Of a stretch of 64,000 nt of DNA, positions 1 through 64,000 are shown in pieces. Location: positions 62,001 through 126,000 of the forward strand of contig FLMG01000135.1 of the NCBI GenBank assembly GCA_900088475.1, given 5' to 3'. The stretch is from Hyphochytrium catenoides (taxonomy: Eukaryota > Protista > Hyphochytriomycota). Under the pieces are notes generated by a model. The model did no database searches. It saw nothing but the letters and a program-made list of their open reading frames with translations, and had not been told where the DNA came from. The position numbers and the translations under genes are program-made. Positions within the stretch are counted from its first letter, which is position 1; every line of letters begins with the position of its first letter.

Positions 1-696
1 ATGCGGTCTGTACACTCTGAACCCAAGAAAACTGACAGAGCTTTACAAGAACAACAATTGTGTCATCCAACGCGTCGCCCTTCCCGAAAGTCATACGGAT
101 TTGGAACTGTTCAGGTTCTAAATCAAGTGCTATTGATGGGCGATATTAACCGCCATACATTCATAATCAGTCCATAATTGCGCGCGAATTCCCGCCATTT
201 ACGCACTTCATAAAGTCTACGACTGGTTTTAACTCCGCTTGCGGCAGGTTCAACACACTATTATAAAACCATAAGCCCACGTAAAAGCTCTGAATCAAGC
301 ACAATAAGTACTTGACAGTAAAGCCCCTATTGCGGAGTCTGGTTTGAACTTGGCGTAAATGTCCTTTGAAATTCCTTTTCGGTACACTCGAATATAAGGG
401 TTCCTCAGACACAGGCTACTCGCCTCATCGTTGTATTTGTACTATGGCAAACCTAGAGCATCTCGCTTCTCGCCGGTGCTGCCCGTGATGTTCCCACCAG
501 AGTCTGTCTGAGCGACTACTAGGAGCGCAGGTTGACTTGCTCGAAGCTTCAGCTGAGAGCCGTCACAAATCAATCGGAGACGTGACTGTCATTGGCCTTA
601 GCGAGAGTCCGGCAGGCCCCGGTTTGCAGTGAGAAAGTCTTGACAAGTGAGGTGTGAATATAGGAAGGTTTGAGGTGGGTGTAGTCCTTCGTTAAG

Positions 697-1125
697 ATGG
701 ACATAAACAGGGTGCGGCCTCCAGCAGTAACCAACTGCCAAGTCGTATGGAACTATATCACATCGTATGATCAGTGGTGGCCAAGCATTGCTTTCACGTG
801 CTTCGATGAGATGGAGAAATTTGGCCTTCAATCTTCGGTCGAGCAGATCATTCTAGAAACTCAATTTGTGGATATACCAGAAGACAAGCTCATATTCCGA
901 CGGTTAGGGTCTAACGTGACGGTGATGAAGGACAACACGCAGGTAAGCCCTATTCTTAGTAAGATGTGGTGCACTTCTAACTCTTACTTTAAGACATACG
1001 TGCTGCCGTACGAAGCGAACTACGAACGTCTGAGCAAAGCCGTTCCGAAGGATATGGACCTAAAACATGAATTTTTGGCGGGCCTTGAAGAAGCAAACCG
1101 CCTAATTCGGCTTAGCAAAGAGGAT
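697..1125 (+). other. PWWP-like domain (first two exons of the CDC6-like gene)
   Basis: CQVVWNYITSYDQWWPSIAF matches the PWWP pattern VWak...PWWPa; LPYEANYERL...EFLAGLEEANRLI resembles the PWWP C-terminal helices. Motif recognition only. Confidence 0.6.
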
Positions 1126-4100
1126 GTGAGTCTTTTATGACCGTTACGTGAACTCCTTCGCCCCGCTTACTGTTTATTGCAGCCAAAGGCTACCCCTATC
1201 CGCCAGCTCCCTTTCGGTAGGAACGGCAGCACAGGCAACACCGGAGATCAGATCCAGGGAAAAGATAAGCTAACATCTAAACAAAAGTGGAAAGCTGTGG
1301 CGCGAGACCTCAAAGCTTCTGGCTGGACGGAGTGGAAAGGGCCTCAGAAAACCATATATTTTAGGCCAGGTATCTCGCCAGGCGAGGGCATCCTTGGTAG
1401 AGACTTCTTTCACGGGGAAGAACAAGTGTTGCGCTATTTGGCTCGGATGGAATCAAAAGACGATGACAGGTTGCCCCAGATAGACAGACTGTCTGAGAGA
1501 AAACGAAATCAGGCATTACACTCACCGCACCACCCTGAGGAAGTTCGCTCTGAGTCTCCAACAGGGAGTGATGCTGCAGCAGTCAACCAGGCTTTACCGT
1601 CCGCGATCAATACAGGAGCGTGCGATCAGAAACAGAATCTTCTGATGGCTCCCGAGTCTATAGCTAACGTGGTGGTTGCTACCCTTTCAACCTTCGCCAA
1701 CGCCCTCCTCAGGATGGATCAACAAGTGGGGGCCGGAGTTGGGAGCAGCGCTTTTGCTAATCCTCAGGCTCTTCAAAGCTTGACAGCTATTCTAGCAGCT
1801 AATGCCTTACCTGTGTCAACGGGCACTGTAGGCGGTCTAGCAGACCTGATGCGAGGACTCGGGTCCAAGTCAACAGACAAAGTGTTACTTGAGAAAGCAT
1901 CAGATGGTGCAGCCGCTTTTCAATCTGACAGTCGCACGGAAGGTTCCTCGAGTGTTGGACTAGCCACTGGTCTGTCCGGTAAGGATATGAGCTCCTCAAT
2001 GGCCGATGTAGCCACAAAAACAAGCTCTGGGTCAGATGCAACAAAGATCCCACTGGGTGGCATGGCAACGACAAGCTCAGTAGAGGAGAATAGAAACCCC
2101 AACCGGGTCGGCTCGGTTGGCGTCGGCCACAATCTCAAAGAAGCAGTGGCCCTACAAAGTGCAAAAAGAGCTCCTTCACGGCAACACTTGGCGGATATTG
2201 AAGAGAAGGGCTTCGACACGATCAAGACAAAGTCAACGCCGCGTACAAATGGGGAGACGGAGAGGGCGGCAGGACAAAAATCTGGACAAAGTCCAGAAAG
2301 TCAAGTCACGCCTGTAACGAAAGTAGGTGTAGAGTTACTCAATTCGGCCATTTCTGACAAGACTTTGACCTCTGATGACGTGGAAACGGAGGTTGAAGAC
2401 GCCTCAAACACGGAGAAGTCGGATGTGTTCGGGATGTCTCGTGCAAACGCTGGGATATTCCAGCCCGACCTTACGTCCAATAGTGAACTAAGCTTTGAAG
2501 AAGTCTGGAAATCCCTAAAGCGCCAAGGTTGGAGGAGAAAGAATGGGCTCTACCTAAGGCCGATTAATGCGGTAGAGTCTAGGGAATCGTATATAGAAGG
2601 TTATTCCGCCTTTAGGACACAGGCCGAGGTGATGCAAGTAGCCGCTTCTGAGAATCTATTGGGAGTGTGGAACAAGACTTGTCCAATCACGCCAAAGCTT
2701 AACCGCATTCCTGCGATGAGCAAGGGAAACCAGCAGATTCCAACAAAGGCGATGGCGAGCAAAATCAACAAACAAACTGAGAAGACTAAAAAGCCAAAGC
2801 CATTCATACCGACAGTTGAAGAGTTAGAGCAAGCTCAACGTCGGCTTCGCGGGCGTCCGCAATGGTGGCATGCATGTTGGAAAGCTTTGTCCGCTGCTGG
2901 ATGGAGCTTTAACGGACGATATACGCGGCCACGGGGTCAAGATTCGAAAAGAACGCGGCGAACCCTGGGAGTTGACGTCTTTGAATCTCAGCAACATGTG
3001 GTGGCCTTCCTTCTCTCTCGCGGGGAACTGCCTGACCTTCCCGATGACGGCATGGCAAACGATTCCGACACCGATGGGTCTGATCTTGGACCTGCAGACG
3101 GAGAGATAAATATAGTGAACAAGGAGGCAGCTATAGCTGTGAAGTCGTCGGACAAACCAATTATCACTGCCCCCAAATCCAAGACTGCGAATTCTTCAAG
3201 GGTCGGCCCTTCTCTCAAGGCAAACAAGACTGACACGTCTTCCGCTGGGAAAAAGTTGTCGCCGGAAAAAAGTGAAGGACCAGAGTGTCATCCTTTTTCT
3301 TTGTTGTGGCAGGAGCTTCAGCAGCTAGGGTGGAAGTGGAGTGCTGGAATGTATAGAGCACCTCGTCCAAGAAGCGAGTTTGGCCAGAAATATGTTGCCG
3401 GTGTGAACATGTTCAATTCAGAAGGAGAAGTTATGGACTACCTCAATGCCAATCCCAGCGTTATGGCACGGCTTTCTTGCCATATTCCACTCAGACCGAC
3501 AATCAACCCTAAGAGAACGGACAGTATCGCGCACAGGAGTCCAATGCCTAAACAGTCACACACACCAACACCACGAGGAAAGAAGGTTGATGACCTTTAT
3601 TTGACAAATTGGCAGTCGATATGGGTTACTCTCAAGTCCGAAGGGTGGGTTTTCCGCAAAGGCTCGGCCCTCTGTAGCTCTTGTTTTCTGAGACCTGGCA
3701 AAGACGTAAAGAATGGTACCCCTGGTGTGGACTACTTTTATGCTAAGGAGGAAGTGCTGCAGTATCTTAAGGAGCAAGGTCGTCAATTCGACACGCTCTT
3801 TCCAGCCACAGACAGCTTAAGTGTACGAATGTCCGGAAAGGGTCGAACAGGCTTTTCGGAAAGCTGTGAGGCTGGTTATTCCTGCCGCCCAGAGTGCGAG
3901 AGTGAAGAAGAAGCCTCTGCGGTGTCAGAAGGGGCGGACGCGGAAGCTAACAGTGGGACGGAAGACGTTCTGACGGAGGAAACGTTGCTTGAACGCATCT
4001 TCATTGGACCTGATGAAGTAGACCTTAAGCAATGGCAAAAGATCTGGGACCACCTAAGGGAACAGGGCTGGAAATGGTGTCATGGTAGCGGCGTGATTTC

Positions 4101-6916
4101 CACATTTCGTTATCGGAAGCCTGGTACTCTCATCAAAACTGGTAGAAAGGGCATTGACTGGTTTGATACACAAGCAGAAGTAGTAAGAAGCTTAGCAAAG
4201 ACGAAAGAGCTCTTCCCAATCTTCGGTCTTTCATGTACCGCCAGTGAGCCTCCGCCTTTAGTGGTCAGCACGTCAAGACGCGTTGAGACGCCTCAAGAAG
4301 CCACTGCAGATGGAAAAGAGACTATGAGCCCGGAGAAGGCTAACGGCGAGAGTAATCTTTCCTCGAGAGGCTTAGGCTTCAGTTCCGGTCACTATCGGAT
4401 CACCTGTGATGATGGTGCTCCCATCTTCTCTTCGCCAAGGAAAAGCTCACCCACTAAAGCGAGATTGCCCAAGAACTTCCTCTTTTACGCGGAAGAGGTT
4501 TCCAAAGTAGAAAGCAAGACTCTTCTTAGGGTCAGTGAGACCCATGGATACGGCAAACACTGCTGGATTCTGGCCTCAGACAGTAAGGGCGAGGTGACAG
4601 TCGAACCTGACAATTCGCAGGAAGATTTGGTCCTCGAGAGTGATGTAGCCAGCGAGCCCAGTCCACACACAGCAAAGCGGGTCCAATTTGAGCTCGCGTC
4701 CCCATTACCGGAAGGCACAAGCAAGAGGAAGAGAAAGGAGGTAAAGTCCCATGTTCCCTCCTTGATATAATCGCGCTAACTCTAGACTGCGACAGTCGGA
4801 GCTAGGAAATGAAGAGACTCCAGCCCGTGACTTGAAGAGGCCAACTGTAGAACCTAGCATGGTTGGCGTATCTCCTCTTGGTCAGCGTTTACCCGTAGAA
4901 GACCCTTTTGCAACTATGGTCCTTTACCCCCTAACATGCGGCTGTCTGCAGACAAAAATCCAGGGCTAAACATATCAGTCGCTGAAACTCTTAAAAGGTC
5001 ACTTCCTACTACTCAGTTCCAAGACAAAAGTGCTGCGATTACAACTATGGGTCTTTTGGAGGTCAGTGCACGCAATAAACGCCAGAGGACTACCTTACTC
5101 AACCTTGTCAGCTAATGATGTGATCAGTCGTGCTTTTTGCCAAGCGGGAAGCCCCCACGCCTGGTGAGTCGCGATGCTGAGAGACGCTTCATCCATGAAT
5201 TCCTAGATCGTTGCATAGCGGGAGGGCCGGGGTCCTCACTATATATCTTTGGGGCCCCTGGTACCGGCAAATCAGCTACGGTTGCACACTGCCTCGCCAA
5301 GATTGATGGTGTCAAAGTTAAGGTACGTTTGTACTACCTTGACCGAGAGCGAGAGGACGTTATCTATCACCAGTCCTGCGTCTTTACACAAGCACAGATG
5401 TTATCTGTGCTTTATCTTTCTTGAGGGCCGAGCCTTCAATTGTTCACTCCAACCTACAGACCTTGTCACTCTGCAGTCTTCTTTCCTATGCTACTTAACG
5501 TGTATCTAATATTGACTGGCACATGGATGTGATAAACTTCTTGCCGGTCCTTTGTAGAGTGTGATGATAAACGCTGGCAGCGTTGGAGATGATAGCCAGT
5601 ACTTAGTCTCCACCATTGTCAAGGAGCTGTTCAACTACAAGTCGGAAGATGGCGATCCTCTCGACTATCTAACTAGCAGAGTGCAGCAAAATGACAAGGA
5701 GACTTGCTGGTAGGGCTTAAATATCGCAAACGCTTTCACATGTTCTTAGCTCATGTTATCTCTATTATCACTACTCGTCCACTTCGCGCTTTGAACATAT
5801 GTAGGGTAATTGTTGTGGATGAGATAGAGAACTGTCTCCATAACAATGTCACCCAGACAATGATCTACAACCTGTTTGCTCTGTCGCATCGTGAAGACAC
5901 ATCGATGGTTCTCATTGGTGAGTCTGGAGACCCAGCTAGATACCTTTCTCGCTATTCCTCACCATTAAGAACAGGGATATCAAACTCGGCTGAGCTTAAA
6001 CAAAGTCCATTTCCGGCTCTTCCCTGGCGGAACTGTAAGTCCTCTTACTCTAACAGAAATGCTATTGGACTCGTAAAATTCAATGGGAAGCAAAAATTGA
6101 CTCTCTTTGGTTCATTATGTTAGGCGAACCTTGTCAGCTTCAGTTTAAGGCGTACAGCAAAGAAGAGCTTCATGATCTCCTGAAAGCAAGAGTTGCCTAT
6201 GCCGCTGCTAAGCTTGGAGTAATGGATGATTCACGCTTGGTCGATCCAGAGGCCCTTGAGCTTTGTGCCCGAACGGTGTCAGCAAACTCTGGAGGCATGC
6301 GAAAGGCGCTAGAGGTTTGCAGGTAAATGCTATCATCCGGCTGTGAATTCCAACATAACTAATAACGTACACTGTAGTCAAGCAGTGAAGGAAGCTGCCA
6401 CGTCACTTAGGGATAGGGATGGCGCTATCGAGGCCGTGCCAGCTCCCCTTATTACCCTTCTTTCCATGAAGAGGGTCCTTCAAAATCTAAGCAGCTTATC
6501 ATTACGTGAGGCAGTCAATGCGCTTCCATTCCGCTCAAAGGTTAGTCATTTCACCTTGTGAAGGGAATAAGGCATCTCTCACCCATTGATTCTCTCAGGT
6601 TGTCTTATGTGCAGTGCTTCTGCTAGTTTCGGAGGTGGCCAAGCCTATAGCTTGGTCCAAATTGTTTGAACAATATGCCATGTGCTCTCAGCAGGTTCTT
6701 CGAACCAGCTTAGCCCGGCCTCCTCCCTCTCAGTTCAACGACCTAGTTGATCTACTGGCTGAGAAAGGCTTTCTGCGGACCGTCTCAGAGAAAGTATATA
6801 GCCCTAGTGGGAGATCGGAAGCAGCCATTGTACTGACCGCCAATGTTGAAGATTTGAAGGCCATCCTAGCCAAAGAGAAGGGCCTGAACGCCATTCTAGC
6901 TGCCGAGAACCTCTAA
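697..6916 (+). CDS. CDC6: Cdc6/Orc1-family AAA+ replication licensing ATPase with a very long N-terminal extension (PWWP-like domain plus six MBD-like repeats); multi-exon
   Basis: Predicted exons 697-942, 994-1125, 1183-4740, 4796-4880, 4952-5061, 5128-5322, 5558-5709, 5805-5917, 5975-6034, 6124-6322, 6378-6540, 6599-6916 join in frame through GT..AG introns. Cdc6 motifs: LVSRDAERRFI, SLYIFGAPGTGKS (Walker A), VIVVDEIE (Walker B), LIGISNS (sensor 1), FKAYSKEELHDLLKARV, ALELCARTVSANSGGMRKALEVC (sensor 2), and a C-terminal winged-helix-like segment FNDLVDLLAEKGFL. The 5128-6916 part is secure; the link to 697-4740 depends on two small predicted exons. Confidence 0.8.
1288..4197 (+). repeat. 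Six divergent copies of a ~50-aa protein module (about 1288-1443, 2494-2646, 2866-3015, 3295-3447, 3610-3771, 4033-4197)
   Basis: WKAVARDLKASGW..YFRPG..GRDFFHGEEQVLRYL; FEEVWKSLKRQGW..YLRP..GYSAFRTQAEVMQV; WHACWKALSAAGW..YTRP..GVDVFESQQHVVAFL; FSLLWQELQQLGW..YRAP..GVNMFNSEGEVMDYL; WQSIWVTLKSEGW..FLRPG..GVDYFYAKEEVLQYL; WQKIWDHLREQGW..YRKPG..GIDWFDTQAEVVRSL. Confidence 0.9.
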
Positions 6917-7140
6917 GTACTATGGGTGCGCTAAATTTCTTGTTCTATTGATGCTGTTTAGGCTCTACTCCTGATGGCCTGTCCTTGAGTCTCCCTATCC
7001 CTATCTATTCAAAAGAAGGTGTAATACTCCTGCCGCAGACTTCATTCTCCCTTCTAATATCTACGTCTAATGTAGCGAAGGGACCAACCTTAGTTGATCA
7101 TTATGCGATGCGTAGTTACCAATCTTTGGCTCGTTAATCC

Positions 7141-7788
7141 TCAGTTTGCATGTTTTCTCGCTTGCTCCAGCTCTTGGAGCTTCCTATTTGCTCGTTGTCT
7201 TTCTTCCTCGTCTAGCTGTTCTCGTGACTGTGCTGTGTGTTGGACGATGCGCGACAAGAGCGACTTGTTGGGCAGTAACCTGCCTGGCTTAAGATACTGT
7301 CATGAAGGGAACAATGCAAAAACGCGCAACGTAAGCTGCTGTTATGTTCTGCAGGCACCAAAGCGGACTCCTTATCTCTTTACCTCTGAAGATCCGCCCT
7401 TGACTGCAGTCACGGCACGCTTGGGGAGGGCAAACCTCGATCTCCTCTCGTGCCTTTGGTTTTGGTCCTCCTTATCCCGAGGGGAACGGCTGCGACTGAC
7501 TCGACTTCTGTCTCCCATGCTGTAGCTACCCGCTCCTCTAACTCTGTCCCGACTGCGACTTCGCTTTTTTTCTCTACTATCAGACCTTCCTCTACCTCGC
7601 CTACTACTATCGGACCTTTCTCTACCTCGTCTTACTCTAATGCTACCATTTCGACGAGAGCGTTCCTCGGAATCCGTGTCCGATCTGTGACTTCTTCTCC
7701 CTCTCTCTCTTACTCGCCCCCTGCCGCTATCGCTGTGATGGGACGAGGATGAACTAGCCGTTCTCGACCTCTTCCCTGTTCTGTCCAT
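7141..7788 (-). CDS. Arg/Ser-rich (RS-domain) nuclear protein, 2 exons
   Basis: Exon 7788-7384 is RS/RD/RE-dipeptide rich (SRSRSPR). Intron 7383-7297 (GTAAAG..ACAG) leads to exon 7296-7141, YLKPGRLLPNKSLLSRIVQHT...RQRANRKLQELEQARKHAN*. Confidence 0.7.
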
Positions 7789-8613
7789 CACCTCTAACGG
7801 TATGATGCCAGCAATTTTGTTTACTGTCCACTGACACCGGAACTTTAATTGACGCGGAAGGTGAAGACGGTTCTCTAGGGCTATAGCTTCGTGCAGAACG
7901 GCGTTAGTTGCTCTGCATTTAAGCCCAAAACTCCTCCATTAGGTGGCGCTCGTCTTGTCTTTCTCGTCTTCAGTCCTGGGATGGCAGAGTACGCTAACCA
8001 ACTAATAAGAATGCGCCATGCCTGTACCCGCGAATATCCCTATGCCAGATCTTGTCAGCCGTCGATCTGAATGGGTAGTAGAAGAACACCTTGCGTTGGC
8101 TCCTAAGAGAAGAGAGATCCGTGGATATCCTAGCCAGGTAAACTTATGAGCTGGTAGCAGTGAGCATGGGCCCCAGCCATCGTGGTGGCCACAACTGTTG
8201 ATGTCGTGTGGTCTGTCGCCGCTCCCTTCTTGCAGAAGCGACATTGATCACATCTGTCATCGGCGGATGTTCGAGAAGCGTTGCTTCCTACAGTAGAAAT
8301 ATTTGTACGGCACAAAACCGATTTATCAGCTCCGGGAGTAGATCTGAAGAGCACAATGATGAATCTTCGAGGTTTGTGTGGAAGGAGCTCTTGTTTTCTT
8401 CAGGAATAGGAAAAGTTGTGTGTGTTGGAGACTTGAGACGACAAGACGGTAGATCTGAGTTGCCAGGTTACGGAGCTTTGGCACTCTTCATGGCAGAAAG
8501 ACAGGCTGAGAAGCAGAAAATACTCTCAAAGTCTATTGGCTTCTTCAGCTCTTGTCATCTTACAAGCTGTACTCCGGAGGCCGCGTCAGGGACTGTGACT
8601 TCACGAAGCAAAG

Positions 8614-9102
8614 ATGTCCGTGGAGAAGCCATTAGATCTTATCAATCTCAGTATTGATGAGCGCATCCGCGTAAAGTGCAGGGGAGACAGGGAGCTGCAC
8701 GGCAAGCTCCATGTAAGCCAAGAGATGCACCTCCCTTTTACTTTTGGAGAAATAGTTATGGTCACGTTTTGCAACCTAGTTATGGTCACGTTTTGCAGCT
8801 TTCTTTCCTCTCATCTTGCAATGTTGAACGCACTTTTCTCTCCTGTGACTAGGCCTATGATCAGCACCTTAATATGGTTCTGGGAGATGTAGAGGAGACG
8901 GTAACCACCGTGGAGGTAGACGAGATGACAGAAGAGGAGATTATCAAGGTACGCCCACCTCTATGCCGTCTAATCCTTGCTGATGGGAGCCCCACGCCTA
9001 AGCTAGTGCCTGCATCCTCAGACCTCCAAGAGGACGATAGAGATGCTTTTTGTTCGTGGTGATGTGGTGATTCTCGTCTCACCACCTCTTCGAACGGCAT
9101 AA
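8614..9102 (+). CDS. LSM3: U6 snRNA-associated Sm-like protein LSm3, 3 exons
   Basis: [33 protein letters not shown] | [32 protein letters not shown] | [26 protein letters not shown]; Sm1/Sm2 motifs typical of LSm3. Confidence 0.97.
8753..8797. repeat. Intronic direct repeat, period 24 nt (LSM3 intron 1)
   Basis: tagttatggtcacgttttgca at 8753-8773 and 8777-8797. Confidence 0.9.
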
Positions 9103-9404
9103 CAGCTCAGGCGAACACCCCGTAAAGACGGGGTCGCCGGCTGGCATGCCACAGATAGGTAGATGAGATTGGGGCGGAATGCACATTGGCAAATGGCCCC
9201 TGGCTGACGGATAGAAAGAACGGAGAGGTTATAATATCACCCAAGAAGGGAGCAGTATGCATATACTGGTAGGGCATAGTTAATCAATATGACGGAGGGA
9301 GAGCTAACCCAAAGGACAAGAACCTAAGATGAGTTTAGAGCATGTTCACAAGCCATGCAGTGGGCTTTTGACAGAGTCTTTTTATTGACAATCAGCGAGT
9401 AAGT

Positions 9405-11709
9405 CTATGTTTTGGATCCTGGCGCTAGGCGGTCAATTCTGTTGTCAATCTCATTGATGTTCCTGAGAATCTTCTTCATGTTTTCCTCTAAACTCTGCTT
9501 CATCTGGGTCACAAAGAGCAAGGATAGTGAGCAACAAAGGAAAGTAGACGCAATTCTTCCTTAAAAGCAACAGGATAAGAAGGTACTAGCGTGAATGCTA
9601 CTGTCACAGCGTACCTGAGCCATGGTGTCTCTGTCATTCTCTAGCAGCTCCTCTATCGACGTCCTGGAGGAGCTAAGCTTGCTAACTCGTTCACTGAACA
9701 AAGACACGCTCAGTCAGCGCGACTTGAATTCAACCATAGATTTCGACTACGAAGTAACAGAGATATAGCCATAGACTAGTGAACAGAGATATAGCCATAG
9801 ACCGAGAGGAGTTGGTCAGAATGTAATGCAGGGAGAGAATGATACGGATGCAGAAGGCGTAAGTGGGCTCTGACTTGATAGTCGCTGCCTCCACGTGGAC
9901 CGACTCCAAGGCTTTCAAGCGGCTGACAACAGTGGGAAGAGACTCCGTAATAGCATCCCACTCCTACCAAGCACGTAGTAAGAAGACAATCAGAGGGAAG
10001 AAAGTTAGCAATCAAGGACCATTGCCGAAAAGGCATCAATAAAAGATGAACCTCTAGCTTCTCGAATAAGCTGTTGACTTTCTTTTCCCTCTCAGCGTTA
10101 TGACTGCTTCCAACGGCCTGGTGTTCAATTTGCAGGTTGGTAAGACACTTGCCTCTATTCATCTCGGGTTCTCATCACTATCCTATCACCGTAATACCTC
10201 AGATTCCATAAGCTTCTTAGCTGCTTTCAGTTCGTGAGTCAGCGTCATTATTCTCTGTCGCAAAGAGTCCAGATACCGCTCGTCTAGCACTTCTAACCGG
10301 CTTTCCAGCTGCTTTTTGTGATTCATTGGACAAAATGGAAAAAGAATGTGAGCATTTCTATAACGTGGAGGTGAGGGAGCTGCATACTATCACCTAAGGC
10401 AGAACCAACATTATAATTAGCAGAAGTAGAGGCTTCAAGGAGATAGCAGCCAGTCCAACAAAGGAGATAGGCACTGTTCCACCTGCTTGATGGTCGGGAT
10501 GAGCCCAATAGCTGCCGCCTTGTCCTTCTCAAGCGATGCTCCCAGTGTTTGCTCCAGTCGGCCCAGACGTTGGTCTAATTCTCCCAGCTTTAAGGTCTGG
10601 AGTTGCTTCGCCTTATCGCCACTAAGAAAGAGCTCATATGTGATGGAGGTAGGTGATTCGGAGGGGTTCGCATCCTGCATAGGCATAGATTAGCAGAGCA
10701 AGCCACTGCAATGACCTCCTAGCGTCAGTTATAAGCAACAAGATACTAGAACATGAGGCTAAGGGATTAGAATACGATGGAAGGCAGGTCCAGAGGGCTT
10801 GTGTGAAAAGTGTACACACCGTAGGACTTCCGGTGGCCATAGTCGTGGAGAGCTTCTCCAGCTCCTTTAGCAAACGGCTAGAAAGCTCCTTCTGTAGCAG
10901 GACGTTCTGCTCAATCTAAAAGGAAACCATTAATACATGTGAGGGTTGTCTTATAATAGAAGCATACTGTTCTCGTCGTCGAAGATGCAAAGAGTACAGT
11001 CAGCATGAAGTTGGCAAGGCGACCTATCAGGTTCTTCTGCGAAATATCTCACTTTATAATTTGGCTCGAGGAATGGATGGTAGTCTTCCTCTTTGGAGAA
11101 GGCAGCGAGTTGTGCTTGCAGCTGTGTGATTCCTGAGAGCATCTCATTATAGGTAGCTTGCACTGCAGGGTCTGACTGGCCACTAGTGGCTTTTTCCTGG
11201 GTCAGCTGCCAATTAGAGGCCAATGCTCAATGAGGGGCAAGCTATAAGAAACAAAGACCTACAGCTTTGAGGGCTTGAAGATCTGCAGATAGTTCCGATA
11301 CTTCCACCTGAAGTCGGGAATAGCGTTCCAGAGGTGACTCACTCTTCCTTTGTATATCGATGCTGTAATCTGTCCGTTTGCTGAGTGCCTGGCTGTCTGC
11401 GTGTGCGCGGATTATTTGCTAGGAAGGTAAGAAGCTCTAGGTAAACCGCTTCAGCTACCTGTAGGCGAAGAACGTATATCGAATCTCTTTCCCATAAAAA
11501 CTTCAAACGCCTGTTGTGCGCTGGTGGTACTTATGTCAATGTCATTGGAGGATGGAAGGATGGCCTGATGAACACGAGAAATCCTTCAACATTAATGCTC
11601 TAAAGCCCTGTCAATGAGTTTCACTTCTTACGGCGGGTGCCGGTGCCGACTCCACGGGAATATCTGGCGTCTCGTAGACCTCCTCCTCTACTCTAACAAC
11701 CCTTGACAT
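9405..11709 (-). CDS. DCTN2: Dynactin subunit 2 (p50/dynamitin), multi-exon
   Basis: N-terminal EEEVYETPD, ESPLERYSRLQVEVSEL, ITYELF, LGELDQRLGRLEQTLG, LESVHVEAA and C-terminal MKQSLEENMKKILRNINEIDNRI coiled coil follow the dynamitin pattern. Confidence 0.85.
9756..9802. repeat. Intronic direct repeat, period 26 nt (DCTN2 intron)
   Basis: aacagagatatagccatagac at 9756-9776 and 9782-9802. Confidence 0.9.
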
Positions 11710-12380
11710 GCTTGACTTGACAGAAGGTGGTAATGAAAGCTCCTCTTCTCTTAAGTCCGGCCTGCTCTGGTAAAGTGGGACTCGGTCGTGCAGATACTAT
11801 AGAGGTCCAACACTTCGACAACTGGCACAGAAGGGCTCCATATTATCCAGGTGTGCGCTGAGTCAATAAATATTCGACAAAGCTCCTCCTTCCAAGCTTG
11901 TCTGCAGAGCTGCAGAGACTTTACTATTGAAAACCTCTTTTGCTTCACTTTGTGCAGTATCTGCAATCACTCTTGAGAATTGGCCCTGGAGGAAGTCTGG
12001 CAAAGTACTTGTGTTCCCAATATACTTATTGTTTATCTAGTAAAGGGGAGAAATATATGGTTTTATCCAGGATATCCAGCTTTTGCAGCGGCAGCATCAC
12101 GAAAGCTCAATTTCGATCTGAGTCATCCCGTCATCCGAGATCAGAAGCTTCAGCTCCGAGCTGTGGAGCTGCTGCAAGTTCAGCCTCTGATCATCTGTCA
12201 TCTAAAGCTCAAGTCTATCAATCTTGTTCTTCCCTGAGTGCTATAGTGTTTGTAGAGCCTTAGCTCTCTTGTGCCCCTTAAGGAGAACGTCCTTCTTTAG
12301 CAGCGCGTAGGTAGAGCTTTTGAGCTCGGATAAGCATCGGAAACAGGAGGTGGTGCGTTTCTGAGCTTTGTGTCTGCAGA
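11710..12380. promoter_or_regulatory. Putative bidirectional promoter/5' UTR region between DCTN2 (-) and BUB3 (+)
   Basis: Head-to-head start codons 671 bp apart; inferred from geometry only. Confidence 0.45.
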
Positions 12381-14307
12381 ATGAGTAACCAGCACGGCAC
12401 TCAGTACGAGCTGCACCCTGCAGCGTCGGATGGCGTTACGTCTCTTTCTTTTGCCAGGGACTCAAATGCTTTATTAGTTTCTTCCTGGGACGCTGTAAGT
12501 GTTCAACGCCTCAATTGAGGCTAATAATGGTGCCTCACTGCGTTTGCCCTGTAGAGCTTGAGGATTTATGACGCTACGGACACCTCGTTAAGGCAGAGAT
12601 TAGAGGCCAAAAGTGCATTATTGTCAACGTGCTTTGGAGGAGATAGTGCCAAGGCTTATGCAGGCCAGTTGGATGGCGGAGTTCAAATGTATGGTGTCTA
12701 ATTTGACAGCCATTTTGCTTTCATGATCCGATGTCTGAAGCTCATGTACTTGTCGCAGCTTTGACCTGAAGACCAGAGTGTCTAGTGCTCTTGGGTCCCA
12801 CGAACAGGGTGTTAAATGTGTAGATTATTCGCCCACAACAGGTACAATCCCTTTCGGTTCCACCAAGTGCTCAAAGTGTTTACTTCCATCTGTACTCGTG
12901 TCTCGGGTGAAATTGTCTAACAAGTTGCCCACCCTTACTCCCCTCGCCTTGGTTTCCCTGCGTTGTCTGAATCTTTGCTGTTGAAGGCCAAATCATATCT
13001 GGCTCATGGGATAAGACGGCCAAGCTATGGGATCCACGGTCACCTACTCCTCTCACGGAGATATTAGCTCTGGAGGGTAAAGTTTTTAGCATGTCCACTA
13101 GTAACCAAAGGTGAGCCCATAGGGTCTGAAGAGATACGTGGTGGGAAGAATAAAGACCAGGCAAGAGGATGAGATGGCCAAGCAGACTGATTCAAGAGGC
13201 TAGAACAAGTAAGATGTGATGGACTGTCTTCATGATTCCTCACGACGCACTACACCCTTAGACTTCTTTTAGCTACGTCAAGCCGACAAGTGTATGTTTA
13301 TGACCTGCGCAACTTATCTGGCCCGGAGCAACTGCGGGAGTCACCATTAAAGTATCAGACCCGCTGTATCCGCGCTTTTCCGGAAGGAGATGGTAAGAAC
13401 AGCGTCGTCTCTTCCCCCAGGCTCTCTTTCCGTAGCACGTCACTCCTCCATTAGCCGTTGTACCGCTCGTCCTACTTGGTCTTAAAGCTCTTCGGCGCGG
13501 AGTCTTTGCGTCAATACATCTCCTTTCTCCTGTACCCTTACGGAATATGAACCAGCCTAACTCCTTTTGTACCCTCTAAGTGCGTTCCTATCGTGCTGAC
13601 ATGTGCGTGGATCTCTTCCTTGTATAGGTTATGCGATGGGATCCATTGAAGGGAAGGTAGCTATTGAGTACTTCGACCTCTCACAGGAGATTCAAAAGAA
13701 GAAATATGTCTTCAAGTGCCACCGCCATAACATAGGCGGGGTCGACACGGTCTTCCCGGTGAATGATATTGCATTCCATCCCATGTACGTTTTGAGGAGC
13801 GGACCTCGGCGACTCTTCCATATATACTTTCTATTTCCTACTACTGCAACTCGAGCTAAATAGCCTTGTAGCTACGGTACGTTTGCCACAGGGGGATGCG
13901 ACGGCTACGTGACCGTATGGGATTGGAAGAACAAAAAGAAGCTCAGCCAGTTCTCGAAGTATCCAACAAGGTGCCTAAACTTAGTTTTTGACAGGGACTC
14001 TTCCATGAACTAAAAGGCCCCTTATTTCCCGTTTCTCTTGTCTCCCAATTGTCCGACGGTTCTTTGTGCTTCTCAAGCATCTCCGCTCTTGAGTTCAACT
14101 ATGATGGCAGCTTATTGGCCGTTGCCTCCTCTTACACGTTTGAGGAAGGTGAAAAAGAGTAAGTGTCTCTCTGCCTTTGGGCCTTTGACAGTTAGTTAGA
14201 CCTCACACCCGCTGGACCCTCTTCTATACTCTTACAGCCACCCTGAGGACGCAGTCTACATTCGAGTCATCAACCAAGCCGACTTTCAGCCCTACAACAA
14301 GAAGTAG
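12381..14307 (+). CDS. BUB3: Mitotic checkpoint WD40 protein Bub3, multi-exon
   Basis: [117 protein letters not shown] and SSYTFEEG favour Bub3 over its paralog Rae1. Confidence 0.93.
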
Positions 14308-14924
14308 AGTGGAAAAGATTGTCTCATTTCACTCTCTCCTCCTCCTGTCAGGCAGTGTACCCAATAAAATAGTTCATCTTGCCTTCACCGCTTCCACCTT
14401 GCAACTGTCGCCCTATCTTCATCCTCCTCCTTGTCCCTTTCGTTCTCTCCTCTCTCAAGCTTGCAATTCTTCCTTTCTGAGTCTTTAACTGCTTGGTGGC
14501 AAGCCTCAGCATCTGCATGGAGCCTTCAGGATGTCTCCTCGTCGGTTCTGATACCATTGAGCGGCACGTAGTTGTTGTATGTTCCCTTGCTAATGGGCGT
14601 GGAATAAAAGACCAGGGATACACGATCCCTGCACAAACTACACACCGTATCCTATTGTGTTACAATAATATCTGAAGAGCTGCGTGGACAGTGGATCGAG
14701 CGTACTTCTGATCGGCGTCTGTCTGGTCAGGCTCCTTCCTTTCTCTGTGCAGCGGCGCGCAGCTTGTCAGCTCGCTCGCCAGCTAACGACCGCCTACTGC
14801 GGCTTCTCCACCAGACGCTCTTAGCTGGAAGAGCTTGCTATCAGCGCGGTGTCCCATTGCTTCGCCAGCTCCTTGCTGCGAACCAACCTTAGCTTCTACC
14901 GAAGTTAAGTGTGCTTATGAAGCG

Positions 14925-17900
14925 ATGGATCGGGACATTGACAACGTGATTTTGGTGTGTGGGCCCAGCTGACCTTTCTCCGATCTCTGCTTTATATCTA
15001 TCCTTAGCTATTACTTCCTCCTCTTAGGGCCAATCTCTATCTTCTAACTTACTTTTGCTCTTCTTCCTTCAAGAGCTCGTTTTCTTTAACCTTCTTAGCG
15101 ACTTGTCCTTCACACTTTCTCCTCTCGCTTTGAGACCCTACCGCTCATGGCGCTAATGGTCTTTGTGCCAGGATGACATTGCAGAAGAGAGAGCCGAACT
15201 TGACGCCAAGTATCTACAGCAAAGGCGAAGGGGGCGGAAAAGAAAGGATGACCGGCTAGAGAAAGGGACCAGACAGGCCAAGTCAGGCTCTCCGCTTAGA
15301 TCAGCCTCGGCCAGTCCGTCCAAGAGAAGACTAGAGGAGGGACAACCTCTCCCCAATCCCAGAAAGGATGCTGCCAGTATTCTACTACTCCTTGTCCTCT
15401 ACACTCTGCAGGGCATCCCTATGGGGCTCAGCGGCTCTGTACCCTTCCTGCTCCAGGAGAAGGTGAGGCCAAGAAGCAAGGTGCCATAGGGTATAGATTG
15501 CCTTTCCAGGAGAGAGAAGCTTCATGAGAAAGGGCCACTCTGCCATCTCATTCCTCTTTTCTCGAATTCTTGAGGTCAGATGAGCTGATGAATGTCTCTT
15601 CCGCTCGCTCCCACTGGTCCTACTCCAAGGTCAGCTACAAGGATCAGGCAATGTTCAGTCTCGTGACGTGGCCCTTCAGCCTGAAGTTGCTATGGGCTCC
15701 GCTGGTAGACTCACTATATTCTAAAAGTTTCGGGAGGAGGAAGGTAAGCAAGGGGGATTTATAGCATCTGGCTGTTGCCAAGTCCCCTCTTTTTTGCTTA
15801 CATCACAACTGCAGTCAATCTCTCCTTCCCTCACTCACCGCTTCTCCTACTTGGTCGCTGTACTTTCTCTTATCTTCTATCCAGTCTTGGCTTGTACCTG
15901 TCCAGCTTCTGTGCGCTGGCTTGATGCTATACGTCAGCGGTTTCATTGAGGGGCTGATGGGAGCCGGAAGAGGCAGCGACGCCGGGGATGTGCCGGACGT
16001 AAAGACTTTGACAATCATTTTCTTCATCTTGTACGCCCTGATGGCAACCCAGGTAGGATGCCTATTCTCATCTAAATGAGCAGAAGAAGCCTGGGCAGCC
16101 CAAATCGTAGTGCCGACTCATCATCCGTTCACTTGTACAGCTCCTTTGCTTCTAACCTTCCTCCCCCCTTTCTATAGAATTCGACCTCAGTTTGCTCCTC
16201 GGCTTGACCCCTGTGTCCTTTTTATTCTTTCCCTATCCCCTTTCCCTTGCCCTCCTTCCTGGCAATTTTGTCTGACTACCAGGATATAGCTGTGGATGGA
16301 TGGGCTCTTACCATGCTCTCCAAGGAGAACGTTGGCTATGCCTCCACTTGCAATAGTGTTGGACAAACTCTTGGATATTTCGGTATAGCCTCCTACCTCA
16401 ACATTTGGCTAAATGCATCCTGACTCCTCTGCAGCCACATAATGCGTCGGAACTAAGGTCATCGTCGCTAACTTGCTCTCCTATGACAGTATCTTACGTG
16501 GGATTTCTTGGCTTGAATGACGTAAAGATCTGCAATCGGCTGTTTCGATCTGAGCCGTCAAATGAGCCCATCGTTACTCTAGCAGGTCCTCTTCTTCACA
16601 CTCGGACTATCCTTGTAATCGTGTAATATTTTTCGATGAGACGTTCCTCTATCATTCACCCTTGCTGAGGCTAGATTTGTTTTTTTTCTGTTCGTTTTTC
16701 CTGCCCACTGTTGCCAGTCTCTCAGCTGCAAGCATGAGTACCTGACTGTTCGCTTCTTGGCTGGTAGGGTTCATGCAGTTCTGGGGCTGGGTCTTTCTCA
16801 TTACCACCCTCGTCGTCTGGATCTTGAAGCGAGAATTGCCAGGTACAAAGCTGTCCATATCCCACCACTACCAACTTGGCCATTCGTATAGGGAGTCTGT
16901 GATTATCACGCCGCCCTCCATCCTATCCCAGATCTCATCTGCCCAAAGCTCTTGACCATATGCTATATTGTCCCGAGCCTTTAGACTTGTGCCCCGCAGT
17001 CCATGACTCAAGCACCTTCCGTCACATACCTCCTATTCCCACCCTTAACCTTTCCCACCTTCTTGAATCGTCCAGAGAGTGAGGAGGATGAGTTGAGCCT
17101 CTCAGAGACCTATTTCATGTTATGGAAAGTGATCAAGCTGAAGAGCGTGCGTCAGCTCTGCGCCATCCTAATTACCTATCAAGTCGGCTTCGCTGCTGCA
17201 GATAGCATTACCAGCTTGAAGCTCGTAGAGTATGGGGTACGTGATCAAGCAATGGTTGCAAGGAAAGGTGAAAGGTACCCTATATGGCGTGGCAGACGAT
17301 TTCTTGTAGGGGCTAGAATGGCCGCAGAGGGTCAGAAGAATCTAGCATGATGAGGGTGATGTGTGACGAGTCGGAGGACGAGAAAGGGCATGCTCTACGA
17401 TCGGAGTCTGTGAAGGCTTTACATACATTGATGATCAGATCTACTTTCATTCTTACTCTTTGCTCTTTTGCGCTACCAGCTGCCGAAAGAGGAGCTAGCC
17501 CTGATGGCTCCATTGCTTATCCCGATTGGAATAGTCCTTCCAGTAATCGTAGGGCGATGGGTCAATGGCCCACAACCCCTGACGCACTTCATGGTAAGCT
17601 GCTGATATGGCCTCACAATATCACCGTCTCCCTGTCGATAAGCTGCCTCTTCGCAACTTGTGAAGGGCGACCCCAGCACGACCGGCTGTGCAGTGTGCGG
17701 TTCTTTGCGCCGAATGATTTCGTTCTCTTTATATGCCAAGGGTCTTCCACTCTCGCCCTCAAATGTACTTTCCACACTTACTCCCTCGATACTAGTAACT
17801 GATGAAGGCTTATACATAGTTCTAACATGGGCTCTTGGTCTCTTTGTGTCTAGCGAGGTTATCCTCCTAGGTTGGTGGTGGGGCTACTGTATGCATTCAT

Positions 17901-19319
17901 GGTGTGGTACACGCCTATAGGAATGGCAGCGGGCTCCCTGCCCTTCTCATTCTATCTACTGGTGCTCTCCGCCGCAATACTGCACGAGATTACCGCGACC
18001 TTCCATTTCTGCGCGAAGGTCAGTCTCCCTTGCGTCTCTATTACTCTCAAATCTTGCCCTTTATGGCCAAGCGGACTATTCGATATCTGGCGTGTGTCTT
18101 CTTGGGTATTCTCTTGGGGCTTTAGATCTCTCATCAGATTATCACTGCGTGTGACTCGATCTCTGCAGCTGGCATTCTTCGCCAAAGTGAGTGACCCTGC
18201 CATCGGTGGCAGTTACATGACGCTGCTAAATACTATTTCCAACCTAGGTTCAAAGGTACGCGATGCTATCATCTCCGCATTGTTTCCGTCCCTTTTTTCC
18301 AGGAGTTAAACCATTTTCACCTCCTTAGAAGTCTTCTGGCTGCTATCTTTTCTGTGTCATTGGCGCCACCTTCCGACTCACTCATCAAGCGTTTGAGCTT
18401 CAATGGCGTATCTCAATCCTGCCTCCCGACTGCCTACGGTTCAATTGTTGCGAAAGGCGCTCACTGACCTTGTCTCCGCTTTCTCTCTCGTGCGTCGTGC
18501 CTGACAGTGGCCAAATTCGCTCAGCCTGTACCTCGTAGAATGGCTTACGGTTAAGGTAGATTACCTTTGTGCAGTGGGCAAGGCCATTGCTTTGCCGCCA
18601 CGAGATTCATATGCAGCTCTCTTCTTTAATCTTAGCCTTCTTTCCTTCTTCCCTGGTTCCTTGCCCTAGGAATGCCGTTCTGCTTCCTTTGAAGGCGACA
18701 TTCTGTCCATGTCAGACTGCAGCTCGGCCGAGCAGATTGCGCTGTGTAAAGCCAACGAAGGTAGAAGGCTTTACATCATAAACATCATCCCTATTCGGGA
18801 TTTTCTTAGCTTCCTGTTTTTGTCTTGACAACGTCTGGTGTCGCTTCTGGCCCCAGAGTTCTAGTAATGTCGTTGCCTATAGGGCCATACCGGTCACTGA
18901 TTGTGAATACTTTCTCCTGATCATGTTCTTTTACTCCTCTAATCCCATATCTAGGCTCTTGTGTTACTGTCAGAGATGGATATTTCGTCGAAATCGCCCT
19001 CTGCACACTGCTCGGCCTCCTGTGGATGTTCATTGCTTGGAGGCCTATGATTAGGGTCCAGGTACGAGCAATTCTCGGCACTCTTCCTTTCTTGAGTCCG
19101 TCCAAGTTCGATTCATGAAGACTTTCTGATTTCCCGGTTATCCACATTGTTTCAAGCCACTGACACTTTTCCTTTCTTCGTCCCCATCCGCCACGGTAAC
19201 ACCCTCCTTCCAAAACCTTCCGCCGTTCCCTTTTCGCCCTTTACTCTCCCTTTTCCAAGGATCTTCCTTCAACCCATTGGCAAACAGGCTACGGTGCCGC
19301 TAGCTTTAAAGCCACTTAA
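14925..19319 (+). CDS. SLC33A1: Acetyl-CoA transporter (AT-1/Acatn family MFS), multi-exon
   Basis: LYTLQGIPMGLSGSVPFLL, WPFSLKLLWAPLVDSLY..GRRKSWLVPVQ, MATQDIAVDGWALTMLS..NVGYASTCNSVGQTLGYF, AFFAKVSDPAIGGSYMTLLNTISNLG, DGYF. The first exon (ATG 14925) is the least certain part. Confidence 0.93.
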
Positions 19320-19443
19320 TAGATTGTCCTATCTTAAATTAAACTTAGCCTGAGATAAGCATGCCCATCTCTACTGCCAAATGACGCTCTAGGTGAGATG
19401 AGGGCAGAGTTGCCACACCGTTTCAAAGCAACCTTCAGTCCAA

Positions 19444-22400
19444 TCACTCATCAGATTGGTTCCGGCTCTTAGCAAGCCGCTCAGTCGCCTTTCTCTCCTT
19501 TTCTGCTGTTTCCCTCTTGAATTCCTCCTCAGCCTGTCAGGTTGAACATATTGGATTAGAGAAGACGTGAGTGGTGCTATGATGGCAAGGGTTCTATCTG
19601 GTTCGCTGTAGCATATCTCATAATTAAAATAAGCAAAATAAGGAAACAACGAATAAAAGCGAAACAGAGACCCAGCGCGGCTGACAGACCTTATCAAGGA
19701 CACCTCCCTTCACCTCCAGGACCTCAGCAAACGTTGGGAGGTCAAAGTCTGTGTACTGTGGCCGGATGCCGTCGAATTGGTACTGCAGTAGATGATAGAT
19801 CATGCGTAAGCCATATGCAAAAGAAGTTGGCACATTGCAGGTTGTGGCACAGAAAAAGAGGAATACAATGTGTCTTACAAACCTCAGGAATGGCAGAGGA
19901 TAAAGTGCGAAGAGAGCCTGAGGCTTTGAGTATCAAGAATGAACAGTGCAAGAAGAAAAGCGACAGCTACTGGAGCTTCTCGTTGACCCAACGTCCCTTG
20001 TCCACCTACCGGATCAATAGTTAGGGCCATCACAGTGTCCGGACCGTCCAATATGCCAAAAGCCTTCTTCACAGCGTCAGATTCAGGTAGGCCGTCCGTC
20101 TCCACGCCACCCTCTTCCATAAGGGCTGCTGGCGGCTTCGGCTCATCTAAATCTTCGAAAAAGCTGTCTGTGTGAGACTCTTCCGGCTTATCCAGCATCC
20201 CTGTAGCCTCGGCCATTGCGATTGACGGATTGACGTACTCTTCATAGAATGTGTTGTAGGTTCCCTGCGCCATTGCTGGATCCCTGTTATAACCAGCCAT
20301 TCTTTCATCAAGAGAGATATGCGAGAGAAAGCGTTCTTCCACCATGTCATTATTCCGCCGTAGCCGCTCTCTGAGATCTTTTTTGTCTTTTTCAGAGGTG
20401 TGCATCAGCGACCGAAGGAAAGCAGAGTAGTCCTCCTCTGCCCTTTCGTCACCCTCTTTGGTCTGCTTCACGCTCTCATACAGAGTCTCTGCAGCCCGCT
20501 TCAGTCCCGTAACAGCTTCAAGCAAAGACTTTTCAATACTCTTCTGATCATCTCCGCTCTCAGACTTTCCATTTCCTTCGTGTTCTTGCTCATATCCATC
20601 CATCACTCTTAAGGTCTCTGTCACTAGGTCCTGTAGGTCTTCGTTCTCTTTCTGCACTACATCTGAGTTCTGGAGCTCCTCCAGATCCTGTCGACAGGAA
20701 GCAATGTAAGCTCTAGACAGAACAGGCCCATGGGTTTTACCGTGACCTCTAGACTTCTGCAAGCGGGCTCCCTGTTCAGCTCCCCCTTTCCATGACCTAG
20801 TCTGGCCTTACGTCAGGCGCCCCATCACATTTTATCAAGCGTGCTATCCCTTCACTGCTTTCCTTCACTCTTGGTCTGAGTGGTAAACGCTGGAACTGCC
20901 ACGTACCTGAGCCAGCTTGTACTCCTCAGCAACCGCAAGAAGTCCCTTTCTAATGAGATCTTGCTGTTTCGTATACTCCGAGTCTAGCAGGTCGAGGTTA
21001 CTATCAGTCCTAAGCTCGTCTTGTTGCAGTTCATCTACTGAGTTCATTCTTATGGATGGCAGGGAAAGCGTTATCTGGTTCGCTAGAGCTAACAGCCGGC
21101 GGCGGGTTCCCTGGACTTGTTCAGATACTATAGGCAAAGCTAAAGGTTAATCAATCAACAAATGAACGAGCACAAGCACTGAAGAAGCTGGCAAAGGTGT
21201 TGTTTAGAGAAAGACCTTGAGAGATGGGTAATGAGAATAGCACTAACTATAGGCTCGATACGCCACTGACCGGTAGATTTTTCTTCCTTGCTGAAAACGG
21301 ACTCCTGGGCCTCTTGCCATTCCTCGACTGACATATCGCTAGGCGTCACGGGCACCTCGGCTGCGACTCTTTGGGGGTCCTCATTCGTCTTCTCTGCAGC
21401 CTTGCGGAAGGCTAAGTCCACCTTCTCTTGATATCTGGGGGCGATGGAGCTTTCTGTGCTCTCTGGCTCATAGAGAGAATCTAGAGATGTCCCTTCACGA
21501 GTCTTCTTGTCAAGAAACTCAGAATAATACAGCCGTTGATCTGTGTAGAAAATCTCATCATGTGGCGCTTCCTCAATCCATGGCACAAATGACTCATAAT
21601 CGGGTCGTGTGCTAACTTGAGTGATCTTCTTATAGTGTGCGATCTGGATTTTCCCATAGCGTTGAGTGCAAAATCCATTAAGGAGTCATCGAGAGTCACA
21701 AGGTAGAAAGTTAGTGGACCCAGTTGGGGACACAGAGTCAGGGGAGCTGGAAAAGAGAGACAAGACGAGAGAACGACTCCAGGAGGAGGATGGAGTGGGT
21801 ACGAGATCATCCATGGGGGCGGAACGAGTCTAACAGAAAGTGATGTGCAGAAGTCGGAAGCAGGAGCGGACCCTACATTATAAGGCTGCCATTCCCTAAC
21901 ATAAGCCAGATTGGCTGCCCTAGCCACTGGGTCGTCTTTGACCTTCAAGGTCGTGAAGCGTAGACAGGGCACTTCTATCCTCAGAGTGTCCTCGATAGAC
22001 TAGGAGCTTATCGTTAGTGTCATTCGTATCAAAGCGCTTATGGTTCATGCATTTAAAGCTTACCTTCAGAGTCTTAGGAGAGACTTCCAAGTGGCCGAAA
22101 ATGACTCGCGCTTTAGAATGACGAACAATAGTCCCGCTTCCAGACACCTTATCCTTGAATTTGTACGGCAAGAGCTAATGGCCAAACAAGAGTCAGTACC
22201 ACTCAGTGCCATGGCATTCTTTGAACAGATACTTTACCTGCAGCCCTATATTCTCCATCTTCCTGACTACTCCGCCTCCATCCCATGCGGCCTGTACAAT
22301 CCTCTTCAGAACTCCCACAATCTCACCTGGTGGAGAGTTGGGGTTCATAAGGAGGAGTTGCTTATAGTAGACCATCTTTGACTACTTGAGTCAGTATGTC

Positions 22401-22689
22401 ACTGAAGCTTCCACCTTTAAACTCTAAGAAACAACCGGCTGCAGCCGGCGCTCTGCAAGATCTTTGCAGACTTTAACTCTGAAGTTGTGACCACGCCTTA
22501 CTCGCGCGTGACAGAGGTAAACACGATGGCAGGTGGCGTTGAGCTGCCTGATGAACCCTGACCGGCCTGGCGACGGACCATGGACCTGACTGCCTGACTG
22601 TGCTGTTGATGGTCAGCTGGTGCTGCCATCAATGCTTTTGCCAACAGAACCCATGCAAACCACAGACCACCAATTCCAGAGGTTATCAT
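19444..22689 (-). CDS. Uncharacterised multi-exon protein with N-terminal signal peptide and acidic, coiled-coil-rich C-terminal half
   Basis: MITSGIGGLWFAWVLLAKALMA hydrophobic leader; a chain of minus-strand ORFs flanked by splice signals (22498-22689, 22193-22375, 21920-22171, 21155-21586, 20865-21137, 19884-20762); last exon AEEEFKRETAEKERKATERLAKSRNQSDE*. No family recognised. Confidence 0.65.
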
Positions 22690-23174
22690 AGCTTACCTAT
22701 CATCGATAACTGATGCGCAAGCTTCGAAAATGTCCGTTAGCGGTATTATAGATACCAAAAAGGCAGGGCAAAAGAACGGAAGAGGCAGCACCAGGAACCG
22801 ACGGAGGAGGAGCAGCGATCTGCAAAATCATCGCAGTATGTAGGCCTTCATCATCGACTGCCTCTGTTGCCGTGCTCATTTCTTCTCCTCATTACCATCT
22901 TCTCATCTGTCCCGGAGATGAGTGCTGTTGGTCGTGTCGGTCTGAGGTTATGATGCTTCTTGATGTTGTTCGGTGACTGATCGCGGCTGTCGAAGAGAAA
23001 GTTCGTTGCGACATGTAAAGAGTCTCTTTCTTATTTGCGGCGATATAGTAGCGAGAGCAAGGGAATGGATCAAGGACATTGTACGACAAGTCATTACTTT
23101 CCTTCTCCAGGAGATCTTAGAAGTCGTTTTGAGGGAGGGAGGAGATAATAAGGGTGGCAGTGCATCTACCCATC

Positions 23175-23194
23175 ATGATGATGATGATGATGAT
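23175..23194. repeat. (GAT)n microsatellite
   Basis: atgatgatgatgatgatgat read directly. Confidence 0.9.
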
Positions 23195-24496
23195 GGGGCA
23201 TCACCACTGCATCGAGAGGTCGCGGGTACTGCACACCTGAAATTGGCCATACTCCATAATAGCACCGCACAGTGAAGAAAAAGCTGTACCACGGAACTTG
23301 GTGGCCTATCAGTACTTCCTCGAAAGCTCTGACATATTCTGGCGGCTCCAGCAGACGCACAGATCGGCATAGGTGGTTGTTAACTACTACTCTCACACCG
23401 CCATCATGAAAGATGCCCACCAGTAGCAGCCTGACTATGAAGCTTTTAGTTGCAGGCATGGCAGCAGCCTTTCAATTGGAGCCGGAGGAAGCACTCATCA
23501 GGGCACTAAGAACCCTCACCTATCTACTATACTCCCAGCGCCCTGGAGCTAGCTCATTTAGGACTGCTGGAGGAGAGTTCAAGCTTTTCTGCTGTGGTTA
23601 CCTGTTCACCAAAGAACAAAGAAAACCCAGAAACCGACTTCTGCTTCCTAGAAAGTGCAGAAACAATCTTCCGTCCTAATACATATCTCTCCCTACTACC
23701 TGCCTAAGTTGCGAAAACAACCACTGACAGCGACTGACTAGCTCCTCAACCCGTGGCCGGAAAGTGCAACTCTACTTAGGGTTAAGGAAGCAGTAGTCTG
23801 TGGCACAATACATCAGTGAAGGAAAATTCTGGATTGGCAGAATAAACACTAGGGACCTCTAACTTAATGGTAAGCATTACTGCCCACGGCTCAGGACATA
23901 AATGAAGCGTTGGATCTGCAGCAACATTAAAATTCTACCACATGGAGAGCGAAGAAGTAAGGGCTGCTAGATGGTCTTGATCAGCGGCAGTGTAGCGGGT
24001 TTGGGATATCGATGGTTTGTGAGTAATTCACGTGGCTACTAGATTGTTGCAGTGCGATGCGGGAAGAAGAGGTCGGCGCTAGAGGGTCAACCGAGGACGA
24101 TAAGGGCGCTGCATGAGCTGCTTTTTATGCAAGAAGAGACCGATTACTATGGCGACAGTGCACTCGTACACCAAGAATGCCGGTAAAGGTAGAGACTCTC
24201 AGCTTCCATGGCCCCTACCCGCTTTTCACACAGACTAGTTTATCGCTATTATTGCGCCATCAACAAAGGCTGCTACCTTCTGAAATGACTTTCCGTAGAA
24301 TGCTTTAGATAAATGCGTACTGGCTCGAGCTAGTTTACATTCCACACAACGCTGTGATAACAGTGACGCTTATGTGGATGTAAGCGAGGAACAGAGCTTT
24401 TCTTCTCCATGATGAATCACTAGTCTTCCTTCCATTTTTCTCGCCCATCGATAGGCTCCCTAGCTTTAGATGAACGTCTCCGTCGCCGCTCGATTG

Positions 24497-25315
24497 CTAG
24501 TTCTGTCCTCCCTTCGCTAATCTCTTCTGTGCTCTGCGCTCTTTTCCTCCTACGGGCTTCGCCCCGGCATACGGTTTCTCTCCTTTCGCCCAGTAATTGA
24601 ACGCGTCGGAGATTCGACCAGTGTGCTCCTTCAGATCTTCTTTAAACACATCCTTGTCGTTTTTTGTGCTGAATGGCCGAGATAGGCTTCCTTTCGCCTT
24701 TGCGCCGAAGAAGTAGATGCGCACTAGAGGATGGATGGCAATATGAAACAGTTGAACTGAGAGCTGAACCACCAAGGGCTGGATAAAACCTGTCAGTCGT
24801 AAAAGCGCGCATCGACCTAAGAATTAAAGGGTTGCATAATAGTAGGCAGCCTGAGAGGCAACTCTTCTTCTTACCAAAAGCTGCATAGACTCCGTACGAG
24901 AACAAGCACCCGACCATCAGCTAGAGAGGAGACAAAGCATCGGCAAGGTCATGTAAGTCCAAATGACGATAGGTGTCAATAATTTAGTGGATCGGCTAAT
25001 AACTTGTCATCTTACCCTGGTCTGCAAGCTAGAAAGCTCTCCCTTGTCGTACTCCACAATTGGGATGGACTCCATTTTCTTCTGTTTAGTCTCTTTATCT
25101 TCTTTTTCTGCTAGAACGGTGCCCCGTTCCTGCGACGTTTCAATCTGATTCCGCAGTGTCAGGAGACAGACCATGACAACAGCCAACGTGACGGTGAGCC
25201 CATTGCGAACCCATACTTTATCCTCCTCGCCAAGGGACCGCGTTAAGTAGGCGGCGGCTCCAGCAACAAACATGCTCTTGGGTGGTGTGAGCGGCTTCCA
25301 TCCCTTAGTCGACAT
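24497..25315 (-). CDS. PHO88: Pho88/SND3-like ER membrane protein, 3 exons
   Basis: Hydrophobic segments, EYDKGELSSL, and C-terminal HPLVRIYFFGAKAKGSLSRPF, which matches the Pho88 signature PLV.IHL.G..A.G.L.RPF. Confidence 0.75.
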
Positions 25316-26899
25316 GACGCAACTTCAGAGAGCCCTTGCAAGGTACTACACTAGTGTCTCACTGGTGGCAGGTTATACAATGATGCAGACCTTCTTCTCC
25401 TTTGGGCAGCCTTCCTCCTTCCTGGCGGCGCTGCGATGGTACCAATCTCTTGCTGCAGATGTGGCTTCTGGGAGAATGGGCAGCGCACTTGATGGATGAT
25501 GAAGGAGGAATAAACCTACGAGCAACACCGCCAAATATTACTGAGTTCTGGCTCTTGAAGGTCTTGGTGATGGCTTTAAGTGTTGACAAGAATCAGAACC
25601 AGGCCCCCCTGAAGTCCCCCTGTACTGTAGCTAGCGGGCCAACAGAGCCAGACAGAAAGAGGGCAACAAGCATTGAGTAATAATCAGTACATTGTGTTAT
25701 TGATAATCGGAGCCGGAAATCGAAAGTGAGCAGACAGAGTTTGCGTTCTGTGATTTTGAGCTTGATGATTTGAGTCACCAGCCGATGAGCTCTGTATGAT
25801 GATGGGAAGTACCAGTTCTATTATAGGCTACTAGTAATAATAAGTCAACACCGTGGGCAAAGGGAAAACAGCGTCGCTGGTGCTGCAAGAATGTCATTTT
25901 CTGCCTCTATCTCAGCAGGCGGCGGACTGAGCCGACCCTGTCATCCGCGGCATGCAGCACTTTGATAGGAAGGAGCTACTGATCATTGAGTATACTCGCT
26001 GCTCCAGCTAGTCATACATCACACAGCAGGTAAGTACGAAACAGCAGCAAGGCAGCGCGGAGCAACTGAGGATGGACGTTCGAGAAGGAGCTGCAGCTGA
26101 CTTCAGGGAAAAGAGTGCTAGGCCTTCTTCTTCCTCCTTCATGTTGGTTAATAATCCAGTAGCAGATAACAATAGTTCTATGATAGTATTATAAGAAGCC
26201 TTCTTATTTCAGGCTGAGAAGAGTTATGAGTCAAATCTAACAACCACCCCTGCCGCCTTCTTCCGAAGTACCACCTATGGCACACAGCACAGCTTAATGC
26301 CATACTGCTAAGTGATGCCGAAACATCGTGAAAGCTTCCAAGTGAGATCCGTCTGTAGCATTTCCTGGTGGCAAAAATGGAATAACGTTTGTCTCCACGT
26401 GTCGCGCAAACGGACTTATGGTGGACACCTTCTCATGTCCCCTTGCTCTGCATCTGACTGAGAGACCAAGAAACGGAAACGCTTTGCATTGTTCCTCTTG
26501 GTCTATTCTCCTTTGTTCTTTTTCTTTATGTCCATCGCGCAATCTTTCCGCATGCTGCTGGTCAGGTCTTGGGTGCTCTTGGACTATGCTCTGGCTTACA
26601 GCCTTCCGATAGTATCAGGGTGCTTCCTACGATGCCTAGTTCTTGCGACTACTACCGCATTGCTTCGCACGCCTGTCGTTGAGCGCTTTGTACCTTTAGA
26701 AGAGAATCTCCTATGAAATGTCCTCGTAGGCTATCGGACTGCTGTTCCCAACACGTTTTGTCTCGGCTACTCAGCAATGTTGTTTGGCGCCATCTCGCCA
26801 TCTTAGCCCCTAATCAAGGGGGATTGGAAGGCATGTCTCGTCAGCCAAGCCATTCGCATCGGTCGTAAAAGAGGAAGGGAAACTACCCCACAGACTATT

Positions 26900-29800
26900 C
26901 TAGTCCTCTTGAAGAGTGGTGGTAGACTGCTGCGTAAATGCTGCCAGAAGGTGCGCTGCCATCTCTCGCACTTGCAAGTTGGCGCCACTTTCACCGCCAA
27001 CTTCCTGCAGGGACCTAGATAGAGGCGACAGGTGCGCTTCAGTTTCTATCTCCATTGTCACCCGCTCGGGTTGCAATTGGAACATGCGTCTCCATCAAAC
27101 TCTCCCATCAATAATCATGTCAGCCTCTGAGGCTGTTTTTACCTCCCATGATATCTTACGCAGACTCATGTTGCTTTACTCTATAACTCCCTATCCACCC
27201 TTGCACTGAACCGTCACTTCATATAGACAGTGCATCCCATGGGCTCACCTGAACATTCCATCTCGAGCAAGAATAGTAAGATGCCCCACACTACAAAGAG
27301 CCGCCATTAGTCTGAGGGCTCCCAGCTGCACCTGTAGTTGTTAAAACTCGTGAGCTTGTCAATGGTTAGGGAGATGAGATGAAAGCAACTCGCTGAGACG
27401 AATGACCGGCTATGCGTACCGCGCCATTAGAGGACTTCAGTGCATCGAGGATCGACAATTCGACTTCAGAAGTAGCTGCAGATGGCAGCTCTTGAGTCTT
27501 CATTATCCCAATCATGGCCACCTGCAAAACCATCTCAGGGTCAAAGGAAGTGCAAGCAACGAATGTATCCAGCTTTTGACATGGAGGCGGCGTAAGGTTA
27601 CCTGAAGTCCTGCAGCCTTTATCTCTGGTAAGTCAAGCTTTCTAGATGCCTCCAGGACGAAAGGGATGATGACCGCAGCCATGGGTTTCGCCGTCTCGGT
27701 GGAAGTTCGGTTAAAAGTGCTGGCCATGGGCAAAGGAGGCAGAGGAAGGTAAGAGCGGAAGTGTTAGCCGAAGTGCAGGAACAAGATAGAGTTAAGCTCC
27801 ATACGTAGTAGAAATGAGAAATGGAGCTGGCATTCGAGGGAGGATGGGGCTCGGTTTGTACCTAATAAAAACGTTTGCTAAACATAATCGGACAGGAAGG
27901 GGAAGATGATGCTCTGAAGCCCCATTGAGTCCTTTTACAGCATCCAAATCTTGCCCTACATAGTCACTCAGGTGGTGGAATGGTGCTTCTTCTTTTACTG
28001 GGAGCGCCATAGTCGAAATGTGGCCCCTCAAAAAGCCATGTAGAAGAAGAGCAGCAAACTCAGATGCGTCGGACTCTGCGCCTGAACAAAAGCGCTTCGC
28101 TAAAAGTTAGTTGTGGGGGCCGACCGATTACTCAACGTGAACACTTTAGTACTGCCCCAAGTCTAACACTTTGCATTGCAACATCCACTAGCACTAATAT
28201 GCTGATAATCCGCCCTGTTTTGATGTCCTGGCATGGGAGCTACTGGCGGCAGCTTTCGTTCGCAATACGCTTTCCGTCATGAATCCTCACCTCTACGCTG
28301 AAGGCACTGCCTGCTCTTTTCGCTAGTTCCAGAAGCACTTCCAGATAGAGGGAGAGGCAATCAATGCATCTAAAGAGATGCGCAAGAGAGATGAATGGGT
28401 CAGAGTAAGTGCTGGTAAGCTAAAGGAAGTTAAGGTCATTTGATGGACGTAACGAAGACATCTCAGCCGCAAACCAAGTCGTAAGTGATTGTAAGTACCC
28501 ATGCTGAAGCTTTTGGAGAGGAGACTTCTCATTGCTTGCCGTCCCCTCATCCTCGTCTTGAAGCGAAAAGATATCGATACACAGGGCCACCATAAGTGCG
28601 AGGAGGCGCCTTAAATCCATCCCCATCGTCACCTCCTCAGCACTTGACTGCAAGCAGCGCATAAGGGCTGCACAGAGTGCATAGAGCTAACGGTAAGGGG
28701 TTAACAACTGTACCAACGATTGAGAATGAAAGGAAAGAGGAGGAAGCTGGTAGAGAGAAAGAAGGATACTTTAGAGATATTGAACAAGCGAAGTCACTTC
28801 GTGCTTATGGAGGACGACAGCGGGGAGGTTTAACGAGAGGGTAAGTGATCTGCACGAGACATCCTATATGCAGGCATTTAGCTGGAATCATTCACCCCGA
28901 AGTATGGATAAGTGTGGTATGTATACGCTACGAAGGTGAACGGCACCCACCATCACTTTTGAACCTTCAGTGTCAACGAGTCCTTTACTCGTGTCCCTTG
29001 CCACAGCGCAGTGTCCTTCCTCTGTCTCAGGCAAAAGCGAAAAGGCCCCCACGATGACCAATGCGTGTTTGTAATGGGACGTAGATAGAAAGGATGCGAG
29101 GCGCAGAGCCACTTCTCTTTGTAATAGAGCAAAAGGTAGGAAGGCGGCCGCTTCGGCAGCCACTTTTCGAACCTCATTGAACTCAGTAGGCTATGTTCCA
29201 TATTGCCACAGAAGGGAAGAGTAAGAGTAAGACCATCTTAAATACGGGCTCATACATAAGGCCACTGTGGCGAGATGAACAGTCGAATGAACGTAGATGA
29301 AACTGAGGGGTTCGCGGAGGAAAGGCCAAGACGGTGGAAAGTAAAGCAGTCGTCTTACTTCTGTCATCCTGCTAAACAGCTGATGTGCCAATTCTATTTG
29401 TAGCCCTATGCCCAAGGTATCTGATCGCCGTTGTGTTACAGACTCCGATACGCTGGGAAGAACTATTTTCAGAAGTAAAGTAGGACTCAGTCGGGCGAAG
29501 AGCAAGTCCCGGAAGACAAAACTTGACGTTTCGGAATCCTCCTCCAATAGCAATCTTGACACGTTCTGCTGAGACTGGAAGAGTAGAATTGTATATGTGT
29601 CGGACAGCGCAAGAGGAAAGCTTCGTTCAGTAATTTGCGCCGTTACCCTGCCTGCTTTCAATCTGGTGAGTGGCAATGCATTTCACTCGTCCCTTGGTTC
29701 TCTCTATGTGTTTAGCGGTCCTCTTCTTCCCTTACTTCCCTACCTTCATATGGTTAAGAACTTCTTGGATAAAATATTGACAGTGAAGATTCAATGATTC

Positions 29801-32800
29801 TGTGGAACAGCGAACAAGCTAGTTGGGAATGGTGAATTGCGGTTACTTCAGGTTCCAGTCTGGGAAGGTGCTAGCAGTGTAATCGAAAGGCGATGACGTC
29901 GCGTCGACAAGAAAGATTAGAGAAAGCTGAAAATGTTCACTGAAAAGAGAGCATAGGGGCCAACCTGAATGAAGGAGAGACTTGAGGGACTTCCAAAGAT
30001 TTTGACAAGAAGAAGATGGACCACTTCTCTCTGCTCTGTGTGTGATAGCTTCCTAAGGACTCTGAAAGAGATGGGAAGGTTCGTCAACTGATACCGCAGG
30101 TGACAGAAACAAAGAGAGACAGTCATCGAAAGCACCTAGTTAAAACTGCTGCCAGATTATTAATGGTGTTGTCCCGATTATCCGCCACCTCTTCCTTCTG
30201 ATGCTCTTCTTGCGATATGTGGTCGAGAAATTCACCGAAATAGTCACCTAAGGAACAACAGATGTGAGACGCCGAGGGGTGGAGGCCTAGCCAAGGAAAC
30301 ACAGATTCTTCTGCGATAGATAGGACGAAGATGTGGATGACTCAGAGGCTACAGATGCCAATTTCCTAACGGTATGCATTACAGACGTGAAAGTTGCAAG
30401 AAAGATACGTTTAAGGCCCAGGAAATGAGATCAAGAGACTGGCAGGTAGAGGCATTACTTATATTTCCGTTGTGGTTAAGAAGTAGCTCTTCCAAGGCCT
30501 TCTTCGCGACGGCCCTAGTCTTTTCTTCCTCGTCTGAGACCTTCCGACTGATCATTGAGACTGCTTGGGGTGGAAATAGCGTGGGAGCTACGAGTAGTAA
30601 TTTGTGCTCACAGGAAGGGTTGCGATCTCCAAATAGACCCAATAGCGCAGGCGTGAAGGTAGTTCTACGTGATAGAGTACGTGGGTGCCTTCGTCAAGCT
30701 AGTTACGATGCCTAACTGTTGTGAAGCTTTTCACTTCCTTTTCACCCTATTTTCCACCCTTACTGCCAAAAGTCTACCATGTAAGGGGTCGATAGTCTTA
30801 TACCCATAAAGCTGGACTCGTTCCGACACTTCACCCGATACGGCGTTGAACCCTCCTTTCTATATCAGGGTTGCACCCCACCGAGTCCCCGACCACATTC
30901 GTTACTCACCTAAGTAAGGCATTGAGCTCCTGGTAGCGAAGATCTTCCCTCGCCTTGAGTTCCTCGAGTAGCCGCCAAATTAGCTCTAACGAAATCTGAC
31001 AACGGTTATGGAACCAGAAAAACGTTTAGGGCAAAGCCAGCTATACACAGATCTAGAGGGTTTTGAGGAGAGGCTAAGTTCTATCAGTCAGCTTCATCTC
31101 GACAGCGAAACCGAGCACAACGCATAGCGGTGGTGCTTAGGTACATTGGGAAGAAGCCTTGAGCATGGATGAAGCATAAGAGATTAGAGTAAACCACCTG
31201 GTGGTTCTTGTGGTTCGCAGAACGTATCATCTGAGTGGTACTACGATCAAGCGCAGATAGAGTGCCGAATCCTGCAACGAGGAAGAGGACGAGGAAGAGG
31301 ACGAAAGGACTGATGAGTTTCAATAATGCAGAAGAACGAGTAAGAGTGAAGAGGATCAGAGCACTTCTAGTAATAGAATCATGCGTCATTCGTCAGGGGA
31401 CGTAAATTAGGGCTGGGAGGTGAAAGCAATGGAGAGTAACAAGCTGCAGAAATACCAATGGCCTCCAACGTTAGCTTCGCTGTGACATACACCGCTGTGC
31501 TTTCTGCTCCATGTTCCATCAGTGAAAGCAGTAAATTGTAAACTTGGTAAACACTCTGCACGAGGATGGTAGGTGCAGCTCAGCAGCATGGATAAATAGG
31601 GGATAGGACAGAGCAGGCATAGAGAACGCAGAGGGTGCTGACAGTCAGTGAGATAGACGATAGCTTACCTCTTTGCCCCTGAACAGCATACAAAATTCCA
31701 GGAGGGCGGTGAGGAGTGGTAGGGTTGAGTGCGGGGCATGCTGGTCTCGTTGAATAAGTGACATCAAGACCTAGAGATTAGACGTCATGGTGAGATAGAA
31801 GGATAATTATGAGACTTCGGTGGTATGCGGCGACGCCCCGAATAAAGGCCTTCGACATTTGCAAACCTGCGCAAGCTTTCCTGCTCTTGGTAAAGTGAAA
31901 GTCTGTTCAATTTGCCTCTTCTTTGCGTACCCAAGCGAAAAGGAAAGTGATAGGAGCGCCAAGCCCAGGTCTACCTGCAGGGCCCATACCTACCCACCAG
32001 CATTGGAAGGTCAGTCTCGGACGGAAGTTGGCCAGGGATCAGTATATACCGCATCCTCTGTCCTAGCAGCCTCTCTCCTTTCTCCTTTGGCATTTATCCA
32101 GCCAGTGGTTGCCGCTCTCACGACTCTGACGTCGGACTCCAGAAGATCTTCCCACGAGGATACTGTGGAACCAGGAATTATCCGCTTTACTGCCGCCATC
32201 CAATTGAAACAGAAGGCGACACAAAGTGAGGACGGCAAACTTTCCGCCTGCTTTGCATTATCATCTGTACTTCCTATTTTGGAGGTACGAGACATGCAGC
32301 CGATTACTCTCAATCATGAAAGAGTTATAAGCACAATATAGGGTAGATTCAGATTGGGATCAGAGAGGACCGTCAAACCGTCGGCCTAGCTCTTAGAGCG
32401 AGATAACTTCCGAAAGGTGATAGCAAAGAAGGGTTTCATACCCTCTTCCATGGTAGCAAAATTGTGGCGCAAGACCTTAAGCGCTGATATCAACAAACGG
32501 CTCTGGACTGCCTCCCTCTGCATCCGCCGCTCTTCTTCTTCGACGAATGACCTACAGGTCAGCTGGTCTACTAGTCAGATTTTCCATATTTGGGGATAAA
32601 GTTACCGTAGGGCCTCGGTCCCATCACACATCCCCTACCCATAATGCTCTAAGCTCGAATGTCTCTTGATATGTGAGATCCCTGGTGCCTAGATTAATGG
32701 TAAGGTTGCATCATAAGAAGATGCGGGTCAGACGAAAGATGATCTTTGGCCGACTATGAGGCATACCTAGAATGCTTAGGACCTCTTTGCAGAAGGAGTA

Positions 32801-34476
32801 TGATATAGATCCAAAACATTCCCTCGCTGCTACTGACAGCCTTGTTTGGCGGTATTGCCCCTCTGGTATAAGGGCAAAAGAAACGAAACGCGAATGGCAG
32901 GATACATCAGTAAGGTAGTTGATCTAGTGAACAATGAGGAAGTCAAATTAAGTCACAAAAGAGGTTTAACGTACTTGCGGAGTAGTGTGGAGCGTATTGC
33001 ATTACATTGAGTGCGAGAGATGGAAGGACGATGCGAGAAAACTTTCGCAAAGCACATGCATATGAAGATAGGTCTGGGGAGCTACGTGGTGGACTCATTC
33101 GATGTAGAAGAAGCCCCACGCTAACGCTAGAATGACCAGAAACTGAAGAGATAAGTGCAAATGAGACTCAATCAAGCTCGTAAGCCTACTCAAAGACGGT
33201 AGAAAAAGTGACCTTGCTCAACCAGACTAGCTACAGCACAAGAATGCATCGTATGGCAAAGGGCACTAGTATGACCAGAAAGAGCTATCCAGCGAAGACG
33301 CTCCTCTCCAGCTGTATTGTCCTGCACATATGGCTGTGATGGTCACCTCTCTGTTGAAAAGCTCGAGCAAAAGGAGGCGACGGCGTACCGGATTGGTCAC
33401 TATTAGTCGAAGAACGAGGACGATCGCTAGCTTCATTTTCTTATCTGATCCCTCCAGCACCTGATTCATAGCGTGTGAGCTTTGGTGGGACCTTCCTGCT
33501 AAGTGGTGAAAGGTAATCGGATATCTCTCCTTTATTTCCTTTCCCTATTGGCTTTTTCTCTCGGTCAGAAGCAACAGGCGTCCCTTATTATAAGCTATGC
33601 CTATCTGCGGGCGAAAGTTGTGCTTCAAGATAAACCAGCTTACTCTGTCGTCCCGCTCCCGCCCCCACTCGTCCCTCAGGCTACACCTTTTACCGCCTTA
33701 CCTCTAACAGAAAACCTGTCATCTCCGCCGGCCATGTGACAAGCATCCAGGACATGAGGCGCTGGGACCTTCTTATTCCCAACTGCTTACGGTCGTTGGT
33801 GCTGCTGAGCTTTAGCTGCAAGGCTTGCTCCAAGAAGGGAAAAGAAACGGTGGCAAGCGCATCTCTGGAGACAGAGACACATGGGGTGATTTAGGGGGTC
33901 AACAGACTATGTCGTTATGGGCTGCTAGAAGAGCTGACAAAAAGTCGGTTTGAGGGCGATCGTTTGACATCTGAGCTAGAAGAACGGAGAGGAAAGACAT
34001 TTCTTGACACCGAAGTACACTCAGGCTCTACCTAATTAGCCCTTGATCTCCAGACTTCACAACTCTAGCAATAGCATCGTAGACGGTTCCCTGGCAAAAA
34101 CTTGATATTAGTAAAGAGTCGAGCTCAAGCCTGCAGTGGATGTAAGGACCAGAGCTTTGCCCAAGATGGAGACAGAATCTGCTCGGTCCGTATGTAGCCA
34201 AGGAAGCTCTGAGACAGCGACACCAAACGATTCCTGGACATAATGTCAGAAAGGATCCTGGACATTGGAATTATATCATGTGCAAACTCCGGGTCATGCC
34301 TTCGTATGCACCCGCGATGATTGCAGTGCCCCAAGAGCTTGGCCCATATGGAGTCCGCCGAGCTCTTTTGTTGCCTCTTCAGTGGGCAGTGCGCCTGTGG
34401 GGAGTCTCCACTGCTCCTGCATGCTTCTGGGTCTGGGACTCCCTCTCTCGCTAAGTTTGGAGCTCAAAGTGTACAT
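26900..34476 (-). CDS. Large ARM/HEAT-repeat protein, many short exons
   Basis: About 7.5 kb chain of Leu-rich helical exons with GT-AG boundaries: SDEEEKTRAVAKKALEELL, LFARLSPTLLLKIVLP, EFNEVRKVAAEAAAFLP, and last exon LQVREMAAHLLAAF...QED*. From memory it resembles plant At3g57570-like ARM proteins (unverified). Start could be 34476 or 34422. Confidence 0.75.
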
Positions 34477-35294
34477 CCATGTCCGAGAAGGTTATGGCTG
34501 TTGTGGTACGTTTCCCTCCATGCACCTCTGTACGAAGCATGGCTGAAGCACTTTTGGCACGCCCTTCTGCTGACGCAAGGTCGTGGCTTATGCAATGCAG
34601 TTTAGACCTCTGCTGCTTCGCAGACCACGAGAACGCCAAGCTGCAGGAAGCTTCTGAGAGAGCTGAAGCGTGCTCGATACTCTTCTCATCCTTTCTCTGG
34701 AAGACCTTCACAGATGAGAAGAGGAGATCAGAATGAGGCCAAAGTGGCGTTACCGGCTATCTATCCGGTTGCGCTGAGTGTGACCTCCGTTCTTGCCTTT
34801 GTGTCTCAACCATCCCGGTATCCCGAATCCGAGCCTCTTCTCTTCTAGAAACAATGGTGAAGAAGGTGTATGAATCCCGGATGTCTTTAGCCAAGTACTG
34901 TAGGGGCTTCTGGTCGACGATCCGTTACAAGCAGGGAAACCTTCCTGTGAGGATGTCCCAAATGCTGGAGCATCTGATGCTGCTGCTGCTGCTGCCGCCG
35001 CTGCTGTGAGGCTCGAGGGCGATGCAGCGCTTCGTTTGGGCCCCTATTGCATGCAGATCTGTCGAGGGCCATGCAAGATCATCTCTGATCCTAATATTGC
35101 GGGATTGGGAGAAACAGAGCCACTTGCAAATAGAGTTAGAGCTGTAGCGGCGACTTCAAGAAAGGGCATATTTCACCTCGAACTTAATAACCATCAACTT
35201 GGCGATCTAGAGGCCGGAAGTGGCAGACTTGCACCTACTGCCTTGGAGCGAGACCACTAGAGCCTCCTTTCAACATACATATACGCTGGGCAGG

Positions 35295-36579
35295 ATGAGC
35301 GAAAGCCAGCAGGACGTACCTCAGACTCTTTCGGTGGCACCTGCTGAGACCGGCGGCACTACTCTGGGACAAGTCAAAGGTAGCCGCTATATGCTCATTA
35401 CCATCGGCCTAGATCGACACTGATGTGACGCTCTTGATTACCTGTAACTGGCCACATGTTTAGCTGCTGCAAGCAAGTTCGCAGGAGAAGGGTAAGACTG
35501 CCACTATAATATGTCACCACTTTGGATACTGACAAACCTGTGCAGGTTGCCCCAGACCTTCGATGAGGCAGTTAAAAGGGCCAAGGAACGGCGACAGTCC
35601 GAGCTCGCCGCAAAATCTACGACTGCTGATATGCTTTCAGATTACCACGGAAGCCACCTCGTGGCCATGCGTCCGGATGTTCACCCCATACCGAACAAAG
35701 TTATGACAAATAAGCGGCTGTCAACAGAGGGGGCTAGCCCAGCCCATGGATCCACAACCCCCACTCTATCATTCTTGGAGAAAGCTAAGGTTTGTCTGGT
35801 CCTTCTTCTCTTTGCCGTCTTTTTACCTCCTCTATGTAAATCCTGTCCGGCAATGCTCCACATCTAACATTGCCCAAGCTGGGACTGCTTTGCAAGCGGG
35901 GTCACTTCATTGCAGCCTATCCTAAGTCTAGCTGTTTCCCAGACATCTGATGTGACTAAATCCGACTCTGTTGGCAATGAGCAAATGGGGCTCACCACGG
36001 AAGGGACAGCTACGCGGTTGCCAGAAGCTACAGCCCCAAGGAGAGCGACACAGGTTGATAGTCTGCCCGTCGAAAAAGGGACTGATCTATCGTCACCCTC
36101 AACGGAAGGTCCTCTTCCAGTACCACCAGTAGCAAACCCTGGAAAGGCGACTCCTCCACCTCCTCCTACCTCATCAACCCAGAAAGTACCTGGCAGCCCT
36201 GGGCGTACTGAGTCGCGGAGAAAGGTACCTCTACCTGATTAGCACTCATCTCTACATTTTACTTACCCTGACAATTTGTCCCCGCAAATAAATATAGAGT
36301 TCAGCCAGCGCAGCTGCTGGCAAACCCTCTCAGCCCGGTCATAGAAAATCCCGCTCGAGCTCTCTTTACAAGGCTGTTCCATCCTCCATTTCGTTGAACT
36401 GCCCAGAGAATATGACCTACTCGCAGAGGGTATTTGCGCTTATCTGTCAGCTGGACACCTCCCTTCAAGTAGGAGGAACCGGAGTTCTTTCTGCAGACAT
36501 CAGATCAGAGCTTCAAGACTTTGCTGGCAAGTTGCAAAGAAAACAGAAAGAATCACCGGTCACCTCTCCCGTACACTGA
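35295..36579 (+). CDS. Hypothetical low-complexity, Pro/Ser/Thr-rich protein, multi-exon
   Basis: MSESQQDVPQ...QVK | AAASKFAGEG | LPQTFDEAVKRAKERR... | ...PGKATPPPPPTSS... | final exon YSQRVFALICQLD...ELQDFAGKLQRK. The splice sites are consistent; no family recognised; upstream exons near 34854 are possible. Confidence 0.55.
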
Positions 36580-36847
36580 ACTGCAATTCACTATTGAAGG
36601 GTGACCGGAGCCCACACAAGTTTGTTGCAATAGTACTAGAGTTTCAATGGGTCAAAGCCGTGACATCGAATTGGCTCTATTTATAGACCCGATTCCCGCG
36701 CCTTCCAGGAATAGGGCGAGCTAGGAACATAAATACTATTCACTAATGCAAAGAGGCATACGGTCTCTCTCTCTCTCTGTCCTTTCCAAACTTCTCCGGC
36801 GGTTCTTACTATTTTTCCTAGAAGCCTATCAAGTCGCTATTGTCCAC

Positions 36848-39013
36848 TTATTGTGACCTCTGATATCGCTCACGCACTGCTGCCGCAATCAGCGAGAGCG
36901 AGGTTGTGAAAATTAGTCCGAACGCGTGGGCTAAAATGAACTACAAGAGACAGAGGAACGTTTATGTTAAGATCCGTTTGCTGCCTTAGGGTGAAAAGAA
37001 GGGGTAACCAGGGCCCTCGATAAACCACCAATCGAAAGACGCACATGGGCCCACGACAACGAGACTGACGAGACTCAGGAAGATTCAAGGAACGATACAA
37101 TTTGGTGATTGTTACCTCCTTGTGCTCCGTCCAGAAGGCTCTCGCCCTCCTCATAGAGGTAACCCTTGGTAAGTGTGCCACCTCCACGCCACCCTTGGCC
37201 ATAAAGCCATAATGTACCTCTGCAACAGCCCTAACAATTGACTCTTCCAGCTCCTGGAAAAGCCAATCCAAGGCAACAATGAAAGCAAGAATGCAGAAAA
37301 TCTTCAGATCTGCGATGGATGAGAAAATAAGAACAGATAGCCTGTCGGAATGCAACAAGAGAGACTAGGATGGACAGTTGGACAGCTAGGAGGACGACTA
37401 CCTTGGTCTCTGAATCTCGTTCAATAATCCTATCCTCATTCTCTGTTACCAGGTAAACTTGCTTGTACCGAGTGTGAAGCTCATTAGCAACAACCTGAAT
37501 GAGTCGCCACTGTAAGTTCGACCTTCAACCTCACGATCTAGCTAGTCATCTCTGTCCAACTGCATCACTCTACAGGAGCCACTCACCAGGTGCATCCCGT
37601 ACTTGTCTACTGACATGTGCGCTTTCTTGAGAAGAATGGAAAGGTCCGTTTCCAGCTAAAGAGGACAAAAGGGTGGATTCATAACTTTTGGTCAATATCA
37701 GGTAAGTTATTTGGGAAGCACTACGCGAGAAGAAGAAATGGTCAACCCCGCCAGGACAAAAGTTGCCGCTCTACAGCGGACGACGAAGGTTTATTGTGAC
37801 AAACCTTGAACGAGACAAAGAATGCCTTTGGTGCCCAATTATGCCGAAGTAGGCCTAACATTTTAGGTACCTAACGGATATAAAGTCTTCAGCGTCTCAC
37901 ACAATGGTAATAGAAACACTGAGAGACACCTGCTCAAGCTGCAAGCTCAATGCCCCTTCCCTTGATTGTATCTTGTGCTGCGCTAGGTGAGAATCTGGAA
38001 TGTAAAAGTCGCTGACGGCAGCCGCTAGAAAGAAGAGAGCCTTGGGGTGGATTACTGATAAGTGGGCCAGATTGAAAGAGTACATCGGTTTACCTTGTTT
38101 CCTAAGAATTCTAATGACTCAGCCACGAGCCGCAAGAGGTAAAGATACTCCGTCACCGAGCTACACAAACATTTAAAGCGAGAGTCAAAGGATGCGAAGG
38201 AGAAAGTAGCAGGCAGTGAGGAGCGAAATACGCAGAGACCCATTCTGATTCATTGATATTGCATACTTAAATTCGATTGAGAGGAGTGTGCCGTGTTCTT
38301 TGGTGGATCGGAACGCTGTTAGGGCTAACTGAACGTCCATCATTTTCAGTCTATCCTTCACCTCCAGCTTTAGGCTGCCATTCGCTACGGACAAAATATC
38401 CGAGGGCAGAATAAAGACAAAACGTCAGAGCACAGATAAAGCGGGAAGCCCTGTTAATTCGTACCTGCAGTGTCCAAGTGGTCCATAAATGCAAGATCGA
38501 TCCCCTTTGAGACCGCAGACTGGAAACCCAGAATACCCTTAGTCGTATCGTAGAGGAAAAGCAAGTTTCCAGATAGATGAGAATACCTGCAAATGTCGAG
38601 CGAAAGGCTGCATGCAGGTGGGCCGATTAAGGAAAATGACTGCATAGCCCAAGGAAAGAAACTGCCTGAACAAGAAAGATTTAGTTTCCTACTCTGCTTT
38701 CAGTTGTTAGCTTTCATCTGACTTACTCCGCGCAAGCCGCCCCTCTTGATCCTGTGCTAAAGTTGTCCAGGAATCTGACAGTATTCTTCTCCAGCGGCAC
38801 TGTAGTCCCACCACTTGTGACGCAAACGACACAACGGCCCATCTTCTGGTGCCTCTCAAGGAAACCATTGAGCTCGACGGCGCGGGAATCCTGAACCGTA
38901 ACACAGGGTTTAAACTCGCGCACACCATGGTTGGGAGCTACGTCTCTTACCAAATTGGACGGTGCAGGTTCCGTTCTGAAGAAGTTCTCAGCATCCTGAT
39001 CTGCCGATGCCAT
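36848..39013 (-). CDS. PPCS: Phosphopantothenate--cysteine ligase (CoA biosynthesis), eukaryotic type, multi-exon
   Basis: [79 protein letters not shown]. Predicted last exon 36940-36848. Confidence 0.93.
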
Positions 39014-39039
39014 CTTAGGTGCTTCCGGAGTGATTGTCC

Positions 39040-40796
39040 TTAGTGAAATAGCCTTTCTGGAGCTCCTCGTACTATAGGTCTCAACAGTTCGGCAAGGACC
39101 AGACTGTCGCAGGCTTGGGCAGGCCTCCTTGCAGGCTCTGCAGAAGCTTTTCGTTTTTCAGAGCTTCTGAATGATCTTGAGGACTGAGGATTCTGATGGG
39201 AGGGTCTCCTCCTAGGGGAGGTGTGGACCGTAAACCACTCATATTCTCGATAAAAAGCATTATCATGGTAGAAACTCTATAGTACTGGATCCTATATCAG
39301 AAATACGTGTGATAGGATGTCATGTCAGTCTGTTATTAGCAAATGAAAGCACATCTTTGGGAGACTGTGTGCTTCATCTCATGAGCAAGCATGCCAGCAC
39401 CAAGGGCACGATGAACTCTCTGAAGATGATGATCCTTCAGTCCTAATACATTAAAAAATTAACCTAGAACCTAGAGGCAGGAAGAAAGCTAATGGATTGC
39501 TCGAAGAAGGATAGCAGCCACTTTGAAGGAAGGAAGATCTCTTGAAGAGAAGAAGAGGCGTTTGATGTTGAGTTCCCGAGTGTCAGTCAAAAGAAAAGCA
39601 TGGGATCGATTGAATAGAGTGAAGCCTTCTGTCGTTCGGTGCACAGCGTTAGGGCATACAAGGTCTATGCGCTGAAGATGTCGCCATAGAGAAGTCTGCA
39701 GGAACACTTGAGCGGATTTATCTAGGAGCTCCCGTTCATTTTGAGCGCTATGGCGAATGTGATGCTTTCCAGTGGTGGATCCACCGATAGGCCATCCAAA
39801 CCCTTTAAGGAGAGAATCATACAGCTTCGCAAGAAGTACGACGTATGTAGCTTGATCTTCAGCCACCATACGGCACTTCTCAGAAAGATGATTTAACTTC
39901 GTTATAACGTTTTCGTTTACAGCTCGTTCTACTCGATGCAGTGGCTCTTCTTAGCGGTGAACATAAGCATCTGGCTGGGTAAGGGCAGAGGTCACTCCTT
40001 CCCACGGTTTCTTTGTGACAACTAACACTATCTGTATCTGTAGTCAACAGCAGAGTAGCGCTAATGCCCTAAAGACCAGCCTACTTAGCAGAATTGAGGC
40101 CTTCAACCTTGAGTGCGATGAGATCTATAAGGATATTGTACGAGTCCCTTGATGATGCAGCATGAGTCACGTGTGCACTAACTCCCTCCTGTTCGATCTC
40201 TATTTTCGATAGCATCAACGCAAAATGAGGCTGCTTGTAAGAGACGAAGGGCCATCCACTTCCGAGGAGATTCAAAAGGAAGTTCAGGCGGTGGGCCAAA
40301 TCTCACAACTTATAGGGGACTTTAAATACTTCCTTGAGATAGGGGAGAGCCCGAACAAAGATTAGGGATCTACGAAGGTCAACGTTGAAGCTCAGACAAG
40401 CAGTTTTTAGATATCAGGGTGTGTAAGTCAAGACAGCTAACCTCCGTGGAATTGGCTATATTGTTGCCACTGCTTGAGCAAGGTTGTGGAACTCGTAAAG
40501 ATATACCAGTCCCAACTATGACTGAAAAGTACGTACGTGGGATACAACGATCCCCCAGCCATTTGACGTGAGCGGCACTACTTGGAAGTACGAAGGGGTT
40601 GGGAACAAAGGTATAAGGCTACTTTCGTTACTAGTAGGCGGGAGAAAGGCTGGCACGAGGAACCACACGAGGCAGACCTTTGGAAGAGCCCAGCCTCGGC
40701 TTCGGGTAGGTCATGTAGCACGAGGAACCACTGTGGTCGCAAAATATCATGAAGACTCCCTTCCCCGGAAGAAGTAGTAAAAACCCTTGCAGCCAT
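39040..40796 (-). CDS. Hypothetical protein, multi-exon, no recognised family
   Basis: [39 protein letters not shown] | [31 protein letters not shown] | ... then ORFs 40081-40299 and 39489-39869. The stop is at 39040 or 39081 depending on the acceptor used. Confidence 0.5.
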
Positions 40797-40805
40797 ATTT
40801 CATAG

Positions 40806-41966
40806 CTATATGGCCCTGCGAGCTTCATTGGCCTTGTCTGCTATGTGGAAGTCCGAGCTGATAGCACACAACTTACCGCACCTGCACTCGCATCTTAGCC
40901 AGACAGGGTTAGCATCAGTAGAAAGCCCATCCCTCACTGCTAACGCAACGCTGAGGCTCCGGCGTCTTTACGTGCTCGAAGCTTGGAGTCCAAAGAAGCC
41001 CTCATTGGAACGCGAAAGCAAGGTCTCTCTTGGTAGTCTGAAACTAGACCCCATCAGAAGATTGCTTGCCATCGCAGGGCGCCCGAAGGGTGAACCTTTT
41101 CCCATGTGACTCACGTGGGAAAGATGAGATATTTGTTTGGTTGGAGGACGCCTGTGTGTAGAGCAAGAGAGATCATACATAACTGTTGGCATCCACTTGA
41201 TGAGCTTTAGAGACCATACGACTTCGGTTACCATTTGTCAGGCCAAAGTGTCGTTTGAGAAAGGCAACCAGCTTGGGAGAGGGTCTATCATAGGCGATAT
41301 CCTCGGGGCTCTGGCGTTCTAACTAGTTTGAGATAACTTTTAGCCTAGACTTTGCCATAAATAACCCACAGTGCTACGCCAACGGCATAGGTCGACACCC
41401 TACCTTCAGCATTGCATCAAAAAGCTTGCGTCCCAGTCCTTTCCTCTGGCCTGATGAGTGTATATAGAAGTCCAGAACGCAAAAGCTGTCTTTCTCCTTC
41501 ATTTTGTTGCTTTTGTCCTTAAAGCCAGAGGTTTATATAAGCAACAAAGCAGTCCCAAAGAAGACATCATCCTGTAGATACAACTCTTACATAGAGAAAG
41601 AGCTTTTTCTGGCCTACTTTCAAGATTCCCCACAGTTTTCCCTCGTCAAATAAGGTATATAGTCTCTGCGCTCCTGATGGGTCAAGCAGCTTGGTGGACA
41701 CCGTTAAGGGCTGGTTGAGCTGCTGCTCCTGTGTATATGTCAGAATATGAGCAAAGCCTTCGTGTGAGCTAAAGTCAATTCAGCGTAACCTTGGCGGATT
41801 CCACTCCCAACTTGTCAATCGCTTTAGTGAGGCTAGAAAAAAGCGACCCCTTCGAAGGCCCAGATCTAAAGTTACTCTGTCGTTGAAGGGCGAGAAGCTC
41901 TTTATCTGTAACCCGGGCTATGGACGAGTTTCCAAAATATACATTTGCCTCTGGTATTAGCTCCAT
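40806..41966 (-). CDS. ATAT1: Alpha-tubulin N-acetyltransferase (MEC-17 family), multi-exon
   Basis: AIDKLGVESAK, VGILKVGQKKLFL, CVLDFYIHSSGQRKGLGRKLFDAML, IAYDRPSPKLVAFLKRHFGL, QPNKYLIF. The 3' end (40806) is approximate. Confidence 0.92.
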
Positions 41967-43584
41967 CGTGGGAGCAGATGTTATTATCAATCAGCCTTAT
42001 AGTCGCGGCTTATCCGCCGCTCAAGGCAAAAGGTTATACACGCCCTGCTCAAGAGGAATGAATATTTTCCCTGATGTGGGAGTCTCTCCGTCATTGAGCG
42101 CTGCCTCGAGGAGGTCAAGGAAAGGTGCTTGGCGCCTGTAGGGATCGAAGTGGCGATAATAATCGGCTGAAGACAGGTGAATTCTTGTAAAGTGGCAGAG
42201 CTTTTCCGTTACAGTGATTCCTTCTTATTCTATGATGCTTTCTTGTTGCACTCATGGTAATCAATGATGGTCTTGATGATGCCCGCATAACCGATGCCTC
42301 CGGTTATCGCTTAGTGATTACTTTATTGCCCCACCTGTAGAGGTTAAAGCTGTCAGGTTTTTTTCCGTACGAACAAGTAAGACGGCACATGCTGTGTGTA
42401 CGCGTGGGAGGGTGTAGGCCGTCTGCCACACTCGTGTACAACGCTTACAAGATGGGGTTCATCAGTCCAAAGACTGCAGCTGGACGGGTGGGTGGGGGCG
42501 AAGATCGACCCATCCAACCACTGAAAAATTTTCAGTGAGAGGCGCTGATAACCCTTAGTCTCCGGCGATTCCTCCCCTTTGGAACAATGGCTTTAGCCGT
42601 TGGCAGTCACTCCCTCTCGTCCTGGGGATCACCCCAGCCATCACTTTCTCCATTTTCACACTCCACGAAACACTTGTCAGTAAGTGACCACCCTCATTTA
42701 CCTTGTTTGTCTGTAACCAGTCTTGTCTTTCGCCCCATTCTGTCTCTACTTGAGCCATAGATAAAGCCCTCTTTCACCTCACCTCCTCCCCATTCTGGCT
42801 ACCTGTTTTACGGTCCCTATTCCAGTCATTGTGCTGTTGTAGAGCCAGCAGCTGTACGGTAAATTCTATCAAAAGATGTTCCTGGACGTGTGGCTGCAAG
42901 ACAGATCAGAGCGTTACGCCCTCCCTCTTGACACGCCACTACCTTGCTGTGCCTGTGTTGAAATATCTCCCACGATGGCTTCCCCTCCGATGTCTTCCTT
43001 TACACCTCTCGCTCTGTCTGTCAGAAGACTGACGGAGCCTAAGATCAGAAACTGGCCTGAGACGCTAAGTGTGGGCGAGGTGGATGCCAAGACTGAAGTT
43101 ACTCACTACTATCCATCTTGTTGAGGCTTTGACTTTGATGCCTAAGCCTATAGTTCTACTTCCTGCTCTACTGAAATGGACCCAAAGGTCCAGTTCATAG
43201 GCGTGCTGCTGGCGTTTCCCCTTTTCCTAACTTGTTTTGGATGTCCAGATGCCGACCATAGATAGCCAAATCCTCGACCCAATGCGCTCCCTCTTCTATG
43301 ATGCAGTCAGCTCAGATTCTGGGTATGATGAGGGTAGGGGTGAAGAAGACAGGCAGCACACAATCTTTCTGACAAGTTCTCTGATTCACAAGGTGCGTGA
43401 CAGAAGGGGAGCTGAAGGGCCAAACTGGACTTTCTATTTAGTACTTTGCAGTCGCGGTCATTTTTACTTTGGGCAAGAGCAGAGACGGTTGCGAGCTCAG
43501 CCGCGCCGCTGTCTTTGAACTATTTCTAAAGTCCAGACAGTCTGCACGCTCCATCGTACTCCCGTCTGTCAGAAGATTACGGCA

Positions 43585-45120
43585 ATGATGCGGATCACCA
43601 GCGCTTTGGGCTTGCTGGGGCTCTTTGCTGCGTCCGCCTCGGCAGCAACTAACCCAATCGTCGTGAAGGGTGCCTATATGTATGACTCAGTTACCAAGGA
43701 ACGCTTCTTCGTCAAAGGGTTGACTTATGAGTACGCTGTGGACGACACAAACTATGCCAAGTGGAAGGATAGACTTGACAAAGTTATTGCCTTGGGAGTC
43801 AACTCCCTTAGGCTTTACAATATCAACCCAGACCTCAGTTATGACAAATTCATGACGGATATGGCAGCAGCAGGGGTATACGTCATGCCTGCTGCTACCC
43901 CTGGAGGTGATCCCTATTTCGAAAACTACAAGTACTGTACGCTGAACCGCTTCAGCCCTCCAGATGAGAAGGTACTCAACAACTGTTACCCCGCCTGCCT
44001 TCTGCAATATGGCAAAAAGGTGGCTGCCAACTTTGCCAAGTACGACAACACTCTCGCCTTGATCATTGGAAACGAGGTAATGCAGTATAACGCTACGTCT
44101 GCTCCTTGCGTCAAGCAGTATGCATCTGATCTCAAGGCCTGGATGGGCTCAGCTGACGGAGTGAAAGCTATGAGAACGTTACCTCTAGCCTACGCTGAAG
44201 CAGATTCCGCACCAGAGCCTGCAATAGTCATAAATCCCAAGGCCGATGCCAACGAATGGGCGACGCTGCGTAACCAGTTCTTTGTGTGCGACGATAAATA
44301 TGTGAACGGTGTCGGCCAATCATCTCTGGATATTACCATGGTCAACACGTACCGGTGGTGCGATGACCTCTCTGGTCCGACGGGGTATGATAACATCAAC
44401 AAGGCGATGAAGGGATTTCCTGGAGCGGTCCTCTTTGGAGAGTTCGACTGTGCTAAAGGGGGTCAGCGGAAGCTGGACTCGGCTGTGAAATACTTGTTCT
44501 CTAGTAAGATGACGGAGGTCTTCTCTGGTGGTTTCGCCTACACATGGGGCACTGCCGGTGTCGCCCCTGCCTTGGCGGGCGATGGCTATCAGCTGGTGAC
44601 AGACAGTGACAGTGACATTGCTGGGGATCCTGGAAGCGCAACCAATGACAACTATGACAAGCTCAAGGCTGCGTACACTGCTGTTAAACCTACAAGCACT
44701 CCTGGCACATGGTCGTCCAAGTCTGATCTCTGCACTAAGTTTTCTGGAACCGTCCCTGCTGGAGAGGACTTCAAAGCCACATGCAAGACAGTTGTGTCCG
44801 AGATGTCTACAAAGACTAACAGCAAGGTCAGCTGGCCCATCAAGACAAGAGAGAATGCTGGATGCAATGACCTAGGCGAGCCCTGCCCAGTCGCTTATCC
44901 TAAGGGTCTGAAGACAACTCAATCTACGCTCTGCGGAGGTTCTGCACCTACTCTGGCTCCTAGCAAAGCGAGTGGTGGTGGTAATGGAGGGAACGATAGT
45001 GATGCTGGTAGCAATAAAGAAGGGACAGGCAACAACAGTGCTGCCACTGGGATCCCTTATTCATGGGGTTCCTTGGCTGTAGCGCAGGCGGTTGTCCTTC
45101 TGCTCTGGCAGTACGCTTAG
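43585..45120 (+). CDS. GH72 beta-1,3-glucanosyltransglycosylase (Gas/Gel type), signal peptide plus GPI-anchor signal, intronless
   Basis: 511-aa single ORF with signal peptide, ERFFVKGLTY, LGVNSLRLYNINP..YDKFM...AGVYV, FAKYDNTLALIIGNEV (acid/base Glu), NTYRWC, GEFDC (nucleophile Glu), MTEVFSGGFAYTW, a Gly/Ser/Asn linker and a hydrophobic C-terminus. Confidence 0.93.
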   Translation: MMRITSALGLLGLFAASASAATNPIVVKGAYMYDSVTKERFFVKGLTYEYAVDDTNYAKWKDRLDKVIALGVNSLRLYNINPDLSYDKFMTDMAAAGVYVMPAATPGGDPYFENYKYCTLNRFSPPDEKVLNNCYPACLLQYGKKVAANFAKYDNTLALIIGNEVMQYNATSAPCVKQYASDLKAWMGSADGVKAMRTLPLAYAEADSAPEPAIVINPKADANEWATLRNQFFVCDDKYVNGVGQSSLDITMVNTYRWCDDLSGPTGYDNINKAMKGFPGAVLFGEFDCAKGGQRKLDSAVKYLFSSKMTEVFSGGFAYTWGTAGVAPALAGDGYQLVTDSDSDIAGDPGSATNDNYDKLKAAYTAVKPTSTPGTWSSKSDLCTKFSGTVPAGEDFKATCKTVVSEMSTKTNSKVSWPIKTRENAGCNDLGEPCPVAYPKGLKTTQSTLCGGSAPTLAPSKASGGGNGGNDSDAGSNKEGTGNNSAATGIPYSWGSLAVAQAVVLLLWQYA

Positions 45121-45337
45121 TTTATGACAAATACTTAAAACCTTTCAAGACCGACAGATTTCCGATTAAGCCTGACTTCCCTTGCTATTCTTGCTCCCTC
45201 ATGTCCCACTTACGATCCCGAAGCCTCTCAAACATGTGACTGACAGGGACCAACCCAAAGGCCGTGGTAACATTTTTATGGAACCCAAGCCCCATGTTGT
45301 TATAGACTTAAGAAGAGCGAGACCTCTTCGCTTCTCT

Positions 45338-47084
45338 TCAGTCAAAGTGACCAGAATGCCTTTTGGTTGTCGTGCGCAGTGTGGCCTCAAGCTGATCGGT
45401 GACTTTTACGAATAGCAGCCCCAGAACATAAGCCTAATAGATACAATTTCTGGTCAGAGATAGCCGAAAACTATGCCCACGAGATACTTACCCCGGCTAG
45501 CAAGGATGCAGTGTAGACGATAGATTCTGCTAAAGTCTTTGAGGGCGCTGAGTACTTGATCGAGATAGGGGAGAACTTGTACTGAATGTGTATGGAGCTC
45601 AATTGGCGCTGGTCGATGATCGCATAGCTTGCCTGCGTGTAGGTGTATTGGTAATCGGCTTCATTGCTAGCTTTGATCACTGGCACCTGTGGAAAATGGC
45701 TTATTAGGAGCCCCTATAGGCAAATCATGAGGAGCACTTGCAGCAAAAGATCACTTTCTTACCACGTGTATGTCATATTGAAACTTTTCTTGGATGTTCT
45801 CCCCTCTCGTCTGAACCTTGTTAGAGGAGAAGACTTCCTTGGCTTCGAGGTGGTCAACCTGTGGCGCTTCAGTATCTGGGGATGCCTTGAGGCCCGAATA
45901 TGGCTTTTCAAGGCGAAAATGGGATTTTAACTGCTTTGCCCGAACTTCTTCCTCTGTCATGGAGCTCATGGAGAGAAACGAAGGGGTGGAAGACTTGCGC
46001 TTGCCAGAGAATGGTGAAGGATTTGAGCCAGAAAGGTGCTTGGTAGGTGACCTTGACTGCCCCATCATTGCTTGGAGCTTCGACAAGAGGCTTACGTCAT
46101 CTGTACCCTCATGACTATCATCGGTCATCGTAAGTAGTTCCGTATCAGCATGTTCGTGAAAAGTTAGGCTAGAGAAAGACCAAACAGAGCAAGAAGAAGC
46201 TTGTTAGGGCAGATCCCACTTGGATATGCTAACAACACGATTACCTTCGAATGTTATGGCTTAAATCGAAGCTAGATATCTCTTCGCTGTTGTACATCTT
46301 CAGTTTGAATGCAGTGGGTGAGATAGGAGAGACAGGGAGTCATTGATGGCAAGATTAGTAGATGTTCTTATGGCCGCGATGAGGCAAGAGATAAAAATGA
46401 CGCACTTGTCTAATAATGCCACGGTATAGGGCTGAAGAAAGCTGCAGCGTCCCGGGCCCTTTATGGACAAGCGCGATGCCAGTGACGCGACAGCCCTCCC
46501 GCTCGTTCAGTTGCGCCTCCAGTTGCTGATAGCTCCAACTTTTCTCAATCTTCGGTTTTCGGTCCCACTTGCTGACACTGTCAAGCGGCCTGTGCTCTGT
46601 TATGCAACGACAATGGCGATAAGGATGTCTAAGCACCAGGTAGTTAACTGGAGGAGGTACACCCGCATCTCATACCTGTATGACTAGTCTTTCCATGGTC
46701 GTCCGGCTCCATTACTAACAGCCCATTAGAGCTCAGCCTGCTGTACCGAAGGACATGTGTGAGATCTGTGTTGAAGCGTCCTGTGCCGTCCAAATACTCA
46801 AAGTGCAGAACACCGCATGGAATGTTATGAATGTCCAGCTCCACTCGGACCTCCACATAGTTATGCCGGTGCTGCTCTACCACCAATGCGGAGAGCGTTT
46901 GAGGGTAGAAGTATTGGCAGACCTCCACCCAAAGAATATAGAGCATCAAGCAGCCAGTGAGGAGACTGACCAAGCCACCACGAGAAGAAGAATTTTTGAA
47001 GTCCCTATGCACACGCCCATAAAAGTCCAGTCCACCGAAGGTGGACGTCGCTTCTATCATTGTCCTGTCTTTTGTCACCGACAC
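45338..47084 (-). CDS. ER-Golgi intermediate compartment protein (Erv41/Erv46, ERGIC family), multi-exon
   Basis: LDFYGRVHRDF..SSSRGGLVSL plus TM, NIPCGVLHFEYLDGTG, EGCRVTG...KGPGTL, FDLSHNI..LTF, FQYDIHVVPV, YQYTY, IQYKFSPISIKY and a C-terminal TM; last exon AYVLGLLFVKV...GHFD*. Confidence 0.88.
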
Positions 47085-49399
47085 CTTTTGATCCTACCCC
47101 ACAGAGTACGAGTACGATCTCCTTCGGATTGATCTGGAACCCTCTGAATGCGGAATGGCTAACTCGTAAGATCGAAGGCAGCGGCTACTCGCAGTGGTCA
47201 TCCTCCGGTGAGGCTGAAAAGGTTGGACGTGCCGTCAACTCCTTTCACCTTTCGTCAGAACCCATGGCCTTCTTTATCACCAGCAAGCATGAGAATTCAT
47301 GAAAGGACAATCGAATGTAATAGGACCGTCAAGAAGAAGAGAACAGAGGGCCATGAGGGTGAGCACACACTTCTACTCGTCGGATGATATCAAAAGAAGT
47401 CTGGACGCTGGCTAGCCCGCACGGCTCCACTTGGGAGCCATGACAGTTCAACTGCTTGCAACCACTGGGGCGGAGCCGATACATGTAGGGGATACCCGTC
47501 CCCTTCATATTTCCGCGGTGGTGTCCGTCGTTACACCGAGGATGGGGGTAGCGTTTGTAACGAACGAATCAGTGATTTTGATGAAAGAAAACATCATGAG
47601 GGTGCATGCGAATGATGGTGGGAGCGCCCTATGAATAAGAAAGCTACGTACTCGTCGGCAGCTTATTAGTTGTGCCCAAAGAAAGAATGAGGTGTCATAA
47701 AAGAGGTCAACCTCTTAACCCATTAGAGTGGTGGTGGGAAGAGCCTTTGTCGATGGTTAACCAGCAGTTTCTCGTTTCATCTAGTGAAGTAGCTGATAGC
47801 TGCGTTTATTTAGGATACTTGGACTGATGAAATGAGACACCACCACCATGATAATGATGCTGCCGGATTGAGTGTTGTTAGGACACACCAATTAATGATG
47901 TAAGGTGGGAAGATACCGCCCAAGTCAGGATAAAGTCGCTGTAAGGGCTTCAGCAGAGCGTCTGGCTACGATACTTGAGTGACATCGAAAACAATGAACG
48001 GATGGCCACGAATAATGGAGGGCGTCTTAGCGAAAGGCACTACCAGAGCTATAGCTATCATTGACTGCTGCACCCATTTCTCTGTCGATATTGCTGGCCT
48101 TCTAATAGAACTACTCAGTCAATGACCCGACCGCCCACACCAAGCATCATTTGGCATGAGAACAGCTGGCCTCCATCATCCTCACCCGAGCAACAACGGA
48201 AGGAATGATGTACACCAAACTATTATCATAATATAGTGCTGACTGGCATCTCGGTGGCTAAACTTGCGATTTTTAGAAGAGCCTGAATAATAATCCACTG
48301 TTGTTGTTGACTTCTTCCATCATCGTCTCGGCGTCTCGAAAAGGAATAGAGCGCTCATCTAGCCCTGGACGGGCGAATGCAGGGATGGTGATGATGAAGT
48401 CACCGAAAGACCTTGATCATATATAATAGTCGGATCTATATTACGATAATATGATCGAAAAGTCTGACTGACTCCCCTGCTGCTGCTCGCTGGCAACATC
48501 ATGGACATAGTTCGCCATGAGCAATCAGACCATAAAACCCTCTGTCGGCCGCTCGGCGCTGAAAGGTTCTAAGACGATCATCACCCACCGCCCTATTATA
48601 CTATTAGACTATCGATGATACTGTCAAGAGCTGTCGAGACATGAAGAAGAGATCCTATCGAGAGATGACGATGCTCTTGGATCAGAGTGTATGTGCAAAG
48701 AGAGGAGTTCCTACAAGGGAGAACGAGATCATCAATATCATCCACAGATCAGAGGTCTTATTATTTATTGATTGCAGTAGGTTCCAGGTGCTGTTGTTTG
48801 GTCTGTGACTTCTTGACTTCTTTAGACTGGAACAGTTACTAATTGACGCTGTAATGATCTTCAGGCTAAGGTTATCATGAGTGATTCTTCGTGCAGATGT
48901 AGAAGAGAGAAGGGTGAAATCGAAAGAGAGATCGCGCCAATCCAGATGTTCTACGTTCTAGTTTTATTGTACTTGTAGAACTACATATGCGAAATTGTAA
49001 GGATTTCTGAACACCAGTAGGAACTATTGAGTTTTTGCGTTATTTCACATAGTAAATCACAATAGTTGTTGATCGTTGATGACTGATGCCAGTGCAGCAG
49101 CCTGAGAGTAAGACGCATGATCTCATCTCTCCTCCACGGAGACCTTCGAGCCCTTTGATATCTTGCTCATGAGGTTATGGATAGTAGTGGGTTGTAGGAA
49201 GGAGGAGGCAGCATCCGCTAATCGAGAGATTAGTTCCCAGATCCGCGTTGGCCTGTAACGAACAACGATCCAGCTCTTCTGAATTTCAGGCCCCACCTCC
49301 ATCTGTCCTAGACAATAAGTACTAAAACGAGAATGTCAGGCTGAAGTATGATAGTTATCGAGCCTAGTTGAGCATTATACCTTTGCCTCTTATACCGAG

Positions 49400-52300
49400 A
49401 TGGGGAATGTCGATGGTGATGGAACGAACGGCCCCAAACCGGTGGGGGCCCCGGTGCAGAAGAAACGCGTGGCTCTTATAACACTCGCGCCAGGCCATGG
49501 CTTGCCAGCAGCAGTCTCACCAGACGGTCCGACTAATAACTATGGTGCCGCAGTGGTCCCTAGACCACAGAACTGCATCCGATTCGTCGTCTCGCTTAAG
49601 GAAAACCCTGAAGTCAGTCTTAAGCAGCTTATTCGTCAGGCAGGGAAGGTAGGCATGTACTGCTTGCAAATTTGTGCCTTGCTAACTTTCTTTCCCTTTC
49701 AGCATCATGCAAAGCTGGCCACCCCCTTCAAAGCCCCTGAGGCCGAGCACGATGAGGTAAGTTATTGACGTGGATTGATAGCTTGTCGGGCGGGAGGCAC
49801 TAATTTGATTCCATTGGTCTAACTCGTTTAGAAAAAGCCGATTGAGAAGATTGAGGCCAACGATAGCCACCTTAGGCAGCCCCTGCCTGCAGCCACGAAC
49901 CGCTATAATGTCATTGAGAAGCTTGAACAGAAGTATGCCGGCGTCCAAGGTAAGCTATGACGCTCCTCGCAGCTTCAACCCGGATTCTAATGGATCTAGC
50001 AGTGAAGAACGATGAGGTGGACTTGGAAGCCTCATCTGGAGAGGACTCAGACGATTGGTATGACATGGACGACCCCTTCGTTGATGACTCGGAGCTCGTG
50101 CAGGAGGTGAACAAACAGGTAAGCGTTTGGTTACCTCGAAACTTCTGCGCCCGAACTACGTTAAGCTAAGCCCCTTCTCGGGCTCTGAAGAGGGCCAGTA
50201 GATTGACGAAGACCAAGCACGAAGGGTTTTTCATAAACAAAGGCACCGAGATTGAAGTAGTAAATAATAGGTAGCCTCTTAGTTTATTCCTCTCCCACTC
50301 CCCTCCATCCATGTGGGCGCCCGCTTGGTAGTTCACAGTCCTTCTCACTACTTTTCTCACAGTCCTTCTCACTACTTTTCTACGCTTCTCTCGCTCCTTT
50401 CCTCCCGCCGTGGTGGGTAATGTTACCCTGACTGAAACAGCCAAGCTGTTGAGATAGAAGGTGAAATGGTACACAGAAAGGCTTTAAAGGCAAGTGCAAG
50501 ATTTCTCCTCTGTCGTTTTTGACACTTCATCCCTCGCAAACCCTAACCCCTTTTCACTGATAAATGAAGACAAAGCCCACGAAAGCGAACAAGAAGGGAC
50601 TCAAGCCTGGTCGGGGTAGGAAGGAATATATGGAGGATTGGGACGCCGCAGCTGACGAATGGAAGCCGGGAACTGAGATAGAGGCAGCCATAGAGGAGCT
50701 GAAGAGGGCCTCTAAAGGTGCGCGGGGGTGACACCTCCCCCCATACCTTGACTTACATCATTGACTTACCACTTTCTGCTTTCACCGTTAAAGAGGGATC
50801 CAAAGCTACCTCTGTCAAGTACTTCCCACGTCATTTGGATGATCATCTCGCCAAGGTATTAGGTGCTACGTGCACTCTTTACGTTGTCTCTCTTCCAGCT
50901 AGTTCTGTACTTCACTGTGATCCGTGATCGCGCATGAGGATAATAGCGACCTGATGATCCAGGTTGACGCGCTCGTATTGGCCAAACACAATAGAAAGCG
51001 GCCCAACGCGTACTTTGCCCGATTGATGAGGTTTCTTCCTTACTCAAATTCAGTTCTTAAGGTAAGAGATATTGTTGCTGTCATCGTCTTTTAAAGTGAG
51101 ACTTTCTTATTGTGGACGCAGAATTCTATGGTGCGGTTGCAGGCAAGAGACGAGGCGGCGACCGCAAAGAAGGACTTTAAGAAGCAATTAAGTGCATTAC
51201 AGGCAATTGTATGATAAGTTGTAGCTGTCCTGACATCTGCACCTACTGACCCTGTCTCCGCCTATTACCAAGATCAAAGGAAGAAGCGAGAGCTTCATAG
51301 AAGAAAAGCTTAGTGAGTTTGTATGGGATGCGGACTCGAAGCTTCTTCTATACAACACTGTCACAGCCCATGAACATTATGTAAGCAAAGCCAACGAGTA
51401 CAGGTAAATGGGCTCTTTCTTCTCGACCATGAGCTGCAAGCCATCAATGAAATTGTTCCTGCAGGGACAAGCTTAAGCCGCTAGATCGGAAGATAATGCA
51501 GGAGCAAGACTACAAGAAGCTCAAGCCCTTGAGAGAGAAAGCGAAGTTGTGGACCAAGGTAGTGTTACACTATCTCTCAACTCCCTTGATAAATTTATCC
51601 TTCATCTTGTTAGGCGTCTTCTCCAACCTCATTCCCTCTCAGCCTATCTCCCTTCTTTGGCTGGGACTATTTCTAGCCTCATCTTTCTTCTACCATGGGG
51701 TACAGATCGCCAGCTTCTTTCCGAAAGAAATGCAGTTGGACGCTGAGAAGATCAAGAAAGCCTACGTTTCTATCAGCCGGTCCGAGAAGCGCCGCAGGGA
51801 GAGAGAGGGAGAATCAGTTGAAGTTGAAAAGGAAGAATTGAGCGAATGTAAGAGCTGCAAGCTCTTCTTCCGCTTCCTGAAGTCACCTTCTCTGAATGCT
51901 CCTGTTATCAATGTACCGGAGGTCGCTACTATCATCTTATCACTAGTTTGAAATCAACCTCGCATGATTTAAGTCTTTGCGTCTTCGACCACCCCCTTAT
52001 CTTACTGGTCTCATGTTGTATTCAGCGTCAAGGCCCAAGAAGAAGGTGAAGACAAGCTCTGCTGAGCTCAAGGGCTCGGCAGGCAAACCGTCGAAGAACG
52101 ACATCGCCATAGATGCTCGACCACCGTCGCTTAAGAGGCCTAAGCCTTTGGAGAACAAGAAGACGAAACCAAGCTCTAGCGTGAAGAAAGAGAAAAGCAA
52201 GTCTGGAACAGGCTCGGGAGAGAAGGATTCGGCAACGACTGGGAAAAAGAAAAGCAAGAGTATACACGCCAAAGACAGCGATCTGGCCAGGAAGGACAGT

Positions 52301-52486
52301 AAGGGAGGTGAAAGGCCGACGGAAACCTCATCTCCACAGAAAACAAGTACCGTAGAACGGCTATCTAGTGCAGCTTCTTCGCCTGCTAGGGGACAAGCAC
52401 AATCGAAGGGGCCTATCCGCGGGCGTGAGTTTGACGAATGCCCATCCTTCGATGAGGCGGACTTTAGGCTTGGTGCTGTCCGATAG
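49400..52486 (+). CDS. UBN1: Ubinuclein/Hpc2-like HIRA-complex subunit (HRD domain), multi-exon
   Basis: NVIEKLEQKYAG, DWYDMDDPFVDDSEL and TKHEGFFINKG make up the Hpc2-related domain signature; Lys/Ser-rich basic C-terminus. Confidence 0.82.
50333..50380. repeat. Perfect intronic tandem duplication, 24 nt x2 (ubinuclein intron)
   Basis: tcacagtccttctcactacttttc at 50333-50356 and 50357-50380. Confidence 0.92.
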
Positions 52487-53084
52487 TCCACGAAGGAATT
52501 TGCGAGGGGTAGTGAGCACTTTTTGCTGCTGCGTCCAAGGAGAATGTATGTTAGCATGGGCTTGGCCTCTTCTTGTATATTGAGCACACCAATTATGCAA
52601 TGAATGACCTTAACCTGTTGCTAAGAGGCAAAGGTAGTAGTCGACAGCGAACGGAGGCTCAGCCTCGCCTCATGAGCTCTTTGCTGACGAGCTGAAGGAT
52701 CTCTGACGCTCTGGTAACCTTTCGTGGAGCTGAAGTACTTGGGCTTACCCATTAAGTTGACCCTTGTTATCTATTATCTTCTGACCTCCCTCTGCTGTCT
52801 TCAAGTGCATGGGATCTGGGAGCTGTGCAAACCTGGGCCCCATATCAAATACGCCGTTACAATCTGTCATCCAGAGTGGGTGGGAACAGAGTAGCTCTTT
52901 TCGCTTAATTTAGAGCTGGGATGGGTGGGCCAACGGGTGACTTCCCGATTTGTTGAGGTTTGATGTTGAAGTTTGAAGACGGTGATGGGCAACAGGAGAG
53001 CCAGCTCTGAGGGCACGGCGGTCTATGGCTCGTAGTAGATGCGTCGTGAGTAGAAGGGGAGACGCCAGCTAGCCACAGCATGAC

Positions 53085-53135
53085 GAAGAGAGAGAGAAAG
53101 AAGAAAGAGAGAGAAAGGAAGAGAGAGAGAGAGAG
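53085..53135. repeat. Polypurine (GA-rich) tract
   Basis: About 50 consecutive purines, gaagagagagagaaagaagaaagagagagaaaggaagagagagagagagag. Confidence 0.85.
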
Positions 53136-53696
53136 CGTTGGAGATGGAAGCCTACGCAGGGTAAATCAGCGCGACGAAGGAGAGAAGAGAGGAGTGAGGG
53201 AGAAGAGGAAAGAAAAGAGCCAGAGGAGCAAAGGACAGAGAGAAGAAGGGCAAGTGACGAGGAAGGGCAAGAGTGACGAGACGTCATCGAAGAGATGGGA
53301 AGGAAAAGTGCAGCCTTGCCAGTAACAGGAGACAGCTGAGGTTTTAGCTAGAGCAGCTACATAGAATGGATAGGTCTGGAAGAAAAACACGCTGTGGGGG
53401 AACAAATGTAGGACGGGGCCTTTCTGGTCATCCTGAAATGCTATCAATGAAGAGGAAGAAAAGAGCGGCGAAGCAGGAGACTAGTTGTAGCTGAGAGACG
53501 AGGACGAACGTGAAAGAGGAGACCGTGATATAGAAGTCAAAGAAACAAGCAGAGAGACCTTATCAATAGTAAATGGGACCTTATACTCTCATCTCCCTCT
53601 AACTTCACCACCTCTGAGAGCCCAGTGGCTTATCATCTGAACATTTATTTGATAGCCAGAGATCTTGCTCTAAACCTTACTACGGGACGCACCACT

Positions 53697-55516
53697 ATGG
53701 AGAAAAAAGACGGTGTTATGTGGTCCACCAATGTTCAACCCTGGCGGCGATCAAAGCGCCTGACAGCCTACCTACAGCAATCCAGCAAGTGGGTTCTCAC
53801 ACTCTATGCTGCGGCCACCAGCTGCACCATCTATCTCATCATCTATGGCTTCAGACGACCATGGACGTCAGGAGATTGGGGAGAACAGAAGATCTTTGGG
53901 TTGAACCGTAAGGTGGCAATGCAAATATGTCAGACCATGGGGATTGTTCTCGGAAAAGCCAGCACAGTCTATGTTGCCAGCAACTTGCAAGATTCCTCTC
54001 GTTTCTCAGCCCTCTGCGGTCTCCCTCTTCTCTCTGTTTTGATGTGGATAGGGGTCGGTCTTACTTATGACACCACGTGGGGCCCTCTCCTCTTCATCTT
54101 CTTTACTGCCGCTCCTCTGGCTTATGCCTGGTCTCTTCTCTACCGCTATTTGGAGGGCCGTAGCACAGGTGACTTCCTTGGCGCCGTCCTGTCCTCAGCG
54201 ATGATCTTTGGCAGCGGCATTGCAAAGTCCTTAGGTGGCGCAGTGGAGCCCGTTGTAGGGAGTCAATGGATGCCAACAGCTTGCTGCTTTTTACTCCTTC
54301 CTATTTACCTGGCAGCCTGCTATCTGATAGACAGCCTTCCACCTCCTTCTTCGAGTGAACAGGAAAAATATGGCGTAAGACAGGCCATGTCTAGAGCCCA
54401 GCAGCGGGAGTTCTTTGTTAAATATTGGCCGGGGCTACTTCCTACCACCGTCTCTTACGTGCTTCTTTCTGCCATCAAGGACTTCCGAGACACTTTTCAG
54501 GCTGAAATTTTCTCGGAGGCGGCGGCATGGAACGGCAAAGGTGAAGGTCTGGAAGGGGGAGGCTTGCCCGACCCTGCCACGTATACCGCCACAGAGGTGC
54601 CTGTTACGGTGTTCATTCTCTTTGCTCTTAGCTCGCTTAACCTCATTGAAGACAGCGGAAAGAGTGTTATCATTCAGTACATTCTACAGCTTCTGGGTAC
54701 GTCATCAGCCCATCTAACCCTCGCTCACTTCTAGCTACGTCTCATTGCACGTACTCTTCGTTGCCCTCCTGCCTTGTTTGTCGATGTCTCCCCTCTCTGG
54801 CATCCTGTTGTTGAACTCCTCTCGAAAGCATGTCAACCTACTAGGTACATTCGCCTTTCTCTCTGACATTTAAGTTGCATCGTCCTAGCCAACCTTCCTA
54901 ACTGAGGACTGCTGTAGGGCTCGTGCTTTGCATCCTTTCGCAGTTACTCTTCAACGCGGAGTACCTCAGTGTGGGCGTGTGGTATGTTGCGATTGGTATT
55001 GGGAGCTTCCTGGCGTTCCTTCCAACTGGATCCATGCTTTATGATCGGCTGATGGGAGCTATCAAGCAGCCTGGAACAGCTGTCTTCATGATCAACATCT
55101 CAGACACTGCCGGCTACTCTGGGACGATCTTGTTGCTGCTATTTCAATCGTTCGGGTCAGGGAGCTACCTTCTTGTAGAGGATCAGAAGAGCGGAGGCGT
55201 CACTGGACCAAAGAGTAGAGGGACTTATACAGCGTCATTGGGAACATTCATCATCTATGGGTGTTCGTTGTGCGCACTCTCTCTCCTTTGGGCTCTCGTC
55301 TACTGGGGCAGAACAATATTGCGCATCCGCTCTGGAGTGCGCAATACTACATCGAAGGGGACGACAGCAGTGGCGATAGATGGAGGAGAAGGCGATGCTG
55401 GAGTAGGAGTTGGAGCGCAGAAGGGAGAGGCGATAGTGCTCTCTAGTGTCAAGCTTTCAGAGAGTTCGGAAGGAATGAGGAGGGTCGCCAGCAATAGTGG
55501 CCAAGCTTCAACATGA
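53697..55516 (+). CDS. DUF5690-like MFS-type membrane protein, one intron (54697-54917)
   Basis: Multiple TM segments; YGFRRPW, KVAMQICQTMGIVLGK, YLEGRSTGDFLGAVLSSAMIFGSGIAKSLG, WMP, PPPS, KDFRDTF, YTATEVP, LYDRLMG..GTAVFMINISDTAGYSG. These match DUF5690-family motifs as I recall them. Confidence 0.75.
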
Positions 55517-55772
55517 GAGATAGACCTTGTAAGCCCTCCAGGGTATAATTGAATGACAATTTAAGTTACATCATGAACAGGGGAACATGTAGCCTTTCTG
55601 TGGCTCGATGGTCCTTTCTCCTTGATCAGTCTTCATCGGCTTCCCGCTTGTTCTCTATATGCTAGGCCATACCTCAGCCGTACACACCAGGTGGAGGGAC
55701 CGAGAGAAGAGCTGGAGAAACCCGAGTCCAGAAGGCATGTCGCTGACTGGCTCTAATGCGCGCAGGGTCTGT

Positions 55773-58700
55773 TTAAGCTTTTCTGGACTTCTTCTTTGCA
55801 TTGCCCTTATTGACAGCTTTCCTTTTGATCGACGCGACCAGCTGGGCGACTGACACGTCCTGGAAGGGGACAGCAAAAGTAACAGCGTTTAGCGAGACTT
55901 TACTTTTGTTCTGAACCTTTGTCTCTCCTATCCACTCCAGCGTCTTTCGCTGTTTTCAGGGTCTCTATGTTGCTCTCCTGGCTCTTGACTCTGACAGGTC
56001 TCAGTTCTCTGAAGTGTCTCTTGGGATGTAAATGTCTCTCTCCCGTTCCACTTGACCTTTCTTACCGGCGGAGCCTGTTCGCCTGAGACTCCATTCGCAC
56101 TTGATGAGCCGTCATGCCCCTCCTTGGCTGCAACTGCGTCCTTCTTCCCGCGCTGCTCCTTCAGGCGGCGCTGTCGTTCCTTCATTAGCTGCTGCATGGC
56201 CTGTTGCAAAGTGTTTGTGTTAGGAGTCCACGGCCAGTCAGTACTAACTAGCAACCAGATGCGACACCCCATCGCACTCCTTTTTCTAGCATCCCTCCTG
56301 CAACCACGCACAGTACTGGCCAAGCGAAACGATGCATTGACATGTACCATTTGGCGTCAACGCGCCTTTCCGCTTCGTTGCTCTGAACTACCGGTGACAT
56401 CGGTTCTATGAGCCCTATTCGGACACTTACATTGGACTCTTTAAACCTCGAATCGGTGGGATCGATCGCAAACTTGTCACTGTCTCCAAAGAGAGCACCA
56501 AAGCGGTCGTCTCGTAAATCAATCGTAAAGTCCTCCTGTAGCGCTGCCCCACTTTGGCGCTGCTCCTCCTTCTTCTTCCTCTTTCCCCTTAACTTTTTGT
56601 TGGCCAGAGCATCCCGTCGGAGAATAGCATTCATATCGAAATCACGCCGAAGTTCTTCCTCCTGAACATGCGTGAGATCCAAGCACAGGTCAGGCCAACG
56701 GGGGAAGAAGAAGAAGAGTAAAATGAAGGCATACAACCCAAAGACGAAATAGACAGCTATCGAGTACTTAAACATGGTCACAAGAGGGCTGGGGAAAGGG
56801 AACGCTGCATTGTAGTCTCACCTCATCACTTCTCATCAGCGTTTCCAGGTCCTCCTTTGTTGGCTCGTCCTCGTTATCCAGTCCAGCCTCGCCCTTCTTT
56901 TTGCCTTTTTCTTTTTGAGACGAGGTTTTCTCCTTTTCCCGTTTGACCGTCTCAACTTCACCATCCTTAGCGGCAAGCTTTTTCTGCCTCCGCCTTTCCT
57001 TCTTCTTCTCCTTCTTCTCTCTCTGGTACTTCTCCCAGGGTGTCTCCGTCTTCGAAGAGCAATAAATGATCGAGAGTCGGGTCAGAAGAGAAAGTCACTA
57101 GAGCACACAACAATTAACGAAGTAGTAGCGACGCGCCCTTGGACAGACGGTAGAAGATGGTCAAAGCATGGTAATGGACGATAAAGGCTAACGCAAGGCT
57201 GCCTCCTGATGATGACTTTAGACAGTCGTACCTTTTCCAAGTCCTTCTTCTTCTTCTTCTCAAGAATTTCCTTGCCCAAGTCAGGCACAAAGGTAAACTC
57301 CTTCTCTCCCTCTTCGTCATCATCTTCCTCTAATGGCTCCTCCAAGGCACTATCTGACTCGCCATCACTATTTCCAAGCAGAGCCTTATACTACACAAAG
57401 AAGAAAGTGAACTTTTCCATTGTGTCCACCCAGCTCACCACTAGAGAGGTAGCGAAATACGAAGAGAAGGAATGAGGGGGGAAAAGCTAGAATGGGAACC
57501 TCCTGTTCAGCCTACAGGCAGGTTTTAGGGGATAGAAAGCTTCCTGTAAACCCATGACAGGGGTGATGACTGAAAAGTCTCCTGCAGAACCGGCTCACCT
57601 TCCTTCGCAAATCCTTCACCTTCTTGTCACTTTTCTTTCCCTTGCTCTTGTTCCTATCTTCATCTATACGCTCGTCCCCTTCTTCTTCCTCAGCCTCATC
57701 CGACGAAGAAGCGGAAGCAATGAACGCTTGGAAATCTGAGTCCTGCATCTCTCTCCATTGATTGAATCGAGTCAACTTGCTGGCGCGTTCCTGTAAGGAT
57801 TGAAATCAAAGGAGACTTGTTAGACGAAGATCCTTTAAGGCAAAGCCTAGAACGAAAACGGGACGGAATTACTGAGCACTCAAGAAGCCAGCAAGAGCCA
57901 TTAGAGCCAACAGAGAGTATAGCCACAACCTGGTTCTAAAGGCAAATAGAATGCAAACGCGATTGTACGATGACGGCATCGCGACGTACCTCATCTTCAT
58001 CCTCCCACGAAAGGTCAACGTTTGTCTGCTGTAGAGCTTTGCTGGCAAACAAAGGAGGCCGGTAATTCGTCGGTACGGTGTGGGCCACCTCACGGGGTGG
58101 CGCATGGGAGAACTCCTGATCGTCAGGAATAAACCTCAAGTCAAATCGACATGAAGAGCGCTGTTGTTGAGGGAGAATAGTTAGATGGTGACCATTGGTA
58201 ACGTTAGCTGGCAATGATAATCAAACCGGAACTTTCTAGGGATAGTGAACGGCCACACGGCAGGGGCTAGCAGTATACCGTCGTAAGAAGAAAGGCACAT
58301 GGAAGTGGGGGATGTACTTCGAGCTTCCAATCACATGGAAACTTGGGATCGGTAGTCAAAAGTAGTAAAGGATTATGACCCAAGTCCTCGGCAGCAGCCC
58401 AACGACTCCTCACTTATAGCCAGCCAGGAAGGAAAAAAATGGGCCATAAAATGATCTAAGATCCGAGGCAGAGAACGCCCGCTAACCTCAAATTCCAACT
58501 TGTCACATTGGTCATATATCACAGCAGCTGTCCGGGCAGAATCGCAGGTGACGACGGCGAAGTAATACTTCAATTTCTGCCGCTCATAGCGCTTGATGCG
58601 AGCTTTCATCAGCTCTTCCTCTAAGAGTTTCTGCTTGTCGCTCTTACGCTCAAGCTTGAAAGGATCCTCATTGTCGTCCTCATCTGTATCACCATCTAGC

Positions 58701-60424
58701 GATATCATTTAATTTAGTTGAATGCCACGGCCGAGAGAGGAAGGAGAGGAGAGGCATGCTAAAAGAGCATTTCGACAACTTCACCTTCGTTGCTTGAGGT
58801 ATTGCCTCCGTCATTTTCCTCTGGCTCTCCTTTACTCATCTCAGCTTCGGAACTGTCTTGGTCTCCCTCATCTGAAGTGCTATTTGAATTATTGTCGCTA
58901 TGCCTGTCGGCACTGTGTTCTATTGAGCCTATCTTAGGGGTGCCCTTCAGAACATCTCTCGGGCCGTACTTTTCTTCTTCCGCCTGCCGCAATGGCAGGA
59001 GAGTGAAGTAATTGAGTAGTTGAAATACCTACGCGTCGAAATAGCCAGCTCTTACCATTTTTTCAAGTCCATACTGCGAGGGATAGACTGCAACCGAGTC
59101 CACGCTCCCTGAGCTGGGACAGAAGGACTAGAATAGTGTTACCACCGTGCAGCTTGAGTAGATCTACACCTCCATATTCAGCTCGCAAATGATGATCTCT
59201 TCTCCATTTCTCTCGTTGGTCAATAGATTGCAGATTGCATGCCTCTATTTCCTTTCTGTGCCCAGGTACCGCGAGTTCCTTACACTCCTCTGGTATACGT
59301 TTATCCCCCTCCGACCTCTTCAACCCAAGTCTCCCTATGAAGCTCTCTTACTCGATCTTCAAGTCTTCAACCCACCCTCTCTTAAAGCTTTCTTTAACCG
59401 TTATGCCCTTACCTGAAAAACAGCTAAGAGGTCCACGGCTTTCATCCTCGACCAGTCGCATCCCAGCACAGCAATCCGCTTAGTCTCTTCACCTAAGGGA
59501 ACATCTTCCTCTTCCTCGATAAACTCTTCCTCGATCGCCGCCCATTCGTCCTCATCCATATCAATGCCGCTTTCTTCTTCCTCGCTGCCATCTCTATCTT
59601 CGTTCGCTGAGCTCTCTGAGAGCTCGTCCTCGTTCTCAATCTCTCCTCGTGCTAACTTGTTCAAATACTCTATCCTCTCCTCTTTTTTGGTCTTCGGACC
59701 TGCAGGCTCTTCCTCAAACTCTTCCTCAATATCCTCGGCACTCTCGTCAGGTTTGGAGGCGCTGTCTTCTTCATCTTCTTCACTATCTTCTGTCTCTTCG
59801 CTTTCCTCATCTTCGCCCGCTTTCATGCCGCCTCTCCGTTTATCTTTGACATAGTGATGGTCTCCCTTCTTCTCTGCCCCTTCTCCATCTCCTTCTTCCT
59901 CATCTTCTTCATCTTCTTCTGCCAATTTATAAAACTCTTTCATCTCTGCTGCAGTCTTCCTCGTCCCTTCTTTCTTGCTAATCTTCCTGCCATACTGGTC
60001 AATTGGAGCTGCATGATCGAAACCCTGGAGTTAGTCGGCCATCGGAACCGGGAGACATAGTGCCCAAAGGCATCCCTAAGACACACACAAACCTTTCGGT
60101 AACTGAAAGCGCTTGTCTGTGAGAAGGCCCTGAAAGCGCTTATCAATTTTCACCTTGCTCTTGCCTTTCACTGGCCGAGAGAATCGCTGCAGCCACGGGA
60201 GTAAAAAGGTAGACATCAGAGAAAGATGTAGCACATCGTTAAGTGAGGTAAGATAAGCGCATGGCAAAGAAAGAGGAGGAGGTGACAGTCGGCCGAGAAG
60301 TCTCAACGCAGAAGTACGGTAAATAGCGTTCAGTCCACCATCTGCCGCTTACCGGGTCTGTATGGACTTTAGCAAACCTGCTGTCCGTGACAACATCAGC
60401 CTTACCGCCCTTGGAGGTAGACAT
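55773..60424 (-). CDS. ESF1: Pre-rRNA-processing protein ESF1 (NUC153 domain), multi-exon
   Basis: DSRFAKVHTDPRF..KVKIDKRFQGLL, IDQYGRK, ETKRIAVLGCDWSRMKAVDL, RYERQKLKYYFAVVTCDS, DLRFIPDD, ALQQTNVDLSWE, NUC153 DLRDDRFGALF...FAIDPTDSRFK, acidic tracts. Confidence 0.95.
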
Positions 60425-61147
60425 TCTGAACTATGACCGGCAGCAACCAGCGGCCAAATAGCTTTCAGGACCTCACAGAAAGCAAGACAGGCTTAGAGTT
60501 GCTATGTTGAAGCAAGCTTGCACCTTGATGAAGTCGCACTGCGTAGTACGTCACGGCCACGTAGAAAGAATCGTGAAAGGTTCGGAGGGAACGGTGCAAT
60601 GGTTAACAGCTGACTTGCCCCTCTGTCATACGATGCGAGTAGCCACCGTCGTCTATCCTACTATGTAGGCTGGGTCTAGGACACTGCGGTGCTCTGCTAT
60701 CTCTGTTGACACCCTCAATGTCTTCCTTCTCCTCCAAGGATGGTACCTCCTTAGGTTCTCTCTGTTTTATCTGCTGTCTTCTCTTCTCTCGTAGCTTTCT
60801 GCGCATCTCCACTGCGCGCGGTCTGGCGGTGGTTCTGATCGCTTCCTTTCACTGCCCGCCCGCTTCTGATCCCCCACAGAAATGGCTGGAGTTAACCAGC
60901 CATGCGGATTCTTGAACGGGTCTAGTTCCTAACCTAATACTAGTTGTGTTATTCTGAATGTGAGCAGGGGTAATGTGTGAAAGGCAGTTGATGTGGGGCT
61001 GGGCGGCACGAGGCCATAGATATATACAGAGATCGGCAGCCACAGCGCTTCGGAGGAAGGAATATCTTCGAGTTCCTTCAATGGTGGTGTGGGTCTGACC
61101 AAGTATGAGTGCTCCACCATCATCATTGTTATTGGGAGTGGATTGTT

Positions 61148-61171
61148 GCTGATGCTGATGCTGATGCTGAT
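61148..61171. repeat. (GCTGAT)4 microsatellite between ESF1 and PP5
   Basis: gctgatgctgatgctgatgctgat read directly. Confidence 0.85.
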
Positions 61172-61508
61172 GCTGCTGCTCCTGCTGCTGGCATCATCAT
61201 CAGATACGGCACGCTCTGCCTCCGCAGCAGCCTTCACCTCGAGCATCACTTTCGCAGCTCACACCGACTGCCGTCTCGAACGTTTGAAGGCTCTTTGAAG
61301 AGAAGAATAGCATATTTCAGAAGCGGTGATCTGGAGCTCCGGAGGCTCATAAGGGAAAGCCAGACTGGGGCCCTCCAGAGAGAAGAGTTCACGGACACGC
61401 GTGCTCTGAACTTCTGTCTTCTCCAGCTTCTTAGCTCGGTTTTCTCCTTATCTGCATTCTATTCCTAGTAGTCTCCAGTCTTATCCCATCTTGGGCCTGC
61501 TCACAGCC

Positions 61509-64000
61509 ATGGGGGAGAACGGAATCCACGTGAGAAGCTTAAGCTCTAACCTCTTTGGATACATATTCTTCAGCTTTGGCCTCGAATTGGCCTCGTACTC
61601 GGCGACTTCAGTTGTCTCTGTCTTACGTTTCTATCTTGCTAGTACGCTGCCTAGTTGGGTTTGCTTTTCTAATACTATTGACGGTGTCACTTTATCCATA
61701 ACGAACGCCTTCGTCCTGCAGGTAACTCTGGGCGATAACCATCATGTTTCGGAGGAGACTGCCCGCCGTGCTGAGAGCTACAAGGAGGAAGGCAACAAGC
61801 TCCTTCAAGGTCGGTCCGACTCAAATAGCTTTGCTTCTCTTCTGCGCATTGATAATGACTCTCGACGTTCCACGTCTTTCTCCCACGACCATAATATACA
61901 CTCTCCCTCTCCTTCCTCTTGCCGATTCTTGCACTGCTTCTCCATTCATCTTCGTCTATCAGAGTTCCACCTGGCTCAGGCTATCGACAAGTACACGATG
62001 GCAATAGAGCTCCGGCCGACAGCCATCTACTACTCCAACAGAGCGATGGCCCAGATGAAAAGCGAAAACTTCGGTCTAGCCATCCTCGACGCCACCAAGG
62101 CTATTGAACTAGATCCAGAATACGTTAAAGGTGCTATGCGTCCCTTCTGCTTGGGGAGTCCATCTGTAGCGAGTTGGCTTTCAAACCTTTATAGGTGTCT
62201 TTCCCCTAATAGCATTCTGTCCCTACATCTTGTCTTGGCTCCGTCAGGTCCTATTCGTCCTTATATCCCATGTCGTTCCGAGTTCCCGTGACTCCTCAGC
62301 TATTCCTCTTGCCATTCGTGTAGGCTACTACCGACATATACCATGTCGTTTCCGGGATGGGGCTGACTCCTCAACGACTCCTGTTGCCGTCCCTGTGTAG
62401 GCTACTATCGACGAGGTGCGGCAAATCTTGCGCTCGGGCACCACAAGGCTGCGTTGAAGGACTTCAAGCAAGTTGTACGGGTAAAACCAAACGATAGGGA
62501 TGCGCGGAACAAGTTGAGAGAGTGCGAAAAAGCTGTCAAGAAGGCAGCTTTTGAGGCTGCAATCAGCTCTGAAAAGACCCGCCCAGTCTCAGAGACAGTC
62601 AACGTAGATGCGATAGAGGTGGAGGACAGCTACGACGGGCCTCATCTGCCCGATGATCCAACGCAGGCAACCCATGAATTCTGTCTGGCTCTGGTCGACC
62701 GCTTTAAAAGACAAAAGCTGTTGCACAGGAAGTAAGTATTGCCGATGATGAGCCAAAGTTTAGAAACAAGAATAGGGGACTTAGCACACGCAAGGAGGGG
62801 CTTCAAGAGTAAGAGGAATGAGTCATCTCAACGTCGGTCTCAAGGGGAGATAGGGTGTCACTTTGTATCCCGCAAGACCGTGGCTTCAGGATAAACATAC
62901 CAGCTACCGTGTGGACGATGGTCACTTTAAGGGTGGTGGTTGATTGCACTAATTCTCTGTTGATTATGTGCTAGGTATGTTATCAAGATCCTGCTGGCGA
63001 TGAAGCAATTGTTGAGTTCGGTACCCAGTCTCCTGGAACTAAAAGTGCCAAACACTAACCCCGCAGGCAAGGCTCCAGAGGTATGTGGCTTAGTAGTAGG
63101 TCGAGGGGAGCCGTCTGACTTGGGGTCAAGGCTGCTCAGCTTCCATTTCATTCATCGCTGCTTATATTGTCTGCCTTAATTGCCCTATGACAGGGGCACT
63201 TCACGGTGTGTGGAGATACTCATGGTCAATTCTATGACCTTTGCAACATATTCCACCTTAATGGCTACCCGTCTGATGATAACCCCTATCTCTTCAACGG
63301 TACGCAAGATCTCTATTTCTGGGAGCAACTTTAGACAACCAGTTCATCTTAAGGATGTTTTTTGCTTGCAGGGGACTTCGTTGACCGAGGCTCTTTTTCA
63401 GTGGAGGTTATTCTGACGCTGTTTGCCTTCAAGCTGGTCTACCCAGAGGTGAGAAGGGAGATCACGCAACAGAACTAGTGGGAGTTCCGCGAGGAATGCT
63501 AGAGGCGGAGGGCGAAGGCCGTCCGCTGATTATGAGGCGTTGATAGCTAACTGCTACTGCCTTCGCGTCCATAAGGGTCTCCATTTGCTGCGTGGAAACC
63601 ACGAGAGCAAGAACATGAACAAAATCTATGGCTTCGAGGGCGAGGTCAAACACAAGTACGATGAAGTGGTCATGCAGCTTTTCGCAGAGGTCTTTAACTG
63701 GCTACCTCTGGCGGCGACAATAAATAATAAGGTAAGCCACTGCATCGATCGCTATCTTGGAACCCAAAATTGGGAATCGCTGTCCTAGATGGGCGCCATA
63801 GCCACAGTTAAGAAAATTCCGCCGTCTCAGCCAGCGATCTAGGCTCAATATCTAATTCTCCGCACGTATATTAGTGACTGTATGCGCCAGGCCCTACGAA
63901 CCTTCTCACATCTGGTGTTCTTAGGTTTTGATAGTCCACGGAGGTCTCTTCCAGCAGGAGGGCGTCACACTCCAGGATATCAAGAACATTGACAGGAATA
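61509..64000 (+). CDS. PPP5C: Serine/threonine protein phosphatase 5 (TPR plus PPP catalytic domain), runs off the window end
   Basis: TPRs ([51 protein letters not shown]), [53 protein letters not shown]. Confidence 0.97.
62268..62412 (+). repeat. Imperfect ~77-nt tandem duplication spanning a PP5 3' splice site
   Basis: ccatgtcgtt...gactcctca...ttgcc...gtgtag|gctactaYcgac occurs twice, with AG at 62322-62323 and 62399-62400. Confidence 0.85.

What the first reader, a model, noticed from the sequence alone, without database searches (positions are those of the whole stretch)
697..6916. Giant Cdc6/Orc1 ATPase fused to a PWWP-like domain and six MBD-like repeats: candidate chromatin-reading origin-licensing factor
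Seen: ORFs 697-1140, 1177-4770 and the Cdc6 fragments from 5137 join in frame through introns 943-993, 1126-1182, 4741-4795, 4881-4951 and 5062-5127. The two bridging exons (SELGNEETPARDLKRPTVEPSMVGVSPL; DKNPGLNISVAETLKRSLPTTQFQDKSAAITTMGLLE) are stop-free in the required phases. The product is about 1,750 aa: PWWP-like domain, six WxxLxxxGW modules, AAA+ domain, winged helix. Established: canonical Cdc6 has only a short disordered N-terminus. Origin factors gain specificity from appended readers such as the Orc1 BAH domain, the plant ORC1 PHD and the S. pombe Orc4 AT-hooks. PWWP domains typically bind H3K36me nucleosomes. Inference: this lineage may steer licensing through a histone-mark reader plus a multivalent DNA-binding array built into Cdc6/Orc1. 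I do not recognise this architecture from any described Cdc6/Orc1.
Basis: partly seen in the sequence, partly recalled or inferred. Interest (0 to 1): 0.9.

Follow-up and report, generated by a model that had tools for sequence, protein, structure and literature searches.

The report
Cdc6-type replication loader with reader domains
A diatom-like alga seems to encode its DNA-replication licensing ATPase (Cdc6 type) as one 1,776-residue protein with a PWWP-like domain and six copies of a little-known ~60-residue module in front, a layout also found in water moulds and never described, though no transcript could be checked here.

Summary
The five proposed introns are GT..AG and join in frame. A 12-exon model (697-6916) gives 1,776 aa without an internal stop. 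It has six ~60-aa Trp-rich modules and an intact Cdc6/Orc1-type AAA+ core with a winged helix.

The fusion is probable (about 0.75) but not proven.
- No RNA run was listed.
- In-frame joinability is not evidence: 86% of shuffles also give a path.
- The Walker-A exon has no start codon.
- Bridging exon 4796-4880 has coding codon usage in exactly the required frame (P 0.0014).
- CDK sites and a KRKRK stretch sit just upstream of the AAA+ core.
- The same order, modules then Cdc6-like ATPase, lies in single uninterrupted ORFs in Thraustotheca and in a metagenome contig. It is conserved in Saprolegnia and Aphanomyces.

The N-terminus folds PWWP-like (Z 8.3). The modules are related to Pfam DUF7650; an MBD relationship stays unproven. 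They are also fused to ORC2, ORC5, BRCT, HMG and SAP domains.

Cdc6 is favoured over Orc1 by pairwise scores, but the tree is unresolved.

It is a new variant of a known theme: reader domains appended to licensing factors. Relatives are filed as hypothetical proteins, and I found no paper. The scan had already noted the repeats on this same stretch (s1-341992).

The parts
697..6916 (+). Proposed single gene of 12 exons and 1,776 aa. Exons: 697-942, 994-1125, 1183-4740, 4796-4880, 4952-5061, 5128-5322, 5558-5709, 5805-5917, 5975-6034, 6124-6322, 6378-6540, 6599-6916.
   Evidence: In-frame assembly with no internal stop.
724..1125 (+). N-terminal PWWP-like domain (residues ~10-126), with the WWPS motif at 769-795. 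It is split by the 51-nt intron 943-993.
   Evidence: AF2 model with pLDDT 62 shows a five-strand barrel plus helices. VIA-align best match is the BRPF1 PWWP at Z 8.3, and 11 of the top 12 matches are PWWP domains. Pfam finds nothing.
1264..1470 (+). Module 1 (residues 154-222).
   Evidence: Family HMM E 1.5e-18.
2476..2661 (+). Module 2 (residues 558-619).
   Evidence: Family HMM E 3.7e-11.
2854..3036 (+). Module 3 (residues 684-744).
   Evidence: Family HMM E 3.8e-11.
3277..3465 (+). Module 4 (residues 825-887).
   Evidence: Family HMM E 5.8e-13.
3604..3792 (+). Module 5 (residues 934-996).
   Evidence: Family HMM E 3.9e-22.
4018..4209 (+). Module 6 (residues 1072-1135), the copy that was modelled.
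   Evidence: Family HMM E 3.1e-20. AF2 model with pLDDT 84 has helix, three strands, helix.
4432..4828 (+). Linker with clustered full CDK consensus sites (SPRK, SPTK, TPAR; a further SPEK lies just upstream of this span) and a KRKRK basic stretch at 4723-4737.
   Evidence: Four of the six [ST]P.[KR] sites of the protein lie at residues 1175-1320, just before the AAA+ core.
4741..4795 (+). Critical intron. Donor GTAAAG, branch-like CTAAC at 4776-4780, acceptor 4795. If unspliced, the ORF stops at 4768-4770. Acceptor 4785 would give a short tail and a stop.
   Evidence: Sequence. The AG at 4785 lies 6 nt from the branch A, against 12-17 nt in the four other introns inspected, so 4795 fits better (inference).
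4796..4880 (+). Bridging exon B1 (28 codons), coding only under the fusion model.
   Evidence: Codon-usage likelihood in the required frame against shuffles gives P 0.0014. Its frame contrast is in the top 0.12% of 10,348 windows elsewhere. The 21 codons before the internal ATG 4859 give P 0.02.
4881..4951 (+). Intron with donor GTCAGC, CTAAC branch and CAG acceptor. It contains ATG 4936, the start of the rival short Cdc6 model.
4952..5061 (+). Bridging exon B2, coding in both models.
   Evidence: Codon usage P 0.0012 against shuffles.
5062..5127 (+). Intron needed in both models.
   Evidence: The AAA+ exon has in-frame stops at about 5113-5118 and no ATG before Walker A.
5143..6904 (+). Cdc6/Orc1-type AAA+ ATPase, lid and winged helix (residues 1383-1773). 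Walker A is at 5251-5274, Walker B at 5806-5829, sensor 1 at 5911-5988 (split by an intron) and sensor 2 at 6291-6314.
   Evidence: PDB best match is human CDC6. Pfam gives AAA_16 and the Cdc6-ORC lid. Thraustotheca P0037 matches at 25% identity, E 2e-30. The last exon matches WHD_Cdc6 clusters at 0.96 in the Atlas.

Best explanation
One gene (697-6916, + strand, 12 exons) encodes a 1,776-residue replication-licensing ATPase of the Cdc6/Orc1 family, more Cdc6-like than Orc1-like. Its catalytic AAA+ core and winged helix are intact. In front of them sit a PWWP-like domain, six copies of a ~60-residue helix-sheet-helix module related to Pfam DUF7650 (possibly a distant MBD relative), and a linker with CDK sites and a basic nuclear-localisation-like stretch. 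Inferred mechanism: the AAA+/winged-helix part does the conserved job of joining ORC on DNA and loading MCM2-7. The N-terminal reader (methyl-lysine cage type) and the multivalent module array tether the loader to particular chromatin or DNA, which biases where licensing occurs. The CDK sites next to the core would give cell-cycle control as in other Cdc6 proteins. Shown here: the reading frame, the domains, their homologues and the recurrence of the architecture. Inferred: splicing into one mRNA, ligand specificity of the PWWP-like domain and the modules, and any effect on origin choice.
For: (1) The frame is open through all 12 exons. (2) The Walker-A exon 5128-5322 has no ATG and has in-frame stops just upstream, so it needs upstream exons. 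(3) Exon 4796-4880 is coding only if fused. It shows coding codon usage in the required frame alone: P 0.0014, frame contrast in the top 0.12%, and P 0.02 for the part before ATG 4859. (4) In Thraustotheca clavata one stop-free ORF (L001 2983-6393) holds six modules and the Walker-A part of a Cdc6-like ATPase that is 25% identical to ours, E 2e-30. Orthologues in two Saprolegnia and four Aphanomyces species have 3-6 modules plus the ATPase. A metagenome contig has two modules plus a Cdc6-like ATPase in one 1,135-codon ORF. P0114 has two modules plus a Cdc6-like ATPase. (5) The same module is fused to ORC5 (P0007, P0016, P0024, P0038) and to ORC2 (P0011, 18 modules in one ORF). It is also fused to BRCT (7 proteins), HMG box and SAP. 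(6) Ostreococcus-type Cdc6 carries two canonical Pfam MBDs. (7) The PWWP-like fold matches at Z 8.3. (8) Four CDK consensus sites and KRKRK lie in the 210 residues before the core. (9) Ours scores 84-100 bits against Cdc6 proteins and 45-53 bits against BAH-bearing Orc1 proteins. (10) In a second DNA data set, frameshifting indels fall only inside introns 943-993 and 1126-1182, and the one exonic indel is +3 nt.
Against: No RNA run was listed, so no junction is confirmed. An in-frame GT..AG path arises in 86% of shuffles. The large ORF has its own stop at 4770, 30 nt past the proposed donor, and the first AG after the branch-like CTAAC (4785) gives a stop. Stand-alone module arrays of 1,000-1,300 aa with no Cdc6 nearby exist in diatoms (P0001, and P0003 of Thalassiosira profunda). 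ATG 4936 would give a plausible 441-aa Cdc6. No close orthologue (over 35% identity) was found, so the splice sites cannot be checked by comparison. The oomycete N-terminal profile does not detect ours. The tree leaves ours on a long, unplaced branch. The module fold has no significant solved match.
Confidence: 0.72

Rival explanations
1. There are two adjacent genes. The first is a stand-alone PWWP-like plus six-module protein (697 to stop 4770, 1,321 aa). The second is an ordinary short Cdc6 starting at ATG 4936 (441 aa) that uses only intron 5062-5127 of the three bridging introns.
For: The ORF has its own stop at 4768-4770. ATG 4936 is in frame with exon 4952-5061. Stand-alone module arrays of similar size are common in diatoms and have no Cdc6 beside them. 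In-frame paths are common by chance. No RNA evidence exists.
Against: Exon 4796-4880 would be non-coding, yet it has strong frame-specific coding codon usage. Only 165 nt would be left for a 3' end, a promoter and a 5' UTR. The 47-residue N-terminus would carry no CDK site, whereas the sites and the KRKRK stretch lie upstream in the large exon and in exon 4796-4880. The fused order occurs in uninterrupted ORFs elsewhere.
Confidence: 0.2
2. The ATPase is the Orc1 orthologue, or an undivided Orc1/Cdc6 paralogue, rather than Cdc6. The appended readers would then replace the BAH domain of Orc1.
For: The tree cannot reject ours grouping with the BAH-Orc1 clade (AU p 0.395). Orc1 is the family member that usually carries chromatin readers (established knowledge). 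PDB scores to ORC1 are only slightly below those to CDC6 for the oomycete relative.
Against: Pairwise scores are about twice as high to Cdc6 proteins as to BAH-Orc1 proteins. The best PDB match is human CDC6 for ours and for both relatives. The CDK-site cluster next to the core is Cdc6-like. Pfam finds no BAH.
Confidence: 0.2
3. The modules are not DNA or methyl-DNA binders. They would bind RNA or proteins, given their dsRBD-like topology, and act as a scaffold. The fusion would then serve regulation or localisation rather than origin choice.
For: The best solved-structure matches include dsRBDs at Z 3.0-3.8 and Dicer at Z 4.3. These are equal to or better than the MBD matches at Z 3.0-3.6. 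No Pfam MBD hit occurs in 96 modules. No Arg is strongly conserved apart from the [RK] before the invariant Pro.
Against: The fusion partners are almost all DNA or chromatin proteins: ORC2, ORC5, Cdc6, BRCT, HMG, SAP, the PCC domain, piggyBac-derived proteins and Agenet/Tudor. Five of the six modules carry a net positive charge. Several AFDB carriers are auto-named MBD. hhalign puts GW, Y..P.G and S..EV..YL in MBD register.
Confidence: 0.25

Closest known systems
Eukaryotic Cdc6 (human CDC6, PDB 8rwv chain F; yeast Cdc6)
   Same: It shares the AAA+ core with Walker A and B, sensor 1 and 2, the lid and a C-terminal winged helix. It also has a CDK-site cluster N-terminal to the core. Human CDC6 is the best solved match.
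   Different: The N-terminal extension is about 1,380 residues with folded domains instead of a short disordered tail. The sequence is very divergent, on a long branch.
Orc1 with appended readers (BAH domain; PHD insertion in plant ORC1, PMC7058166)
   Same: The principle is the same: a chromatin reader is built into a licensing AAA+ protein.
   Different: The readers differ (PWWP-like plus a module array, with no BAH or PHD). The ATPase scores much lower against BAH-Orc1 proteins.
Saprolegniales 'hypothetical protein' family (THRCLA_00954, SPRG_05888, SDRG_05441 and Aphanomyces orthologues)
   Same: The order is the same: an N-terminal WP-motif region, 3-6 modules, then a Cdc6-like AAA+ and winged helix. 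Thraustotheca and both Saprolegnia species have six modules.
   Different: Identity in the ATPase is only 25%. The genes are almost intron-free. The N-terminal resemblance is at motif level only and is not statistically supported. Orthology with ours is neither shown nor rejected (AU p 0.456).
Ostreococcus-type Cdc6 with two Pfam MBD domains (P0117/P0163 cluster)
   Same: A small DNA-reader-type domain sits in tandem in front of Cdc6.
   Different: These are canonical MBDs (PF01429, E 3.8e-16) and are not detected by our module HMM. The lineage is a green alga. There are two copies and no PWWP-like domain.
Pfam DUF7650 (PF24662) and the MBD fold
   Same: DUF7650 matches 30 of 96 family modules, and whole carrier proteins match down to E 2.7e-12. 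The fold has TM 0.71 to a plant DUF7650/DUF7952 cluster. The motif order resembles MBD.
   Different: Pfam finds nothing in our own large exon, even at E 1. Compared with MBD, the module has an extra N-terminal helix and an insert of about 9 residues. No significant MBD match was found.

Membership tests
Cdc6/Orc1 AAA+ initiators | Walker A, Walker B, sensor 1 and sensor 2 motifs in order | tested here: met
   GAPGTGKS, VIVVDEIE, LIGISNS and GGMRKALE at residues 1419, 1494, 1529 and 1607.
Cdc6/Orc1 AAA+ initiators | Significant sequence similarity to solved Cdc6/Orc1 proteins | tested here: met
   The Walker-A exon alone matches human CDC6 at E 3.4e-6 and ORC1 at E 2.3e-4. The whole core scores 84-100 bits against Cdc6 proteins.
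Cdc6/Orc1 AAA+ initiators | Cdc6/ORC-type lid and C-terminal winged helix | tested here: inconclusive
   The lid (PF22606) matches at E 2.2e-4, 21.5 bits, below the 27-bit cut-off. Pfam Cdc6_C is not found on the last exon. The Atlas score to WHD_Cdc6 clusters is 0.96, and the alignment to P0037 runs through its Cdc6_C region.
Cdc6 (as opposed to Orc1) | Groups with Cdc6 orthologues in a phylogeny | tested here: inconclusive
   Ours sits on a long branch in an unresolved fork. Neither a union with the module-bearing clade (p 0.456) nor one with BAH-Orc1 (p 0.395) is rejected. Pairwise scores favour Cdc6.
Orc1 | BAH domain N-terminal to the AAA+ core | tested here: not met
   Pfam finds no BAH in exon 1 or in the large exon at E up to 1. 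Exon 2 and the two bridging exons were not scanned. BAH is patchy among Orc1 proteins (PMC7058166), so its absence is not decisive.
PWWP domain | Five-strand barrel followed by helices, matching solved PWWP domains | tested here: met
   BRPF1 PWWP matches at Z 8.3 over 111 residues, followed by NSD3, T. brucei, S. pombe and LEDGF PWWPs. Foldseek top hits are PWWP domains but with E 0.24 or more. The model pLDDT is only 62, and the model includes the 17 intron-encoded residues as a loop.
PWWP domain | Match to the Pfam PWWP profile | tested here: not met
   No family matched exon 1 at E up to 1; exon 2, which holds the rest of the domain, was not scanned.
PWWP domain | Aromatic cage that binds methyl-lysine (H3K36me or H4K20me) | not testable with these tools
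   Candidate residues by motif are the Y and W of SYDQWWPS and the F of LIFRRLG. This is inference from the sequence only.
MBD (PF01429) | Match to the MBD profile | tested here: not met
   None of 96 modules matches at E up to 0.1. hhalign of the family against a canonical MBD gives E 0.099, probability 0.6%.
MBD (PF01429) | MBD fold | tested here: inconclusive
   SETDB2, AtMBD6, MBD4, MBD2 and MeCP2 match at Z 2.7-3.6, mixed with dsRBDs at equal or higher Z. Foldseek against PDB and Swiss-Prot is not significant. Atlas feature likeness to MBD clusters is 0.76.
MBD (PF01429) | Conserved Arg fingers, Asp and Tyr that read methyl-CpG | tested here: inconclusive
   The family alignment has no strongly conserved Arg except the [RK] before the invariant Pro (86%). 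The residue after the invariant Phe varies. The register to MBD is not reliable enough to map the residues.
DUF7650 (PF24662) | Match to the profile | tested here: inconclusive
   Thirty of 96 family modules match, and carriers reach 34.8-43.4 bits against a 27-bit cut-off. Our own large exon gives no hit. The fold has TM 0.71 to a DUF7650/DUF7952 cluster.

The most novel reading that the evidence does not exclude
In stramenopiles, and perhaps some alveolates, a lineage-expanded DUF7650/MBD-like module has been attached, often in long arrays, to several pre-replicative-complex subunits (ORC2, ORC5 and Cdc6). It may therefore form a dedicated origin-specification system that reads a DNA or chromatin feature. 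This gene would be the diatom-side Cdc6 member, additionally armed with a PWWP-type histone reader.
Probability: 0.3. Interest if true: 0.8.

Novelty: new variant of a known kind. Interest (0 to 1): 0.62.

Why it matters
How replication origins are chosen outside yeasts, animals and plants is largely unknown. A licensing ATPase that carries its own histone-reader-like domain and a six-fold putative DNA-binding array makes that question testable in an algal lineage of great ecological weight. The same module sits on ORC2 and ORC5 in related organisms. The module itself is widespread, has no described function, and partners almost only with DNA and chromatin proteins. These fusions therefore also give a first functional handle on DUF7650-like domains.

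Tried and rejected
- **RNA evidence.** Two run searches listed no RNA run. The three small runs with the same species label held nothing on the stretch.
- **Word-indexed protein search.** A search with the large exon found nothing.
- **No search with the spliced ATPase.** The spliced protein has no reference, so it could not be sent to the large databases. Only single exons and relatives were used.
- **In-frame joinability as evidence.** Rejected after the shuffle test.
- **Generic donor-branch-acceptor motif.** It is not enriched over simulated sequence in this window.
- **A stricter donor rule.** It fails on the real 4741 donor, GTAAAG.
- **Metagenome scan with the Walker-A exon.** It gave three weak, unrelated AAA+ loci with no modules.
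- **P0001 and P0003 as orthologues.** Rejected: no Cdc6-like sequence lies within 4-7 kb.
- **Oomycete N-terminal profile.** It does not detect our N-terminus.
- **Polymorphism in the bridging region.** One SNP and no indel, so it is uninformative.
- **Solved-structure sequence search with the module profile.** Nothing found.
- **Literature searches.** Five searches found no description of the module or of the fusions.
Full report
**1. What is in the sequence**

They join ORFs 697-1140 and 1177-4770 and the first AAA+ fragment in frame, and they give the two bridging peptides as quoted.

I completed the downstream part by requiring an open frame and Cdc6-like continuity. This adds introns 5323-5557, 5710-5804, 5918-5974, 6035-6123, 6323-6377 and 6541-6598. 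The result is a 12-exon, 1,776-residue model with a single terminal stop.

**2. Is it one gene or two?**

This is the crux, and transcripts could not settle it.
- No RNA run was listed for the locus. Only three DNA runs hold it. Three tiny runs with the same species label hold nothing.
- The existence of an in-frame path is not evidence. When 4741-5127 is shuffled, 172 of 200 shuffles still allow a GT..AG path with at most three introns.

Four other observations carry weight.
- **No start codon in the Walker-A exon.** Exon 5128-5322 has in-frame stops at about 5113-5118 and no ATG before the Walker A motif. Upstream exons are therefore needed in any model.
- **Codon usage of exon 4796-4880.** This exon is coding only under the fusion model.
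  - It has codon usage typical of the rest of the gene in exactly the required frame: +0.17 bits per codon, against -0.58 and -0.53 in the other two frames.
  - Against composition-matched shuffles this gives P 0.0014.
  - Its frame contrast lies in the top 0.12% of 10,348 windows elsewhere in the window.
  - The 21 codons that precede the internal ATG 4859 still give P 0.02.
- **Acceptor choice at intron 4741-4795.** The AG at 4785 would give a premature stop. It lies only 6 nt from the A of the branch-like CTAAC. In the four other introns inspected that distance is 12-17 nt, and 4795 lies at 16 nt. This is an inference.
- **Regulatory sites before the core.** Four of the protein's six full CDK consensus sites lie in the 210 residues before the AAA+ core, together with a KRKRK stretch. 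One of the four lies in exon 4796-4880. This is where Cdc6 proteins usually carry such sites. The 47-residue N-terminus of the rival short model has none.

The rival model has gene 1 ending at stop 4770 and a 441-residue Cdc6 starting at ATG 4936. It remains possible. Stand-alone module arrays of 1,000-1,300 residues exist in diatoms with no Cdc6 nearby. I put it at about 0.2.

**3. Comparative support**

An exhaustive HMMER search with the large exon found 105 proteins that carry the module. None is more than about 35% identical, so no close orthologue is available. Among them and their relatives:
- **Thraustotheca clavata THRCLA_00954 (P0037, 1,364 aa).** It has six modules followed by a Cdc6/Orc1-type AAA+, lid and winged helix. 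The ATPase is 25% identical to ours over 354 residues, E 2e-30. In its contig one stop-free ORF (L001 2983-6393) holds all six modules and the Walker-A part of the ATPase. The fusion there does not depend on any splice model.
- **Saprolegniales orthologues.** Saprolegnia parasitica, S. diclina and four Aphanomyces species have orthologues of 1,273-1,525 aa with 3-6 modules.
- **Other carriers.** A JGI metagenome contig has two modules and a Cdc6-like ATPase in one 1,135-codon ORF (L002). P0114 has two modules plus the ATPase.
- **Ostreococcus.** An 830-residue Cdc6 cluster that includes Ostreococcus lucimarinus has two canonical Pfam MBDs in front of Cdc6.

The module is also fused to other replication and chromatin proteins.
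- ORC5 in four proteins (P0007, P0016, P0024, P0038), the last labelled Durusdinium trenchii.
- ORC2 in P0011, with 18 modules in one 2,897-codon ORF.
- BRCT in seven proteins, and also HMG box, SAP and a PCC domain.
- AFDB cluster matches add an ORC5 with one module (A0A2R5GF74) and piggyBac-derived proteins.

The fused architecture is therefore real as a class, and it recurs on pre-replicative-complex subunits.

**4. The domains**

*N-terminus.* A model built on 16 aligned N-termini has pLDDT 62. Its first row is window 697-1125 read through the in-frame 51-nt intron as a loop. The topology is that of PWWP: two strands, a helical insert, three strands, then helices. VIA-align ranks the BRPF1 PWWP first at Z 8.3, and 11 of the top 12 matches are PWWP domains. 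Foldseek agrees in rank but not in significance. Pfam does not detect it.

Many diatom module proteins start with the same WWPA-type motif, and the oomycete proteins have a KWPAL version. The oomycete profile does not reach ours statistically.

*Modules.* There are six copies. The family consensus is W..(L)W..L...GW.W..G.GL...YY.[RK]PG.....G..G.DYF.SE..V. The invariant or near-invariant residues are W, L, G-W, P, G and F.
- The AF2 model (pLDDT 84) has helix, strand, strand, short strand, helix.
- Solved structures give only Z 4.3 or less. dsRBDs (Z 3.0-3.8) and MBDs (Z 2.7-3.6) are interleaved, and Foldseek is not significant.
- Pfam MBD matches none of 96 modules, whereas DUF7650 matches 30.
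- The fold has TM 0.71 to a plant DUF7650/DUF7952 cluster.
- hhalign against a canonical MBD places GW, Y..P.G and S..EV..YL in register, with a 9-residue insert, but at E 0.099.

I therefore file the module as DUF7650-related. 'MBD-like' is an untested lead. Canonical methyl-CpG reading is not supported by the conserved residues.

*ATPase.* All catalytic motifs are present.
- The best solved match is human CDC6.
- The last exon matches WHD_Cdc6 clusters at 0.96 in the Atlas.
- A 32-sequence tree leaves ours on a long, unplaced branch. Neither a union with the module-bearing clade nor one with BAH-Orc1 is rejected.
- Pairwise scores are 84-100 bits to Cdc6 proteins and 45-53 bits to BAH-bearing Orc1 proteins.

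I call it Cdc6-like, with Orc1 not excluded.

**5. Mechanism**

The conserved core should act as in other eukaryotes. It binds ORC on DNA and, with Cdt1, loads MCM2-7 (established knowledge of the family). The added parts most plausibly tether the loader.
- The PWWP-like barrel would bind a methylated histone tail and DNA.
- The module array would bind DNA or chromatin multivalently.

The basis for this is guilt by association: the partners are nearly all DNA or chromatin proteins. Five of the six modules also carry a net positive charge. All of this is inference. No binding specificity is shown.

**6. Novelty**

Reader domains on licensing factors are known, for example the Orc1 BAH domain and the plant ORC1 PHD insertion (PMC7058166). 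This combination is not described in the papers I could search. Its relatives are filed as hypothetical or generic AAA+ proteins. It is therefore a new variant of a known kind.

The scan had already noted the six repeats on this same stretch (s1-341992).

**7. Limits**

- There are no transcripts.
- No close relative is available to validate the splice sites.
- The spliced protein could not be submitted to the large searches.
- The PWWP model is of moderate confidence and includes intron-encoded residues.
- The organism is only inferred to be diatom-like, from the nearest module proteins (Cyclotella, Thalassiosira) and from Atlas taxa.

Noticed in passing
window 7372-7791 (- strand): A 139-codon ORF is rich in Arg/Ser dipeptides (RSRSR, RRGRGRS). 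It resembles an SR-type or RS-domain protein and converges on the 3' end of the gene.
   Followed up: no
window 43585-45120, 53625-54734, 61491-62291 (+ strand): Large single ORFs match Pfam Glyco_hydro_72 (E 1.7e-36), DUF5690 (E 1.6e-50) and TPR.
   Followed up: partly
window 943-993: Intron 1 is 51 nt, in frame and stop-free. Retention would insert 17 residues into the loop between the last two strands of the PWWP-like barrel. A second DNA data set has +2 and +1 insertions here.
   Followed up: partly
window 4380-4620: An ordered-looking segment lies after module 6 (HYRITCDDGAPIF ... GYGKHCWILASDSKGEVTVEP). No family or homologue was found for it.
   Followed up: partly
L002 1576-4980: The stop-free ORF is 1,135 codons. 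It holds a second module upstream of the start called for P0094 (660 aa, GTG start), so the public gene call is probably truncated.
   Followed up: partly
P0117/P0163/P0165 cluster: The Ostreococcus lucimarinus Cdc6 RefSeq model is 442 aa. An 830-residue form with two canonical MBDs is seen on 468 contigs, so the reference model may lack the MBD part.
   Followed up: partly
L007 959-9649: One 2,897-codon ORF from a Logan assembly has 18 modules followed by an ORC2 RecA-like domain.
   Followed up: partly
P0108 (Aphanomyces astaci, partial): This protein has two Cdc6-like regions (59-423 and 1029-1312). It may be a merged gene model or a tandem duplicate.
   Followed up: no
window 917-6916 against run X2: The second DNA data set differs at about 51 single positions, some at half depth, which suggests two haplotypes. 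Of the 40 listed, 30 are exonic (20 non-synonymous, 10 synonymous) and 10 are intronic. None creates a stop.
   Followed up: partly

What the first reader, a model, noticed from the sequence alone, without database searches (positions are those of the whole stretch)
1288..4197. Unnamed ~50-aa Trp-rich module repeated six times, resembling the MBD fold
Seen: six copies, with consensus [WF]xx[VICL]WxxLxxxGW-x(n)-[YF]xRP-x(n)-Gx[DN]xF-xxxx-EVxx[YF]L, separated by long low-complexity linkers. Copy 1 has A in place of the second W. The copies are too divergent to stand out as DNA repeats, so the expansion is old and conserved at protein level. Established: MBD domains have GW...YYxxPxG...RSxxEVxxYL. 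Inference: this is an MBD-like DNA-binding module with an added N-terminal helix and without the obvious methyl-CpG-contacting RS motif. It may read unmethylated DNA, another modification, or a protein partner. I recall similar motifs in uncharacterised oomycete and algal proteins, but have not verified this.
Basis: partly seen in the sequence, partly recalled or inferred. Interest (0 to 1): 0.78.

Follow-up and report, generated by a model that had tools for sequence, protein, structure and literature searches.

The report
Six-copy chromatin module on replication-origin ATPase
The six repeats are real, very divergent copies of a small protein domain found across stramenopiles and listed in Pfam only as DUF7650. 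The domain is repeatedly fused to replication-origin proteins (Orc1/Cdc6, Orc2, Orc5), so it is probably how these organisms tether the origin machinery to chromatin, but its link to the methyl-DNA-binding MBD fold is only weakly supported.

Summary
Observation confirmed. The 1197-codon ORF at 1177-4770 (+) holds exactly six ~55-60-aa modules. A profile of any five finds the sixth (E 5e-8 to 1e-13). A profile built only from database relatives finds the same six (30-59 bits) and nothing else in the window.

The module is not unnamed. A profile search found 511 proteins, and 23 of 58 scanned match Pfam DUF7650 (PF24662) on the same residues. The window's own copies escape that Pfam model. All 11 taxonomically identified members are stramenopiles. 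I found no paper on it.

The new point is context. The host gene continues into an Orc1/Cdc6-type ATPase. Relatives carry 2-18 copies in front of Orc1/Cdc6, Orc2, Orc5 or BRCT domains.

Best reading (about 0.5): a multivalent chromatin/DNA-tethering array for origin licensing, not a methyl-CpG reader. This scan's first stage had already read this same stretch once before, as one giant Cdc6/Orc1 gene.

The parts
697..1125 (+). Putative exon 1. It starts at the ATG at 697 and carries a PWWP-like V-V-W...W-W-P motif.
   Evidence: It is in the same frame as the big ORF, which has no ATG before copy 1. The PWWP reading rests on the motif only: Pfam gives 0 hits, the PDB search finds nothing relevant, and BLASTP against relative P0103, which has a weak PWWP match, gives E 0.4.
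1126..1182 (+). Putative 57-nt intron, GTGAGT...TTGCAG. It keeps the frame and contains the TGA at 1138-1140.
   Evidence: Read directly from the sequence. There is no RNA evidence.
1183..4740 (+). Main exon, within ORF 1177-4770. It holds the six modules and their low-complexity linkers.
1255..1467 (+). Module copy 1. It has Ala in place of the second Trp.
   Evidence: 52.3 bits, E 2e-18, with the profile built from database relatives only. Leave-one-out E 5.5e-8.
2467..2652 (+). Module copy 2, the most degenerate copy.
   Evidence: 30.1 bits. Leave-one-out E 2.3e-9.
2851..3021 (+). Module copy 3. An R-G-R-P (AT-hook-like core) lies at 2848-2859, at its start.
   Evidence: 33.0 bits. RGRP motif.
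3265..3459 (+). Module copy 4.
   Evidence: 40.0 bits.
3604..3786 (+). Module copy 5.
   Evidence: 58.7 bits. AlphaFold model of window 3574-3831: helix 5-22, strands 26-28 and 37-39, short strand residues at 50 and 54-55, helix 58-67. Core blocks have pLDDT 86-92.
4021..4203 (+). Module copy 6.
   Evidence: 51.8 bits. AlphaFold model of window 4018-4221: mean pLDDT 86.3, pTM 0.69, helix 3-15, strands 19-22 and 30-33, short strand residues at 44 and 48-49, helix 52-62.
4741..5126 (+). Putative intron, GTAAAG...GATCAG, that would join the repeat exon in frame to the ATPase exon. Small exons inside it are not excluded.
   Evidence: Enumeration of in-frame GT..AG joins. Oomycete relatives P0041 and P0149 are colinear with the window: repeats first, then Walker A.
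5127..6916 (+). Orc1/Cdc6-type AAA+ ATPase exons, with the Walker A exon at 5137-5421 and the lid at 6117-6323.
   Evidence: Pfam AAA_16 at E 8.7e-9 and Cdc6-ORC-like_ATPase_lid at E 2.4e-4. The PDB search gives human CDC6 at 1e-5 and ORC1 at 5.5e-4.

Best explanation
The six repeats are old, divergent copies of a stramenopile-wide globular domain of about 55-60 residues, catalogued as Pfam DUF7650. It is modelled as helix, three-stranded sheet, helix.

In this genome, probably Hyphochytrium catenoides, the copies form the N-terminal extension of an Orc1/Cdc6-type replication-licensing ATPase. They stand where other eukaryotes' Orc1 carries a BAH domain.

I infer that the array is a multivalent tether. 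Each module makes a weak contact with a chromatin feature (DNA or nucleosome), and the flexible linkers let several modules add up. This holds the origin-recognition machinery on chromatin, much as the nine AT-hooks of fission-yeast Orc4 do.

It is not a canonical methyl-CpG reader.

- **Shown:** the repeats, the family and its taxonomic range, the predicted secondary-structure layout, and the recurrent fusion to ORC subunits.
- **Inferred:** the single-gene join in this window, chromatin or DNA binding, and the tethering role.
For: - **Repeats real:**
- **Family:** 511 proteins at E<=1e-3, 146 at E<=1e-10, mostly with 2-18 copies. DUF7650 hits fall on the same residues as my profile hits.
- **Taxa:** diatoms, a synurophyte, Chrysoparadoxa, oomycetes and a thraustochytrid.
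- **Partner domains in 101 relatives scanned:**
  - Orc2 RecA-like plus winged helix after 18 or 15 copies (P0001, P0002).
  - Orc5 after 8 or 12 copies (P0003, P0004), and also in P0014 and P0015.
  - Orc1/Cdc6 AAA+, lid and winged helix in Thraustotheca P0041 and Albugo P0149.
  - About 16 ORC-type proteins in all and 8 with BRCT, plus SAP, PPC and a weak PWWP match.
- **No partner outside DNA and chromatin work** was seen, apart from single sub-threshold or stray hits.
- **Window gene:** colinear with P0041 and P0149, and an in-frame join to the Walker A exon exists. No BAH is detected in it, and the genome's one BAH match is on another contig.
- **Fold:** the layout is the same in two independent models.
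Against: - No binding experiment exists, and no paper was found.
- Mean net charge of 433 family domains is only +0.46, and 49% are positive. The window's copies are +2, +2, +5, 0, +2 and +7.
- The start of the last helix is acidic (S-E-[ED]-[DE]) where MBD has R-S-K and dsRBD has K-K-x-A-K. A direct MBD-type or dsRBD-type nucleic-acid contact is therefore doubtful.
- The exon join to the ATPase rests on frame logic and colinearity, not on RNA data.
- P0041's ATPase part scores higher against a second, compact Cdc6-like gene on contig C474 than against the window's split exons. Orc1 versus Cdc6 identity is therefore open.
Confidence: 0.5

Rival explanations
1. It is a protein-binding or histone-binding module rather than a DNA binder. 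On this view it resembles the MBD-fold domains of SETDB1/2 and MBD5/6, which hold protein partners. Its conserved aromatic residues plus acidic residues would grip a basic or methylated histone tail, or another replication factor.
For: - The family's net charge is near zero.
- D43, E48, E/D49 and D/E50 are conserved alongside eight conserved aromatic positions.
- The neighbouring domains (a PWWP-like motif, PHD/RING in L017, BRCT) are themselves readers of protein marks.
Against: - Most of the conserved aromatics are likely core residues of a 55-residue domain, and I could not inspect solvent exposure.
- The window's own copies are net basic.
- No partner is known.
Confidence: 0.27
2. It is a dsRBD-like or HicA-like helix-sheet-helix domain that binds structured RNA or RNA-DNA hybrids. 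It would link ORC and repair proteins to RNA.
For: - The layout, with both helices, is that of dsRBD-like folds.
- There are weak HicA hits on the helix-plus-G-W part: Pfam E 0.002 in P0002 and PDB HicA3 at E 0.43.
Against: - The basic K-K-x-A-K start of helix 2 and the G-P-x-H loop of dsRBDs are absent.
- Pfam dsrm never hits.
Confidence: 0.1
3. It is a reader of modified DNA (5mC, 6mA or another mark), that is, a functional MBD equivalent.
For: - Motif colinearity with MBD: G-W, then Y-x-x-P-G, then F-x-S-x-x-[ED]-[VL]-x-x-[YF], with the last block at the same spacing as MBD's F-R-S-K-x-E-[LV]-x-x-Y. This is my reading against established MBD sequences.
- MBD clusters are the next named neighbours in the language-model search, at 0.77, which is a lead only.
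- UniRef names family member P0177 'MBD domain-containing protein'.
Against: - The position of the second arginine finger (between F and S) is variable (T, L, V, E), and no conserved Arg follows G-W.
- The Pfam MBD model hits none of the repeats or relatives scanned.
- The genome has a separate canonical MBD.
Confidence: 0.06

Closest known systems
Pfam DUF7650 (PF24662), a domain of unknown function
   Same: This is the same domain family. DUF7650 matches 23 of 58 relatives scanned, on the very residues my repeat profile matches, for example P0005 834-892, P0021 299-358 and P0129 3-65.
   Different: The window's six copies get no DUF7650 hit even at E<=10, so standard annotation leaves them blank. 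Pfam assigns no function, and I found no paper.
Methyl-CpG-binding domain (MBD/TAM; Pfam PF01429)
   Different: - It has an extra N-terminal helix.
- It has an insertion of roughly 12 residues between strands 2 and 3.
- Both arginine fingers are missing and the helix start is acidic.
- No profile-level sequence match was found.
- It occurs in arrays of 2-18 copies, whereas MBD proteins usually have one.
dsRBD-like fold (dsRBD, HicA)
   Different: It has no dsRBD sequence motifs, identity is mostly low, and its partner domains deal with DNA replication and repair rather than RNA.
Fission-yeast Orc4 N-terminal AT-hook array (established knowledge)
   Same: It has the same logic: many copies of a small binding module on the N-terminus of an ORC subunit, giving multivalent origin and chromatin targeting.
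   Different: AT-hooks are short unstructured peptides with a known AT-rich DNA target. This is a folded domain with an unknown ligand, and it sits on three different ORC subunits.
Orc1 BAH domain of animals, fungi and plants (established knowledge)
   Same: It occupies the same position, the N-terminal chromatin-reading extension of an Orc1-type ATPase.
   Different: The fold is unrelated. No BAH was detected in this gene.

Membership tests
Pfam DUF7650 (PF24662) | Match to the Pfam model at or above its 27-bit cut-off. | tested here: not met
   No hit for the whole ORF or for the four single copies scanned (1, 4, 5, 6) at E<=10. A six-frame search of the genome with the model finds nothing.
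Pfam DUF7650 (PF24662) | Significant homology to sequences that do match the model, over the same residues. | tested here: met
   A profile of the six copies finds 511 proteins, and 23 of 58 scanned carry DUF7650 at the same positions. The reverse profile, built from database relatives only, finds all six copies at 30-59 bits.
MBD (PF01429) | Sequence-profile match to MBD. | tested here: not met
   The Pfam MBD model hits none of the window copies or of the relatives scanned. The family profile finds no MBD in the PDB at E<=10. hhalign against the genome's own MBD gives probability 0.5%.
MBD (PF01429) | Three-stranded sheet plus helix core that superposes on solved MBDs. | tested here: inconclusive
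MBD (PF01429) | The two arginine fingers and the Asp/Tyr that contact methyl-CpG. | tested here: not met
   Column frequencies over 364 distinct family domains show that the residue between F45 and S47 is variable and that no conserved Arg follows G-W.
dsRBD / HicA (dsRBD-like fold) | Helix, three strands, helix. | tested here: met
   Both models show the two helices and two clear strands, with the third strand seen only as 1-2-residue bridges.
dsRBD / HicA (dsRBD-like fold) | Conserved basic K-K-x-A-K at the start of helix 2, and a family profile match. | tested here: not met
   The start of the helix is S-E-[ED]-[DE]. Pfam dsrm never hits, and HicA hits only at E 0.002 in one relative.
Orc1/Cdc6 AAA+ (the host gene) | Walker A AAA+ module with a Cdc6/ORC lid. 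| tested here: met
   AAA_16 at E 8.7e-9 and the lid at E 2.4e-4, which is below Pfam's cut-off. Human CDC6 and ORC1 are the best PDB matches.
Orc1/Cdc6 AAA+ (the host gene) | The repeats and the ATPase lie on one transcript. | not testable with these tools
   Only frame logic and colinearity with P0041 and P0149 are available. No RNA data are at hand.

The most novel reading that the evidence does not exclude
Stramenopiles specify where ORC sits on chromatin with a lineage-specific folded module. It would be an MBD-derived domain that lost methyl-CpG reading and was multiplied into arrays on Orc1, Orc2 and Orc5, so that a diatom ORC could carry more than 30 copies. This would replace the BAH and AT-hook solutions of other eukaryotes and read a chromatin or DNA feature not yet identified.
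Probability: 0.3. Interest if true: 0.8.

Novelty: new variant of a known kind. Interest (0 to 1): 0.6.

Why it matters
How ORC chooses its sites differs between eukaryotic lineages and is unknown for stramenopiles, a group that includes diatoms, oomycete plant pathogens and kelps.

A single small domain appears in arrays on three ORC subunits and on BRCT proteins across the whole group. That gives a concrete, testable handle on the question. One could express the array, find its ligand, delete it and map ORC.

It also attaches a functional hypothesis to a Pfam DUF. And it shows that the current Pfam model misses divergent members such as the hyphochytrid copies here.

Tried and rejected
- **Word-index protein search** with residues 430-1020 found nothing.
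- **MBD alignment for a profile-profile test.** I tried to assemble one from this genome's canonical MBD. The word search found nothing and the metagenome scan found nothing. Only a single-sequence hhalign could be run, and it was not significant.
- **Foldseek against the PDB** gave no match at E<=1e-3.
- **Pfam DUF7028** gave weak hits on two repeat copies but nothing in this genome. I left it as a lead.
- **PWWP reading of exon 1.** I could not confirm it beyond the motif.
- **AT-hook idea for the linkers.** R-G-R-P occurs 9 times in 150 relatives against 2.7 expected, and once in the window. That is too weak to build on.
- **Orc1 versus Cdc6** could not be settled.
- **Spliced model.** I searched it exon by exon and did not submit a joined sequence.
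- **Model coordinates** are not exposed, so I could not check surface exposure of the conserved aromatic and acidic residues.

Full report
**1.

The window has a 1197-codon open frame at 1177..4770 on the + strand.

The six pieces align over about 65 columns. L, G, W, G, P, G, F and V are invariant, and identity to copy 1 is 23-30% (A1).

Three tests show this is far beyond chance:
- A profile built from any five copies finds the sixth at E 5.5e-8 to 1.4e-13 (30-48 bits). The best of 5000 shuffles of that copy reaches 10-14 bits.
- A profile built only from database relatives, with no window sequence in it, finds exactly six domains of 30-59 bits.
- That same profile finds no other copy in any frame of the 64 kb.

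The six domains lie at 1255-1467, 2467-2652, 2851-3021, 3265-3459, 3604-3786 and 4021-4203.

There is no DNA-level repeat, and the linkers are 37-334 aa of biased composition. Its literal consensus is a little too strict for copies 2, 3, 4 and 6.

**2. Gene model.**

The ORF has no in-frame ATG before copy 1. An ORF in the same frame starts at the ATG at 697. It is separated from the big ORF only by a 57-nt GTGAGT...TTGCAG stretch (1126-1182) that holds the stop codon. I read this as exon 1 plus a phase-preserving intron.

Downstream, exons from about 5127 to 6916 encode an AAA+ module:
- Pfam gives AAA_16 at E 8.7e-9 and the Cdc6/ORC lid at E 2.4e-4.
- The best solved relatives are human CDC6 and ORC1.
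- A GTAAAG...GATCAG intron at 4741-5126 would join the frames.

Seven database relatives have the repeats followed by the same Walker A region. They include full Orc1/Cdc6-type proteins of the oomycetes Thraustotheca clavata (P0041) and Albugo laibachii (P0149). So the fusion is very probably real here too, but I have no RNA evidence. I searched the model exon by exon and did not submit a joined sequence.

Whether the gene is Orc1 or Cdc6 stays open. A compact Cdc6-like paralogue lies on contig C474 and a further lid-bearing gene on C2111. The long N-terminal extension favours Orc1. No BAH domain is detected in this gene, and the genome's one BAH match is on another contig.

**3. Organism.**

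The assembly has 4759 records and 61 Mb. The published Hyphochytrium catenoides assembly has 4758 scaffolds plus a mitochondrial record (PMC5795050). I take the identification as probable.

**4. The module is a family, and it has a Pfam number.**

The word-index search found nothing. A full profile search with the six copies found 511 proteins at E<=1e-3 and 146 at E<=1e-10. Nearly all have 2-18 copies.

The family consensus, in words, is:
- an aromatic, then two residues, then an aliphatic and a Trp;
- two residues on, a Leu, then three residues and G-W;
- a short basic hairpin often reading G-x-G-L;
- Y-x-[RK]-P-G;
- a variable loop ending in G-x-D-[YF]-F-x-S;
- two or three acidic residues, then V-x-x-[FY].

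Pfam DUF7650 (PF24662) matches 23 of 58 relatives scanned, on the same residues as my profile. The window's own copies get no Pfam hit at all, even at E<=10.

No paper in the library mentions DUF7650 or DUF7028, and three topical searches found nothing relevant.

Every taxonomically identified member is a stramenopile:
- diatoms: Cyclotella, two Thalassiosira, Discostella and Dactyliosolen;
- other ochrophytes: Mallomonas and Chrysoparadoxa;
- oomycetes: Albugo and Thraustotheca;
- a thraustochytrid.

This genome has only seven copies: the six here, and one at the N-terminus of an 1178-aa PHD/RING-type protein on contig C2254.

**5. Fold.**

I built two AlphaFold models from an alignment of 35-37 natural copies.
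- Copy 6: mean pLDDT 86.3, pTM 0.69.
- Copy 5: core blocks at pLDDT 86-92, flanks disordered.

Both give the same layout: a long N-terminal helix, two clear strands, a short third strand, and a C-terminal helix.

Two soft leads point the same way. The language-model search lists MBD clusters next after the family's own diatom cluster, but at 0.77, which is below the level that counts. UniRef calls member P0177 an 'MBD domain-containing protein', although the Pfam MBD model does not hit it.

Against this:
- no profile-level sequence link to MBD could be shown;
- weak HicA-type hits fall on the helix-plus-G-W half.

My reading is that the fold is a small helix-sheet-helix sandwich. An origin from MBD by adding a helix and a loop is the most likely history, at about even odds, but it is not demonstrated.

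Neither condition is met.

**6. What it does not do.**

The position of MBD's second arginine finger, between the conserved F and S, is variable. No conserved arginine follows G-W. The start of the last helix is acidic, where MBD and dsRBD place their nucleic-acid-contacting basic residues. Mean net charge of 433 domains is +0.46.

A canonical methyl-CpG reader is therefore very unlikely, and the genome has a separate canonical MBD on contig C2628.

**7. What it most likely does.**

The strongest evidence is context. I scanned 101 relatives.
- About 16 are ORC-type proteins.
  - Orc2 follows 18 or 15 copies (P0001, P0002).
  - Orc5 follows 8 or 12 copies (P0003, P0004), and is also found in P0014 (with a SAP domain) and P0015.
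  - Orc1/Cdc6-type ATPases follow the repeats in P0041, P0149 and five truncated models.
- Eight carry BRCT domains.
- Single cases carry PPC or a weak PWWP match.

Nothing points outside the nucleus. Three different subunits of one complex have acquired arrays of the same module. In the diatom-like Orc2 of L008, neighbouring copies are still nearly identical, so arrays keep growing by tandem duplication.

The closest working analogy is the AT-hook array of fission-yeast Orc4, and by position the BAH domain of Orc1. Both comparisons rest on established knowledge.

I therefore propose a multivalent chromatin or DNA tether for origin licensing and for replication and repair factors. I put this at about 0.5.

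The main rival, at about 0.27, is that the ligand is a protein or histone tail. This fits the neutral charge, the acidic and aromatic conservation, and the SETDB2-type match. RNA binding and modified-DNA reading are minor rivals.

**8. Verdict.**

- The domain is catalogued but uncharacterised.
- The ORC association is the point worth following, and I found no paper describing it.
- This same stretch was already noted by the scan's first stage as one giant Cdc6/Orc1 gene (s1-341956).

Noticed in passing
L017:5071-8607 (G000:C2254:19070-22606): This is the genome's only other copy of the module (E 4.6e-4). It opens an 1178-aa protein with long Met/Gly/Pro-rich low complexity and a C-terminal PHD/RING-type zinc finger (Prok-RING_1 at E 4.6e-6).
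   Followed up: partly
L009:1291-1773 (G000:C2628): A canonical MBD (PF01429, 33.7 bits, above the cut-off) lies in a 160-aa ORF. It has an insertion between its first strand and the F-I-D-P-S-G-R turn. No relatives turned up in the word search or the metagenome scan.
   Followed up: partly
L018 (G000:C474:64-2131): A compact Orc1/Cdc6-type paralogue without a long N-terminal extension. Oomycete P0041's ATPase part matches it better (65 and 61 bits) than it matches the window's split exons. It is probably the Cdc6 of this genome.
   Followed up: partly
window 2848-2859 and 4723-4737: An R-G-R-P (AT-hook-like core) lies at the start of copy 3, and a K-R-K-R-K run (nuclear-localisation-like) lies at the end of the repeat exon.
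   Followed up: partly
window 4204-4740 (aa 1010-1188 of the ORF): The C-terminal 180 residues after copy 6 include a stretch that looks ordered (around G-H-Y-R-I-T-C-D-D ... C-W-I-L-A-S-D). It has no Pfam match and I did not model it.
   Followed up: no
L008:4364-6820: In a diatom-like Orc2 (P0002), six consecutive module copies are nearly identical to one another. This indicates recent tandem expansion, in contrast to the old, divergent copies in the window.
   Followed up: partly
window 7372-7791 (-): A 139-aa ORF extremely rich in Arg/Ser/Asp (RS-domain-like), just downstream of the ATPase gene on the opposite strand.
   Followed up: no
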